Shown: positions 1 to 56,131, counted from the first letter of the stretch. The stretch: 56,131 nucleotides of DNA from an uncultured archaeon (GCA_964342815.1 CAYFHS010000014.1:1-56131); one strand, 5' to 3'. Notes: generated from the sequence alone by a model not told the origin. Numbers and translations: made by a program.

Positions 1-98
1 AGTTATCAAAAAAAGTAAAAAATGTTATTCTAATTCGAGTTTAGCGTCAAGGCCTCAATAAGGAAAATGGCGTATCTCTTTCTTCATGTAACTTTAAT

Positions 99-2780
99 AT
101 GATATATAATAATACTAATAACGATAATGATGAATATGGATTCTATATGACTACCTGTGATAAAAGCGAAATCATTAACAATACATGTAGCAATAATGGA
201 AAATCTGGATTCTGTTTCTCCTCTGATAATGATAATGAGATTACGAATAATTTTGTCGATTCCAATAAGGAATACGGAATGTATCTTAGTGGTTGTGATT
301 TCAATAATATTCGGAATAATTCTATTAATAATAATAACGAATCGGGACTGTATTTGCGTCGTTGCACTTACAATAATATGATTAATAATACAATAAAGGC
401 TAATAGAAATTATGCATTTATATTAGATGATGAGTGTGCACATAACACAATATTTAACAATTCTATCTTGAACAACAACATCGGCTCGGTACAAGCATAC
501 GATAATGGATTGGATAATAAATGGGACAATTCTAATAACAGGGGAAACTTCTGGTCAGATTACGCAGCTCGATACCCAGAGGCATTGAATAACCGATGGA
601 TCTGGAATATTCCCTATGATATAAATGGAAGTTCAGGTGAAAAGGATAATTTTCCTTTGTGTGCAGCCCCATCCGAAAGAGAATCTCCTATTTTAGAATC
701 GGACAATTCCCCTAACTCAGCAAATACTGGAGATATTTTCTCGTTTGTAAGTGATTTCAGCGATAATTATTTCGTCACTTATGTAACAGTTTTTTATTCT
801 TTTAATCAAATCAATTATTATCATCTCTCAATGAGCAATGTTTCAGAAAAAAGGTGGGTGAAAGATATTATCGTTCCATTAAACAGTACAAATCTTCATT
901 ATTATTATTTTGCTGTAGATGCTGCAAGGAATTTCCTTGTCACACCTTTAAAGTCGATTCCCGTAATTGACAATGATCGGCCTATTTTTGTAAAAGATGA
1001 TACTCATATAGTTCCAACGACAGGGGACAACTTTACTTTTTCTGCCAATTTTTCAGATAATATAAATGTAAAAACAGTTCTGGTACATTATTCATTCGAT
1101 TCGAAGAACTTCCTTTCAGAGGATATGGAGAACATTTATGATGAAATGTGGTCCACATCGATAAGAATAGAATCGAACGCAAGTAATTTATCATATCATT
1201 TCCATTTTGAAGATGAAAGTAACAATTACAATTCTACTAATAATCGGGGCCTACGTGTGTATGATAATGACCCTCCTAAGTTTCTCAAAGATAATTCCTC
1301 GAGTATTGGTACAACCGGAGACGATTTTACTTTTTCGATAAATCTAGGTGATAACATTGCAGTTACCAAGGTTTTTGTTAAATACTCCTTTGATAGATCA
1401 ACATACCATAACATCTCAATGGGGCGGACAAATGAAGCAACGTGGAGTCTTACAATATCTATTGATCATGGTGCAATATATCTTGATTATTCTTTTTATT
1501 TCGAAGATTTTTCAGGGAATTTCAACATTTCACCGGCAAAAAGCGTTGACATATTGGATAATGATCCACCCGTATTTATAGCCGATAATACTTTAAATAT
1601 ATCAACAACAGGAGACAATTTTACTTTTTCAGCGAAAATATTTGATAACATCGAGATTGTTAGTGCATGGGTCCATTACATTATTAACAACAAGAGCGAT
1701 TTCCGATTCAATTTAACTCCTAAAATCGATAATACATGGATTGCCATAATCACCATGCCGGTGAACGCAACCAATCTGAAGTATTATTATAGCTTCGAAG
1801 ATTCTTCAGGGAATTTCATAAATTCTTCAATCATCAATCTATCTGTTTTGGATAATGATGCTCCAATTTCTGAAGCTGGAGAGGACAAGAGTATAAGATT
1901 AGGGGATGAAGTAGTTTTGAACGGGTCAGAAAGTTCGGATAACATAGGTGTGATCAACTATACTTGGTCATTCATGTTCAAAGGTACTGATATTTCTCTA
2001 TATGGACCGATTCAATATTTAACTTTCGACATGCCAGGGAATTATACAATAGCCCTTGACGTTTTCGATGAATACGGGAACAAGGCAACAGATAAATTGA
2101 ACATTATTGTGTTCGTATGGAATACAAGCGAGGACGACGATCTAGATGAATCGGATGATGATGTAGACAATGATGATGATGTGGACGATGATGATGATGT
2201 AGACAATGATGATACAAATGATGAAAATGATGAGGAAGATAATAATGACGATGATACTGAAAATGATTCGGAAGATCAGTATTCAGATTCCCATTCTAAA
2301 CTTCCTTTTTGGATTATTATCCCTCTAATTCTGGTAACTCTGACAATTGTTTCACTTATTCTTTTGTTGGTTATTAGAAGAAAGCGAAAAGAAGATCTTC
2401 CATCGAAAGAGATGACAGTCACTGAGGTACCTTCTCCACCCGAAAGGAAAGATAATCCCGAGGAAAAAACAACAGAAGTCACAACGGACCATATTGATCC
2501 ACCGCTTCCTCATATTGATGATTCCGTAGAAACTGTTTACCACAACCCCATCCCAACATGCCCCACCGGTGGTCTTTTATCCAAATTCAATCCAGAAAAT
2601 AATAGTTATAGGTGCGAAAGTTGCCCTGAGCATATTAGCACAGAAGAAGACAAAAATGAATCGGAGACAACCGAAATAGGACCTCCCGTGGATGAGGTAT
2701 TGCCTCACCCGCCCGAAGATATTCCTCCACTTCCACCCGCAGAATCCAAAGAACCGGCTGTACCTCCTGTAGATGATTAG
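99..2780 (+). CDS. Membrane-anchored surface protein: NosD-like beta-helix repeats, four ~100-aa Ig-like repeats, PKD domain, acidic linker, TM helix and cytoplasmic tail; probably 5'-truncated
   Basis: Asn-rich NN..N...G repeats and GNFWSDY; repeated TGDxFTF...DNDxP units; PKD-like EAGEDK...LNGSESSDNIGVINYTW...GNYTIALDV; D/E-rich tract; hydrophobic LPFWIIIPLILVTLTIVSLILLLVI followed by RRKRK. No signal peptide at the ORF start. Confidence 0.75.
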   Translation: MIYNNTNNDNDEYGFYMTTCDKSEIINNTCSNNGKSGFCFSSDNDNEITNNFVDSNKEYGMYLSGCDFNNIRNNSINNNNESGLYLRRCTYNNMINNTIKANRNYAFILDDECAHNTIFNNSILNNNIGSVQAYDNGLDNKWDNSNNRGNFWSDYAARYPEALNNRWIWNIPYDINGSSGEKDNFPLCAAPSERESPILESDNSPNSANTGDIFSFVSDFSDNYFVTYVTVFYSFNQINYYHLSMSNVSEKRWVKDIIVPLNSTNLHYYYFAVDAARNFLVTPLKSIPVIDNDRPIFVKDDTHIVPTTGDNFTFSANFSDNINVKTVLVHYSFDSKNFLSEDMENIYDEMWSTSIRIESNASNLSYHFHFEDESNNYNSTNNRGLRVYDNDPPKFLKDNSSSIGTTGDDFTFSINLGDNIAVTKVFVKYSFDRSTYHNISMGRTNEATWSLTISIDHGAIYLDYSFYFEDFSGNFNISPAKSVDILDNDPPVFIADNTLNISTTGDNFTFSAKIFDNIEIVSAWVHYIINNKSDFRFNLTPKIDNTWIAIITMPVNATNLKYYYSFEDSSGNFINSSIINLSVLDNDAPISEAGEDKSIRLGDEVVLNGSESSDNIGVINYTWSFMFKGTDISLYGPIQYLTFDMPGNYTIALDVFDEYGNKATDKLNIIVFVWNTSEDDDLDESDDDVDNDDDVDDDDDVDNDDTNDENDEEDNNDDDTENDSEDQYSDSHSKLPFWIIIPLILVTLTIVSLILLLVIRRKRKEDLPSKEMTVTEVPSPPERKDNPEEKTTEVTTDHIDPPLPHIDDSVETVYHNPIPTCPTGGLLSKFNPENNSYRCESCPEHISTEEDKNESETTEIGPPVDEVLPHPPEDIPPLPPAESKEPAVPPVDD

Positions 2781-2958
2781 GGAACCAAATGAGATGAAGA
2801 AACGAAATCCGCCAGTGACCAGGATTCACTCTTTGATTAACCTGGAACAATTGTTTTTCGAATTAATTGATGGAAAAGTATCATAAAGGATAACAATTTT
2901 TTGATAAAGATAATCAATTGATTCCCCAGGATATTTTGAAGTACCGAAAATAATAGAA

Positions 2959-3834
2959 GTGGTATACCTGAAAACCTTCGAATATCACGAGCCATCGACC
3001 CTCGCCGAAGCGTCTTCCCTTCTATCCCAGCTCGGCTCAGACGCAATTATCTACGCAGGCGGGACCGATATCATCCCCAAGATTAGGTACAAAAGAATAT
3101 TTCCTGCTCATCTCATCAATATAAAAAAAATACCTCAATTAAATGAAATTTCCTACGATGAAAAACTCACCATAGGCGCTCTTGGGACGTTCAACGATAT
3201 CTGTTTTTCGAAAGTTGTACGGGATAGATTTCCGGTATTGGTTGAGGTCTGCGAGCATATCGCATCACACCAGGTACGTAATCTAGCCACTATCGGGGGC
3301 AACATATGCAATGCGGCCCCGTCCGCTGATTCGCCCCCCATTCTCATCGTCTATGGGGCTGAAGTGGATGTATTCCACCCGACAGGTTCGCGAACAGTCC
3401 TGCTGGAAGAGTTCTTCAAGGGACCGGGTGAAGTCGATCTCAAAGACGGTGAAATACTCACAAAAATAATAATTCCGGAAGTACTCCCGAATACCGGTCA
3501 TGCCTACATCAAACACACAATCCGAAAATCACTCGATATCGCCATCGTCTGCGTGGCGGTCTCCGTCACTCTCGACGAGGATGATAAATGCACCGACGCT
3601 CGCATAGTTGTAGGTGCCTCGGCTCCGGTACCGCTGCGAACAAGAGATGCCGAGAAATATCTGATCGGAACCTATCTGCAGCTCGCCGACGTTGACAGGG
3701 CCGGGGAAGCGGCAGTCCGCGAGATCGCTCCTATTGATGACGTAAGGGGTTCGGCGAAATACCGCCGTGAGATGACGAAAATCAATCTTAAACGAGCAAT
3801 TGAGTTGGCAAAAGGGAGGGCGCATCATGGTTGA
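2959..3834 (+). CDS. Xanthine dehydrogenase/CoxM-family FAD-binding subunit
   Basis: YAGGTDIIP and QVRNLATIGGNICNAAPSAD motifs; C-terminal PIDDVRGSAKYRREM; first gene of an M-S-L trio with overlapping stops and starts. Confidence 0.9.
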   Translation: MVYLKTFEYHEPSTLAEASSLLSQLGSDAIIYAGGTDIIPKIRYKRIFPAHLINIKKIPQLNEISYDEKLTIGALGTFNDICFSKVVRDRFPVLVEVCEHIASHQVRNLATIGGNICNAAPSADSPPILIVYGAEVDVFHPTGSRTVLLEEFFKGPGEVDLKDGEILTKIIIPEVLPNTGHAYIKHTIRKSLDIAIVCVAVSVTLDEDDKCTDARIVVGASAPVPLRTRDAEKYLIGTYLQLADVDRAGEAAVREIAPIDDVRGSAKYRREMTKINLKRAIELAKGRAHHG

Positions 3835-4294
3835 AATTTCACTTCAACTCAAAGTCAACATGCAGAAGTACGAAATAAGCGTATCACCCACCATGACGCT
3901 ACTCGAAATACTGCGGGGGGAAATTGGTCTTACAGGAACGAAGAAAGGATGCGGCACCGGCGACTGCGGTGCTTGCACAGTTCTCTTGAACGGTAAAGCG
4001 GTGAACGCCTGCCTGATACTTGCGGCAGATACAATGGGTACCGAGATCACCACCATAGAGGGCCTCGCGGTGAATGGTAAACTTCACCCAATCCAGCAGT
4101 CATTCGTAGACCACGGGGCAATTCAGTGCGGTTTCTGCTCGCCAGGGATGATCATGTCGGCAGCGGACTTGCTCTCAAGAAACCCGAACCCCACAGCCGA
4201 AGAAGCCAAGAACGCCATATCTGGAAATCTCTGCAGGTGCACGGGTTACATAAAGATAATCGAAGCTATTACGGCGGTAAACAAGTATGAGTAA
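3827..4294 (+). CDS. Xanthine dehydrogenase/CoxS-family 2Fe-2S subunit
   Basis: GCGTGDCGACTV, QCGFCSPG and NLCRCTGY Fe-S motifs. Start moved to ATG 3827, which has GGGAGG upstream and overlaps the previous stop. Confidence 0.92.
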   Translation: MVEISLQLKVNMQKYEISVSPTMTLLEILRGEIGLTGTKKGCGTGDCGACTVLLNGKAVNACLILAADTMGTEITTIEGLAVNGKLHPIQQSFVDHGAIQCGFCSPGMIMSAADLLSRNPNPTAEEAKNAISGNLCRCTGYIKIIEAITAVNKYE

Positions 4295-6563
4295 TTTATA
4301 TACCAACATCGGTAGACGCGTTCCCAAGCTGGATGCGCCGGACAAGGCCACCGGGAGAGCCAGATATCTCCAGGACCTCAAGCTGCCGGGCATGCTTCAC
4401 GGAAAGATACTCTGGAGCGAGTATCCTCATGCACGGATTGTGAATATCGACACTTCGGAGGCATTGAAGATTCCAGGTGTCGTAGCGGTCATCACCGCCA
4501 AAGATCTTCCTGAACGGAATTCTGGGTTTATGAAGGACAATCCACCGCTAAAACGGGATAAGGTCCGATCCCTGAGAGACGAGGTAGCGGCTGTTGCAGC
4601 GGTCAGCGAGGAAATAGCCGAGGCTGCGCTGGAGTGTATCAGGGTCGATTATCTGGAGCTGCCGGGGATATTTGACCCCGAGGACTCACTTCGCGATGGA
4701 GCCCCTCTCGTTCACGAAGAAAATAAAAATAATCGGGTGAAAATGAAATACAGGTTCGAAAACGGTGACGTGGAAGAAGGAAGGAAGCGTTCGGTCCACA
4801 TTGTCAAGGGCCGGTTCAAGCTTCATTTCGTCACCCATACATGCCTCGGTACCTGCTGCTGTATCGCGGATTTCGACGCCAAAGGAAAATTGATAATGTA
4901 TTCTCCATCACAGGTTCCATTTCTGCATCAGAAGGATATGGCAGACGTTATGGAAATGTCCGGTTCGGACATCCGTATAATCCAACCTACCATTGGCGGC
5001 GCTTTCGGCAGCAAGCTGGATCTCTACCCTTACGAGATCATCTGCGCCCATCTTGCTAAAGCCGTAGGCAGACCCGTCCGCTTATCATTTTCCAGAACAG
5101 AGGAATTCTGCTGCACTCCAACGAGGCAGCCCGCAATAATCGAGTCTGAAGCCGGGGTTGACGCGGAAGGTAAATTAACCTTTAGGGAGGCGCATATTAT
5201 TCTCGACGCAGGTGCCTACGTTTCCTGGGGTCCCACCATACCTTACGTGATGATGAATTCCTTCTCGTCGCTTTACAGAGTTACAAATGTAAGTTTTGCG
5301 ACGTCAATCGCTTATACCAACAATATTTATGCAGGGGCTTTCAGGGGTTATGGAAATCCACAGGGTACCTTCGTGGTGGAAACCCAAATGGACGAGCTGG
5401 CAAAACTGGCGAACATGGATCCTCTCAATTTTAGAATATTGAATTCAAACAGGCCGGGGGAGACAACCCCCCAGGGAATGAAGGTCACCACCTGCGGCTT
5501 GGAGGAATGTCTCAAAAGAGCTGCTAAAGGTATAAATTGGAAGGAGAATCGGAACGCAGCTAAGGGAATAATCAGGCGGGGGGTGGGCCTTGCATCTTTC
5601 TTCCACGTAGGCGGTGGGGCAAGGGTCTATCGTTCGGACGGCTGCGGCGCCATAGTGAAGATAGATGATTTCGGACAGGTGACCCTCATTACCGGCTCTT
5701 CCGAGATCGGCCAGGGCAGCGAAACGGTTCTTGCGCAGATCACGGCGGAGGAATTGGGTGTTCGGGTTGAGGATGTCAAGGTAATAAATTCCGATACCGA
5801 TATCAAACCCTGGGACGTGGGCGTACATGCTTCGAGAACCACATTCATTGCCGGGAATGCCGCAAGGCTTGCTGCCGCAAAGGCAAAGCGGAAAATACTG
5901 GAAATGGCGGCCCCGGAGTTGGGAGTTCAATGGGATGAACTGGATATCAACGACCGTTTTATTTTTTGCAAGGCGAAACCTGAAAAACGTATCCTTTTCC
6001 ACAAGATATTGCGGAAAAAACATTTCGCATACGATGGAAATATAATCGTCACAGAACATTTTTACGATCCGCCCACCAAACGTCAGGACCGAGATTTCAA
6101 GGGGAACGTGTCCGCCACTTACGCTTTTGGGACCCAGGCGGCAGAGGTTGAAGTGGATACTGAGACCGGCATTGTCCGTGTATTGAAGATGGTGGTGGCG
6201 GACGACGTGGGAAGGGCCCTGAACCCAATGCTTCTTGAAGGACAGCTTGAGGGTGGTATTGCACAGGGGATAGGTTACGGTATATATGAAAATCTACTGC
6301 TAAATAAAGGAAGAGTAATGAATCCAACGTTTCTGGACTACAAGATTCCTACTGTGAGAGATATGCCTGAGATAAAGGTGGAAATGGTGGAAACCCATGA
6401 CAGGGAGGGGCCCTTCGGTGCCAAGGGTATCGCGGAATCAGGTTCCATTCCAACGGCGGCGGCCATTGCAAATGCAGTGTACGATGCCGTGGGCGTTAGG
6501 ATAAGAGAGCTGCCGCTTACCCCGGAAAAAGTGCTGTGTGCGCTTTGTGAAAAAAACGATTAA
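4287..6563 (+). CDS. Xanthine dehydrogenase-family molybdopterin-binding large subunit, substrate unknown
   Basis: IGGAFGSK, AFRGYGNPQ, GQGSETVLAQI, GQLEGGIAQGIG and GAKGIAE motifs. The loop is AFRGYG, not the CoxL AYRCSFR. Confidence 0.9.
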   Translation: MSNLYTNIGRRVPKLDAPDKATGRARYLQDLKLPGMLHGKILWSEYPHARIVNIDTSEALKIPGVVAVITAKDLPERNSGFMKDNPPLKRDKVRSLRDEVAAVAAVSEEIAEAALECIRVDYLELPGIFDPEDSLRDGAPLVHEENKNNRVKMKYRFENGDVEEGRKRSVHIVKGRFKLHFVTHTCLGTCCCIADFDAKGKLIMYSPSQVPFLHQKDMADVMEMSGSDIRIIQPTIGGAFGSKLDLYPYEIICAHLAKAVGRPVRLSFSRTEEFCCTPTRQPAIIESEAGVDAEGKLTFREAHIILDAGAYVSWGPTIPYVMMNSFSSLYRVTNVSFATSIAYTNNIYAGAFRGYGNPQGTFVVETQMDELAKLANMDPLNFRILNSNRPGETTPQGMKVTTCGLEECLKRAAKGINWKENRNAAKGIIRRGVGLASFFHVGGGARVYRSDGCGAIVKIDDFGQVTLITGSSEIGQGSETVLAQITAEELGVRVEDVKVINSDTDIKPWDVGVHASRTTFIAGNAARLAAAKAKRKILEMAAPELGVQWDELDINDRFIFCKAKPEKRILFHKILRKKHFAYDGNIIVTEHFYDPPTKRQDRDFKGNVSATYAFGTQAAEVEVDTETGIVRVLKMVVADDVGRALNPMLLEGQLEGGIAQGIGYGIYENLLLNKGRVMNPTFLDYKIPTVRDMPEIKVEMVETHDREGPFGAKGIAESGSIPTAAAIANAVYDAVGVRIRELPLTPEKVLCALCEKND

Positions 6564-6585
6564 AATATACAGTAAGGTGCGGGAA

Positions 6586-8382
6586 ATGGAAGATATAAAA
6601 AAAATCGTCAAAACTAGCTATTCTGATGTTATATCACTGGCAAGAAGGAGAGGATTTCTTTATCCATCCTTCGATCTTTACGGCGGAGTTGCCGGTTTTT
6701 ATGATTGGGGGCCAGTGGGAAGTCTTCTGAAGAATAATTTTATTAAAATATGGCGGGAGGCATACGTCGACGGGGAAGGATTCTTCGAGATAGATTGTCC
6801 AAACGTCACCCCCGAGGTCGTGTTCAAAGCCTCAGGACATCTCGACGAATTCACCGATTATATGACCGCATGTAATAAATGCAGCCAGCATTTCCGGGCG
6901 GATCACCTGGTGGCAGAACTGCATCCCAATCCCGATTCATTAAGCAAGAACGAACTTGCAATGTTGATCAATAAAAATGACGTTAAGTGTCCCGAGTGCA
7001 AAGGCGATCTCACGGATCTGTACGCTTTCAATCTCATGTTCAAAACGAATATTGGTCCTACTTCCGACAGACCCGGCTATCTCAGGCCCGAGACGGCCCA
7101 GGGGATATTCCTGAACTTCCGGAACCTCTACCTTCACAACAGGCAAAAACTGCCCATGGGAGCGGTACAGATAGGAACGGGTTTCAGAAATGAGATTTCG
7201 CCCCGTCAAGGAGTTATCAGGGTACGCGAATTCCAGATGGCGGAACTTGAACTTTTCGTTGACCCGGAAGATCGGGACTATGTGAACTATCCGTTCCTGA
7301 AACACGTTTCGCTAAGGCTGCTTCCCGACACCCCCGAAAAAGAAATACTCGAACGAACTGTGGAGGAAGCGGTGGAGGAGGGTATAATCGGCAGCAGGAT
7401 CCTTGCCTATTTCGTGGCTCTCACCCAGGAGATATTATTGAAGGCCGGACTCGATCCGGACCGGATAAGAATCAGGCAGCATGAAACCCAAGAGATGGCC
7501 CACTATGCAAAGGACTGCTGGGATGCGGAAGCCTTGACCGATTTCGGATGGATCGAACTTGTAGGCGTAGCCGACAGGTCCTGTTATGATCTCGAACAGC
7601 ATATGAAGCAATCGGGAGTGGATCTGAGGGCTATGAGGCAGCTCGCGGAACCCAAGATGGTTAAAGTCAGTACCATAGAGCCGGACATGAAAAAACTGGG
7701 TCCGGTATTCAGGGGACGAGCCGGAAAGATACGCGAGCTTCTGCTAGGTATGGATAACGATGCAGTGGCAGCAGTGGAGGGCGGCGACGAGCTGCTTGTT
7801 ACCTTGGACAATGAAGAAATAAGCATCAGCCCCGATATGTATACCATTGAAGAAATCCAAGAGAACAGATCCATTGAGCGGTTCATGCCCCATGTGATAG
7901 AGCCGTCGTACGGAGTGGGCCGGATACTGTACTGTGTTCTGGAGCATTCTTTGGAGCGTCTTGTCGACGAGTCCGGTGAGGAGACCCGAATACTTCACCT
8001 GCCACCGACCATGGCCCCTTACCTGTTTGCCGTGTTCCCTCTCATGAGCAGAGACGGACTGACGGAACATGCCAAAGAACTGTTCAAAATTATCAAAGAA
8101 GAGCTAGGAGGAAGAGGATTTCTGGGTTTCTACGATGAATCCGGCAGTATCGGAAGGAGGTATTCCAGGATGGACGAGATCGGCACCCCATATTGTCTGA
8201 CGGTCGATTACGAAACTCTGGAAGACGGAACCTTCACCATTCGGGAAAGAGACTCGAAAGAGCAAGCAAGGATAAACGATAAACAGGTCAGAATCGCAAT
8301 AAGAGAACTTGTAGTTCACGGATTATCCTTGAAGGAATGGGCAAAAAAGAACGGCGTAAAGCTTATCAGCCGGGATAATTGA
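6586..8382 (+). CDS. glyS: Glycine--tRNA ligase, archaeal/eukaryal homodimeric type
   Basis: LRPETAQGIF, FRNEISPRQGVIRVREF, HVIEPSYGVGR and the anticodon-domain SIGRRYSRMDEIGTPY. ATG 6586 chosen as start because AGGTG lies upstream. Confidence 0.95.
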   Translation: MEDIKKIVKTSYSDVISLARRRGFLYPSFDLYGGVAGFYDWGPVGSLLKNNFIKIWREAYVDGEGFFEIDCPNVTPEVVFKASGHLDEFTDYMTACNKCSQHFRADHLVAELHPNPDSLSKNELAMLINKNDVKCPECKGDLTDLYAFNLMFKTNIGPTSDRPGYLRPETAQGIFLNFRNLYLHNRQKLPMGAVQIGTGFRNEISPRQGVIRVREFQMAELELFVDPEDRDYVNYPFLKHVSLRLLPDTPEKEILERTVEEAVEEGIIGSRILAYFVALTQEILLKAGLDPDRIRIRQHETQEMAHYAKDCWDAEALTDFGWIELVGVADRSCYDLEQHMKQSGVDLRAMRQLAEPKMVKVSTIEPDMKKLGPVFRGRAGKIRELLLGMDNDAVAAVEGGDELLVTLDNEEISISPDMYTIEEIQENRSIERFMPHVIEPSYGVGRILYCVLEHSLERLVDESGEETRILHLPPTMAPYLFAVFPLMSRDGLTEHAKELFKIIKEELGGRGFLGFYDESGSIGRRYSRMDEIGTPYCLTVDYETLEDGTFTIRERDSKEQARINDKQVRIAIRELVVHGLSLKEWAKKNGVKLISRDN

Positions 8383-8385
8383 TAC

Positions 8386-9444
8386 TCAGCCCTGGAGGAA
8401 TTCCATCAATTTTTTTCTGGCTATGTAATCTTCCTGCTGTTGCGGCGGTTTTTTGTTGAAGAAAGAACAGGCGGGATGCAGCACCCCTCCGACACCGCGG
8501 TCCATGGCGATCTTCTCAATACGAATGGCGTCTGTTAGTATGCCAGCCGAGTTATAGGCGTCGATGACCTGCATCGTTATATCGATCCTAACCGGAACAC
8601 CGCCGAATATCCGTCCTTCGATCCTTGTGTAAGCCTCCTTGGTATTTCGAAGGAATGGAATGTAATCCACTGCAGATATCTGGCAATCCACGGTCTCCTG
8701 GTTCGGCAGTTTCGCTATTACTGACTCGGTTTTGGACTGGCGCTTTCCCTGCTCGTACCGATTATTGCTCGTGAGATTGCAGAAGTCCATATCCCCACCC
8801 CAATCCAGTTGAATAGTCCGGTCCAGATACGCGCCTCTGGCAGGAAACAGATTGGCCAGGCCCCGATGAATTATCGTTGCCCCGATCTGGCTTTTTATAT
8901 CGTCACCCACCAGGGGGAGACCGAGACGCTCCGCTTTTTCAACAATATCTTTGTTATTGGCTATATGCGCGGGCATGCCGTTAATAACTCCACACCCGGC
9001 ATCGAGAGCCGCATTCGCATAGAAGGCCGCTGCCTCGTTGGAACCGGTTGGTATCATAATGACAACGACATCAACATTCCTTTTTCTCAGCTCATCGGTC
9101 ACGTCCACAGTTTGTTGTGTTTCGGTTATGGGAACGTAATCCCTAATCCGGCTGTTCAATCCATCCATGACCGGGCCCTTGAGGACCGCAGCGTCCATTG
9201 CCGACGGTTCATAAACCGTAATTGTATTGTTAGGTTCAATGAAAATAGCCTCATTCAAGTCTTTTCCGACTTTATTAGCATTGACTTCGAAAGCAACAAC
9301 AAATTCGATGTCGTTTAGGGAATACTGCGTGATCTCGGACAATACCCCGATTGCGGAATCAGGATTCCTTTTATACATCTCGACCCCCTGAACAAGAGCC
9401 GAGGCAACATTTCCTATGCCAACAAGGGCTACTCGTATTGCCAT
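8386..9444 (-). CDS. ino1: myo-inositol-1-phosphate synthase
   Basis: Rossmann VALVGIGNVASALVQG; GDDIKSQIGATIIHR; QLDWGGDMDFCNL; KRQSKTESV; AYNSAGILTDAIR. Start set at ATG 9444. Confidence 0.92.
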   Translation of the reverse strand: MAIRVALVGIGNVASALVQGVEMYKRNPDSAIGVLSEITQYSLNDIEFVVAFEVNANKVGKDLNEAIFIEPNNTITVYEPSAMDAAVLKGPVMDGLNSRIRDYVPITETQQTVDVTDELRKRNVDVVVIMIPTGSNEAAAFYANAALDAGCGVINGMPAHIANNKDIVEKAERLGLPLVGDDIKSQIGATIIHRGLANLFPARGAYLDRTIQLDWGGDMDFCNLTSNNRYEQGKRQSKTESVIAKLPNQETVDCQISAVDYIPFLRNTKEAYTRIEGRIFGGVPVRIDITMQVIDAYNSAGILTDAIRIEKIAMDRGVGGVLHPACSFFNKKPPQQQEDYIARKKLMEFLQG

Positions 9445-9530
9445 GTGTGCTGGAATCAATTTCTATTATAAAAATGTTATCAGTGGGTGGTACTATTGAA
9501 AATAATCAAATAACTGGTATCATTGCTACC

Positions 9531-10301
9531 CTAAATGAATGAACTGTGATATTCCATGCAAATATCTGCGATCCTCTCCGGTGCACCCGGCCAATGGGTG
9601 AACTGGGGGAACGCGCCAGGGTCCACCAGGACCAATTCTCCTGTACTGTTCTCTCTAACGAGATCGAGATGACCGAACTGCAGCCCGGTAGCGTCTCGCC
9701 AACGTTTAACTGCATCTGAAATATCTTTTTCCGGAGAGTTGAATCTTACAGGAAAATGCTCGTTTTTAAAAGGTTCTTTTTCAAAGACCATTATATCGTT
9801 CTCTATAAAATAACATATTAGGTGCAGGCCCGAAATGTACTGCTCCAAATAATAGAAACGTTTGTTCATGCCAGCGATTTCATCAATGGATCTTAAAAAT
9901 TTTATATCTCTGCTGCCGGTGCCCACAATTCCTTTTAGCATCAACGGGAAATCGGTTTCAGACAATGTCTTCCTGATGGTTTCTGGGAAACCCATGTAAA
10001 AATTGGGAGTTCGGATTCCGGCGATCCTGGCAATGAACGGAAACTGGATCCTGTTCGATACCTTGTGAGTGATATCTGGTTCGGGAATGACCGGGATACC
10101 CATGGATTGGGCCAGATATCCGGCGTAGATGAAAAATAATTTTTTGGATTTCAATATAACGAGATCATATTTTCTGATTTTGTCATCGACAGTCAAGCTC
10201 AAAAGGTTAATGGGGATCACATGGTGATCCTTCTTTTCAAGATCTGCCCGGAAATGCTCAAAGAAGCCTTTCTCCTTCTTTGTATACACGGCGATATTCA
10301 T
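9531..10301 (-). CDS. ATP-grasp protein, ITPK1-like but divergent
   Basis: YDLVILKSK; PLMLKGIVG; YLEQYI; FGHLDL...LVDPGAFPQF matches the ITPK1-type DINxFP segment with N replaced by G. 4-bp overlap with the upstream gene. Confidence 0.7.
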   Translation of the reverse strand: MNIAVYTKKEKGFFEHFRADLEKKDHHVIPINLLSLTVDDKIRKYDLVILKSKKLFFIYAGYLAQSMGIPVIPEPDITHKVSNRIQFPFIARIAGIRTPNFYMGFPETIRKTLSETDFPLMLKGIVGTGSRDIKFLRSIDEIAGMNKRFYYLEQYISGLHLICYFIENDIMVFEKEPFKNEHFPVRFNSPEKDISDAVKRWRDATGLQFGHLDLVRENSTGELVLVDPGAFPQFTHWPGAPERIADICMEYHSSFI

Positions 10302-11128
10302 TCCACGCCCCCTCCTTTGGCAATATCAAGCAGATAATTCCCTAGTATTTCGGGGCCATTCGGCATATAATTGAAATTCGGAATAGCGTTAATGTCCGTA
10401 AGATAAAATTTCCCATTCTCGCAAAGGAAATCCATGGACGTTACACGAAGCCCCGTTGCCTTCATGGCTAAAAGAGCCATTTGTCTCAATTCCGGTATTT
10501 CGTCGATAGGTACTCGTGTTTCCATCTTGTTTGGATTTTCAAGAACGGGGGTTTGCCGATAAAAGAACAAGCGCGGACCAAACCCATAAACTTTGTACTC
10601 GTATTCCGACTCCACAAATCGCTGGTAGAGATGGAATTCGTTAATAATCGACCCCACTCCGGCTTCCTCACCGGTCTTTATATCGGGAACTTTACTACCG
10701 GCACCACCAACAAAGGGAAGCACATTTAGGTCGCGAAGGTGGTTCTGATCGATAATATTTTTTGCAATGAACTTATCGAAACTCGTGGGAGCTTCCCGGG
10801 CCAGGGCGAAATCCGGTACACGCACCCCTGCATTACGAGCAATATTAAAATGCATTAAACGGTGCATTGCGATCCAGACGGACCTGGCGTCATTTACCAC
10901 GATTATTCCCCTAGGCTTGCCGTACTCCTCTGCCAACCTTGCAAGAGTGAGCAGGACATAACCTTTCCCCTTAGTAAAAAAGACATTTTCATCAAAATTC
11001 ACGCCTTGAAAGTCAAGAAAAATATCTTCCTCGACGTATAATTTGACCTTTGCAGTTCTCTCAAGGTAGTCAACGAGAGACCTGATACGAGGGACCTCAT
11101 ATGCATTTGTGATTATGCCTACCTTCAT
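10298..11128 (-). CDS. ATP-grasp protein, ITPK1-like inositol-phosphate kinase candidate
   Basis: FFTKGK; LYQRFV..EYKVYGFG; TSMDF...YLTDINAIPNF, i.e. DIN rather than the RimK-type EVN. Confidence 0.72.
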   Translation of the reverse strand: MKVGIITNAYEVPRIRSLVDYLERTAKVKLYVEEDIFLDFQGVNFDENVFFTKGKGYVLLTLARLAEEYGKPRGIIVVNDARSVWIAMHRLMHFNIARNAGVRVPDFALAREAPTSFDKFIAKNIIDQNHLRDLNVLPFVGGAGSKVPDIKTGEEAGVGSIINEFHLYQRFVESEYEYKVYGFGPRLFFYRQTPVLENPNKMETRVPIDEIPELRQMALLAMKATGLRVTSMDFLCENGKFYLTDINAIPNFNYMPNGPEILGNYLLDIAKGGGVE

Positions 11129-11286
11129 ATCATATTCTCCGGCAGAGGTAATTGAGGATTATTATTTAAACATTTACAGCTTCCGGGGCAATCCAACTAA
11201 TTAATAATCAATCGATACGAAATGGTTAAATAAGATTTCAAAATTTATGAATCACCCTTAAAAATTCACTTTAATAGAGGTAGATC

Positions 11287-12102
11287 ATGGGATTGAGATA
11301 TGTAGGTACCTTGGCCGACCGGGATCACGAATTGATGAAGGCTCTGAATGGGGCTCTTGGGCGCCGCGGTATCAAAATGATTGATATCGGATCCAGCGGT
11401 ACCGTGGATGCCACCGAGCTGTCCCACCATTGTATCGAACTCGTCTTACCAAAGATCACCTCCTCCAAAGAGAACGCAAATCTATTAATAGACCTAAAAA
11501 AAAGCAATGTACGCTGCCTGAATGACCTTGATGCAGTGGATATCTGCCAGAGCAGACGAAGGATTTTTGCGCATTTTCGGAAAAGACTTCCACATCTGAA
11601 TTCGCCAAAATGCTTTGCCGAGATGAAGGATGTTAGGAATGAAATAAAGAAAGGAACTACAATATGGATTAGACGGGATGCGCACAATATTCCTAAAGAG
11701 GAGCGTATTCTGGGTCTGGTGAAATCCGAAAAAGAACTTAATGATATAATGAAAAACAATACATCTGAAGAATTATTTTTTCAGGAATATATGGGCCAAA
11801 AAAATGAGGTCTACAAAGCATACGTGATCGGGAACAAGGTATTCTGCCTCAAGGTTACGGGACCTCAGGATGGATGGGGAACGACCAGAAAATATTCAAC
11901 GGATGTGGTGGAGCTGCCCCGAGACATAAGGAAGATCATGTGTGAGATAGGTGAGGGTTTTCAGATGAATGTTTACGGCGTTGATTTCTTCTTCGGGGAG
12001 AGGGAAATAATTATTATAGATATCAATGATTTCCCAAGCTTCCGGGGTATCCCGAATGCAGTGGAAACAATATGCGATTTTATAGATGAGAAATTCCTAT
12101 AA
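11287..12102 (+). CDS. ATP-grasp protein, strongest ITPK1-like inositol-phosphate kinase candidate
   Basis: LVLPKIT; CLNDLDAVDICQSR; IRRDAH; FQEYM..VYKAYVIG; YGVDF...IIDINDFPSFRG. The order and spacing of these motifs follow ITPK1-family motifs as I recall them. Confidence 0.75.
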   Translation: MGLRYVGTLADRDHELMKALNGALGRRGIKMIDIGSSGTVDATELSHHCIELVLPKITSSKENANLLIDLKKSNVRCLNDLDAVDICQSRRRIFAHFRKRLPHLNSPKCFAEMKDVRNEIKKGTTIWIRRDAHNIPKEERILGLVKSEKELNDIMKNNTSEELFFQEYMGQKNEVYKAYVIGNKVFCLKVTGPQDGWGTTRKYSTDVVELPRDIRKIMCEIGEGFQMNVYGVDFFFGEREIIIIDINDFPSFRGIPNAVETICDFIDEKFL

Positions 12103-12154
12103 TATTATCGAAGTAAAAAAGTAATAAATGTTTATCCTATGTGAGGTGAAGTGA

Positions 12155-12943
12155 TTGAAAATAGGGTTATCCACCAGTATCTTCAAGGGCGAAACACTTG
12201 AGTTCATCCTTAAAATGGCCACATACCTAGAGATGGACTGGTTGGAGATAAAGACCGAACTGCTACGGGAGTCAATGGATGAAGCCGCAGAGTTGATTCT
12301 CTCTAAACCCGAATACTCAAAAATCGATAATTTTTCGGTACATTCGGCCCACAAGAACCTGAACCTGGTCAATATTAAACCGGAACAAATTGAAAGACAC
12401 GAAAAAGACCTGGATTTTGCACGAAAGATCGGCTCGGACAGGGTGGTCCTTCATGCAGGGTATTCCGCCGATGGTAATCACGATGAAGAGCTGGAAATCA
12501 TAATCCCAACCATAGAACATTACCTGGACTACACTGAGGGGACGGATATACAAATACTTCTCGAAAACACCATGTTCGGTCGGAACAAGCTCTGCAGCGA
12601 TACCAGAGAACTTCGATCTGTGTTGAAGAATATCGACCACCCGCGTCTGGGGGCCACTTTGGATATCATAAACCTGCTGGGAGTCAAGGAAGAAAAACAG
12701 AAGAAGCGCTACAAGAAGATCAAGGAATGGGTCCGGCATATACACATCAACTCCCTGCCGGTGTACCAAGGTGAGTTCAAGATGAAGAAATTCGTGAAAT
12801 ATTTCTTAAAGGAATTAAAATTCAAGAAGAAACTGAAAAAGGAGAAAGAAGAGAAGTACAATATACCGGTAATATTGGAAGGGAAGACGTCTCTTGCTAG
12901 AGAAATGCAGTTCTATAACGATCTCTGTAGAAGATTGAAATAA
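12155..12943 (+). CDS. Sugar-phosphate isomerase/AP endonuclease 2-type TIM-barrel protein
   Basis: SVHSAH, RVVLHAG, ILLENT, ATLDI, RHIHIN and VILEG metal-barrel motifs. Confidence 0.75.
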   Translation: MKIGLSTSIFKGETLEFILKMATYLEMDWLEIKTELLRESMDEAAELILSKPEYSKIDNFSVHSAHKNLNLVNIKPEQIERHEKDLDFARKIGSDRVVLHAGYSADGNHDEELEIIIPTIEHYLDYTEGTDIQILLENTMFGRNKLCSDTRELRSVLKNIDHPRLGATLDIINLLGVKEEKQKKRYKKIKEWVRHIHINSLPVYQGEFKMKKFVKYFLKELKFKKKLKKEKEEKYNIPVILEGKTSLAREMQFYNDLCRRLK

Positions 12944-12972
12944 TCAAGAATAAAAAATAATTGGTGTGGAAA

Positions 12973-13743
12973 ATGATCAAGAAAATATTCGTATATTTTG
13001 TGGGAACTGCTGGCTCGGGGAAGAGTACTTTGGCCCATTCTTTCGGTGAATGGCTCATTCAGGAAGGGGCCGAAATACTGCGGATCAACCTGGACCCGGG
13101 TGCGGACTCCCTGCCGTACGTACCCGATATAGATATAAGAGATTGGGTGAACCTCTATGACATAATGGAAAAATACAACTTGGGCCCCAACGGTGCACAA
13201 ATTGCAGCTGCTGATCGCATTGCAATGGAAGCCGCAAAGATCAAGGAGATCGTTGACGAGACTGGAGCCGATTATGTTCTTGTGGACAGTCCCGGCCAGA
13301 TCGAACTCTTCGCTTTTAGAAATTCATCAAGGGTAATAATCGAGCAGTTTGATATGAATCTGTCTCTTGCGGTGTTCCTCGTAGATCCATTTTTATCGCT
13401 CACCCCAAGCGGTTACATTTCTCAGCAGCTACTCTATATCACCTGCCAGTTGAGGTTCCCAATACCTTCGATAAACGTACTTTCGAAATGCGACATTATA
13501 GAGATGGAAAAAAAAGATATGATCATAGAGTGGGCTAATGACAGAAATGCGCTTTACAGCGCTGCGCTGGACGAAACCATCAGCCTCGGTGGTCAGTTCA
13601 ATATCGAGTTGCTGCGTTCCATTACGGACATGGATATTTCCAGCGTCATGTACCCATGTTCCTCGGAAACTCGTGAGGGGATGGAGGACATTTACAATAC
13701 AATCCAGCAGGTATATTCGGGCGGGGATGATATCGGAGATTGA
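12973..13743 (+). CDS. GPN-loop GTPase
   Basis: GTAGSGKST P-loop, INLDPG, LGPNG, DSPGQIELF and NVLSKCD. Confidence 0.92.
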   Translation: MIKKIFVYFVGTAGSGKSTLAHSFGEWLIQEGAEILRINLDPGADSLPYVPDIDIRDWVNLYDIMEKYNLGPNGAQIAAADRIAMEAAKIKEIVDETGADYVLVDSPGQIELFAFRNSSRVIIEQFDMNLSLAVFLVDPFLSLTPSGYISQQLLYITCQLRFPIPSINVLSKCDIIEMEKKDMIIEWANDRNALYSAALDETISLGGQFNIELLRSITDMDISSVMYPCSSETREGMEDIYNTIQQVYSGGDDIGD

Positions 13744-13863
13744 ATGGATCACCCACAGATGCCCACATACGTTCCGATGGATACGAAAGTATCCGAGGAA
13801 ACAGTGAACGTATACGGTCACGAGTTCCGAAGTGGATTCCTGCGGATGGAGAATACTCAATGA
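13744..13863 (+). CDS. Possible 39-aa small protein (MDHPQMPTYVPMDTKVSEETVNVYGHEFRSGFLRMENTQ)
   Basis: The ATG directly follows the GTPase TGA, and its own TGA overlaps the asparaginase ATG (ATGA). No homology evidence. Confidence 0.3.
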   Translation: MDHPQMPTYVPMDTKVSEETVNVYGHEFRSGFLRMENTQ

Positions 13864-14810
13864 ACGCGATAATCGTCCATGGAGGCGCATGGGCAATACC
13901 GGATGATATCGCCCGTGAGACAAGGAAAGGATGCCGTCTCGCCGCTTTACTTGGGAAGGAGGTGCTGGATAGCGGGGGCAGTGCGGTGGATGCTGTGGAA
14001 ACCAGCGTTCGAATCATGGAACTGGACCCGATCTTTGATGCTGGAAAGGGGTCGGTACTGACAATGAAGGGCGAGATTGAAATGGATGCCCTTATAATGG
14101 ATGGTAACGGTCTCAAACTGGGCAGTGTTGCAGCGGTGAAAAGTATCCTTCACCCCATCAGTCTTGCTAGAAAGGTGATGGAGGAGACACCACACTGTCT
14201 TATGGTTGGTCTGGGCGCTGACCTGCTGGCTGAGCGGTTCGGTTTCCCCCGAATGGAGCATGAGGATCTTCTCACTGCTGTGGAATTGGCGAGATGGGAA
14301 ATTATTCGGGATAAAGGTGATTTCGACATTCACCAGGAATTTCGATTACCGGAAGTAGGTGGACCGTCCCCGGTTCAGTCTGGTTTATCAGGTACTTCAC
14401 CCGGTCCCAGTGATACGGTGGGTGCCTGTGCACTTGACGATCATGGTAACGTAGCCTCTGCGGTATCCACCGGTGGGACCTCATTGAAGTACCCGGGGCG
14501 GGTAGGAGACACGCCGCTGGTTGGCTGTGGAGGATATGCGGACAATCGTTATGGAGCGGTCTCGGCAACTGGTCTGGGTGAATACCTGATGCGTTTTACC
14601 CTGTCATCGAGAGTGATGTACGGGCTGGAACAAGGTGGCAATGCAGAATATGCAGCAAGGGATGCCATAATAAAGATGGAAAATGATATTGAGGGTCTTG
14701 GTGGAGTGATCGTGATAGGCAAGGATGGCACACTGGGATTTGCTTACAATACACCGAGAATGGCCTATGCCTGGGTTGATAAGGATGGCAGGGTTGAAAG
14801 TGGTCTTTGA
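13860..14810 (+). CDS. iaaA: Isoaspartyl peptidase/L-asparaginase (Ntn hydrolase)
   Basis: IIVHGGAW; DAGKGSVL..EMDA; nucleophile segment DTVGACALD; STGG..GRVGDTP; ATGLGE. Start set at ATG 13860. Confidence 0.9.
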   Translation: MNAIIVHGGAWAIPDDIARETRKGCRLAALLGKEVLDSGGSAVDAVETSVRIMELDPIFDAGKGSVLTMKGEIEMDALIMDGNGLKLGSVAAVKSILHPISLARKVMEETPHCLMVGLGADLLAERFGFPRMEHEDLLTAVELARWEIIRDKGDFDIHQEFRLPEVGGPSPVQSGLSGTSPGPSDTVGACALDDHGNVASAVSTGGTSLKYPGRVGDTPLVGCGGYADNRYGAVSATGLGEYLMRFTLSSRVMYGLEQGGNAEYAARDAIIKMENDIEGLGGVIVIGKDGTLGFAYNTPRMAYAWVDKDGRVESGL

Positions 14811-14882
14811 CCTCAAAAAAGTGGATAAAAATTTAGGATATCGAGGGAGTCAAGTTCTTTCATATGATAAAACGGGGATCAA

Positions 14883-16373
14883 ATGAACGATAAGAACATA
14901 ATAACCAATCTAGATCTATCAAAACCCTTCTTTTTGGTAAAGATCGAGAGGACAATGGGTCCGCAAACGGGAAAATATTTCTGGTCACCAAACATGTTTC
15001 TGACTCACGAAGGTCCCGCAGGTTACGATATTCAGGATAACACGTTCATAACTGGAATAAAAATAAGTTCGAGTTTTTCACCCCCCATAAATGAATGTAA
15101 AATTGTATTTGATAACATTGCAGGACATACACCGGAAATCACCACCGGGGACCGGGTGGAGGTTTTTTTGGGGTACTACGAGAAAAAAGAAGCCTCCAAG
15201 GCTGATTACGCCAAGGTATTTACCGGATATATTACAGAGGTCGATCGGGGATTAACCCGAAGCACTGCCAGTGTGATCAGCAGAATCTCATCCCTTTTCT
15301 CACTGAGGAGACATATGGTGATTAACCGTGATACCATCGACAGTGTAATAGAAAAATTATCCTTGGAAGCGGAAGACATTGAAATAAACGAGATAAGTAA
15401 AAGCGACATACAAAAATCCCGTTTCATTTTTTCGGAGAGCGAAAACCTATATGAGAATATCTCTGAACTCTGCGTTCAGGGTGGGATGGACCTCTATATG
15501 GATGTTCATGACAAACTGGTTGCCAAACTATGGGAACCGGGACCCGCATCACCAGATGAGCCTGGCCTGGAAAGTGTTTATCCTGCAACGTTGGATGAGA
15601 CATCTACCAAACAATATATCCATAACTTCCATTTCGGATTGAATATCATAAACATGGAGATAAAGCATAAGAGAGCGGCAGTAAGTTCTCTTGAAATCCG
15701 GAGCTTTTCAAGTTACGGTGAAGAGAACGAACGGCAGTATTCCATCGAGCGTACCAGTGTAAAAAAAGATTTTGAAGATGATCAAAGGGATTTCCAGCCC
15801 CGGATGCAAAAAGTGATATTTCTCCCTTATACTCCCAGTGACAGTGCCGATATGATCGCCTCGAATCTATTAAAGTACTACAATTCCCGCTTGGAAGGCA
15901 GGCTCACGGCGATCGGATCACCACATGTACGCCTCAATGACGGCGTCAGGATTGCAGGGAAATTATTTGGAAAGATTCCCCTTGGTGATATTGGAGATCC
16001 AGAAAGCCAGTGGGACGCAGGCTATGGAAATGACAGGGCGGGGGATGACACTGGAGGCGGAAAAATTTTCCACGTTGTTGGTGTGGAGCACGTTTTTGAC
16101 CTTGACAAGGGATTCGTGTCCGTATTCGAGTTGGAGGAGAGAGAACCTCCTTTGCCTGAAGCTGAATTAATTGAAGTGGAAGAAGATGAGACCGAAAAGC
16201 GGGAAGAGATCACTGAAGAAATGGAAAACGAACTCTCTGGCGTATCCGAGATAGCCCCTGAGTTCCCACTTGTGGCAGAAGCGGAAGCTAGCCAACTTAT
16301 AGCAGCAAAGGAAGAGTTCAAGTCGAAACTGAACCGTCTTCTGGATACTTCGTCCCGAAGTTTCTCCCATTGA
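14883..16373 (+). CDS. Phage late-control-D / baseplate-hub (gp27/VgrG N-terminal)-like protein with acidic C-terminal extension
   Basis: GDRVEVFLGY...VFTGYITEV; L..QGGMDLYMD; GRLTAIGSPHVRLNDGVRIAG; FHVVGVEHVFD..GFVSVFEL. This pattern is typical of GPD-like hubs. Confidence 0.6.
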   Translation: MNDKNIITNLDLSKPFFLVKIERTMGPQTGKYFWSPNMFLTHEGPAGYDIQDNTFITGIKISSSFSPPINECKIVFDNIAGHTPEITTGDRVEVFLGYYEKKEASKADYAKVFTGYITEVDRGLTRSTASVISRISSLFSLRRHMVINRDTIDSVIEKLSLEAEDIEINEISKSDIQKSRFIFSESENLYENISELCVQGGMDLYMDVHDKLVAKLWEPGPASPDEPGLESVYPATLDETSTKQYIHNFHFGLNIINMEIKHKRAAVSSLEIRSFSSYGEENERQYSIERTSVKKDFEDDQRDFQPRMQKVIFLPYTPSDSADMIASNLLKYYNSRLEGRLTAIGSPHVRLNDGVRIAGKLFGKIPLGDIGDPESQWDAGYGNDRAGDDTGGGKIFHVVGVEHVFDLDKGFVSVFELEEREPPLPEAELIEVEEDETEKREEITEEMENELSGVSEIAPEFPLVAEAEASQLIAAKEEFKSKLNRLLDTSSRSFSH

Positions 16374-16429
16374 CCTATTAGTTATGGAATATTGGTAGAA
16401 TACAGATTAGAAGAGAAGGGGATAGATAT

Positions 16430-19400
16430 TTGGTTTGTAACTGTGTCGCTTGCCAGATGGGGCAAAGAGCCCTCGGTGAGGTCGAAAAAGCCAATGCTGC
16501 CGCTATAAAAGCAGTGTCACAGCTGGAGGAGGGAACGAATGGGATAATCGATCAAGCCCAGATGAAGCTCTCCGAATTTAACCAAAACGTTCTGAAAATG
16601 AAAAACGACTTAATAAGGGACATGGACACCGCGATGGAAACACTGGAAGAAAACATAAAAAAAATTGGACCTGAAATCAAGGAGAGGGGACGGAATGCCC
16701 TGGAAGAAGCGTTTTCACATATGGAATCTTTCCCCCAGATGTTTGAAGAAAAGCTTACCGGTGCAAAGGATGAAATCCTTGCTGGGATTAAAAAACAGGT
16801 TAAAATTTTATCTAACACCGCATCGGAAAAAATCAAAATAATGCGGGGGGATGAGGAAGAGAGTAAAGAACGTATAATATCTGCTTTCAATGAAACGATT
16901 GGCATATTTAATTCAAAGCTCGAAAAGGCGGTGGACGATATAGCTGGCCACATAGGCGATATTTCAATAAATATGAATGAGAAATTCGACACTGCCTATA
17001 AGGGAAAACAAAACTATGAAAAGGCTTCAGCAGAGCTGGAAAGCGTCAAGACCGATCTCAGATCAACATTTCTTCAAGCCACTGAAAAGCTATCGAAAGA
17101 TGTCCAAACAACCATCACGAATATTGAGACCCAGGTTGAATCAACGGTAAATGAAACCTTCGAGAGATTCATAGGGCTTATAGATGAGATGCCGGCAAAG
17201 GTGGAGAAGAGCATCAGCGGTATCTCTGACACGGTGAATGCAGTACTGATAGAAACCCTGGATGAAGCCTCTCGTCTCGCAAAAGAGCTGATATCCGACG
17301 CGAAAGATCGGCTTGGTGATACCATCAAGGAGATCGGCGACACCATCGATCTGATGATTAATGAAGGACTAGACCTGATAAAAGAGCTCCGCAATGAATT
17401 CGTTGAAGCGCTGGATGCGTTGGCTCAGCAGATAGAGGATTTCATTGAAATATCACTCAATGATATAAGAAGCGGTGCTCATTCAATATTGAACTGTGTG
17501 GAAAACGAGGTGGAAAAGGGGATCGAAGCTGCACGACAGGCCGTCAACGAGACCGTTCTTGAAATGGGTAAAAAGATAAATCAGCAAATAGAAAAAGTAA
17601 AGAACGATCTGACTCGGGAAGCGGAAAAGCATTCGAGGCAAATCAGGCTGATGGGAGAAGAAGCCTATTGGGAAGCCGAGGAGGCGTTCATCAATGCCGG
17701 TTACAAGGAGGACAAATCCGTAATACCGGACATACGGTCCAAGGGAGAGGAAGTAATTGCTGAAATACAAAAAACAATGGACGGGCAGTCGGATAAACTG
17801 GTCCGGGAATTCCAAGCTCAGGCTGACTTATTCTTGCCAACGATCACAGCGCAAGGGGAAAAGCTCGTAAGTGATGCAAGTGGTGCAGGGATAAAGGTTA
17901 CGGCAGAGTGTGTAAGGATCGGAACAACTCTTGCCTCTGACATTTCCAGTAAATCTATTGAATTTACCGATAGTTTCCGGAAGCTCAGCGACAGCATATC
18001 GGGGACTATTGACGGTAAAGGTACCGAATATATAGAGATGTGTTCGACGGATATGCAGGCAGCAGCGGATGAGATCAACCGGTCCGGAGAGGATTTCATA
18101 GAAAAAGCTCTTGATGCCACTACAGCTCTGATAGTAAAGATAAATGAGAGATTCGGCAAATTGGCCGGTGAGCTTCAGAGGGACGTACAAGAGCTCATAG
18201 AAAAGCTCGTCAAGCCCTTGAGAGATGCCATCAAAGATACTAAATCAAGTTTTGATGATCTCAATGACAGTTTAAGCGGGACTGCCGGAAATCTCTCAAC
18301 GGAATATATGGAAACGATTCAGGAATTTTCAGTCCAGATGAAGAGCATTATAGAGGAAGAGATGGAAAAGATAAGGGACGGGAGTATGGATGCTTTGGAA
18401 GGGGTTCATATGCTCAGAGATGACGTGGCAGGGAAAATCAAAGAGCAGGGTGGGACAATTATCGATGAGATCAAGAGCGGATACGAAAATGCACTGGAGA
18501 TAGGTGAAAAACTTGAAGAAATTCGAACTAAGGTATCGGTATCAGCAGATGGTCTTGAAAGCCAGGTGGTTCAAAACCGCGAGAAGATTGAGGTTTCCGT
18601 AAATAATTTAATAGATGGAGCAAACAGCGATGGACTTGACGCCTTAAACATTACGCTTAAGAATTTAAGAAACGAGGCGGAAAACGTGGTGGAAGGCTTG
18701 CCTCTGGAGCAAAGCGCGGGAATCCTTAAGGATAAATTTCGAGATAAAACGGAAGAAATAAAAGCCGCCAAAGACGAATTTCTGGAGATTGGAAATGAAG
18801 CAAAAGCGAAGATGGAAGAGGTCTCGGCAAAGAGTAATGAAGTCACAATGAGTGCATCGAAAACTGGAGCGGAAAGTGCGAAAGCTGCGCTGTCCGAAGC
18901 TGGCAATGCCGGGGGAGCTATCAAGGAAGCAGGGGGGGGTATCAGAGAAAAATTAAATGAAGCCGTGATGGCGGTGCAGGCTGCCGGTGAGGTGGGGAAA
19001 GCGGGAATGGAAGCGGCCAGGTCAGCGGCTCAGCCGGGGGCTGGTAAAAGGCAGGCGAGCGATAGCGGCGGAAGTACCGATAGAGATAGTATGGAAGCAG
19101 GGGGAGATGCGGAAAAGTCTGAGCATGACCGTGCGGATGACGGTGAAATGGGAATTCCTGATGAGGATCGGGATGAAGCCGGAATGGGTGTTTCGGAGGT
19201 GAAGACCGATATTGGAGAAACCGGGATTCCCGAAGCAGAAGGAGAAGATGGGGGGATCGGTATACAGAAGACAGCAGCGGATGAAGGAAAGGCTGGGATT
19301 CCCGAAGCAGATGGAGATGATGGGGGGATCGGTATACAGAAGACAGCAGCGGATGAAGGAAAGGCCGGGATTCCCGAAGCAGATAGAGATGATGGGGGGA

Positions 19401-19969
19401 TCGATATACCGAAGACAGCAGCGGATGAAGGAAAGGCTGGGATTCCCGAAGCAGATGGAGATGATGGGGGGATCGATATACCGAAGACAGCAGCGGATGA
19501 AGGAAAGGCTGGGATTCCCGAAGCAGATGGAGATGATGGGGGGATCGGTATACCGAAGACAGCAGCGGATGAAGGAAAGGCCGGGATTCCCGAAGCAAAA
19601 GGAGAAGATGGGGGGATCGGTATACCCGAGACAGCAGCTGATGGCGCGGTGGAAATTCCTGAGGCTGGTGACCGGGAAGAGGGATTTGCAATACCGAGGT
19701 CTGATGCAGATGAAGGTGGAGTGGGGATTCCTGAAATTGATGGTGAAGAGAACAATGTCGTCGCACCTGGGATGGAAGTAGATCAAAGTAAAGTAGATAT
19801 TCCAAAAACGAAAAAAACCGAGACGAATGGAAACGATAACACTAAGGGTATTCCCACTGAAGATGTTGAAAACAGCGGGACCCGCATTCCCTTGGCGGAT
19901 GAAGAAAAAAGTGGACGAAAGCTCACACCGGATAAGCCTGGCAAGAAATTGAAAAAACAGATAATATGA
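16430..19969 (+). CDS. Large alpha-helical repeat protein (apolipoprotein- or tape-measure-like) with acidic 12/24-aa repeat tail
   Basis: About 850 aa of amphipathic E/K/I/L-rich helix with few Pro and no TM segment; TTG start with AAGGGGA upstream; N-terminal CNCVAC; C-terminal GIP repeats. Confidence 0.75.
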   Translation: MVCNCVACQMGQRALGEVEKANAAAIKAVSQLEEGTNGIIDQAQMKLSEFNQNVLKMKNDLIRDMDTAMETLEENIKKIGPEIKERGRNALEEAFSHMESFPQMFEEKLTGAKDEILAGIKKQVKILSNTASEKIKIMRGDEEESKERIISAFNETIGIFNSKLEKAVDDIAGHIGDISINMNEKFDTAYKGKQNYEKASAELESVKTDLRSTFLQATEKLSKDVQTTITNIETQVESTVNETFERFIGLIDEMPAKVEKSISGISDTVNAVLIETLDEASRLAKELISDAKDRLGDTIKEIGDTIDLMINEGLDLIKELRNEFVEALDALAQQIEDFIEISLNDIRSGAHSILNCVENEVEKGIEAARQAVNETVLEMGKKINQQIEKVKNDLTREAEKHSRQIRLMGEEAYWEAEEAFINAGYKEDKSVIPDIRSKGEEVIAEIQKTMDGQSDKLVREFQAQADLFLPTITAQGEKLVSDASGAGIKVTAECVRIGTTLASDISSKSIEFTDSFRKLSDSISGTIDGKGTEYIEMCSTDMQAAADEINRSGEDFIEKALDATTALIVKINERFGKLAGELQRDVQELIEKLVKPLRDAIKDTKSSFDDLNDSLSGTAGNLSTEYMETIQEFSVQMKSIIEEEMEKIRDGSMDALEGVHMLRDDVAGKIKEQGGTIIDEIKSGYENALEIGEKLEEIRTKVSVSADGLESQVVQNREKIEVSVNNLIDGANSDGLDALNITLKNLRNEAENVVEGLPLEQSAGILKDKFRDKTEEIKAAKDEFLEIGNEAKAKMEEVSAKSNEVTMSASKTGAESAKAALSEAGNAGGAIKEAGGGIREKLNEAVMAVQAAGEVGKAGMEAARSAAQPGAGKRQASDSGGSTDRDSMEAGGDAEKSEHDRADDGEMGIPDEDRDEAGMGVSEVKTDIGETGIPEAEGEDGGIGIQKTAADEGKAGIPEADGDDGGIGIQKTAADEGKAGIPEADRDDGGIDIPKTAADEGKAGIPEADGDDGGIDIPKTAADEGKAGIPEADGDDGGIGIPKTAADEGKAGIPEAKGEDGGIGIPETAADGAVEIPEAGDREEGFAIPRSDADEGGVGIPEIDGEENNVVAPGMEVDQSKVDIPKTKKTETNGNDNTKGIPTEDVENSGTRIPLADEEKSGRKLTPDKPGKKLKKQII
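19223..19654 (+). repeat. Coding tandem repeat: six 72-bp units (GIPEADGDDGGIGIxKTAADEGKA)
   Basis: Units start at 19223, 19295, 19367, 19439, 19511 and 19583; degenerate copies flank them. Confidence 0.95.
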
Positions 19970-20030
19970 ATGGATTAGAGAAAAGTAATTCAGAAAAAAA
20001 CCGAGTCTTTCTCATCATGAACACTCCCTT

Positions 20031-22118
20031 TCAGACCACCGATGGTATTTTCTTGAACGAAACAATCCGCAGACCGCAAATGGTGCTCCTGTGTTCTGGT
20101 GGGCGGGAATTGCGTATCGCGAGGCTGCAGTTCATGGCAGACGTATCCCAGCAGCCGCCCCGAATCACCTTGAACGATTCGGTGAGATGGCCCGGGGGAT
20201 CCTCCGCCGGAGAATGGGCATAATAACCTTCGTCATACCCATCATGGCACCACTCCCATACGTTACCGTGAATATCGTAGAGTCCCCAGAGATTCGGTTC
20301 CTTGCTAGCCACGGGATGTGTTTTATTGTGCGAATTCAGAGTGTACCAGGCGAAGTTGTCCAATAATGCAAATACACCGTCGAAACAGTAATTTCCGGTA
20401 CTACCCGCTCTCGCCGCATACTCCCATTCGGCCTCTGTGGCCAGACGATAATCATGTTCAGGGGAAATGCTGTTCAACCTGCTTATGAAAACCTGACTGT
20501 CATCCCAGGAAACCGACTCCACCGGACAGTCCGGCCTCGTTTTTTTCTTCAGGAATCCGAACTTGAAGAGCTTTCCGTCCTTGTAATAGCTGGGATTTTC
20601 GAGCATCACTTTCTCCCACTGGGCCTGGGTCACGGGAGCAAATCCCATGTAGAAGGGTCTAGTAATCCGGACCCTGTGGATGGGTTGTGAATCCTTCCAA
20701 TCCTTTGAACCCATGTTGAACTGGCCGGGTGGAATCAGAATGAAGGACATACCAAGGCGGTTCTGGATCCTTATAGGGAGCTTGAGTCGAGCTGACCAAA
20801 TGGCCTGCCTCTTCACCGCATTATCAATTGTCACCATTCCGTAATACTCATTCCACTCCTCCTCCTTTTCCAATATCCTTTTTTCTCTGTCCAGCTTCTT
20901 CCTTTTTTCCTTGATATAATCATTGAGCCGTTCCTTCTCGAATATCAGTTCCCGGTTGTAGCAATTCTCGCAGAAAGGATATTTCATCTCCACGACGTAT
21001 CCCTTGTACTCTTTCAACTTGTCGATCCATCCCTCGCACTCCTGGCAGAAATACTTCTTGCATCCTTTGCACCTCAGTTTTCGGTTGCTTGGAGTGATAT
21101 AATTGCCGCATTGGGGGCACTCCTTGTTCGGGTCCTTCTCGTGTGTTATACTTTTAGTAAGAGCGGGTTTTACCTCTTTTTCTATTTTTTTCGCCGCGGG
21201 AATATCTGGTTTTGCTTGCCTTTTTTCTTTCGTCACCTGCTTCAACCGGAACAACATCACGTCCGCGCTTCTCCACCGATCCTCCTTAGCTTTAGCGAGA
21301 GCCCGCATCACAACAGTGTCCAAGGCTTCCGGTACCTCGGAGTTCAGCGAACTGGGAGGTTCAGGTTCCTGGTTGACAACTTTCCCATAGACCTCCGGCA
21401 TGTCCTCTCCTGCAAAAGGATTCTCACCGGTCAACATCTCGTAGAAGGTTACACCGATCTGGAAAATATCGGTCTGCCAGTCGATCTTCCCGTATTTTTT
21501 CTTGTCGAATTGTTCGGGTGCGCTGTAAAAGGCAGTTCCCTTGGTTCCTCTGGTCTTCGAGAGAGACGCTGCGGCCATGAACTTGCCGATCCCCCAATCG
21601 GATATTTTTGGTCGCCCCCCCCTCGTAAAAAGAATATTCTCCGGTTTTAGGTCTCGGTGGACAGTTGCCATTCGATGGGCATAAGAAAGTCCTTCCAGTA
21701 CCTGAAGCATGATATGTGCAGCCTGTCTAACGGACAAGCGGTGCTGTTTCATGAGATTGCGCAGACTCCCGCCGTCCATCAGTTCTATTATGATGTGGGG
21801 AAAAGGCTGATCTCCCGCGGAAAAGAACTTGACAATGTTCGTGTGGTCCAGGTTCTTCCACATCTCGGCCTCTTTTTCGAATTTTGCGAAAACGGTTTCG
21901 TCCACCGTTGAGTCGAACTTCATCTGAGGAACCTTAATAGCAACCTGGCAGTCGTTTGGACCATTTGCAGAATAAACTTCGGCTGTGCCGCCCCTGCCGA
22001 TTAGGCCTGTGATCTCGTAATCCGGGATTACTTTCCTGACCTCGGCGGAGACCGATCTTTTAGGGGGCATGATGCAGAAAGGTACGTAGGAAGCCGATGT
22101 TGTTACTATCTCGTCCAT
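20031..22118 (-). CDS. Ser/Thr protein kinase fused to a 4xCxxC Zn finger, a coiled coil and an FGE-sulfatase (C-type lectin fold) domain
   Basis: IGRGGTAEVY, VAIKVP, HRDLKPENIL, DWG, YSAPEQ; CPQC/CKGC/CQEC/CENC; PVTQAQW, RLATEAEWEYAARAG, LYDIHGNVWEW, VIRGG. Confidence 0.9.
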   Translation of the reverse strand: MDEIVTTSASYVPFCIMPPKRSVSAEVRKVIPDYEITGLIGRGGTAEVYSANGPNDCQVAIKVPQMKFDSTVDETVFAKFEKEAEMWKNLDHTNIVKFFSAGDQPFPHIIIELMDGGSLRNLMKQHRLSVRQAAHIMLQVLEGLSYAHRMATVHRDLKPENILFTRGGRPKISDWGIGKFMAAASLSKTRGTKGTAFYSAPEQFDKKKYGKIDWQTDIFQIGVTFYEMLTGENPFAGEDMPEVYGKVVNQEPEPPSSLNSEVPEALDTVVMRALAKAKEDRWRSADVMLFRLKQVTKEKRQAKPDIPAAKKIEKEVKPALTKSITHEKDPNKECPQCGNYITPSNRKLRCKGCKKYFCQECEGWIDKLKEYKGYVVEMKYPFCENCYNRELIFEKERLNDYIKEKRKKLDREKRILEKEEEWNEYYGMVTIDNAVKRQAIWSARLKLPIRIQNRLGMSFILIPPGQFNMGSKDWKDSQPIHRVRITRPFYMGFAPVTQAQWEKVMLENPSYYKDGKLFKFGFLKKKTRPDCPVESVSWDDSQVFISRLNSISPEHDYRLATEAEWEYAARAGSTGNYCFDGVFALLDNFAWYTLNSHNKTHPVASKEPNLWGLYDIHGNVWEWCHDGYDEGYYAHSPAEDPPGHLTESFKVIRGGCWDTSAMNCSLAIRNSRPPEHRSTICGLRIVSFKKIPSVV

Positions 22119-22263
22119 TTGATCTAACGCTTGAATGGTAAAAGGTGTATAAAAAGATGGTGATTCGACGGTGAAAAATTAATCACAAATTCTACAATAA
22201 TTCTATTTCACTTATGAGCTTTAAAAATCAGGATTGATAAAGACGGATTGGAATTGAACCGTG

Positions 22264-22272
22264 TTTTATATA
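22264..22272 (+). promoter_or_regulatory. Candidate TATA box of the first archaellin
   Basis: TTTTATATA, conserved in both duplicated copies, about 45 bp upstream of the ATG. Confidence 0.5.
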
Positions 22273-22317
22273 TCGTTAATCTACTCTTTTATTCATAATA
22301 GTAGTGGAGATGTGGAT

Positions 22318-22974
22318 ATGGATCGATTTAGAGCAAGAAAAAGAGTAAGGTACAATAAGCGTGGCGAAATGGGCGTTAGCGTTCTTATCGTGTTCATCTC
22401 CATGATACTGGTTGCTGCCGTGGCGGCAACGGTCCTGATAACAACTGCCTTCGAGGTCCAGCAGCAGACCGAACATACGGGCAACATAGCCATTATAGAT
22501 GTATCCACAGGATTCAAGGTTATTAATGTACTGGGCGACAGGTACAATCCTGCCGATGATTGGAATGGAAATCGAAATATCATTGAAATATTAGAGATAA
22601 AAGTAGGTCTATTTGCCGGCAGCTCGGATATCAACGTTTCAGACGTCATCATTGAAGCAAGCAGCAGCAGTAAAGATCTTACAGTCTCCTTTATTGATAC
22701 CGACCAGACTTCTGAATACAACGTAACCGCTTCTGCAACCCAGTTCACTGTTGAACCAGTTAGAGACCTGAGCCCATACAACGAGTCCATTAGTTACTCA
22801 ATGATGACCCCTGGCGATATGGCTATTTTTTATATAGATACCAATGCCACGGGGCTTGGATTATACACACAGACCGGGTTTACGATCAAGATCATTCCAA
22901 AACACGGAGTGTCCACGCAAATATCGTTGACCACGCCATCGGTTTATGGAAATCGATGTATAAATATATCATGA
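22318..22974 (+). CDS. flaB: Archaellin (archaeal flagellin)
   Basis: Class III signal peptide KRG|EMGVSVLIVFISMILVAAVAATVLI; start set at ATG 22318 with GGAGA upstream; C-terminal IKIIPKHG. Confidence 0.88.
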   Translation: MDRFRARKRVRYNKRGEMGVSVLIVFISMILVAAVAATVLITTAFEVQQQTEHTGNIAIIDVSTGFKVINVLGDRYNPADDWNGNRNIIEILEIKVGLFAGSSDINVSDVIIEASSSSKDLTVSFIDTDQTSEYNVTASATQFTVEPVRDLSPYNESISYSMMTPGDMAIFYIDTNATGLGLYTQTGFTIKIIPKHGVSTQISLTTPSVYGNRCINIS

Positions 22975-22996
22975 GAATAACAACTGTCTTTATGAA

Positions 22997-23143
22997 CTAT
23001 CGAATCCCATAATACTCGATCATTCGGTGATATATATCCTCTTTTAAAGGGCGGTCCCTGGGCCTCTCCTTATCAACTCCAAGTGACGAAGCTGCAAGGG
23101 CGTCCCTTGTCAAAAAGTTTGCATTCGGTCGATTATTTTTCAT
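22997..23143 (-). pseudogene. Duplicated 3' remnant of the pfkB gene 23951..25063 (48-codon open frame)
   Basis: Translates to MKNNRPNANFLTRDALAASSLGVDKERPRDRPLKEDIYHRMIEYYGIR*, matching the pfkB C-terminus ...ALAASSLGVEKDGPRDRPLKEDIYHRMIEYYGIR*. Confidence 0.8.
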
Positions 23144-23218
23144 TATTTTCAGGAATTGTCTCATAATTTTTGTATATAAAAATCATTAATGATAAATATG
23201 TTTTGGAATTGAACAGTG

Positions 23219-23227
23219 TTTTATATA
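23219..23227 (+). promoter_or_regulatory. Candidate TATA box of the second archaellin
   Basis: TTTTATATA at the equivalent position in the duplicated copy. Confidence 0.5.
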
Positions 23228-23273
23228 ATGTTAATAGTCCTATCTTATCAATGAAGAAACAGTGAGTGAGATT

Positions 23274-23930
23274 ATGGAGAGACGTAGAGCAAGAGAAATA
23301 ATACGTCGAAATGAACGTGCTGAAATGGGCGTTAGCGTTCTTATAGTGTTCATCTCCATGATTCTTGTTGCCGCCGTGGTCGCAACGGTCCTGATAACAA
23401 CTGCCTTCGAGGTACAGCAGCAGACCGAGCACACGGGTAATATCGCACTCATAGACGTTTCCACCGGATTCAAGGTAATCAACATCAATGGCGACAGGTA
23501 CAATCCGGTCGATGACTGGAATGGAAGGAGGAATCAGATCGAAATCTTGGAGATAAAGGTCGCTCTATATGCCGGCAGCTCGGATATCAACGTTTCAGAC
23601 GTCATAATTGATATCGTCAGCAATCCAGTGGTTGTTACACTCTCCTTTTTAGATACCGATCAGGCCTCGGAATACAATAAAACCGCCACCGCAACCCAGT
23701 TCACTGTCGAACCGATTAGGGACTTGAGCCCTTTCAACGAATCCCTTAGTTTCCCCATGATGACACCCGGTGACATAGCCATATTTTATATAAATGCCAA
23801 TGCTTCGGGGCTCGGTTTAAGGACAACCCATCCATATTCAATAAAGATCCAACCAAAACACGGTGTGGGAACACATATTTCACTGATTACACCACCAGTA
23901 TACAGTAATCGGATCGTAAGATTAACATGA
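23274..23930 (+). CDS. flaB: Archaellin (second paralog)
   Basis: ERA|EMGVSVLIVFISMILVAAVVATVLI; closely similar to 22318..22974. Start is ATG 23274 or GTG 23262. Confidence 0.88.
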   Translation: MERRRAREIIRRNERAEMGVSVLIVFISMILVAAVVATVLITTAFEVQQQTEHTGNIALIDVSTGFKVININGDRYNPVDDWNGRRNQIEILEIKVALYAGSSDINVSDVIIDIVSNPVVVTLSFLDTDQASEYNKTATATQFTVEPIRDLSPFNESLSFPMMTPGDIAIFYINANASGLGLRTTHPYSIKIQPKHGVGTHISLITPPVYSNRIVRLT

Positions 23931-23950
23931 ATAATGGGGCAACGAACGAC

Positions 23951-25063
23951 CTAACGTATCCCATAATACTCGATCATTCGGTGATATATATCTTCTTTTA
24001 ACGGTCTGTCCCGGGGCCCATCCTTTTCAACTCCAAGAGACGAAGCTGCAAGAGCGTACTTTGTCGCAAGGATCGCATCCGGCCTCTTTTTATAGGCTAT
24101 CAGGAATGCCGATGAAAATGTATCTCCCGCACCTGTTGGATTGATCTCGTCCTTTCTTGCCAGTACCGCTCCGATCATCTCTCCGCTTCGTATTCCGTTG
24201 TCATCCACGAAACTGGTGTAAGCTCCGTATGATCCAAGTGTCACAGTGATTATTATACCGGGATTTTCAACTTTAGCCGCCTTTTCAGCCAGAACCTCAA
24301 CGCCCTTCAGCATGTTCTCCCGGAAGCCGTCGCTGTCCGTTGGAAAGCTTAACAAATCAACGTCGGCAAGTATTCCCAGCTCGCCCTCGTTCACTTTTAT
24401 GACACTGACATTTGCGAGTATGCTGTCCAGATCATAGGCCCGTTCGTAAATAACCCTTCTTGGATTGGGCATGTTTACCCATTCCTCCACCTGGTCAGGG
24501 GGCATCCCCTCCCAGTCAGCTTTAGTGGTGTCCTTTGGATCCTTCAGATGCCTGACCGCACCCTGGACATCGATGAACCGTACTGAATCAGGAGCAATCT
24601 CCGCTACCTTTTCAATAAGTTCCACGGGTATTTCATCGATCATGGGCATATAGAGAAATGCTTTCGATTTCTTGTAAATCGAGGGCATCATATCAATATT
24701 GATAAGAGGATTGTCGTCCCAGATCATGCCAATGGTCAATTTCTTCTCGTTGTTTGGATACCACACGCGAAGCAGTGGCATCTTTTCATAATAGAAATCC
24801 ACCCCGGCAATATCTATACTGTCGTTGTTCGCTATATCGTTATAACTCTCGTCCTCCAGGAAATCATCCCCGGCAAAGCTCACGAGGCCGACCCTTTCTC
24901 CCTGGGCGGCTGCAGCGATGGCAGCATAGGCCGCAGGACCGCCGAAATCCTCATTTATCCAGTAATCTTCGTCCGTTTCCCGTTCTATATATATCTGGTC
25001 GTGATTTATCCTACCGAAAATGACCATGGTAGGTATCTTTTTCGAAATTTTCTTCTGTTCCAT
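23951..25063 (-). CDS. PfkB/ribokinase-family kinase
   Basis: DFGGPAAYAA; IKVNEGEL; VTLGSYG; INPTGAGDTFSSAF with the catalytic Asp intact. Confidence 0.88.
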   Translation of the reverse strand: MEQKKISKKIPTMVIFGRINHDQIYIERETDEDYWINEDFGGPAAYAAIAAAAQGERVGLVSFAGDDFLEDESYNDIANNDSIDIAGVDFYYEKMPLLRVWYPNNEKKLTIGMIWDDNPLINIDMMPSIYKKSKAFLYMPMIDEIPVELIEKVAEIAPDSVRFIDVQGAVRHLKDPKDTTKADWEGMPPDQVEEWVNMPNPRRVIYERAYDLDSILANVSVIKVNEGELGILADVDLLSFPTDSDGFRENMLKGVEVLAEKAAKVENPGIIITVTLGSYGAYTSFVDDNGIRSGEMIGAVLARKDEINPTGAGDTFSSAFLIAYKKRPDAILATKYALAASSLGVEKDGPRDRPLKEDIYHRMIEYYGIR

Positions 25064-25192
25064 TTATTTTACACTCCATATTGTCAAATGTGAGAACTTC
25101 GACAAATGAATCGTGAATTGGTAAATTCACTTCACCCTTGGAAATCCGTAGAGTTCTTGCGGGAGTCGATGTTTGCACATTTGATGATGTTC

Positions 25193-25323
25193 GCAGAATC
25201 GAAGCCCTATGTGAGGAGTGCAATACCCCAAGCCAAACTGCGATGCTTGCATCGCTCGTGGGCGCGAGCCCACTCGTTTGGGGTGAAGCCCTTTTCCAAA
25301 GGGCTCGTAGGGACCGATTCCGC
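25193..25323 (+). ncRNA. Candidate structured RNA, family not recognised, strand uncertain
   Basis: Six nested stems found by eye, including GUGGGC-GCGA-GCCCAC (GNRA loop) and GCGAUG-CUUG-CAUCGC; GC-rich island in an AT-richer intergenic gap. Confidence 0.55.
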
Positions 25324-25348
25324 TGAATTAATTAACTTATTATCATTC

Positions 25349-25930
25349 CTAAACTTTATCTTCCGTGAAATCCTCGATGGTCGTCTTGACCTGGAATTTT
25401 TGAACTTCTATGTTGCTTTCCATTAACAGCTCGCTTGATAGATTGTCCATGTATCTATTGACGTATATTATTTTCCTGATACCCGAATTGATCAGTATCT
25501 TCGTGCAGATATTGCAGGGACTCTCTGTCATGTAAATACTGGCACCATTTATGGCAACTCCGAAATAGGCCGCGTTTGCTATTGCATTCTGCTCAGCGTG
25601 AACTCCCCTGCACAATTCGTGCCGCTGCCCCGAGGGGACGTTTTTCTCCTGGCGCACGCAGAATCCCAGCTCAATACAGTCCTTCACACCCTTGGGCGCC
25701 CCGTTATAACCGGTAGATAATATACGCTGGTCCTTCACTATCACAGCCCCAACGCTACGCCTGAGGCAGGTGGTCCGAGTTGCAACCAGAAATGCCATGT
25801 TCATGAAATACGTATCGTAATCGGGTCTGTCATATCTTTCCCGGTATTCCATGATCTCTTCCATGAAGGTCGCGTTCAAATTATTCTTCTGACGGACCGG
25901 AGGAATCATATCGTCTTCGTTATGTACCAT
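25349..25930 (-). CDS. dCMP deaminase / cytidine-deaminase-family Zn enzyme
   Basis: TCLRRSVGAVIV, TGYNG, VHAEQNAI and SPCNIC. Confidence 0.92.
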   Translation of the reverse strand: MVHNEDDMIPPVRQKNNLNATFMEEIMEYRERYDRPDYDTYFMNMAFLVATRTTCLRRSVGAVIVKDQRILSTGYNGAPKGVKDCIELGFCVRQEKNVPSGQRHELCRGVHAEQNAIANAAYFGVAINGASIYMTESPCNICTKILINSGIRKIIYVNRYMDNLSSELLMESNIEVQKFQVKTTIEDFTEDKV

Positions 25931-25941
25931 ATTTGCTCACG

Positions 25942-26865
25942 TCACATTCTCAACATATCCCGAAAGAGGTCATACCTGTGCCATATATCCTCTCGGTCTA
26001 TTTTTAACATCTTATGAATGGAATAATCCATGAGGTTGAACGATGCCGTTACCATGCCGAAAACCAGCGCTTTTTTGTAGATATTATTCAATTTTACAGC
26101 TGCGTCCTCATTGGCGGCGAGGGTTCCCATAAATCCACCTGCTGTGCTGTCACCGCAGCCGGTTGGATCTACGATCAGCATGTCGAGATCATCATAGGCC
26201 GCCATGGGATACATCTCGTCCGAGGTGAATAGAATACCGCCGTGGGCACCCTTCTTTATTACAAGGCGATCAACGTTTCCCTCCATAATGGCTTTCGCCG
26301 CGTTCTTTATTAACCGTTTCCCCGAGAACATCTTTGCCTCGTTGCTGTTCACGAATACGATGTCGGCCATTTCAAACGCTTTTTGTACCCGATCCCTTTT
26401 CGACTCGATCCACATTGCATGCGTATCCAGCGCAACGGTGATTCCCTTTTTCAGCCGGTTCATAATATCTATCTGAATGTCCGGGTCGTTAGCGGAAAGA
26501 TACACGAACTTGCATTCATCTATGAAATCCGGAAGTATTATCTCATCATTACCAACGTTCATGTCGGCAGCATGATAGTATTCGTCGGCAAGCTCTCCAC
26601 CGTACTCGACATCGAAATGAGTGGATTTCCCCTCTATAACTCTCAATCCTGAAGTGTCGATCCCAAGTCTTTTCAGCTCATCCAGTGTCTTCTGCGGAAA
26701 ATTCGTCCCGATATTGGATATCAGATGCACCTTTGTGAAGAATGAGGCTGCCACTGCCGCATATCCACCAGAACCTCCGAATACGTTTCGATATATTTTC
26801 CCGGGAACGCGAATATTATCGATACTCACGCAACCGATTACCGCCAGATCACTCATTTTGCTCAC
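25942..26865 (-). CDS. PfkB-family kinase, probable nucleoside kinase
   Basis: FGGSGGYAA; FVNSNEA; IKKGAHG; VDPTGCGDSTAGGF with the catalytic Asp intact. Confidence 0.88.
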   Translation of the reverse strand: MSKMSDLAVIGCVSIDNIRVPGKIYRNVFGGSGGYAAVAASFFTKVHLISNIGTNFPQKTLDELKRLGIDTSGLRVIEGKSTHFDVEYGGELADEYYHAADMNVGNDEIILPDFIDECKFVYLSANDPDIQIDIMNRLKKGITVALDTHAMWIESKRDRVQKAFEMADIVFVNSNEAKMFSGKRLIKNAAKAIMEGNVDRLVIKKGAHGGILFTSDEMYPMAAYDDLDMLIVDPTGCGDSTAGGFMGTLAANEDAAVKLNNIYKKALVFGMVTASFNLMDYSIHKMLKIDREDIWHRYDLFRDMLRM

Positions 26866-26876
26866 CTATATTCTAG

Positions 26877-27812
26877 TTAAACCAGGAGAATATCTCTGAA
26901 CTGGTCATATCTGCGCCAAATATCCTCGCGGTCCAGATCGAGAAGCCTCGTGTAGCTCACTGCTTCTATCTTGAAAGATCGGACCACGAGCCCGAAAGCC
27001 AGTGCCTTGAAATATTTATCGTTAAGGAGTTCGGCCATGCAGGCGTTCTTTGCCAGAAAACCCAAGAAAGCTCCAACCAGCACGCCTCCGCAGCCAGTGG
27101 GATCCACATTCTCCATGTCCAACCGGTCATAAGCTATGAATGGATAGACCCGGTCCCCCTGGAAGAGCAGCGCGCCGTGTTCACCTTTTTTCACCACAAG
27201 GACCGAGATTCCCAGATCGAAGAAGACACAGGAAGCCTTCTTCAGCTGTTTTATTCCCGTAAGAGTTCGGACGTCCCTTTCGTCCATGAAAACGATATCG
27301 GACTCCGCGATAACCTTACGAACCAAGTCGGGTTTTTCCCTGATCCAATGCATGTGAGTTGATACTGCTTTTACCTGTTCCGGCCCCAGCTCTTTCAGCA
27401 CTTTCAACTGCATGACAGGATCGTTTCCAGCGATATATACATAGCGGCATTCTCCGATACCTTCAGGTAGGAATACACCTTTTTCCAGAACGTTCAGATT
27501 CACCAGGGTTCCTTCCAGCTCCACAAGTTCCTCGTCATAATTAATGGAAAAACGGGTACTCATTTCCTCATCAAATACTTTAACTCCGGAGGTATCGATC
27601 CCTCTTGAATTCAAATTCTTAAGGAATTCATCAGGATAATCTCCACCGACGTCGGATACAAGAAGCACGTCCGTGAAAAAAATAGCACCCATGGCGGCGT
27701 AACCGGCCGATCCACCGAATGCGTTCCTGATGCCCGTACCGTCATGGAAGTTCACGGTATCAAGGCTTAATGCTCCCACCGCTGCAAATCGGTTCTTCAA
27801 ATCCTTCACCAC
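26877..27812 (-). CDS. PfkB-family paralog lacking the catalytic Asp (predicted pseudokinase)
   Basis: FGGSAGYAA; VKKGEHG; VDPTGCGGVLVGAF, so GCGD becomes GCGG (checked in the DNA: TGC GGA GGC). Confidence 0.8.
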   Translation of the reverse strand: MVKDLKNRFAAVGALSLDTVNFHDGTGIRNAFGGSAGYAAMGAIFFTDVLLVSDVGGDYPDEFLKNLNSRGIDTSGVKVFDEEMSTRFSINYDEELVELEGTLVNLNVLEKGVFLPEGIGECRYVYIAGNDPVMQLKVLKELGPEQVKAVSTHMHWIREKPDLVRKVIAESDIVFMDERDVRTLTGIKQLKKASCVFFDLGISVLVVKKGEHGALLFQGDRVYPFIAYDRLDMENVDPTGCGGVLVGAFLGFLAKNACMAELLNDKYFKALAFGLVVRSFKIEAVSYTRLLDLDREDIWRRYDQFRDILLV

Positions 27813-27825
27813 TTCACCCCTGATC

Positions 27826-28671
27826 TTATTTTGCGGGAAACCAGTATCTTAATTTTCGTTCTTTCTTTTCGAGATCCATTCTTTCGAGAATCTTGAAAGC
27901 CTCGAGACCCGCAATTATACAATTTTTCTCCGCCATCTTTTTGGTATCGGGACCTATGAAAGTCCCCTGAGGTCTGTTTGCGTAAACCGCGCACACGGTT
28001 GAAGCGCGAAATCCCTTAAGCGTCGCGAGGGTGAAAAGCGTAGATGATTCCATCTCGAAGTTAGCTACATTCATCCTAGCCATATCCTCCTGAAGATCAG
28101 GATATCTCAATGGAATTCCTGGTATAGCTCTACCCTGAGCACCATAAAAACCGGATGCGGAAGCCGTTAGACCCATGTGATAAGTAAAATCTTTGGATTC
28201 GCAGGCGGAGAGGAGCGAGAGTACCACTTCGTAATCAGCAACGGCGGGATATCCCTCGTGCACGAAAAAGAGAGAAGTATTTTCGAGCCTGACAGCACCG
28301 GTTGAGATCACTAGATCACCCAGATCCATCTCCTTTTTCAGACCTCCGCAGGATCCCACCCTGATGAAGGTCGGTTCCCGAGTTATCTGAAATATCTCGA
28401 TCATTGCGATCTCCACGTTATCCGTTCCGATACCGGTGGACATGATGGAGACCTCCATACCCTTGTATAGACCGGTAAACGTTACAAACTCCCTGTTCTT
28501 TTGAGATATCCTTATGCCATCGAGAAGTTCTGATGCCTTCACGGCCCTTTCCGGGTCTCCAACCAGGATGACGTACTCGGCCAGTTCACCCGGTGCCAGA
28601 TTGATATGGTACTGCCGACCTGTCTCGTCACTAACCACTTCAGAACTCTGCATAGCTTTTTGCTCAGTCAT
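27826..28671 (-). CDS. udp: Uridine phosphorylase
   Basis: QYHINL..GELAEYVILVGDPER; NREFVTFTG; STGIG; IRVGSCG; NFEMESSTLF. Confidence 0.9.
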   Translation of the reverse strand: MTEQKAMQSSEVVSDETGRQYHINLAPGELAEYVILVGDPERAVKASELLDGIRISQKNREFVTFTGLYKGMEVSIMSTGIGTDNVEIAMIEIFQITREPTFIRVGSCGGLKKEMDLGDLVISTGAVRLENTSLFFVHEGYPAVADYEVVLSLLSACESKDFTYHMGLTASASGFYGAQGRAIPGIPLRYPDLQEDMARMNVANFEMESSTLFTLATLKGFRASTVCAVYANRPQGTFIGPDTKKMAEKNCIIAGLEAFKILERMDLEKKERKLRYWFPAK

Positions 28672-28938
28672 TTTTTCATACCCCTTACCCTCTATCTTCC
28701 AAACTAAGTTTTATTATAATATTATTCAATGGAATTAAATCATATGCAAGTAAATTTTAAATACAAATATCAAAGCCAGTTAAAACTTTGAATCGATTAT
28801 GGAAACGTCCTTATTATATATAAATTCCCTTAAATATAACCCCCATCTTCCGTCGTCTGTATTCGGGTGCGATTATATTTATAATATTGGCTCATTATTG
28901 TTAATAATAAAAGCCAGAACTAAAATCGATAATTATGA

Positions 28939-31398
28939 ATGATTGGTGAAATAATGCAAGGTTTTCACTCGTTTATTCGAAAACAAGGGATTTATTCCTC
29001 TTTTATTTTATCTTTTACTATAATTATATTAATTCAGCAGTCCACAGTCCATGATGCGTTTATTGACAATTTTGAAATATCTTCGGGAGCCGAGATGATA
29101 GGAGAATCCTTCAATATTGTAGAGCAAGAAACTCATGAAACGAAAGATTTTGATAACTTTAAAAACGGCCATTACTATGAGGAATGCGATCAGGACGAGG
29201 GATGCGGACATGACATCAGGGAGGCTGATCTCGAGAACACACTTCTCAATACACAACTTTTACAGAGCTCAGGTACGCGGAATGATCCAGTCGCCCTTGA
29301 TGTTACTTTAAAAGACGGTGGCGGGGACGGTGAGGTCTATGATCTTCGGGATGGGCTGATAATAAGAGGCGATATAGTGACCATGAACGATGATCTGACC
29401 GTTATTGAGAACGGACGGCTCGTCATCCAAGAAAAGATGATCGTGGCCGTGCTTGACTCCGACGACGAGTTACCAAGTGAATTGGACCTCGGAGGCGCGA
29501 AGACCATTGACTCTGATGGTTACATATTCCCCGGTTTAATAAACGGTCATAACCATGTTCATTACAACTGCATGCCGATCTGGGACGCTCCTGGAACCTA
29601 TACCAACAGGTACCAATGGAACTCGGGAGATTCATATAAAAATCACGTAACTTATCCCAACAAAGCTCTCAAGGAGAGCAAATACTACAACGTCTTCGGC
29701 GAGGCCATGAAATACGCAGAAGTAAAGGAGCTGGTCAGCGGCACCACGGCAGTACAAAATTCGAAAATGCAAACCAAAGGTTACGAGAAGATGATGGTCC
29801 GAAACATCGAGTTCCCCAATTACGGCGGTCCAAGAGCACATGCCACGGTTGGTGCAGTGGGTGATTTCGACCAGGATAAAGCCGATGGTTATATAAGCAA
29901 TTTCGAAAGCGGAACGTACAATGCTATGTTCCTCCATATTGCAGAGGGACTGGATGAAAAATCCAGGGCCGAGTTCGACGATCTGAAGGACCTGGGATTG
30001 GCCCGAAAGGAGATGATAGTTATCCATGGGGCCGCACTTGGGGAGAACGAACTGGACTATATGGGCAAGCAAAACATGTCAATGGTCTGGTCCCCTGTGA
30101 GCAATCTGATACTGTACGGGGGTACCGCAGATATCCCCACGGCATTGGACGAGGGTGTTAATGTTTGTCTCGGTACGGACTGGAGCCCATCCGGAGGAAA
30201 AAACCTTCTCATGGAGCTGAAGATCGCAGATCAATATGATAATAAATATTTCGGGAACGTAATAGCGGACTCCGATCTGGTCAGAATGGTCACCAGCAAT
30301 CCTGCTGACGCATTATCTTGGTCGAGTTATTCCGGGAGGATAAATGAAGGCCTATATGCGGATATCGCGGTTTACAACAAAGTGGATGACGACCCATACC
30401 GGAGCCTCATCGACTCCACCGAAGTGGATGTGCAGCTGGTGGTCATAGGCGGGGACCCGATCTACGGTACCGTTGAATACATGGAAGCGCTTAAGCCTGA
30501 CGATCACGAGGTAATCGAAACTCCCTTCGGATTCAGCAAGGCCATCGATGTGACAAAGGAAAAGGATGAGGAGGGTTCCAATATATTCATGGGTTACCAG
30601 AAACTGTCGGAGATGGCGGTAATACTCGAATATTGTCTCGAGTTCGATATGGAATATATGGAGGAGAACTTCAGGGGGGATTGGGTGGATGATGGTATCA
30701 GTTTCGAGGAATATGTCGATAAGGAATTTTCCAAAGGAGTTGTTCCCATCAGGCTTGACCCTATCTATCACTGTGTGGACCAATATTTTTTTGATGCTAT
30801 GAAAAACATCAACTACGGTGATTTCGAGTTCGGGGTACAGGAGAAATACTACAAATTCATGATAGACGGTACCAAAGTTGACGATCCCGGGGGTGGAAAT
30901 GTTACTCCGGGGAACGGCTATGTTGATCCAAACAGCTCGATTTCAATAACTGAGGTCCGAATATCTCCCGCGCTACCTGTTGCAGGTAAAAATATTACGG
31001 TCCACGCCAAGGTAAAATCGAACCTTACCGTGAGTACGGTCAGAGTCCATTACAGGCTCTCGAACGGGCCCGAGGCCAAGAAGGAGATGATGGTGGTCGG
31101 TGAAGAATATTCTACGAATATTGGTTCGTTCCCTAAGGATTCTTTATTGACTTATTTTATAAACGTGACTGATCATACGGGATATAACGCTTCAACGAAA
31201 GAATTCTCGATCAAGATACAGGGTGGAGGAAGCGGCGACGACGATAATGATAACGGGGGGCCTTCCGATCCTGAAGTTAGCGGTATAGGGAAGAACACCA
31301 CCCTAATCATTATTATCGCGGTGCTGTTTACCGTGCTCCTCGTGGTAATTATAGCACTTTTGATAGTTGTTAAAAGAAAACGTAAGGAAAACCAGTGA
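28939..31398 (+). CDS. Exported, C-terminally anchored metal-dependent amidohydrolase (nucleoside-deaminase-like) with an Ig-like domain
   Basis: N-terminal hydrophobic segment; FPGLINGHNH, FLHIAEG, VIHG, LGTDWSPSG; C-terminal TM LIIIIAVLFTVLLVVIIALLIVV followed by KRKRK. Confidence 0.8.
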   Translation: MIGEIMQGFHSFIRKQGIYSSFILSFTIIILIQQSTVHDAFIDNFEISSGAEMIGESFNIVEQETHETKDFDNFKNGHYYEECDQDEGCGHDIREADLENTLLNTQLLQSSGTRNDPVALDVTLKDGGGDGEVYDLRDGLIIRGDIVTMNDDLTVIENGRLVIQEKMIVAVLDSDDELPSELDLGGAKTIDSDGYIFPGLINGHNHVHYNCMPIWDAPGTYTNRYQWNSGDSYKNHVTYPNKALKESKYYNVFGEAMKYAEVKELVSGTTAVQNSKMQTKGYEKMMVRNIEFPNYGGPRAHATVGAVGDFDQDKADGYISNFESGTYNAMFLHIAEGLDEKSRAEFDDLKDLGLARKEMIVIHGAALGENELDYMGKQNMSMVWSPVSNLILYGGTADIPTALDEGVNVCLGTDWSPSGGKNLLMELKIADQYDNKYFGNVIADSDLVRMVTSNPADALSWSSYSGRINEGLYADIAVYNKVDDDPYRSLIDSTEVDVQLVVIGGDPIYGTVEYMEALKPDDHEVIETPFGFSKAIDVTKEKDEEGSNIFMGYQKLSEMAVILEYCLEFDMEYMEENFRGDWVDDGISFEEYVDKEFSKGVVPIRLDPIYHCVDQYFFDAMKNINYGDFEFGVQEKYYKFMIDGTKVDDPGGGNVTPGNGYVDPNSSISITEVRISPALPVAGKNITVHAKVKSNLTVSTVRVHYRLSNGPEAKKEMMVVGEEYSTNIGSFPKDSLLTYFINVTDHTGYNASTKEFSIKIQGGGSGDDDNDNGGPSDPEVSGIGKNTTLIIIIAVLFTVLLVVIIALLIVVKRKRKENQ

Positions 31399-31410
31399 CA
31401 ATCACAATTA

Positions 31411-32019
31411 TCAATATCCTTTCGCAGCTATTTTTTTCTTAACGAAGCGATTACCGGCATCAAATGCCTTGAGGTTCACCCTGATGATATTCCGCGGTAA
31501 TACTCTTTCTATGGTGGTGTCGAACTGCTCTTTTACGAAAGGAAGAACACCCAAGGCAAAGATTCCTCCTACCAGAACCATATTGGCGGTGATCTCGTTC
31601 CCCGCTCCCCTTGCAAGTTCATTGGCGTCGAGAAATACAGCCCGCCGTGTAAATCCTTCAATTTTTTCGATAATTTCCTCCATTGAGGGATACTTTTCCT
31701 GGCCCAGCGATACTGTGAAAGGATATATCCGGGCGGTATTCACGATAAAAAATGTATTTTCGTTTGCAATCCTAAGGCTCCGCACAGCTTCCACGGGTTC
31801 GAATGCGGTCACCACATCAGCCTCGCCTTCGGGGATCAGAGGTGAGAATACGTCACCGTACCTGACATTGCAGGTCACAACACCCCCACGTTGGGCCATA
31901 CCATGGGTCTCGTTCACGAGAACGTTCACCCCATTTTCCACGGCTACCTTTCCCAATACCTGTGCCGCAGTGAGGATGCCCTGGCCGCCAACGCCTGCAA
32001 GATAAATATTGATCTTCAT
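31411..32019 (-). CDS. iorB: Indolepyruvate:ferredoxin oxidoreductase beta subunit
   Basis: AGVGGQGILT, ETHGMAQRGGVV and ANMVLVG. Start set at ATG 32019 with GGAGG upstream. Confidence 0.93.
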   Translation of the reverse strand: MKINIYLAGVGGQGILTAAQVLGKVAVENGVNVLVNETHGMAQRGGVVTCNVRYGDVFSPLIPEGEADVVTAFEPVEAVRSLRIANENTFFIVNTARIYPFTVSLGQEKYPSMEEIIEKIEGFTRRAVFLDANELARGAGNEITANMVLVGGIFALGVLPFVKEQFDTTIERVLPRNIIRVNLKAFDAGNRFVKKKIAAKGY

Positions 32020-32021
32020 GA

Positions 32022-33902
32022 TTAGACCTCCTCTTTCAGGGAAATGGCTCCGAAAGAACAAATCTGATCGCATACCCCACAGCCCGAACACATTGAAAGG
32101 TTGATATGAACCTCGTCATTCCTGATATAGAAGGCCGGACATGCCAAGGTGTTGATGCATTTCATGCATTTTGTGCATTTTTCATGGTCCACAATATACG
32201 GCACTACCTTCTGACCGTTTGCTTTCATCTCCCTCAGTTTCAGCAAGGTGCAGGGCTCTTTCGCTATGATCACGGATACGCTTTGGTGTTCCATGGCTCT
32301 CCTGAAAACCTCCTCGGTCTTAGCAAGTTCCAGGGGATTTACTTCTTCAATGAATGAGACCCCAAGGGCCTTTACGATTCGTTTAATATCCACTGAGGGT
32401 ACTGCATCATCGAAGGAATTTCTCGGCAATCCTGGATGAGGCTGATGACCGGTCATTGCGGTGGTGGAATTATCCAAAACGACATAGACGAAACGGTGAT
32501 TGTGATGGATTGCGTTTATGAGACCGGGCAGACCGGAATGGAAGAAAGTGGAATCGCCAACAAATGCAATGATAGGCTGCTCCGTTGCCTCGGAAAAACC
32601 GCATGCGAGGCCGGAACTGGCTCCCATGCAGACCCAGACATCCGCTGCCCTCAACGGAGGTAATAGGCCCAATGAATAGCAGCCGATATCACTCGAATAT
32701 ATTCCATAATCCTTGTTAATTTTCCGTGATACAAAGAACGACGCTCTGTGGGGACAGCCCGGGCAGAGTGTGGGGGGTCGACGCGGAAGTGCTATATCCC
32801 CGACATCCGGCCCCCTACGGTTATTTATTTCAAATTCGAGGGCCAGAGCCGATGCGATTCCCTTTCTCACTATATTTATCGTATACTCGAAGATGCGGGG
32901 AAAATGGCCTCCACGTTTGCCAAGGATCGGAATTTGAAGATCACTGTCCTTCGCGATGATCTTTACCTGTTCCTCGAGATACGGCTCCACCTCTTCCACG
33001 ATGATGACCTTGTCGCAGCTTTTTAAAAAATTGGAAATGAGTGTGCTCGGAAGAGGATTGGTCATGCCTATTTTCATTACACTTGCACTGATTTTTAGAG
33101 AATCCAGAGCCTCCATAACATGTCCATAAGATACACCGGATGTGATTATTCCAATCTTTTCTCCTCTATCGACAACGGATATATCTTCAACCGTAGTAAA
33201 AGGGCATTTCTCGGAAATGACACGGGCCTTCTCTATTACGTTTAAAACCCTGGTATGAGCCTCCCAAGCGAGAGCAGGTACTTTGGTAAAGCGGTATTTC
33301 TCTTTTACGAACTCCGTCTTTCGATGATTTTCTCTGATATCTATTTTTTTTAAGTCCAGAACACCTCTCGTATGACATATCCTTGTTGTGGTCCGGAGCA
33401 TGACCGGCTGTTCGAGCTTGGCAGATATATCAAGACCGTAACTGGTCATTTCCTTTGCTTCGTTGGGACTGGACGGCTCCAACATCGGAAGATTGGCGAA
33501 CCGTGCGAAAATGCGGTTGTCCTGCTCGTTCTGGGATGAATGACACGACGGATCGTCAGCGGATACTATTACATGCGCGCCACGATGACCGATGTAACAA
33601 TAGGTCATAAGGGCATCCGCAGCAACATTGAGGCCAACCTGTTTCATAAATGTCATACAACGGAGACCACTCATTGCAGCTCCGATGGCAACCTCGAGGG
33701 CTACTTTCTCGTTCACAGACCATTCGAAATAGACCCCTACCTTCTGGGCGATCTTGGCAAAAGTTTCACCGATCTCGGTTGATGGTGTGCCCGGGTAAGC
33801 AGTGACCACATCCACCCCGCCTTCGAGAGCCCCCCTTGCAATGGCTTCATTCCCCAGGGCGAGTATCTTTTTACCTACCACCTTGGAGATGATATCATCC
33901 AT
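32022..33902 (-). CDS. iorA: Indolepyruvate:ferredoxin oxidoreductase alpha subunit
   Basis: LGNEAIARGA, YPGTPSTEI, NEKVALE, RPPTLCPGCPHR, DIGCY, GDSTFFHSG and C-terminal ferredoxin Cys motifs. Confidence 0.95.
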   Translation of the reverse strand: MDDIISKVVGKKILALGNEAIARGALEGGVDVVTAYPGTPSTEIGETFAKIAQKVGVYFEWSVNEKVALEVAIGAAMSGLRCMTFMKQVGLNVAADALMTYCYIGHRGAHVIVSADDPSCHSSQNEQDNRIFARFANLPMLEPSSPNEAKEMTSYGLDISAKLEQPVMLRTTTRICHTRGVLDLKKIDIRENHRKTEFVKEKYRFTKVPALAWEAHTRVLNVIEKARVISEKCPFTTVEDISVVDRGEKIGIITSGVSYGHVMEALDSLKISASVMKIGMTNPLPSTLISNFLKSCDKVIIVEEVEPYLEEQVKIIAKDSDLQIPILGKRGGHFPRIFEYTINIVRKGIASALALEFEINNRRGPDVGDIALPRRPPTLCPGCPHRASFFVSRKINKDYGIYSSDIGCYSLGLLPPLRAADVWVCMGASSGLACGFSEATEQPIIAFVGDSTFFHSGLPGLINAIHHNHRFVYVVLDNSTTAMTGHQPHPGLPRNSFDDAVPSVDIKRIVKALGVSFIEEVNPLELAKTEEVFRRAMEHQSVSVIIAKEPCTLLKLREMKANGQKVVPYIVDHEKCTKCMKCINTLACPAFYIRNDEVHINLSMCSGCGVCDQICSFGAISLKEEV

Positions 33903-34056
33903 AAGAACACCTATTTACTTTCAACAAGATATTGCCCGGGTGAGCATCCAGAATCAGTGAGAAACCTGATATTCGATATACTATATGGATTTTTCTTTGT
34001 GTAAGGCAAAGACTTGTCTAAGCTACGGTCATTGAAAAAAATTCTTTATTGCAATC

Positions 34057-34368
34057 GACAAATGTCCAATTCAATCTCCGACAAATGTCCAATCCAATCT
34101 CCGACAATTGTCCAATTCAATCTCCGACAATTGTCCAATTCAATCTCCGACAAATGTCCAATCCAATCTCCGACAAATGTCCAATCCAATCTCCGACAAA
34201 TGTCCAATCCAATCTCCGACAAATGTTCAATCCAATCTCCGACAAATGTCCAATCCAATCTCCGACAATTGTCCAATCCAATCTCCGACAAATGTCCAAT
34301 TCAATCTCCGACAAATGTCCAATCCAATCTCCGACAAATGTCCAATCCAATCTCCGACAAATGTTCAA
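34057..34368. repeat. Intergenic tandem array: 13 full copies plus one partial copy of a 23-bp unit GACAA(A/T)TGT(C/T)CAAT(C/T)CAATCTCC
   Basis: Units start at 34057 and every 23 bp thereafter; the partial last unit starts at 34356. Confidence 0.95.
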
Positions 34369-34472
34369 GATTAACATTAACAAACGGTCTAAATAACTCA
34401 TGCAAATGTCAACGATTAATCCCAACAAATGCTACTCATTACCCTCGACAGATTCATTCCCATGATCGAAAA

Positions 34473-35114
34473 TCAAGCACGTCGAAGCTTGGAATGACGT
34501 TTTTCAAGTATACTGGAAGATCCTTGCTTTTCAAGTATCTTGTCGAATTCTTCAAGAGAAAGGCCAGCGATTTCAGCAGCACGCCCCTTGTCATGCCTTC
34601 CTTCACTGAAGGTTCTAACCGCAACCTTGATTCTGATATCCTGGGCATCGTGAAGGAACTGGCTGATACCCGTCTTTACTCCCTTTTGGCTCTCGAGGCC
34701 GGTCAATCGCTCCAGTTCGCCCCGGTCGAGATAGACCCCGGTGCATACGGGGCAAATATCGATCTCGACACCACGGTGAACCTTTGTCTGCAGGTGCACC
34801 TTGCATTTGGGACATATAATTATACGACCAGCGTTGTAATCGAGACCTGCCAACTCCATGAGCTCGCCGCCATCCAGCCATATGGAGGAACATTTTGGGC
34901 AGATATCTATCTCCACTCCCCGGACCATCTTCGTCTGCATAGTGATATCGCATTTGTAGCATGAAAGTAGGCGGCCCGCCCCAATATCAAAACCGGTCAA
35001 TTCTTTCAACTCCCCACCGTCCAGCCATATACCTCCGCAGCCGGGACAGACGTCTATCTCAACATTTTCCACATCCTTGTATATCATTTCATCTTTGCAC
35101 ACTATGCATTTCAT
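34473..35114 (-). CDS. Protein with three tandem zf-TFIIB-type Zn ribbons and a C-terminal UPF0175-like helical/HTH domain
   Basis: Three copies of CxxC...VEIDxCPxCxx(I/V)(W/Y)LDxGEL, then AVRTFSEGRHDKGRAAEIAGLSLEEF. Start set at ATG 35114. Confidence 0.78.
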   Translation of the reverse strand: MKCIVCKDEMIYKDVENVEIDVCPGCGGIWLDGGELKELTGFDIGAGRLLSCYKCDITMQTKMVRGVEIDICPKCSSIWLDGGELMELAGLDYNAGRIIICPKCKVHLQTKVHRGVEIDICPVCTGVYLDRGELERLTGLESQKGVKTGISQFLHDAQDIRIKVAVRTFSEGRHDKGRAAEIAGLSLEEFDKILEKQGSSSILEKRHSKLRRA

Positions 35115-35144
35115 GCTGATCCCCATTATTTCTTTTTTATTGGT

Positions 35145-36974
35145 CTATTCGATCTCCTGATAGTATTCGTGAGATATTTCAAGAGTGAATGAGTTGCCGC
35201 TGTCAATGAATCCGATTGGTCCAAATCTCGGAGCTTCGTGGTTCCCAGATTCAACCGTAATATTGATATTCCACGCTCCGGTACCCTCCAAAGAAGGATT
35301 CTCTTCATATGGTACTGCCACCTTGAACTCTATCAACCCCTGCTGACCGTATGTATTAGCTCCAGTTTCCGTTTCAGATATCCCACCGGGACTCGAAACA
35401 TCAATGGTGAAAGTATCCGGTTCGTTCTTGTGCCTGAAAGTAGCATCGGCTTCGTCACTCCAGGTCAGTTTAAAACTGACGTTAACTACATTTTCGTTCT
35501 CTATAGTTTGAGTGATTTGGGAAGTCTGACCAGTACCAGTATAATCGTTCATAGAGGTTATTTCGCTGTTCATTAGCTCCATGGTCGTCAGATCCACTAC
35601 ATTCGATTCGTCTTCCCTGCCAATAATCTGATCAGCCACTACCGTAGGGTCCATTGTGCCGAATGCGGCGCCGAATCCCATGACCAGGCCGCTGAATAGC
35701 ACGCAGGCAACACCAAGCGTAAATATCGTTTTACCCCAGGATATGCTGCTGTCGTCACGACGGAATCTTCTTGCGCGAGGTCCTTTCCAATCCGATATTA
35801 TCGGTATCTTGAAACCCAGGGAACCGGAAGGCCGGTCCTTCTTCCAGAAGACCCTGTAGAAAACGTAGAGTAATGCAAGATTAATTGTGATAGCGAATAG
35901 TGAAGCGATGAAGAATATACCCCACGCCACGTGAATAGAGCTTTCATATGACGCGTCATATTTCGCAGTTATGTATATTGCAGATAGCATCCAGTCGAAA
36001 AGACCGTGGTATATCATCACCGCCGGAAGGTTGCGTGACCAATGATAATAGATGGATAAGAAGAAAGACATAGGAACGAGATAAACAAAATAATAAAAGC
36101 CCTGCCAGAAGGCAAGGTGATGGATGAATACGAAGATAGGAATGTGCGCCGCCGCAAATATCAAAGCCGTTATCAGAATTGATTTCCAGGGGGACTGAAC
36201 CCTCATTAATTGGTCCTGGAGGAATCCCCTTGCCTCGTATTCTTCGGCGAAACCGGTGGACACCACGAACATCAACCACAGAAGAATGAATTTCACAGTG
36301 CCCATATAACGCCATCCCGGGATAAGAGAAACCGAACCCGCCTCCATTACACCGAACATGCGGAAAAAGATGACCTGCATTATGTACAAGAGGAATATGA
36401 AGGCGGACACGAGCACGAGGGCAGATATTATCCCGCTTGCCATGTTTTTCCGGTGGAACCTGACCGGGGCCCGCTTCTCCCTGAATAACAGGCGCCAGCC
36501 AATCACGAGTGGAACAACTGTGAGAAGGGGTTTCATCACCGTGTCGAATGCCATTGAAACGTTGCTATCTAAATAGTATGTACTGAAAAAGCGGAATAGG
36601 ACCACGTGAAGTGAAAAGATAAGAAGGAGCAAATTCACTATGAACGATGGATAGAAAACAAGCTTCCACACGATACTAGACCTGACGTGTTGAATTATTG
36701 TACGTCGCAAAAAAATAATGCATACCAAAAAGAGGGCCGTTATTATGCACGTAATCCAATGGAGGAAAGAAAATATTGGCTCACCGGAAATTAAACGACC
36801 ACCTATGAACCTGTAAATGGTCCATATGCCTACGCATACCGCAAGTGTCAGCAGTACCTTTCCGACGAAATTATTTTTATCTGCAATAGGGTTCTCACCC
36901 GCAGGTGGTATTCCGCCCCATTTTACTGCATCTTCCCTCTGCCCTGCCGATTCCATCATCTCACTTTCACTCAC
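35145..36974 (-). CDS. CPBP/Abi (CAAX-protease-like) intramembrane metalloprotease with a C-terminal soluble domain
   Basis: Many TM helices; FAEEYEARGF, FAAAHIP and IYHGLFD; hydrophilic beta-rich C-terminus of ~165 aa. Confidence 0.82.
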   Translation of the reverse strand: MSESEMMESAGQREDAVKWGGIPPAGENPIADKNNFVGKVLLTLAVCVGIWTIYRFIGGRLISGEPIFSFLHWITCIITALFLVCIIFLRRTIIQHVRSSIVWKLVFYPSFIVNLLLLIFSLHVVLFRFFSTYYLDSNVSMAFDTVMKPLLTVVPLVIGWRLLFREKRAPVRFHRKNMASGIISALVLVSAFIFLLYIMQVIFFRMFGVMEAGSVSLIPGWRYMGTVKFILLWLMFVVSTGFAEEYEARGFLQDQLMRVQSPWKSILITALIFAAAHIPIFVFIHHLAFWQGFYYFVYLVPMSFFLSIYYHWSRNLPAVMIYHGLFDWMLSAIYITAKYDASYESSIHVAWGIFFIASLFAITINLALLYVFYRVFWKKDRPSGSLGFKIPIISDWKGPRARRFRRDDSSISWGKTIFTLGVACVLFSGLVMGFGAAFGTMDPTVVADQIIGREDESNVVDLTTMELMNSEITSMNDYTGTGQTSQITQTIENENVVNVSFKLTWSDEADATFRHKNEPDTFTIDVSSPGGISETETGANTYGQQGLIEFKVAVPYEENPSLEGTGAWNINITVESGNHEAPRFGPIGFIDSGNSFTLEISHEYYQEIE

Positions 36975-37015
36975 AACAATCCCTCATCTACTTCAATATT
37001 GGTTGATATTTACTA

Positions 37016-38974
37016 TTATCGGAAATCACGGTCACCCGAAGGAACATTACCGGGGATACTTTCGATCGCCACCAGATATTTTATAGCGTCACTTTCTGGA
37101 GACTTTGTAGCGTTAAATGTCAACAGGAGAGGAATGGGGTTCTGGTCTTTGAAAAGTAAGGTCCCTTCTAACGATGTATTTTCTTCATTCTGGGGGGAGA
37201 ATCTCTCAATGATGTCTCCTTTGAGTTGGCGGTCACCCAATAAGATATAATCCCTGATCTTACCGCCCACCATGGATTCCCCCCGATAATTTAGTAGTTT
37301 CAGAGCCTGATTATTCACATTTATTATGATACCATTCAAGTCAACTTCGAACAGGAAATCCGTAACTAAGGTCCCAGATATAATTCCTGGGAGCCCAGTT
37401 CCCACAGAGATTTCTCCTCCGGTAGTTCCATCCGGTTCCTCTTTTGAAACAGTTTTTTCGCTCATAGCTTCCGAAACCACCAGCAAATACCCTATCAAGG
37501 TGTCGTCACGGTCCTTTATGGAACAGACATTGAGTTCCACTTGAAGAGCAGTACCATCCAATCGCTGGAATACTGAACTAAAATCTCTGTTCCCTTCATC
37601 CTCATCCAATTCTTCGAATATCTTCACTGCAGCATTTCGATTCGTATCGGAAAAGAGATCGAATACAAGCCGGTTGACCAATTCGTCCAAAGAGCAGTCC
37701 AGCATTGAAAGTACCTTTTCGTTCAGGAATATCATCTGCCCGAATTCATCTGTGGCGATTGCCCCATCCCTTATTGACGACAGCATTGTTTTCACAAATG
37801 AATATTCAGAGATCAATCGGCCCCCCTGGAGGAGCTTCACTTCATCCGTTACCACTTCGGTCATATCCCTAATTACGGCAATAATTCCATTCACGTTCCC
37901 CTGGTCGTCCTCCATTAGAGTAGCGTCGAAACTCACAGGAAAAACCTCTCCGTCCTTCCTTATGAACCGGGTCTCGTAATCCACAATTGATTTTTTCTCC
38001 AAGATATTTTCGAAGATGCTGTCCAGAAATTCCCGAGAATCGGGAGCGAAATAATCTCTCAATGGTATCTCGTTCGCTTCAGTGGCTGAATAGCCCGTCA
38101 TAATTAGAAAGGCATTGTTGAAATCGGTCAGTTTACCGCTTTCGTCCATAGCAATAATACCTTCCCTGATCAACGAGATTATTGAATTTGCTGGATTCTC
38201 TTTTACTTTTTCATCTTCTACCTCATCTGGCCCCTGGTCATGGATATTAAAGGAAATTGATCCTTGCGATATATTATCAAGGGATGTGACGGGTAATTTA
38301 TAAAGAGAATCTCTTTTTAAACCAACTCTGGCAAGCGTTCTTACAGAATCTTCTCCACCAGCCCTTTGCATGACCCGGAACTCAGCCGGTACCTCCGGTC
38401 CTTCGGGGAGCGGGACACTATTGCCGATCTCTTCCGCTTTTATGTCCTGTATCAGGTCCTGGACCATTCCTTCATCAGGTTTGTAACGGACCGGTTCCAC
38501 CGAATATGTAGCCATGGTCGTAAACCGGCCATCTGTATCCAAGGTGAATATTATCTCATTCAAATGGTCCACCAGTTCTCGGTAGCGTTCTTCTGAGTCT
38601 TCCACAAACCGATTTATACTGTTTCTCTCATTGAGTCCCTTTTGTATCGCAAGGCAGTATACCAGTTCTTTTCTAGCGTCCCTTACTGCAAAGACACCCA
38701 TGCTTTCTGAAAAAAACTCACCGTTCTTTTTCTCAAAGGGGAGCTCGGCAAACCATTCCAGAGACTCATTGCTCTTGTTAAGGATCTTCTCAACGATATC
38801 ATAGGAGTCACGGGGGAATAAAAGGTTCAATTTGGTCCCGATCATTTCGCTTCTTTCATAACCGAAAAGGTGGAGAAAGGTCCTGGTAGCATCAACGATT
38901 TCCATTTCGGGAGTGATAATGCACGAAGGTTCGAAGAATTTAATATACATTCTTTTATACAAGTCGACATCCAT
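37016..38974 (-). CDS. Multi-PAS protein (about five PAS domains, one degenerate), with no recognisable output domain
   Basis: Repeated I..D..G.I...N......GY....G and RKDG..FPV......D..G.......D patterns; no H-box or HATPase motifs. Confidence 0.8.
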   Translation of the reverse strand: MDVDLYKRMYIKFFEPSCIITPEMEIVDATRTFLHLFGYERSEMIGTKLNLLFPRDSYDIVEKILNKSNESLEWFAELPFEKKNGEFFSESMGVFAVRDARKELVYCLAIQKGLNERNSINRFVEDSEERYRELVDHLNEIIFTLDTDGRFTTMATYSVEPVRYKPDEGMVQDLIQDIKAEEIGNSVPLPEGPEVPAEFRVMQRAGGEDSVRTLARVGLKRDSLYKLPVTSLDNISQGSISFNIHDQGPDEVEDEKVKENPANSIISLIREGIIAMDESGKLTDFNNAFLIMTGYSATEANEIPLRDYFAPDSREFLDSIFENILEKKSIVDYETRFIRKDGEVFPVSFDATLMEDDQGNVNGIIAVIRDMTEVVTDEVKLLQGGRLISEYSFVKTMLSSIRDGAIATDEFGQMIFLNEKVLSMLDCSLDELVNRLVFDLFSDTNRNAAVKIFEELDEDEGNRDFSSVFQRLDGTALQVELNVCSIKDRDDTLIGYLLVVSEAMSEKTVSKEEPDGTTGGEISVGTGLPGIISGTLVTDFLFEVDLNGIIINVNNQALKLLNYRGESMVGGKIRDYILLGDRQLKGDIIERFSPQNEENTSLEGTLLFKDQNPIPLLLTFNATKSPESDAIKYLVAIESIPGNVPSGDRDFR

Positions 38975-38980
38975 ACCACT

Positions 38981-40165
38981 TCACCCTTCTTTACGACCGT
39001 CTGTTCGTACTTTAAAAACCGATAAGAGCAGCAGTATCACGGTAAGGATTACGAAAATCCCCGCCAGACCAAAACCCGGAGATTCCTTCTCCGACTCCAC
39101 CAGGGGGATTGTGTCGGTCTCCTTTACTATCTCTGAACTTACAAGCATATTTTCATCTGAATCAATTGTCGTTATTCGGTAGTGAAATGTAGTTCCCGGA
39201 GAATATGAAACCGGGGCGACAGTATAGACTTTCTCGCCTTTTTGCATGGTTTTTACCTGATGTTCATCGTCAGCTAACCAGTATTCAACCCTGACCGATG
39301 AGCCGCTGCCGCTGAGATCAGAATCGGAGAAAAATTCTACAGACAGCGTTGGTTCCACATCTCCACCCTTAATTTTTCTCTCCACTTTGGTTTTCTTAAT
39401 GCCCGCTAACGTATTTTTCAGCTTGTTTTTCGATTCCAATGAGTAGTCCATTGGAAACTTCCCTTTTATCTCGTCGATGAAACTGGTGGAATCAACTGAT
39501 GAGTGCATCACATATCTTTCATCACTGGAATCGGCAAGGCGCATAAGATGCCCCATTTCATGTAGAAGAACTGCTCGTTCAATATCCCGGTGCTCATCAA
39601 TTTCCAAATGGTTTGGAAGAAGATCCAAATCAATATCGTCGATAACCTCTTTGAAGACCGCAATGGAAGAGGAGGAGAATGCCAAAGCAAGAGTACCTGG
39701 ATCTGCCGCGTAAGTACCATTCAGGTAGAGTATATATATGGAAAAGACCTCGGCAGTAATCTCGAATGTCCGGTAAAGGGATTCGTATTCTTTAATATCG
39801 GCCAGTGAATGTTCGGATTTTGAATGTGGAAGGGCGAATACGTCATCGGTCTTGAAAGGCTCCACATAAGTCCTTTTCGAGTATATGTTAAAAATATCCG
39901 TCACCGCGTCCAGGGGCTCTAATGAATCAGATTTTGTAAAATCGGGTTCTACAGCTATCATCCAATCGATCTCGATCCACATCTTGGGATGATTTGCTGG
40001 ATTCAATATATCATAAGCCAGCTCGCCTACTTTCAGTTTCCCCCTCTCAAGAGGCCGATCCTCGAAAATACAACCCATGCTGGAGAAGAACAGAATAACT
40101 AATATAACCATAAGAACATGCGTTTCTTTCCGCTGCGTTTTGAAAATTGCTGATATTCGTAGCAC
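38981..40165 (-). CDS. Zincin-like metalloprotease with an N-terminal lipobox-like Cys and a C-terminal PGF-CTERM-like anchor
   Basis: ILVILFFSSMGC; LLHEMGHLMRL (HExxH); ESPGF followed by a TM segment and basic residues. Confidence 0.7.
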   Translation of the reverse strand: MLRISAIFKTQRKETHVLMVILVILFFSSMGCIFEDRPLERGKLKVGELAYDILNPANHPKMWIEIDWMIAVEPDFTKSDSLEPLDAVTDIFNIYSKRTYVEPFKTDDVFALPHSKSEHSLADIKEYESLYRTFEITAEVFSIYILYLNGTYAADPGTLALAFSSSSIAVFKEVIDDIDLDLLPNHLEIDEHRDIERAVLLHEMGHLMRLADSSDERYVMHSSVDSTSFIDEIKGKFPMDYSLESKNKLKNTLAGIKKTKVERKIKGGDVEPTLSVEFFSDSDLSGSGSSVRVEYWLADDEHQVKTMQKGEKVYTVAPVSYSPGTTFHYRITTIDSDENMLVSSEIVKETDTIPLVESEKESPGFGLAGIFVILTVILLLLSVFKVRTDGRKEG

Positions 40166-40262
40166 GTAATACCATATTCATACAATGATAGAAAAATGTT
40201 TCGAAAGGTATTTGTTCCATGTAGGATTAATCCAAGAAAAGCGTTTTTAAAAAGGTGTTCTA

Positions 40263-40646
40263 TTGAAAGAAGCGATGGAAGAAAAAATAATAAGCGAATT
40301 TATTGTCGAAGGTGGTGATCCAGTAAATCAAATTGTGAACCTGAAGAATCTGATAAAGGATTTCACCGCAAGGAGAAACTGGGAGCCATATCATAATCCA
40401 AAAGACCTTGCCCTTTCTATATCCATAGAGGCAGCCGAGCTTTTGGAGGTGATGCAGTGGAGGGAACACAAAATCGATAAGCTTCTCGCTTACCCGGATT
40501 TTCTTCCTAGGGTGGAAGAGGAACTGGCCGACGTTATCATATACTGCATCTCTCTTGCAAACGTGCTGGACATGGACATATCGGAAATTGTCAGGAAAAA
40601 GGTGAACAACAACGAGGAAAAGTACCCCGTGGGAAAAATACTTTGA
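40263..40646 (+). CDS. MazG-like nucleotide pyrophosphohydrolase (dCTP-pyrophosphatase-like)
   Basis: RNWEPYHNPKDLALSISIEAAELLE...EELADVIIY...NEEKYP. Confidence 0.9.
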   Translation: MKEAMEEKIISEFIVEGGDPVNQIVNLKNLIKDFTARRNWEPYHNPKDLALSISIEAAELLEVMQWREHKIDKLLAYPDFLPRVEEELADVIIYCISLANVLDMDISEIVRKKVNNNEEKYPVGKIL

Positions 40647-40651
40647 CTTTA

Positions 40652-42013
40652 TTAACTTCCTGTAATCCTTAAATTATTTATTCTCAGAGAGGGAAAAGCC
40701 GCCGATGCCGAGCCCATACCCCCACTCATTTTTTTTATATCGGGTCCAATGCAGTTTATACCCCTGAGAAGCTCAAGTGCGTTACCGCTTATCATGGCTG
40801 AGCCTATGGGATTTATTATCTCTCCTTTGTCCACATAAAAAAGCTGAGACGAATTGACGGAGAAATCCCCAGATACCCTATTGGCTGTATGGGCGCCGAG
40901 GACATCATAAACCACGATTCCGCGATCCATCTCCCCTATCATCAGATCCAATTCTTTTTCCTCATCACCCCGTACGATTATGTTCCTCGCAGATGTTGCA
41001 GGTGGACTTTTAAACGAACGACTTCCACCCATTCCTTCCGCCCTTATACCTGAAGAAGTTTCATCCATACCGTATTTCTGGGCTGAAAAACAGTCAAACA
41101 GTAGTCGGGTTGCAACACCGTTTTCTATAAGCGGGACTGTAACAGAAGGAACTCCCTCATCATCGGAGGCAGAGGATGAAAGGCCTCCTTCCATCAATGG
41201 AAAATCATAAAGTGAGAATTCTTCCGGTGCTATTTTTTCGCCGATCTTACCGTGAAGATAGGTTTTGCCTTCCAAGGTATCGCCGCCGTTGAAAGCGGGT
41301 ATCACCACGTTTTCGAAGATTTCCCATGCGGCCTCATTTATGAAGAGGACCTCCATCTCTCCGCTTGGTCCGTCCTTTGCATTCTGGCCGGCGATAGCAA
41401 GATCCGCGGCCTCGGTACCGATAAGCTCACTGTTAATATCAAAGATCGTGGATTCCATGGAAGAACTACCGGTGGATATACCCCTCCCCTCCAGCATGCA
41501 CGATATGGAGGCAGAGAGGCCGGTCCCTCTTTCCTCAAATGCGACACCACCCGAGTTAGCAATAAATACTCTCTCAACACCGAAACCAACACCACCACGG
41601 GTCACCAGTGCTGAAGGTGCTCGGTCCTGAAGAGCACACATCATCTGATCAATTATTTCCATCAGGTCCGTGACCTCCATTTCCTCCACTCTTCCGTCAT
41701 ACAGACCGCTTACTTTGGGATAATAGCTTGCCGCATCTGGAAAATGGCGATCCAGTTTTGGGGAAATTCTGGATAACGACAACGCGTTCTTGATAATTGA
41801 GGGAATATCGTCAAAGGAGCTGGAATAGGCAAAACCCACCCGCCCTTCTTTGAGGAGCCGTAATCCAAAACCTACGTCAGTTCCCCCAGTTGCTTGCTTT
41901 AATTCATTACCCTCAATGGACACTCCACACCCCCTGCCCCACTGAATAAAGCACTCGCTTTCGTCCGCTCCGGCATACTCGGCAAGTCGGATCATCTTTT
42001 CAGCAATATCCAT
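40652..42013 (-). CDS. pmbA: TldD/PmbA-family protein, PmbA (TldE)-like, no HExxxH
   Basis: GFGLRLLKEGRVGFAY, DDEGVP, SGDFSV and AMISGN. Start is ATG 42013 or 42091. Confidence 0.85.
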   Translation of the reverse strand: MDIAEKMIRLAEYAGADESECFIQWGRGCGVSIEGNELKQATGGTDVGFGLRLLKEGRVGFAYSSSFDDIPSIIKNALSLSRISPKLDRHFPDAASYYPKVSGLYDGRVEEMEVTDLMEIIDQMMCALQDRAPSALVTRGGVGFGVERVFIANSGGVAFEERGTGLSASISCMLEGRGISTGSSSMESTIFDINSELIGTEAADLAIAGQNAKDGPSGEMEVLFINEAAWEIFENVVIPAFNGGDTLEGKTYLHGKIGEKIAPEEFSLYDFPLMEGGLSSSASDDEGVPSVTVPLIENGVATRLLFDCFSAQKYGMDETSSGIRAEGMGGSRSFKSPPATSARNIIVRGDEEKELDLMIGEMDRGIVVYDVLGAHTANRVSGDFSVNSSQLFYVDKGEIINPIGSAMISGNALELLRGINCIGPDIKKMSGGMGSASAAFPSLRINNLRITGS

Positions 42014-42091
42014 ATGCTCTTCAATACAACTTGAATTCACATTATCCGCCACAGCTACGGGACAAAGCTGCAAATTCCTACGGTGAAACAT

Positions 42092-43465
42092 TCATCTCCC
42101 TCCTACCACGGCATCACGTATTCGAATATGTGGGCCTCCGTCGCATACCGAAACAAGCTGCCCTTTGCCGCAAAAGCCAGGCGAGCCTAGTCGAAAATCA
42201 TTAGCGAGGGCATCAATGTTTTTCAATGTATCTAATGTGGAGCCTGAAAGGGAAACGTCCTTAAACGGAGAGGTGAGTTTCCCCTTTTCAATGAGATATC
42301 CTTCAGCTGCGTTGAACTGGAACATGCCTTTTGCCGTGTCCACCTGCCCACCTCTTGTGCCCATTAGATAGACGCCATAATGAATGTCTTCAATGAGTTC
42401 CTCAAAAGACATCTCACCGTTACCGATCATGGTATTGCTCATTCTCACCAGAGGTGGAGATCCAGCAGATTGGGATCTCGCAGAACCATTTGATACATCA
42501 TCCATCTCTCCGCTAGTCTCCCTGCTGTGGAGAAATCCCATCAGAATTCCTCCTTCGATCAGCATCTTCTTCCTTGCTTTTACCCCCTCGTCATCATAGG
42601 GAAAACTACCAAAACCTCCGGGAATAGAGGGATCGTCAAATATGGTAACAAAGTCGCTTCCGATCTTGTTACCGATTTCACCCTTCAATATGGAATCCCC
42701 TGACAAAACCAGGTCCGCTTCAGTGGCATGGCCCACCGCTTCATGTGCGAAAACTCCTGCAAGATCAGGGTCCGCGATAACTGTGTACTTGCCCGAGGGC
42801 GCGGAACGTGCCCCAAGAAGCCTGATGGTACTAAGCGCTGCTTCCTCGGCTTTTTCCATGAGAATATCCCCATCCAGAATCTCGTATCCAGCAGCCCCGC
42901 CGAGACGCATCCGATATCCTACGACATCGGTCCCGTCCCTTGCGGTCAAAGACGCTCTCACTAAAACGCTGGACTCGTAAAACGAGAGCTCACTTCCCTC
43001 GCTGGAGTAGAAATGATTCTTCACAACTCCGTCGTCAAGTCCCACTTCAACCGAGTTTATTTCGGTATAATCGTTAAATGTGGCCATCAGGTCCTCCAGA
43101 AGTTCCACCTTCCATAGCAGGTCAACCTCACGGGGATCCCGGGTGACCCTTAACGGAAGACTGTCTTTAACCACCGGGCAAGGCGCCAATTTCACTTTAC
43201 CTTTTTTTCGTGATGCCAGCGTCCGTGCCAATTTCACCGCCCTTTCAACGCCCCGTGATAGGCTCATTTTCCCGTCTACCGCGTAAAAACCCCAGTTTCC
43301 CCCGTATAGAACTCTTATTCCAGCACCACGGTCGCCACCTGAAATGGCCTTGTACAGCTCACCGTCCCTGTATGATAGCGTGGTGCCGCCGCCCTGGACC
43401 GTGCGAATATCACAATAGGACGCCCCCAAGTGCTGCGCTTTTCTAATTGCTCCGTCTATATTCAT
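42092..43465 (-). CDS. tldD: TldD metalloprotease
   Basis: GVFAHEAVGHATEAD (HExxxH), YDDEG, RMSNT, GGQVD and FCGKGQ. Confidence 0.92.
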   Translation of the reverse strand: MNIDGAIRKAQHLGASYCDIRTVQGGGTTLSYRDGELYKAISGGDRGAGIRVLYGGNWGFYAVDGKMSLSRGVERAVKLARTLASRKKGKVKLAPCPVVKDSLPLRVTRDPREVDLLWKVELLEDLMATFNDYTEINSVEVGLDDGVVKNHFYSSEGSELSFYESSVLVRASLTARDGTDVVGYRMRLGGAAGYEILDGDILMEKAEEAALSTIRLLGARSAPSGKYTVIADPDLAGVFAHEAVGHATEADLVLSGDSILKGEIGNKIGSDFVTIFDDPSIPGGFGSFPYDDEGVKARKKMLIEGGILMGFLHSRETSGEMDDVSNGSARSQSAGSPPLVRMSNTMIGNGEMSFEELIEDIHYGVYLMGTRGGQVDTAKGMFQFNAAEGYLIEKGKLTSPFKDVSLSGSTLDTLKNIDALANDFRLGSPGFCGKGQLVSVCDGGPHIRIRDAVVGGR

Positions 43466-43699
43466 TTGACCACGAGTAAAATGGATAAATTTAAGTCCCT
43501 CAAGGAATGGCAGAATTCAGATATATGTATATTGGCAGGGTTTAACAAAGGTAGGAACCGGGATGTGGTTCATTATAAAATAAGGATTTTCATCATTTCC
43601 GATTAAATCCATGGGGATTATTATTACCACATATAAATTATAATACGATTAAATCTATTTAACACCTAATATAATCAGGTGATATATCGAGTTGATTTT

Positions 43700-45178
43700 A
43701 TGCTGGAGTTCAAGGAGATACACGTACTGGACCGCAACAGCGAGTTTTTTGGTGTTCCAACAAGTGAATTGATGGAGAATGCGGGAATGGGGGCCGCCGA
43801 AGCAATAGGCGAAAGGAACGAATTGAAAGGCAAGAAAGTATGCATTCTGGCGGGGAAGGGAAATAACGGTGGAGATGGCATTGTACTTGCCAGACATCTT
43901 CACAAGATGTGTAAGGTTACATTGGTCCTCGCTTATCCCGTAGACCAGGGTTCCGAGCTGAGTCGATTGAACTATGAAAAGGTCCCAAAAAAAGTGAGCA
44001 CGGCCGTTTCCCCGGAAAAAGAAAAAGTAAGGTCGATCATCTATGAGAGCGATATCGTGGTGGATGCGCTGTTGGGCATTGGAGCGGCTTCAGAACCCAG
44101 GGAGCCCATAAAGGGTATGATTGAAATCCTGAATTCAATTAAAGAAGGGAACGGAGGAGTGAAACCAAAGGTGGTCTCGCTGGATGTTGCCACCGGGATC
44201 GGCACGGAAACAGCGGTCCGCCCGGATTTGACAGTCACATTTCATGACACGAAAAATGGTATGATCCCGGAAAACTCAGGGGAGATCGTGGTTAAAGATA
44301 TAGGCATTCCTGAAGAGGCCGGAACACACGTCGGACCCGGTGAGTTTACCTATTATCCTAGCAACACTCCCACTTCCCATAAAGGCGACAATGGGGTTGT
44401 AATGTTGGTGGGCGGCGGACCTTATGTCGGGGCGCCAGTGTTGGCCTCATTGGCAGCCATCAGGAGCGGGGCCGATCTCGTTCACCTCTTTGTCCCCCGC
44501 TATATTTATCATCCGGCAACATCATTCTCTCCTGATCTCATCGTCCACCCCATGGGTAAGTTTGAGGATTCGGACTATTTCGATACCGATTCAGTACAGG
44601 AATGCATTGAATTCTCCAAGAAATGCGATTCAGTGGTCATCGGTCCGGGACTTGGCCGACACGAGGAGACCTGGAAAGCTGTTGGCAGGTTGATCAGCGG
44701 AGTCAAAAAACCTCTTGTGGTGGATGCGGATGCATTATATTTATTAAAGCATAGGACGAATATTTTGTGGCACAGGGAAACTATCCTGACTCCTCACATG
44801 GGTGAGTTCATGAGACTGTTCGATCTAAAGGTACTCCCAAAGAATTTCAATGATCTGGTCAACATGGTTCAGAGAAAGGCAGGTTTGATCAACACCACCA
44901 TTCTACTGAAGGGGCGGATGGACATAATCACCGATGGAAATGATATACGGTTTAACGAGACCGGACACCCTGCCATGACAACGGGAGGTACAGGTGATGT
45001 GCTGAGCGGAATCCTGGGGGCTCTCCTGGCCAGGGGAATGTCCACATTCCACGCAGCGCGGCTGGGTGCATTCATTTCAGGGAATGCAGGTGAGCGGGCG
45101 TCAAAAGAGAAAAGTTTCGGACTGGCTGCATCTGATGTAGTGGAGAAAATACCCGAACTTCTGGTAGAGTACGTCTGA
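43700..45178 (+). CDS. nnr: Bifunctional NAD(P)H-hydrate epimerase/dehydratase (NnrE-NnrD)
   Basis: LMENAG, GKGNNGGDG, VDALLGIG, HKGDNG, VVDADAL, LTPHMGEF and GGTGDVLSG. Start set at ATG 43700. Confidence 0.93.
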   Translation: MLEFKEIHVLDRNSEFFGVPTSELMENAGMGAAEAIGERNELKGKKVCILAGKGNNGGDGIVLARHLHKMCKVTLVLAYPVDQGSELSRLNYEKVPKKVSTAVSPEKEKVRSIIYESDIVVDALLGIGAASEPREPIKGMIEILNSIKEGNGGVKPKVVSLDVATGIGTETAVRPDLTVTFHDTKNGMIPENSGEIVVKDIGIPEEAGTHVGPGEFTYYPSNTPTSHKGDNGVVMLVGGGPYVGAPVLASLAAIRSGADLVHLFVPRYIYHPATSFSPDLIVHPMGKFEDSDYFDTDSVQECIEFSKKCDSVVIGPGLGRHEETWKAVGRLISGVKKPLVVDADALYLLKHRTNILWHRETILTPHMGEFMRLFDLKVLPKNFNDLVNMVQRKAGLINTTILLKGRMDIITDGNDIRFNETGHPAMTTGGTGDVLSGILGALLARGMSTFHAARLGAFISGNAGERASKEKSFGLAASDVVEKIPELLVEYV

Positions 45179-45188
45179 TGAACCCTGA

Positions 45189-46340
45189 TCAAATAAACCC
45201 TCCGAGAGATGGGAAGTCCAGGTAATCCATGTCATAGGCAATGATACCCTCTTGGGCGATCTCCGCGGAGATCACACTCTGGTTCGAAAAAGATGCAATA
45301 AGAGAAGTCCTCCACCAATGGTCCAGAAGAATGGTTCCAAGAGTACCCAAGTAATACCTAATAATGTTCTTTTCCCGACGGTCCTTCCTCCCCTCCACTT
45401 TAATTAGATATGCGGCGTAACCGTATGTCAAGTCCCGCCGGATAATTTTTACGGCGTACTCAGTCATTATCTTGGCGGCATCCGGGTCGAAATCCCTCAA
45501 TCCAACTTTCTTTACCTTTATCCGGCGGCAAAGCTCTAGAGTTCCATCATCGGTCATCCTGCTCATATCTATATATCCATCATCGATTCTTGCGGTTATC
45601 CAGCGAAGATTCTCGTCGGTCCAAACAGGCAATTCGGTTAGTTTTCTCCCGGAGAAGGTGTCCATGGCACCGGCTATAGCCGCCTCATTTAGCTCAACGG
45701 GAGCGAGAGCTTCGAGAATTTTTTTCACCTTGGTTGGATTCTCCGATATCAGATCCTCCCTTGAAGCAGCTGTTATGATCCTTGCAATAAAATCTTTGTA
45801 CCCGAAGACACTTATAAGTTCCTCAGATAATTGTTGAAGGTCACTTCTTTGGGGTTTTATTTTACTCCTAAGATAATTTACAGGGAATTCACGATATAGA
45901 TTTCCCATATCGTTCGCGAGTTTCCGTAGGTCGAAAAGATCGGCCAGAGAGAGTACAGTATCCGCAAGTACCTTTCCGGAGATTCCGGCTTCACGCTTGT
46001 TCAGCCCTCTGCATGAAAGATTTGCCACCACTTGCACCCGATCACCTACGTGAACCTGCACCGGAAATAGCCTGCAGTACAGTGGCCTCGAATCGTAGAT
46101 CGTGCATCTTCGGTCCTGTAAAAAAAAACAAGAACCGCTGTCGTTCTTTAGTTTTAAAAAAAGATTATTCGTACTCATACCGAAAATACTTACATTACAC
46201 ACACCCCGTTCAAGTACGGGGTCATCTGAGAATCTCCTGTTCTCTTCTCCAACCAGCTCCGCTTGACATAAGCAGCAGAGTGCGCAGCCATGGAGGCAGT
46301 CCAGCCACAGATTATCCAGTTCAGCAGTATCGATCTCCAC
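45189..46340 (-). CDS. YkgJ-family cysteine-cluster protein with a long uncharacterised C-terminal region
   Basis: CLHGCALCCLC...CFFLQDRRCTIYDSRPLYCRLFP. Confidence 0.8.
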   Translation of the reverse strand: MEIDTAELDNLWLDCLHGCALCCLCQAELVGEENRRFSDDPVLERGVCNVSIFGMSTNNLFLKLKNDSGSCFFLQDRRCTIYDSRPLYCRLFPVQVHVGDRVQVVANLSCRGLNKREAGISGKVLADTVLSLADLFDLRKLANDMGNLYREFPVNYLRSKIKPQRSDLQQLSEELISVFGYKDFIARIITAASREDLISENPTKVKKILEALAPVELNEAAIAGAMDTFSGRKLTELPVWTDENLRWITARIDDGYIDMSRMTDDGTLELCRRIKVKKVGLRDFDPDAAKIMTEYAVKIIRRDLTYGYAAYLIKVEGRKDRREKNIIRYYLGTLGTILLDHWWRTSLIASFSNQSVISAEIAQEGIIAYDMDYLDFPSLGGFI

Positions 46341-46487
46341 CAGGGGGAAATTTTATTTATTCTATTTAACGGCATGGTTGAAACAATTGGAATATATATC
46401 GAGGTAAGAGGGAAAAAACTATATCGGAAAGAACTGTTTCGGCTTCACTCAGGGAACGGGCTGTTGAAAAACTAATACCAATTATAT

Positions 46488-49400
46488 ATGTACCGAACCC
46501 CATGGTCAGGTGATAATGTGCAGGGAACAGGAAAAATATTGACGATATGGTTTTTCGTAATGATATTACTGAGCGGATCGATAATTGTAAATCCCTCATT
46601 ATTTGGACGGAAAGGGATTACGTATACTGCCAGCGGGGCCACAATAACTGTTGATGACGACGGAGGACAGGATCACCAAAAAATCCAGGATGCCATAGAT
46701 GCAGCTTCCTCGGGTGACGTTATAAACGTTTTATCGGGCTTGTACGAAGAAACATTGAGCATTGTGGGAAAGACCATAACCCTCAATGGGGCGGGTATGG
46801 ACAAGACCATCATAAATGGTTCAGGAAAAGGGGTGATCTGCCTCAGTATCAATACAAATTATAATAATATTAGCGGGTTCTCTATACACAACGGAAGCAT
46901 AGGCATACTGTTGAACGGCACAGACGGAAACCGGATAAGCCAGTGCAACTTAACACGTAACGGGTTCGCAGGGCTCGCACTGAACAGGAGTGAAAACAAC
47001 ATCGTTGAAAATAATTACTGCAATGATAATGAGTGGGGAATAAGAATTAACGATTCATCAAGAAATGTACTTATGAACAATACCTGCAGTTCTAATGGGA
47101 GGGACGGGATTAACCTCACCTTTTCGAACAATCACGTATTGTCCAACAACACGTGTCGTTCCAATGATGAAAACGGGATATTCATCGGCAATTCGGACTG
47201 GAACACGATAAACAACAGCGATCTTCAATACAATGCCTGGGTGAGAGCAGCAGCCGGTGTAAAATTCTTTCGCTCGAACAATAATTCAGTGAAGGAATGT
47301 CAACTGAGCAACAATGGTCGTCAGGATTTTTTCAATTCTCGTGGCGAAGGTTTTCATGCGTCCGAATCTGATGACAACTTGATAAAAAATAACAATATAT
47401 CGGCCAACTGGAGATTTGGATTGAATATAGACAGGGGAAGTATGAGAAATCGGGTCAGTTATAATCTGGCAACCTCCAACACGCAGGGTGTTGCACTACT
47501 GCTCATGCCAGGATGCATGGATAATATAATTGACAATAATACTGGTCTGAAGAATTTTCAGGGAATATATGTATGGGGAGGTACCAGAAACGTAATTGAG
47601 AACAATTCCATGAATACATCAGTGAATTTCGGTCTGATACTGTATATCGACGCAGCTCAGAATCTGGTGAAGCAAAATAATTTTAGTCTGAATCCAAGCG
47701 GTGGCCTGCTTATTTTCGATGCTACCAATAATCAACTTTGGAACAACAGCTGTTTTTCCAACTCAGTAGGTATACAGTTATGGGACGATTCAGACAACAA
47801 TGTAATTACGGAAAATCTTTTGATGAACAATACAGTGAGCGGCATCATGATACTGGCCGCAGCCTGCCAAAACAATTTGATCTATCATAATACCATGATA
47901 AAGAACAACGGGACCGGTGGGATACAGGGACATGATTGGGGACAGAACAACGTTTGGGATGATGGTGCGGGTGCAGGGAATTTTTGGTCGGATTACTTAA
48001 ATCAACGGTATAACGCCAGCCACGACGGTAACGTATGGAATATGACATACGAGATGGGAGGAAAGGGTGGTGGAAACGACCGATTTTCTCTTGCGGCACT
48101 TCCGGACCCGGCTATCGATACTGAAAATCCGATATTTATGGAGGACAATACAACTCTGAAGGCAACTACAGGTGACATGTTCAATTTAAGCATAAATGTC
48201 TCCGATGATGTGGGTTTTAGAAAAGTCAGCGGCTTTTATTCTTACAGCGATAACGAGAAACTGAATCTGGCTTATATGAAATTTTACGCCAACGATAACT
48301 GGTATCGAAATATTCAGATGCGTGAAAATGCCACGGGTTTCAGCTATTATTTCGAAATAGAGGATTATATGGGAAATTCCATTACAACAGGTGAAAAGGA
48401 CGTCATAATAATAGATAACGATCCGCCCGAGCTTAGAAACGATACAACTCACAATGCAGCCACCACCGGCGACAGTTTCACATTCAATGCAAAGATCACG
48501 GACAACATTGGGATGGATTTTGTCAATGTCACATATACATACGACCATAACACCGAATACAACTTCTCAATGACCGAGGGATTAGATGATACCTGGAGCA
48601 GGACTATAACGGTTGAGGAAGGAGTCGAGAACCTGGATTATTATTTCTTTTATGGGGACGTCTCCGACAACACCAATAATTCACAGTTGGAGAGAGTCAT
48701 TGTACGAGATAACGACCTCCCATTCATTCTAAAAGACAATACGGGATCCCTGCCAACCACCGGTGATCCATTCGCATTCGCCGGTAATTTTTCGGACAAT
48801 ATCGAAGTGTCGGAAGTATATGTCAATTACTCCATCAACGGAATTGAATTCCTGCCAAGATCCCTTGTAAACGATGAAGACCAAAGATGGACCATTACAA
48901 TAATAATACCCACAAATGGAACTAATCTAAGCTACCATTTTCACTTCATGGATAACGATGGAAATGCCGTGACCACGCTTGAAAGTTCATTGGAAATTGT
49001 GGATAATGACCTTCCCGATTTTATGACTGACGGCACCTCTGAAGAGGCTACCACAGGGGACGAGCTGATATTCCAGACCTTCGTCACGGACAATATTGGA
49101 ATCTCAATTGTCAAGGTAGTATATACTTATGGTATAAGCGATACAAAAAATGAAAGTATGACCAACGAAGGGAGAGGCACTCCAGAGATGTTCTCAAAGA
49201 CGGTCACGGTGGACCCAGGAGCCATACTCGTTGATTACCATTTCTACATGGAAGATGAAAGTGGAAATTGGAATGTCACAGACACGATAGTACTCTTCGT
49301 TTCCGACAATGATCGACCTGTTGCAGATGCCGGTGATGATAGATGGATTGACCAGCTCACGAAAGTTACCTTCGACGGGAGTGGGTCTTATGACAATATA

Positions 49401-51317
49401 GAGTTGGATGAGTATGAATGGTCTTTCGGCTATGACGGGAAAAAAACATATATTTACGGGGATGACGCTAAGTTCACATTCATAACTGCAGGGATTTATG
49501 AGGTAACTCTGAATGTTACGGATACGTCCGGAAACTGGAAAAATGACACTATGACCGTCACAGTAAACGACACGACCAAACCCTCCGCAATGGCCGGGAA
49601 CGACCATTACGGACCTATCGGTACCGAGATCAAATTCAACGCCAGCTCAAGTACGGATAACGTTGGAATAGTGGAATACGGCTGGGGTTTCAAGTATAAC
49701 GACAGCCAGATAAATTTCACAGGAGAGGTAGGCTATTTCACCTTTCTGATCCCCGGTCGCTACGAGGTTCTACTTGTGGTCAAGGATGGCATGGGTAACT
49801 GGAACACCGATACGGTTGCCGTGGAGATAATTGACGATACACCTCCGGTGGCAGATGCAGGTCCCGATCAGACTGTGGCAAAAGGGACCACTGTCAGATT
49901 CAACGGAACGGGGTCCACAGATAATGCGCGTATAGAAAATTACACCTGGAGTTTTGAATACAACGACACAAAGTGGGAATTGTACGGCATCTCACCAGAA
50001 TTCCGTTTCGATATTCCGGACAGTTACTCCATCAAACTCAGGGTTACAGATGCAGGCGGTAACAGTAAATCCGATACCATGGAGCTTATCGTGGAAAAAG
50101 GAGCAGGGGGGGATGATACCGAGGAACCGGATGACGATCTCGATCCCACCGATACCGATGGAGGCGTACAGGGTGTGGATTTCAATTTGATATTGATCAT
50201 AGCCGGGATAATCGTGGTATTGGTCGTGATCTTCATCATTGTGTTTCTGGTTATCAGGAAAAGGAAGGGGCAGAAAGGAGAGGAGAAAGACGAACCGCTT
50301 ATCGATAAGGAAAGGATAGACATCCCGGAGGGAACCGGCACGGCCCCTGCTGGAGACACAGCCCCGGAAGCACCCGCTGTATCTTCGATACCACTGAGAG
50401 AAGATGGGGCACCAGCACCAGTGGAATGCCCGATTTGCACCGGCTGCGGGCAGCCGTCAAAGTACTACCAGGAGTACAATTGCTACTGGTGTCTGGGCTG
50501 TCAGGCATACGTTTATGGAGAGGATTCATCAGAGTATGCAGAGGATGATAGTTCTCTACTGGAGCCACAACAGCTTCCATCGCCTGAAGAGCACGATGAA
50601 CTTCCGATCACCTCAATGGACGGGGGAAAAGAAACTACAAAAGCTCTCCCAGAAGCCCCGTTGGATAAGGTATTCGATCTAGGCTTGGACGAAAGTGTAA
50701 AAGCCGAAAAGGAGACCGTAATCCCGGTGACAGCGGTAGATGCGTCTGGGACTGCGGAAATCGAAACCGTGAAAGAGCCGGGGGGAGAAAGTGCTGAAAG
50801 CGAAGCCGAAAAGAGGAAAGAAGACGAAGAAACCCCCGAAAAGAGTGACAAATCCACTCAATCCGAGAAGACCGTAGCAGAGGACGGGACTTCAGACTCC
50901 GAGCCACCTGGTACGGAAAAACCTAAGGAACTTGTCACGGAGGGTACTGAGATAAAGGTGGAGAGCGTGTCCGTAGACGATGAGAAATCCTTAGAGGCGG
51001 TGGAAAAAACAGTTCAACCCGAGAAAGCAGCAGCCGGGGAAGTAGATAATGTCACCACGGCAAGTGATAACGGTGATACGGAAAGCGAGAAGAAGGAAGT
51101 TACGGCAAAGGATGAGTCCATTGAGGAAGAAAAAGATGGTCAAAACACGGAAACGGATAATCCCGAAGAAGATAAATCCTCTGAGGTTAAAGAAGAAGCT
51201 GTCACGAAAGCAACAGCCTCGGATGAAAATGAAACCGACGGAACCGACGCCGAAGGCGACAAGAGAGAACAAGAAGAACTCGATTCCATGCTGGACGACC
51301 TGTTGGTGGGTCTCTAA
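46488..51317 (+). CDS. Large surface protein: signal/TM, NosD-like beta-helix, four Ig-like repeats, three PKD domains, TM, and a cytoplasmic Zn ribbon with acidic tail
   Basis: KIQDAIDAA..GD.I.V..G.Y.E; Asn-rich repeats; GNFWSDY; TTGD.F.F repeats; three (V/S)A(D/M)AG.D...FD/FN.S.S.DN units; LILIIAGIIVVLVVIFIIVFLVI followed by RKRK. Confidence 0.85.
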   Translation: MYRTPWSGDNVQGTGKILTIWFFVMILLSGSIIVNPSLFGRKGITYTASGATITVDDDGGQDHQKIQDAIDAASSGDVINVLSGLYEETLSIVGKTITLNGAGMDKTIINGSGKGVICLSINTNYNNISGFSIHNGSIGILLNGTDGNRISQCNLTRNGFAGLALNRSENNIVENNYCNDNEWGIRINDSSRNVLMNNTCSSNGRDGINLTFSNNHVLSNNTCRSNDENGIFIGNSDWNTINNSDLQYNAWVRAAAGVKFFRSNNNSVKECQLSNNGRQDFFNSRGEGFHASESDDNLIKNNNISANWRFGLNIDRGSMRNRVSYNLATSNTQGVALLLMPGCMDNIIDNNTGLKNFQGIYVWGGTRNVIENNSMNTSVNFGLILYIDAAQNLVKQNNFSLNPSGGLLIFDATNNQLWNNSCFSNSVGIQLWDDSDNNVITENLLMNNTVSGIMILAAACQNNLIYHNTMIKNNGTGGIQGHDWGQNNVWDDGAGAGNFWSDYLNQRYNASHDGNVWNMTYEMGGKGGGNDRFSLAALPDPAIDTENPIFMEDNTTLKATTGDMFNLSINVSDDVGFRKVSGFYSYSDNEKLNLAYMKFYANDNWYRNIQMRENATGFSYYFEIEDYMGNSITTGEKDVIIIDNDPPELRNDTTHNAATTGDSFTFNAKITDNIGMDFVNVTYTYDHNTEYNFSMTEGLDDTWSRTITVEEGVENLDYYFFYGDVSDNTNNSQLERVIVRDNDLPFILKDNTGSLPTTGDPFAFAGNFSDNIEVSEVYVNYSINGIEFLPRSLVNDEDQRWTITIIIPTNGTNLSYHFHFMDNDGNAVTTLESSLEIVDNDLPDFMTDGTSEEATTGDELIFQTFVTDNIGISIVKVVYTYGISDTKNESMTNEGRGTPEMFSKTVTVDPGAILVDYHFYMEDESGNWNVTDTIVLFVSDNDRPVADAGDDRWIDQLTKVTFDGSGSYDNIELDEYEWSFGYDGKKTYIYGDDAKFTFITAGIYEVTLNVTDTSGNWKNDTMTVTVNDTTKPSAMAGNDHYGPIGTEIKFNASSSTDNVGIVEYGWGFKYNDSQINFTGEVGYFTFLIPGRYEVLLVVKDGMGNWNTDTVAVEIIDDTPPVADAGPDQTVAKGTTVRFNGTGSTDNARIENYTWSFEYNDTKWELYGISPEFRFDIPDSYSIKLRVTDAGGNSKSDTMELIVEKGAGGDDTEEPDDDLDPTDTDGGVQGVDFNLILIIAGIIVVLVVIFIIVFLVIRKRKGQKGEEKDEPLIDKERIDIPEGTGTAPAGDTAPEAPAVSSIPLREDGAPAPVECPICTGCGQPSKYYQEYNCYWCLGCQAYVYGEDSSEYAEDDSSLLEPQQLPSPEEHDELPITSMDGGKETTKALPEAPLDKVFDLGLDESVKAEKETVIPVTAVDASGTAEIETVKEPGGESAESEAEKRKEDEETPEKSDKSTQSEKTVAEDGTSDSEPPGTEKPKELVTEGTEIKVESVSVDDEKSLEAVEKTVQPEKAAAGEVDNVTTASDNGDTESEKKEVTAKDESIEEEKDGQNTETDNPEEDKSSEVKEEAVTKATASDENETDGTDAEGDKREQEELDSMLDDLLVGL

Positions 51318-51494
51318 CAATTTGCTTCAGATATTGCGATTATTATATATAATAACAACAAAAAGACCGATACCATTATAAGTGTTTATTGGTAATGGAC
51401 CGAACGACATTCATATCTGTGGAAAAAAAAACATCTATATTTATGTAGCGTTTCAGTCCAGAGAACTTGATAAATTAATGAAAATTATATCCGG

Positions 51495-52976
51495 GTGAAA
51501 ATTATGGCTCCGTGTCCTATATGCAAGAACGAAACTACTTTTTACGAGCAATATGGCCAATGGTACTGTTTTACTTGTAATGCGTACCAGTCACAGATCG
51601 AAGAAGCAATGAAAGTGCATCAACAGCAGACACCCGCACCAGCGGCTCAGACTCAAGCTCCTGCGGCTTCTGTCAGCGATCAGGAGAAATGTCCGAACTG
51701 CGGCCATGATATTAAACCCGGTTGGTTCATATGCCCCGGTTGCCAGGCAATGATCGAACCGAAGGGCAAAGAGGGACAGGAAGCTGCAGCGGGAACGCAG
51801 CAGCAAGTACCAGCACCTCAGCAACAGGCTGCCGTTCAGCAACAGGCAACGGCAATACCTCAGCAACAGGCTGCCGTTCAGCAACAGGCAACGGCAATAC
51901 CTCAGCAACAGGCTGCCGTTCAGCAACAGGCAACGGCAATACCTCAGCAACAAGTCCCTGCAGTCCAGCAACAACAGGTGCCAATGCCTCAACAACAAAC
52001 ACCAGTACCTGCAGCTAAGAGCGGGACCGCGAAAGACCACGACCACTGGCTTCTTACCGGAATGAAATATATTAAACGGAAGGATTACAAAAAGTCGCTT
52101 AAGGCTTTTGGAAAGGCATCGAAAATGGATCCAACTAGCCATAATGCTTGGTATCAAAAGAGCGTCGTCTATAATCTGATGGGACAATCGGGCAAGGCAA
52201 AAAAGTGTCTTGGCAAGGTTGTAAAGTTGAATAAGGGACTAAACGTTTATTTGAAAAAATATGCTGCCAGAATTCAAAGGAAGAAAAGCAGCGCAACCGC
52301 TTTCAGCCCGCCGACTCCTTCGGGGGAAATGCCGCCCCCGGCTGATCCCGAACCCCCCGGGTTACCGGATCCCGTACCCGCAGCCCCAATGCCATATCAA
52401 GCCCAGCCATATCCAGCGGCCCCAATTCCTGCTCAACCGCAAGAACCAGTGGTTCCTGTACCCCCAGCTGCGGTAAGTTCACCACAATCATATCCGGTAC
52501 AAGCTCAAGCAGCTCCACCGGTCCAGGAACCGATCGTCCAGCAGTCAGCTGTGACACAGGTTCCACCGGTCCAGACCCCCGCTCAAATTCATGCTCAACC
52601 GCAAGAACCAGTTACGGCTGCCCCACCTGCCCAAATGCAAGTACCCGTGACCGCGGCTCCAATTCCTACTCAACCACATGAACCGGCGGCAAAGGCACCC
52701 CCCACCGCACAAACAGCTCCAGTAGCCCCGACTGCTCCAGCCCAAACAGCTCCAGTAGCCCCGACTGCTCCAGCTCAAACAGCTCCCGCGGTCCAGGCTC
52801 AACCGGAGATTCCCATAGAACAATCCGCACCCACAGAAGAAGTGAAGGAAAAAACCGAGGTGGTGGCTCCCGCGGAACCTGAAAAAAACGAAACGGAACC
52901 GAAGGCTGATACAGGAACTAAAGCAAAAGGAAATGACCTTGATGATATGCTGGGAGAACTACTGGAAGGCCTTTGA
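51495..52976 (+). CDS. Cytoplasmic protein with two Zn ribbons, Gln-rich repeats, two TPR motifs and a Pro/Ala-rich tail
   Basis: CPIC...WYCFTC; CPNCG...CPGC; three copies of PQQQAAVQQQATAI; YKKSLKAFGKASKMDPTSHNAWYQKSVVY. Start is GTG 51495 or ATG 51504. Confidence 0.75.
   Translation: MKIMAPCPICKNETTFYEQYGQWYCFTCNAYQSQIEEAMKVHQQQTPAPAAQTQAPAASVSDQEKCPNCGHDIKPGWFICPGCQAMIEPKGKEGQEAAAGTQQQVPAPQQQAAVQQQATAIPQQQAAVQQQATAIPQQQAAVQQQATAIPQQQVPAVQQQQVPMPQQQTPVPAAKSGTAKDHDHWLLTGMKYIKRKDYKKSLKAFGKASKMDPTSHNAWYQKSVVYNLMGQSGKAKKCLGKVVKLNKGLNVYLKKYAARIQRKKSSATAFSPPTPSGEMPPPADPEPPGLPDPVPAAPMPYQAQPYPAAPIPAQPQEPVVPVPPAAVSSPQSYPVQAQAAPPVQEPIVQQSAVTQVPPVQTPAQIHAQPQEPVTAAPPAQMQVPVTAAPIPTQPHEPAAKAPPTAQTAPVAPTAPAQTAPVAPTAPAQTAPAVQAQPEIPIEQSAPTEEVKEKTEVVAPAEPEKNETEPKADTGTKAKGNDLDDMLGELLEGL
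51816..51941 (+). repeat. Coding tandem repeat: three exact 42-bp units (PQQQAAVQQQATAI)
   Basis: Identical units start at 51816, 51858 and 51900. Confidence 0.95.
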
Positions 52977-52987
52977 TTCATAAAAAA

Positions 52988-53164
52988 TTACATCGGGTTC
53001 ACTGCATTCATGACCTCGAGAGTAATAACAATGACCGCCACGGCTATCAGCATGTAACGGGGATCTATCTTCACAGCGGTTTCTTCCTCAGCGTCAAAAT
53101 ACCTGATAAGACCTGCAGCGGAATGGAAACCCTCGCCTTTTTTCCCCTTTTTAGGTGGTGCCAT
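52988..53164 (-). CDS. Preprotein translocase subunit Sec61beta
   Basis: MAPPKKGKK..GFHSAAGLIRYFD.EE..VKIDP followed by a single TM segment. Confidence 0.88.
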   Translation of the reverse strand: MAPPKKGKKGEGFHSAAGLIRYFDAEEETAVKIDPRYMLIAVAVIVITLEVMNAVNPM

Positions 53165-53434
53165 ATTAGTCAATCTCCCAAATCAATGAATAATTCTATG
53201 GTGATTCGTATGCGAGACTGCATACATCAACAGGACAGGTAAATTCTCGGGGATATATATAAAACTTTATCGTTAAAAAAAAAAAAAAGAATCATACACC
53301 CCTTTCCATTGCTAAATAAGGGAATTCGGTCATTTCCTAATACCTTCAGAGGTCCGAACAAAACAAATTGTACCAGTATTGAGCTGTTATTTTCAACGAC
53401 ATTTTTATATCTACTGCCATTTATCTCCTATGTC

Positions 53435-54385
53435 ATGAGATTGGTATTCTTGGGTACGGGAGGTGCGTGGCCCACAAAAAAAAGGAATGTGTCCTCTACG
53501 GCCTTGATCTTCCGTGACAAGGTTATTCTGGTGGATTGCGGAGAGGGGACACAACGCCAGATACATTGGTCGAACTTCTCTTTCATGAAGATCAGCCACG
53601 TTCTTATAACCCATTTCCATACTGACCATTTTTTAGGTCTCTTTGGTTTAATAGAGAGCATGTACCTTAACGAACGCGAAAAACCCCTGGAGATAATCGG
53701 ACCCCTGGGCCTTTCCCGGCTCATAGATAGTCTGGTAACATTGGGTATGATCAAAAACGCCTTCCCAATAAGGGTCACCGAAATGGATGACGGGGGAATT
53801 CTCGATATTGAGGGCGCTTCCGTGACGGCTTTTGTGAACAGTCATGGTGTCAGAAGTCTCGGTTACGTAATTCGGGAGAACAATCGAAAAGGAAAGTTCA
53901 ACCGCGACAAGGCAAAAGAGCTCGGGATACCTGAAGGCCCCCTGTTTGGAAAACTTCAGCGGGGCGATGATATCACCATTGAGGAAAAGGTCATCGTACC
54001 GGAAATGGTAATGGGTCCCCCCCGGCCTGGTCGAAGACTGGTTTTTTCCGGGGACACTCATCTCTGCCCAGAGCTCGTAAAGCAGGCCGCGGACGCAGAC
54101 GTTCTGGTACATGAGTCCACCTATGGGGAGGATATGAGTGAGAAGGCCAAAGAGTACAAACATTCCACTGCGAAACTAGCCGCGGAGGCAGCAAGAGACG
54201 CCGGTGCAAGATACCTGATCCTGACCCACATCTCTCCCAGATATGACGATACCGCGCAGTTGATAATGGAAGCAAAAAAAGTTTTCGAAAATACGATTAT
54301 TGCCGAAGACTTGACGGAAGTGATGGTCCCGTACCGGGACAGCGGGAACGAAATAACAATAATCGCTCCCACCGGATACGATTGA
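53435..54385 (+). CDS. rnz: Ribonuclease Z
   Basis: VFLGTGG, VDCGEGTQRQ, THFHTDH, exosite GIPEGPLFGKLQRG, FSGDT, VHEST, HST and LTHISPRY. Start set at ATG 53435. Confidence 0.95.
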   Translation: MRLVFLGTGGAWPTKKRNVSSTALIFRDKVILVDCGEGTQRQIHWSNFSFMKISHVLITHFHTDHFLGLFGLIESMYLNEREKPLEIIGPLGLSRLIDSLVTLGMIKNAFPIRVTEMDDGGILDIEGASVTAFVNSHGVRSLGYVIRENNRKGKFNRDKAKELGIPEGPLFGKLQRGDDITIEEKVIVPEMVMGPPRPGRRLVFSGDTHLCPELVKQAADADVLVHESTYGEDMSEKAKEYKHSTAKLAAEAARDAGARYLILTHISPRYDDTAQLIMEAKKVFENTIIAEDLTEVMVPYRDSGNEITIIAPTGYD

Positions 54386-54399
54386 TCCAAATATTCTCA

Positions 54400-54864
54400 T
54401 CATAGTGGGAACCTCTCCGTGCAATGCGGACAGGACGGAGGAGTTACTGGTAGATCAAGTTCCTTGCCGCAATAAGGACAGTAGGAGAATGGTTTGGGTG
54501 TTTTTGGCTCGATTCGATAGGTATGGAATTTTTGATGAGCACGATCAACTTTCGCTGTTAGGCGATCGACCTCTTCATTAAGCAATAAAACGCTTTTGGA
54601 CGACAAGCTGCCCGCGCACTGGGGAAATGAGTAGTTCAACTTTATTACGGTTTGATTGTTCAGGTAGGAAAAATTTACTATCAGGATGTATGTGGTGTTG
54701 ATATCGTGAACTGCGAAGAAACTCCCCTTTTTTCTGAATTCAATTTTCTCTGGAAACTCATTTCTCACCACGGCATACCTGTTGCTTGCGAAAAACTTTT
54801 CTATGACAGCAAACAACGGTTCGATTTCCACGATGGAAGTGATAACGCGCTTATAATCGGACAT
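54400..54864 (-). CDS. Hypothetical protein with a C-terminal Zn ribbon
   Basis: CPYCG..L......CPHC at the C-terminus. Confidence 0.6.
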   Translation of the reverse strand: MSDYKRVITSIVEIEPLFAVIEKFFASNRYAVVRNEFPEKIEFRKKGSFFAVHDINTTYILIVNFSYLNNQTVIKLNYSFPQCAGSLSSKSVLLLNEEVDRLTAKVDRAHQKFHTYRIEPKTPKPFSYCPYCGKELDLPVTPPSCPHCTERFPL

Positions 54865-54941
54865 AATAAAGTCCCTTCAACACTGATTTCAAGAGTATTC
54901 CAAAGTATTTTGTTAACATATTAATCTTTTTTAGTAATTCA

Positions 54942-55712
54942 TCATCCGAAATAATCCTCAACATAAACCTTGCCAAGGATCCCATCTGAAAGGTTGTTGG
55001 CCTCGAATATGACCACCTTACTTGAGGATGCCTTTAGCACCTTTGCTATCTTAGGGAAATCGATCTTACCTTTTCCAGGAATAAGATGAGAATCCTCAGT
55101 TCCATGATTGTCATGAGCGTGAATGTTGCTAATCAATTGGGGATTCGCCAGGAACTTCTCCTGCTGAGCTGATATAAAACCATGACCGATATCATAGCAA
55201 ATACCCCATTCCTTCTCGTCGAATCCTTTGGAAAGAAAATTTAGTTCCTCGAGAGTGTGACCCAACATCCATTTTCCATAGGGGAGGTTCTCAAGATTCA
55301 TGTGCACATCACAGTCGACCACCCTTGCATAAATCTCCTCCATGGACCGTCGGGCAACATTCAGAGCCCATTTTCGATCCCGCCACGTAATTGACGAGAG
55401 AGATCCGGTATGAAGGGTAACGGATTCAATCCCCAATTTAGCCGCTGAATCAATTGACGCAAGTACGCGGTCCATTGCGAGTTGTCTCGCCTCTTTGATC
55501 ACCGAGGCAAGATTGATATCGGAGAAGGGGAGATGAAGCTGTAATTCCAGATCGTATGAATCCTTCAGATCGGAAACGCGGTCCTCTATTTCCGGCAGAT
55601 AATGTTCATGCTCGCCGATCAGTTCCCATACTTCAAAATGTGGAGCGATCAGTTCGATCATATCCTCGAATGGCGTAATACAAAATGAAGGAGAAGATAT
55701 ACCTATTTTCAT
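54942..55712 (-). CDS. Sugar-phosphate isomerase/AP endonuclease 2-type TIM-barrel protein
   Basis: LHLPFSDINLAS, TLHTG, LENL, YDIGH, HAHDN, DSHL..G.G.IDF. Confidence 0.85.
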   Translation of the reverse strand: MKIGISSPSFCITPFEDMIELIAPHFEVWELIGEHEHYLPEIEDRVSDLKDSYDLELQLHLPFSDINLASVIKEARQLAMDRVLASIDSAAKLGIESVTLHTGSLSSITWRDRKWALNVARRSMEEIYARVVDCDVHMNLENLPYGKWMLGHTLEELNFLSKGFDEKEWGICYDIGHGFISAQQEKFLANPQLISNIHAHDNHGTEDSHLIPGKGKIDFPKIAKVLKASSSKVVIFEANNLSDGILGKVYVEDYFG

Positions 55713-55765
55713 GACTCTCCGTATGGGTCTGGATATTATTAATTGTTTGGATTTTTTTTATAAGC

Positions 55766-56131
55766 GACAAATGTTCGCTATAACCTCTGACAAATGTTCC
55801 TTATGGCCACTGACAAATGTTCCTTATGGCTACCAAATGTTCGCTATAACCTCTGACAAATGTTCCCTATAGCCACTGACAAATGTTCCTTATGGCCACT
55901 GACAAATGTTCCTTATGGCCACTGACAAATGTTCCTTATGGCCACCAAATGTTCCTTATGGCCACCAAATGTTCGTTATAACCTCTGACAAATGTTCCCT
56001 ATAGCCACTGACAAATGTTCCTTATGGCCACTGACAAATGTTCGCTATAACCTCTGACAAATGTTCGCTATAACTTCTGACAAATGTTCGCTATAACCAC
56101 TGACAAATGTTCGCTATAACCACTGACAAAT
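55766..56131. repeat. Intergenic mosaic tandem array: 16 full units plus one partial (23-bp period, three 20-bp steps) around a CAAATGTT core; runs off the window end
   Basis: Cores at 55768, 55791, 55814, 55834, 55857, 55880, 55903, 55926, 55946, 55966, 55989, 56012, 56035, 56058, 56081, 56104 and 56127. Confidence 0.95.

Follow-up and report, generated by a model that had tools for sequence, protein, structure and literature searches.

What is made by an archaeal locus in which ino1, the gene for myo-inositol-3-phosphate synthase (MIPS), lies among three ATP-grasp genes? Such a locus is present in the window (the whole stretch of DNA that was analysed, 56,131 nucleotides), and an earlier note on this DNA had proposed soluble inositol polyphosphates as its product. 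Judged from the genes and their relatives, the locus most likely makes phosphorylated inositols from glucose-6-phosphate, and we infer that stepwise kinases would carry these on to polyphosphates. One of the ATP-grasp proteins, AG4, belongs to the ITPK family; the other two, AG3 and AG2, are not demonstrably ITPK1-like.

Organization of the locus

The host of the cluster is a marine Thermoplasmatota archaeon. As the earlier note had described, ino1 lies downstream of two overlapping ATP-grasp genes on the same strand, and a third ATP-grasp gene is divergent from them; the gene coordinates bear out both points (Table 1). AG3 and AG2 share four bases, GAATGAAT (ATGA), with GGAGG about 10 nt upstream, and by this ATGA overlap the two genes are, on sequence grounds, translationally coupled. 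In the spacer, GAGGT lies 5 nt ahead of the AG4 ATG. The motifs quoted earlier for AG4 (LVLPKIT, LNDLDAVDICQSR, RRDAH, QEYM..VYKAYVIG, YGVDF and DINDFPSFRG) and AG3 (YKVY and DINAIP) are all present in the translations.

Table 1. Features of the ino1 locus, in window coordinates.
Feature	Position	Strand	Description
ino1	8386-9459	-	357 aa as called; myo-inositol-3-phosphate synthase, short "cluster type"
AG2	9531-10301	-	256 aa; ATP-grasp paralogue, D-P-G replacing D-x-N; LysX-like Gly-rich loop; predicted AG3 partner
AG3	10298-11128	-	276 aa; ATP-grasp, new family, TDINxxPNFNY, D...D-x-N metal site intact
Divergent spacer AG3/AG4	11129-11286		158 bp, AT-rich
AG4	11287-12102	+	271 aa; candidate ITPK-family ATP-grasp kinase, sister of Asgard ITPKb
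Xylose-isomerase-like TIM-barrel protein	12155-12943	+	PF01261 62.9 bits; 53 bp 3' of AG4

The product of ino1 is a real MIPS, matching PF01658 at 85 bits and TIGR03450 at 339 bits across its full length. Its true start is probably the ATG at 9444, which would give 352 aa, the length of its orthologues; about 25 nt upstream of that ATG is a TATA-like TTTTTATAAT box (9474-9465). In the tree, the window ino1 groups with ino1 of the Asgard clusters (clade support 100). A second, unrelated ino1 is found elsewhere in the same genome, adjoining an IMPase.

Conservation of the gene set

In Asgard archaea the four genes make up a nearly invariant cluster: in about 80 Asgard species a kinase-like gene, ITPKb, adjoins ino1, and about 75 Asgard loci have the order (ITPKa) ino1, ITPKb, AG3, AG2, HAD. 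AG3 has matches in 107 species, nearly all of them Asgard. The genes ino1, AG4/ITPKb, AG3 and AG2 all split alike into type 1 (mainstream Asgard) and type 2, the latter comprising the window, two Thermoplasmatota families, a few Asgard genomes and Burkholderiales; therefore the set travels as a unit. All four window genes belong to type 2, the sister clade of the corresponding Asgard genes, and by this comparison each of them has a homologue in the Asgard ino1-ITPK cluster. Within the cluster, conservation is tightest for AG3-AG2, which co-diverges with ino1. Since the gene set is mostly Asgard, though not confined there, the cluster by itself is no novelty.

The window locus is nevertheless a variant of the cluster and not a copy, because ITPKa is lacking, the sole PF05770 matches in the host genome being AG3 and AG4, and because the HAD hydrolase is not at the window locus, the slot after AG4 being filled by the TIM-barrel gene. 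This AG4-TIM adjacency is kept in loci L005/L007 and L010. The TIM-barrel protein has weak NCBIfam matches to nfo and IolO, and its best PDB sequence matches are the uncharacterised TIM barrels 4ovx and MJ1311. Elsewhere in Thermoplasmatota, and in Burkholderiales/Alcaligenaceae, AG4 is likewise divergent from AG3-AG2. The bacterial trios (Burkholderiales, Alcaligenaceae) have no ino1 within 8 kb, and an Alcaligenaceae bin, possibly incomplete, gave no PF01658 match when searched whole. The substrate of the bacterial trio may be other than self-made inositol phosphate.

Could the ATP-grasp genes be unrelated neighbours of an ino1 that feeds archaetidylinositol lipids? The host genome does encode three CDP-alcohol phosphatidyltransferases and two IMPase-family proteins that could use inositol phosphate. 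As the earlier note had stated, no CDP-alcohol transferase gene lies beside ino1; there is none in the window, and the three of the genome are on contigs C23, C50 and C20. The linkage of ino1 to D-type ATP-grasp genes, which the note had suggested following across archaea, turned out, however, to be conserved and co-phyletic: the genes stay adjacent in about 80 species from several phyla, and one phylogenetic split is common to all four genes. Within the class, the short, cluster-type ino1 occurs only alongside AG genes, being confined to the four genomes with a strong AG3 among 41 related genomes, 36 of which have no ino1 of any kind. The second ino1 could serve other needs. Mere adjacency is disfavoured, and very improbable.

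AG4 and the ITPK family

Searched by itself against Pfam, AG4 passes both PF05770 (23.4 bits, cut-off 23) and RimK (26.1 bits, cut-off 21), the PF05770 match covering profile positions 134-199 only, the C-terminal third. Within the AG4 family, 18 of 23 members match PF05770 and 10 of 23 match RimK. A joint profile of AG4 and ITPKb matches nine ITPK1/ITPK4 structures better (1e-9 to 4e-8) than RimK (6.6e-6), and its hhalign score is 160 against ITPKa vs 94 against LysX. AG4 and ITPKb form a clade in the tree (support 99), and the pair groups with ITPKa.

The two families have in common thirteen invariant residues: R12, D13, K56, R90, H133, R140, K177, D233, D245, N247, D248, F249 and P250. The last six, invariant in 34 AG4 and ITPKb sequences, align with FGIDII...IDINAFPGY of human ITPK1, and K177, in the YKxYV strand of AG4, falls on the Lys of YKVFVVG in ITPK1. 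K189 of AG4, a basic position (K or R) in 22 of the 23 members, is one off the R212 column of ITPK1. Among the inositol-phosphate contacts, H167, K199 and R212 are the most conserved and K18, K59, H162 and G301 are variable, according to PMC6900528. The other contacts may be made by invariant R12, K56, H133 and R140 of AG4, whose N-terminal half gave no HMMER alignment to any ITPK1.

Published work links the Asgard ino1-ITPK cluster to inositol-phosphate synthesis, and the Lokiarchaeal homologue LcIKC partially restored IP6 in plc1-delta yeast (PMC6900528). The "Arg156" named there matches, among four Lokiarchaeal proteins, R156 of ITPKb only, which corresponds to invariant R140 of AG4. ITPKb is probably of the LcIKC type, an assignment made by residue numbers that were taken from another Lokiarchaeal genome. 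Profile, motif and tree together place AG4 in the ITPK family.

AG3 and AG2, a new paralogous family

The earlier note had counted three ITPK1-like proteins. This is borne out for AG4, by the evidence above, and not for AG3 and AG2, whose scores against PF05770 (17.6 and 13.1 bits, respectively) are below the cut-off of 23; AG3 reaches no Pfam family at its cut-off. AG3 and AG2 are instead sister paralogues (hhalign score 108) in what sequence comparison indicates is a new ATP-grasp family, roughly equidistant from LysX and ITPK, and they are not demonstrably ITPK1-like. In the tree they form their own clade (support 97), outside the ITPKa/ITPKb/AG4 group.

The two paralogues differ at the metal site. 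In AG3, T-D-I/V-N is invariant, as are all of the ATP-grasp catalytic residues across Asgard, Thermoplasmatota and bacteria (alignment A2: K53, R90, K123, Q169, E177, K179, K201, R205, D233, D245 and N247). In AG2, V-D-P-G is found where D-x-N is expected, with loss of the Asn metal ligand and an invariant Gly in 11 sequences; its invariant residues (alignment A3) are K51, R84, K123, E153, H160 and K175, with FGHLDLVR and VDPGxFPQF.

AG3 and AG2 are predicted to form a heterodimer. The model scored ipSAE 0.92, 0.92 and 0.93 in three runs, the best of three controls scoring 0.00; at least 96% of the contacts agree between runs, and the partners have pLDDT values of 88 or higher. In calibration, 58 of 80 solved complexes came up to the ipSAE mark, as did 2 of 110 mismatched pairs. 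RimK-type enzymes are oligomeric, and memory of solved RimK/LysX homo-oligomers may be a source of the score.

It is conceivable that AG4 alone works on inositol phosphate, AG3-AG2 being regulatory or scaffolding proteins (for example, an ATP or phosphate sensor) or using an unrelated substrate, with regulation in common with ino1. The degenerate metal site of AG2 would fit such a role, AG3 and AG2 are no nearer to ITPK than to LysX, and in some type-2 loci (L001, for one) AG3-AG2-ino1 stands with no AG4 detected within the stretch examined. However, the invariance of the AG3 catalytic residues in Asgard archaea, Thermoplasmatota and bacteria, and the tight conservation of AG3-AG2 and its co-divergence with ino1, speak against this reading, which is quite improbable.

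Ligase or kinase

A more serious alternative is that AG3-AG2, and perhaps AG4, are RimK/LysX-type ligases, which would turn a carboxylate into an acyl-phosphate and attach it to an amino acid, a peptide or an acceptor derived from inositol. The locus would then yield not a polyphosphate but a conjugate of inositol, for example a solute or cofactor with an ester link. The fold is on the side of the ligases. The earlier note had named structures that group with RimK/LysX as evidence against its reading, and for fold this is narrowly the case: the AF2 models of AG3 (pLDDT 91) and AG4 are 2-4 Z units nearer to LysX/RimK (Z 22-24) than to ITPK1 (about 20), with PPIP5K2 in between (20.5-22). The best matches are LysX, ArgX and RimK (Z 24.4/23.9/23.7 for AG3; 22.3/22.0 for AG4), and on LysX 3vpd the models superpose at Z 24.4, rmsd 2.7 A over 253 residues (AG3) and Z 22.3, rmsd 2.9 A over 256 residues (AG4). 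The predicted AG3-AG2 dimer also resembles RimK-type oligomers. On these models, the ATP-grasp fold is without power to discriminate, and a common fold leaves the chemistry undecided.

Profiles divide the proteins. The joint profile of AG4 and ITPKb favours ITPK1 over RimK (1e-9 vs 6.6e-6), whereas the family profiles of AG3 and AG2 slightly favour ArgX/LysX (4e-5 and 1.6e-6) over PPIP5K or ITPK1 (0.01 and 6e-5). By hhalign, AG3 scores 94 against LysX and 96 against ITPKa, and AG2 scores 100 and 63. AG2 also aligns over the ArgX nucleotide loop, FPLxxKxxxGSxxR, its Gly-rich loop being LysX-like. The bacterial trios without a nearby ino1 are likewise in keeping with a ligase.

The catalytic motifs, however, argue against it. 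The contrast drawn earlier between ligases and kinases at the metal site stands, ArgX, LysX and RimK having E-x-N and ITPK1, AtITPK4 and PPIP5K2 having D-x-N in the alignments, and AG4, AG3 and AG2 all have D at the position of the ligase E. Among the 100 nearest AG3 representatives, this D/E split tracks LysX-likeness: the LysX model scores higher in 26 of 27 E-type sequences, and ITPK-type models score at least equal in 52 of 70 D-type ones. The N-x-x-R-G-G loop, common to GshB, RimK and LysX, is absent from all three proteins in hhalign comparisons with a LysX alignment built from related genomes. None approaches the TIGR00768 cut-off of 143.4 bits (AG4 40.7, AG2 20.5, AG3 14.2), and the looser cut-off of the RimK Pfam domain (PF08443) is passed by AG4 alone among the three. 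No conserved aminotransferase, dehydrogenase or carrier-protein gene in the cluster would supply the amine or carboxylate partner, and AG4 is clearly on the ITPK side. A ligase is unlikely on this evidence, though less so than an accessory role for AG3-AG2.

Proposed pathway

The reading we favour, and consider rather likely, is that the locus is a Thermoplasmatota "type 2" version of the Asgard set of ino1, ITPKb/AG4, AG3 and AG2, with a soluble, multiply phosphorylated inositol as product. By its family membership, Ino1 would cyclise glucose-6-phosphate to myo-inositol-3-phosphate. AG4, from homology and the published behaviour of ITPK1 and LcIKC, would phosphorylate this product at further ring positions. 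AG3 and AG2 would pair, by prediction, as a pseudo-symmetric heterodimer, AG3 being the subunit with complete catalytic residues; their conserved linkage, D-x-N and missing ligase loop suggest that this pair works on the same inositol phosphates, and most likely does so as a second kinase with other positional specificity. The downstream TIM-barrel protein (the HAD hydrolase in Asgard) may, speculatively, trim or recycle phosphate. The product would be made without lipids, IPMK or IPK1; in the host genome (89% complete) there is no IPK or Ins_P5_2-kin match.

More tentatively, the AG3-AG2 heterodimer could be an unrecognised inositol-phosphate kinase family beside IPK, ITPK, IPPK and PPIP5K. 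Joined with an ITPKb-type kinase and MIPS, it would then lead from glucose-6-phosphate to highly phosphorylated inositol by a prokaryotic route that is self-contained and horizontally mobile. Most Asgard archaea, two Thermoplasmatota families and some Betaproteobacteria would have such a route. The candidate pathway for soluble inositol polyphosphates, thought to be confined to eukaryotes and Asgard, would extend to other archaea and some bacteria, and would include two enzyme families (AG3 and AG2) so far undescribed.

Comparison with known systems

Like LysX, ArgX and RimK, the AG proteins are compact ATP-grasp proteins of about 270-280 residues, AG3 and AG4 superposing at Z 22-24 and rmsd 2.5-3.0 A over about 250 residues, and AG2 has the Gly-rich nucleotide loop of LysX/ArgX. 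Unlike them, the AG proteins have D for E, are without N-x-x-R-G-G and fall far under the TIGR00768 and TIGR02144 cut-offs, and no LysW-like carrier or amino-acid biosynthesis genes are near the window cluster.

The kinase domain of PPIP5K/Vip1/Asp1 resembles AG3 in that PPIP5K2 is its best solved-structure match from the single sequence (E 0.002). YRQxPV...TR of AG3 aligns with ARKSPA...VRYP of PPIP5K2, D-x-N with D-x-N, and the VIA Z is 22.1. AG3 differs in its weak profile match (E 0.01), in having no phosphatase domain and in being about 50 residues shorter.

Eukaryotic ITPK1 (PF05770), of the lipid-independent "soluble" InsP6 route, has in common with AG4 the ATP-grasp fold, the D...D-x-N-x-F-P loop and the YKxYV Lys, and its route resembles that of the window locus in the MIPS product as proposed entry substrate. 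AG4, however, is about 50-70 residues shorter, without the ITPK1 insertions, and aligns in sequence over the C-terminal third only; no IPMK or IPK1 was found in the host genome to finish the route.

The closest system is the Lokiarchaeal LcIKA-D/IPS cluster (Desfougeres et al. 2019, PMC6900528). As far as its text goes, that paper reports four homologues of ITPK1 and gives no description of the AG3/AG2 families. The window locus differs from this cluster in its Thermoplasmatota host with relatives in Burkholderiales, in having a TIM-barrel gene instead of ITPKa and the HAD hydrolase, and in its rearranged order, with ino1 downstream of AG2. In both, ino1 stands beside ATP-grasp genes homologous to ITPK1; AG4 is the sister of Asgard ITPKb, and the window ino1, AG3 and AG2 have their orthologues in the Asgard cluster.

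Organization of the locus

The ATP-grasp genes of the locus (AG2, AG3 and AG4) adjoin an ino1-type gene for myo-inositol-3-phosphate synthase (MIPS). The layout of these genes described in the earlier note was borne out by gene coordinates and translations, and all the motifs it listed were found in the window's translations. AG3 is joined to AG2 by an ATGA overlap, with GGAGG about 10 nt upstream, and 158 bp separates the divergent AG3 and AG4. In profile searches, ino1 encodes a full-length MIPS (TIGR03450, 339 bits; PF01658, 85 bits). Its true start is probably ATG 9444, giving 352 aa, because a TTTTTATAAT box lies at 9474-9465, about 25 nt before, and 352 aa is also the length of the orthologues. 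The sequence at 9442-9474 points to a leaderless or short-leader ino1 transcript with its own promoter 3' of AG2. A sigma-70 promoter and terminator scan gave no signal above shuffles, the model being bacterial and not meaningful for an archaeon. As to the role of the TIM-barrel protein, its best PDB sequence matches were uncharacterised proteins only.

The host genome, 89% complete, spans 4.35 Mb and belongs to a marine Thermoplasmatota archaeon. A protein of 70% identity bears this name, and a bin named as Thermoplasmatota (L007) has the same locus. The datasets listed for the stretch are DNA from marine and seawater metagenomes, with no RNA dataset among them.

Genes at the ino1 locus of the window
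Gene	Position	Strand	Remark
ino1	8386-9459	minus	ORF as listed, from TTG 9459
AG2	9531-10301	minus	256 aa
AG3	10298-11128	minus	276 aa
AG4	11287-12102	plus	271 aa
Xylose-isomerase-like TIM-barrel gene	12155-12943	plus	Fifth co-located gene

Classification of the ATP-grasp proteins

As a single sequence, AG4 is above the cut-offs of both RimK (26.1 bits, cut-off 21) and Ins134_P3_kin (23.4 bits, cut-off 23), AG3 and AG2 are below both, and all three are far below the NCBIfam RimK and LysX cut-offs. Single-sequence phmmer searches of the PDB gave weak matches (E 0.002-0.2), to ITPK1 for AG4, PPIP5K2 for AG3, and ArgX and EhITPK1 for AG2. With family alignments (A1 for AG4, A2 for AG3, A3 for AG2), RimK and ITPK1 tie for AG4, each near 1e-6, and the first matches of AG3 and AG2 are ArgX/LysX. 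ITPKa and ITPKb are two PF05770-type genes of Asgard ino1 clusters, and ITPKb is the sister group of AG4. With a joint AG4 and ITPKb profile, nine ITPK1/ITPK4 structures (1e-9 to 4e-8) rank above RimK (6.6e-6). ITPKb genes score 215-245 bits on the AG4 model, and the residues invariant in both families are R12, D13, K56, N79, C87, R90, H133, R140, Q166, K177, Y179, D233, D245, N247, D248, F249 and P250.

In the tree (branch values in brackets), AG4 (98) pairs with ITPKb (95) in a clade (99) adjoining ITPKa, AG3 (99) pairs with AG2 (100) in a second clade (97), and all five families stand apart from LysX. Profile comparison by hhalign gives 160 for AG4+ITPKb against ITPKa and 94 against LysX. 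AG3 scores 108 with AG2, 96 with ITPKa and 94 with LysX; AG2 scores 100 with LysX and 63 with ITPKa. By the joint profile, the tree and these scores, AG4 is an ITPK-family protein. The earlier proposal of three ITPK1-like proteins thus stands for AG4 but not for AG3 and AG2, which on the same sequence comparisons are a distinct sister pair, below the Ins134_P3_kin cut-off and with AG2 nearer LysX; for this pair a kinase or ligase assignment is beyond the reach of homology alone.

Structure comparison leaves this picture as it is. The AlphaFold models are confident (pLDDT 88 for AG4, 91 for AG3), and Foldseek values are about 1e-12 for ArgX, LysX, RimK, ITPK1 and PPIP5K alike. Fold similarity was rejected as a discriminator between kinase and ligase. 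In VIA-align, the AG3 and AG4 models match LysX/RimK with Z of 22-24, which exceeds the values for PPIP5K2 and ITPK1 by only 2-4 units; we ascribe this small advantage to compact size and not to chemistry. The look-alikes in the ESM Atlas were the families' own Asgard clusters and proteins with mixed RimK/Ins134_P3_kin names, nothing decisive.

Kinase or ligase

The metal site differs between the two enzyme classes. Where the E-x-N motif of LysX, ArgX and RimK has Glu, AG4, AG3 and AG2 have Asp, as do ITPK1 and PPIP5K, and the N-x-x-R-G-G loop of LysX is absent from all three proteins. Both features argue for a kinase. The rival explanation is that AG3 and AG2 are ligases and that the cluster makes an inositol conjugate, which would be a new and undescribed product. 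It draws on the LysX/ArgX matches, slightly better than the kinase ones in sequence and fold, on the LysX-like Gly-rich loop of AG2, and on bacterial AG4, AG3-AG2 trios without ino1. However, it is opposed by the metal site, by the missing loop and by the way AG3 relatives divide. An exhaustive AG3 profile search found 518 representatives at E <=1e-3, and the 100 nearest full-length ones (alignment A6) include 70 of the D-type and 27 of the E-type; the LysX model scores higher in 26 of the 27, and ITPK-type models score at least as high in 52 of the 70.

These matches reveal a large, uncharacterised population of ATP-grasp proteins, about 250-300 aa long and carrying (I/V)D(V/I)NxFP(S/G)(F/Y)xG, whose biochemistry appears unexplored. 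A bacterial-looking operon on two metagenome contigs (L133:833-6859 and L134:2-4589) carries D-x-N ATP-grasp genes annotated RimK/Ins134_P3_kin, three on L133 and two on L134, with an IMPase-family gene and an MFS transporter; L133 additionally carries a mannitol dehydrogenase, and on L134 the IMPase gene is preceded by an unannotated ORF of 291 aa. The operon context of the distant D-type relative on L133 points to polyol phosphates, and the two contigs possibly hold a polyol-phosphate kinase set. The neighbourhoods of two more distant D-x-N relatives (P0090 and P0079) are without inositol genes.

With a kinase reading, AG3 and AG2 are obvious candidates for the missing kinase steps, because archaea are without IPMK or IPK1. 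IPK and IP5 2-kinase had no match in the 89%-complete genome, the Ins_P5_2-kin negative being weak because that profile matched no control genome either. A search of the host genome for His_Phos_2 (phytase/MINPP type) was negative.

In AG2, D-P-G replaces D-x-N, and its Gly is invariant in alignment A3. Complex prediction for AG3 with AG2 gave ipSAE of 0.92, 0.92 and 0.93, against 0.00 for the best control; the model has about 98 contacts, at least 96% contact agreement between runs and a partner pLDDT of 88 or higher. Of the 80 solved complexes used for calibration, 58 passed the mark for such predictions; among 110 mismatched pairs, 2 did. The predicted interface is pseudo-symmetric, with residues 33-41, 57-68, 89-99 and 106-114 of AG3 and 33-40, 54-66, 83-92 and 100-112 of AG2. 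RimK-type enzymes form homo-oligomers with solved structures, and the score may partly be memory of these. The complex score together with translational coupling makes a heterodimer of one complete and one altered subunit probable.

Distribution and linkage

A scan for the AG3 family, with one genome per species, matched 107 species, and 80 loci were kept, nearly all Asgard (Promethearchaeota, Hod-, Hermod- and Thorarchaeota). The Asgard gene order is near-invariant: ITPKa (strong PF05770, at variable distance), ino1, ITPKb (faint PF05770, on the opposite strand), AG3, AG2 and a HAD hydrolase. The synteny of ino1 with DIN-type ATP-grasp genes, which the earlier note had proposed as a check, is kept in about 80 species. 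The ino1, AG3, AG2 and AG4/ITPKb trees all split the same way. Type 1 is the mainstream Asgard set. Type 2 brings together the window with its genus and family, another Thermoplasmatota family, Burkholderiales/Alcaligenaceae and two genomes that are labelled Promethearchaeota. AG3 is rare in Thermoplasmatota, with only 5 carriers in a sample of 401 genomes. Among 41 relatives, the sole carriers of the cluster-type short ino1 are the four with strong AG3, and 36 are without any ino1; with only two lineages behind it, this pattern is not a statistic.

The host has a second, unrelated ino1 outside the window (contig C21, L098:4217-11098; 399 aa, strong PF07994 and PF01658), so the window's copy is not required for general inositol supply. 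The C21 gene heads a same-strand run of genes for a TatD-like hydrolase, an AP_endonuc_2 TIM barrel, a UbiA prenyltransferase, an alkaline-phosphatase-like phosphodiesterase, an amino-acid-kinase-family protein and, 5 kb from ino1, an IMPase. The run looks like a different inositol-derived pathway, perhaps with a prenylated or lipid head-group product. Adjacency conservation, co-phylogeny, co-occurrence and the second ino1 together argue that the ino1-ATP-grasp linkage is functional.

In a quick tree the type-2 clade is sister to type 1 and not nested within it (SH-aLRT 92 and 82), which rules out naming a donor. The gene set is not limited to Asgard, and its distribution points to movement between phyla, even into bacteria, as a unit. 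In one of two Burkholderiales/Alcaligenaceae loci (L004:4915-6356), genes for a DUF333/MliC-like protein and a bestrophin-like channel come after the AG4, AG3-AG2 trio, and the other (L009:7181-8717) has co-oriented ORFs of matching size at the equivalent position; the Alcaligenaceae bin yielded no ino1. A contig labelled Candidatus Nanopelagicaceae bacterium (L048) carries a complete type-1 cluster with AG3 identical to that of a Promethearchaeota locus (L050), and is probably mis-binned. In Promethearchaeota LW40_45, the cluster ino1 has directly upstream of it two extra, highly divergent ORFs of MIPS type, which score 206 and 245 bits with the window ino1 (L015:5333-7551). Additional AG3-like paralogues, far more divergent and outside the cluster, occur in relatives of the host (G158:C294:1579-2208, G170:C142:1861-2622 and G083:C19:4002-4769; 115-157 bits on the AG3 model).

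Comparison with the Lokiarchaeal cluster

Inositol polyphosphates are generally regarded as eukaryotic signalling molecules. To our knowledge, the prokaryotic enzymes for them have so far been the ITPK1 homologues of Lokiarchaeota alone, cited in the eukaryogenesis argument. The present locus bears on that argument, with the gene set outside Asgard and apparently moved as a unit. The four-gene set is compact and allows a direct test of prokaryotic InsP6-like molecules and of the enzymes used.

According to Desfougeres et al. 2019 (PMC6900528), Lokiarchaeum has four ITPK1 homologues, LcIKA-D, flanking IPS (ino1-type) genes, and LcIKC restores IP6 in part in plc1-delta yeast, with Arg156 standing in for human ITPK1 His162. 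Among the four proteins of a Lokiarchaeal genome, ITPKb alone carries this Arg (KNDR156VIG), the residue at 156 being Phe in ITPKa, Asp in AG3 and Ile in AG2; ITPKb Arg156 corresponds to the invariant R140 of AG4. With the residue numbering coming from another genome, this suggests that LcIKC, the one archaeal enzyme with experimental support, is of the AG4/ITPKb type. The literature matches were the 2019 paper and reviews citing it, and no paper found describes AG3/AG2 (two further core ATP-grasp families) or the cluster outside Asgard. The Asgard cluster is implicated in soluble inositol-phosphate synthesis; for the window locus, the label 'polyphosphates' is optimistic. The core of the earlier reading holds, the locus being centred on MIPS together with one or more ITPK-family enzymes and homologous to the Asgard cluster; what is new is the host range, extending to Thermoplasmatota and bacteria, and the two undescribed ATP-grasp families as core members.
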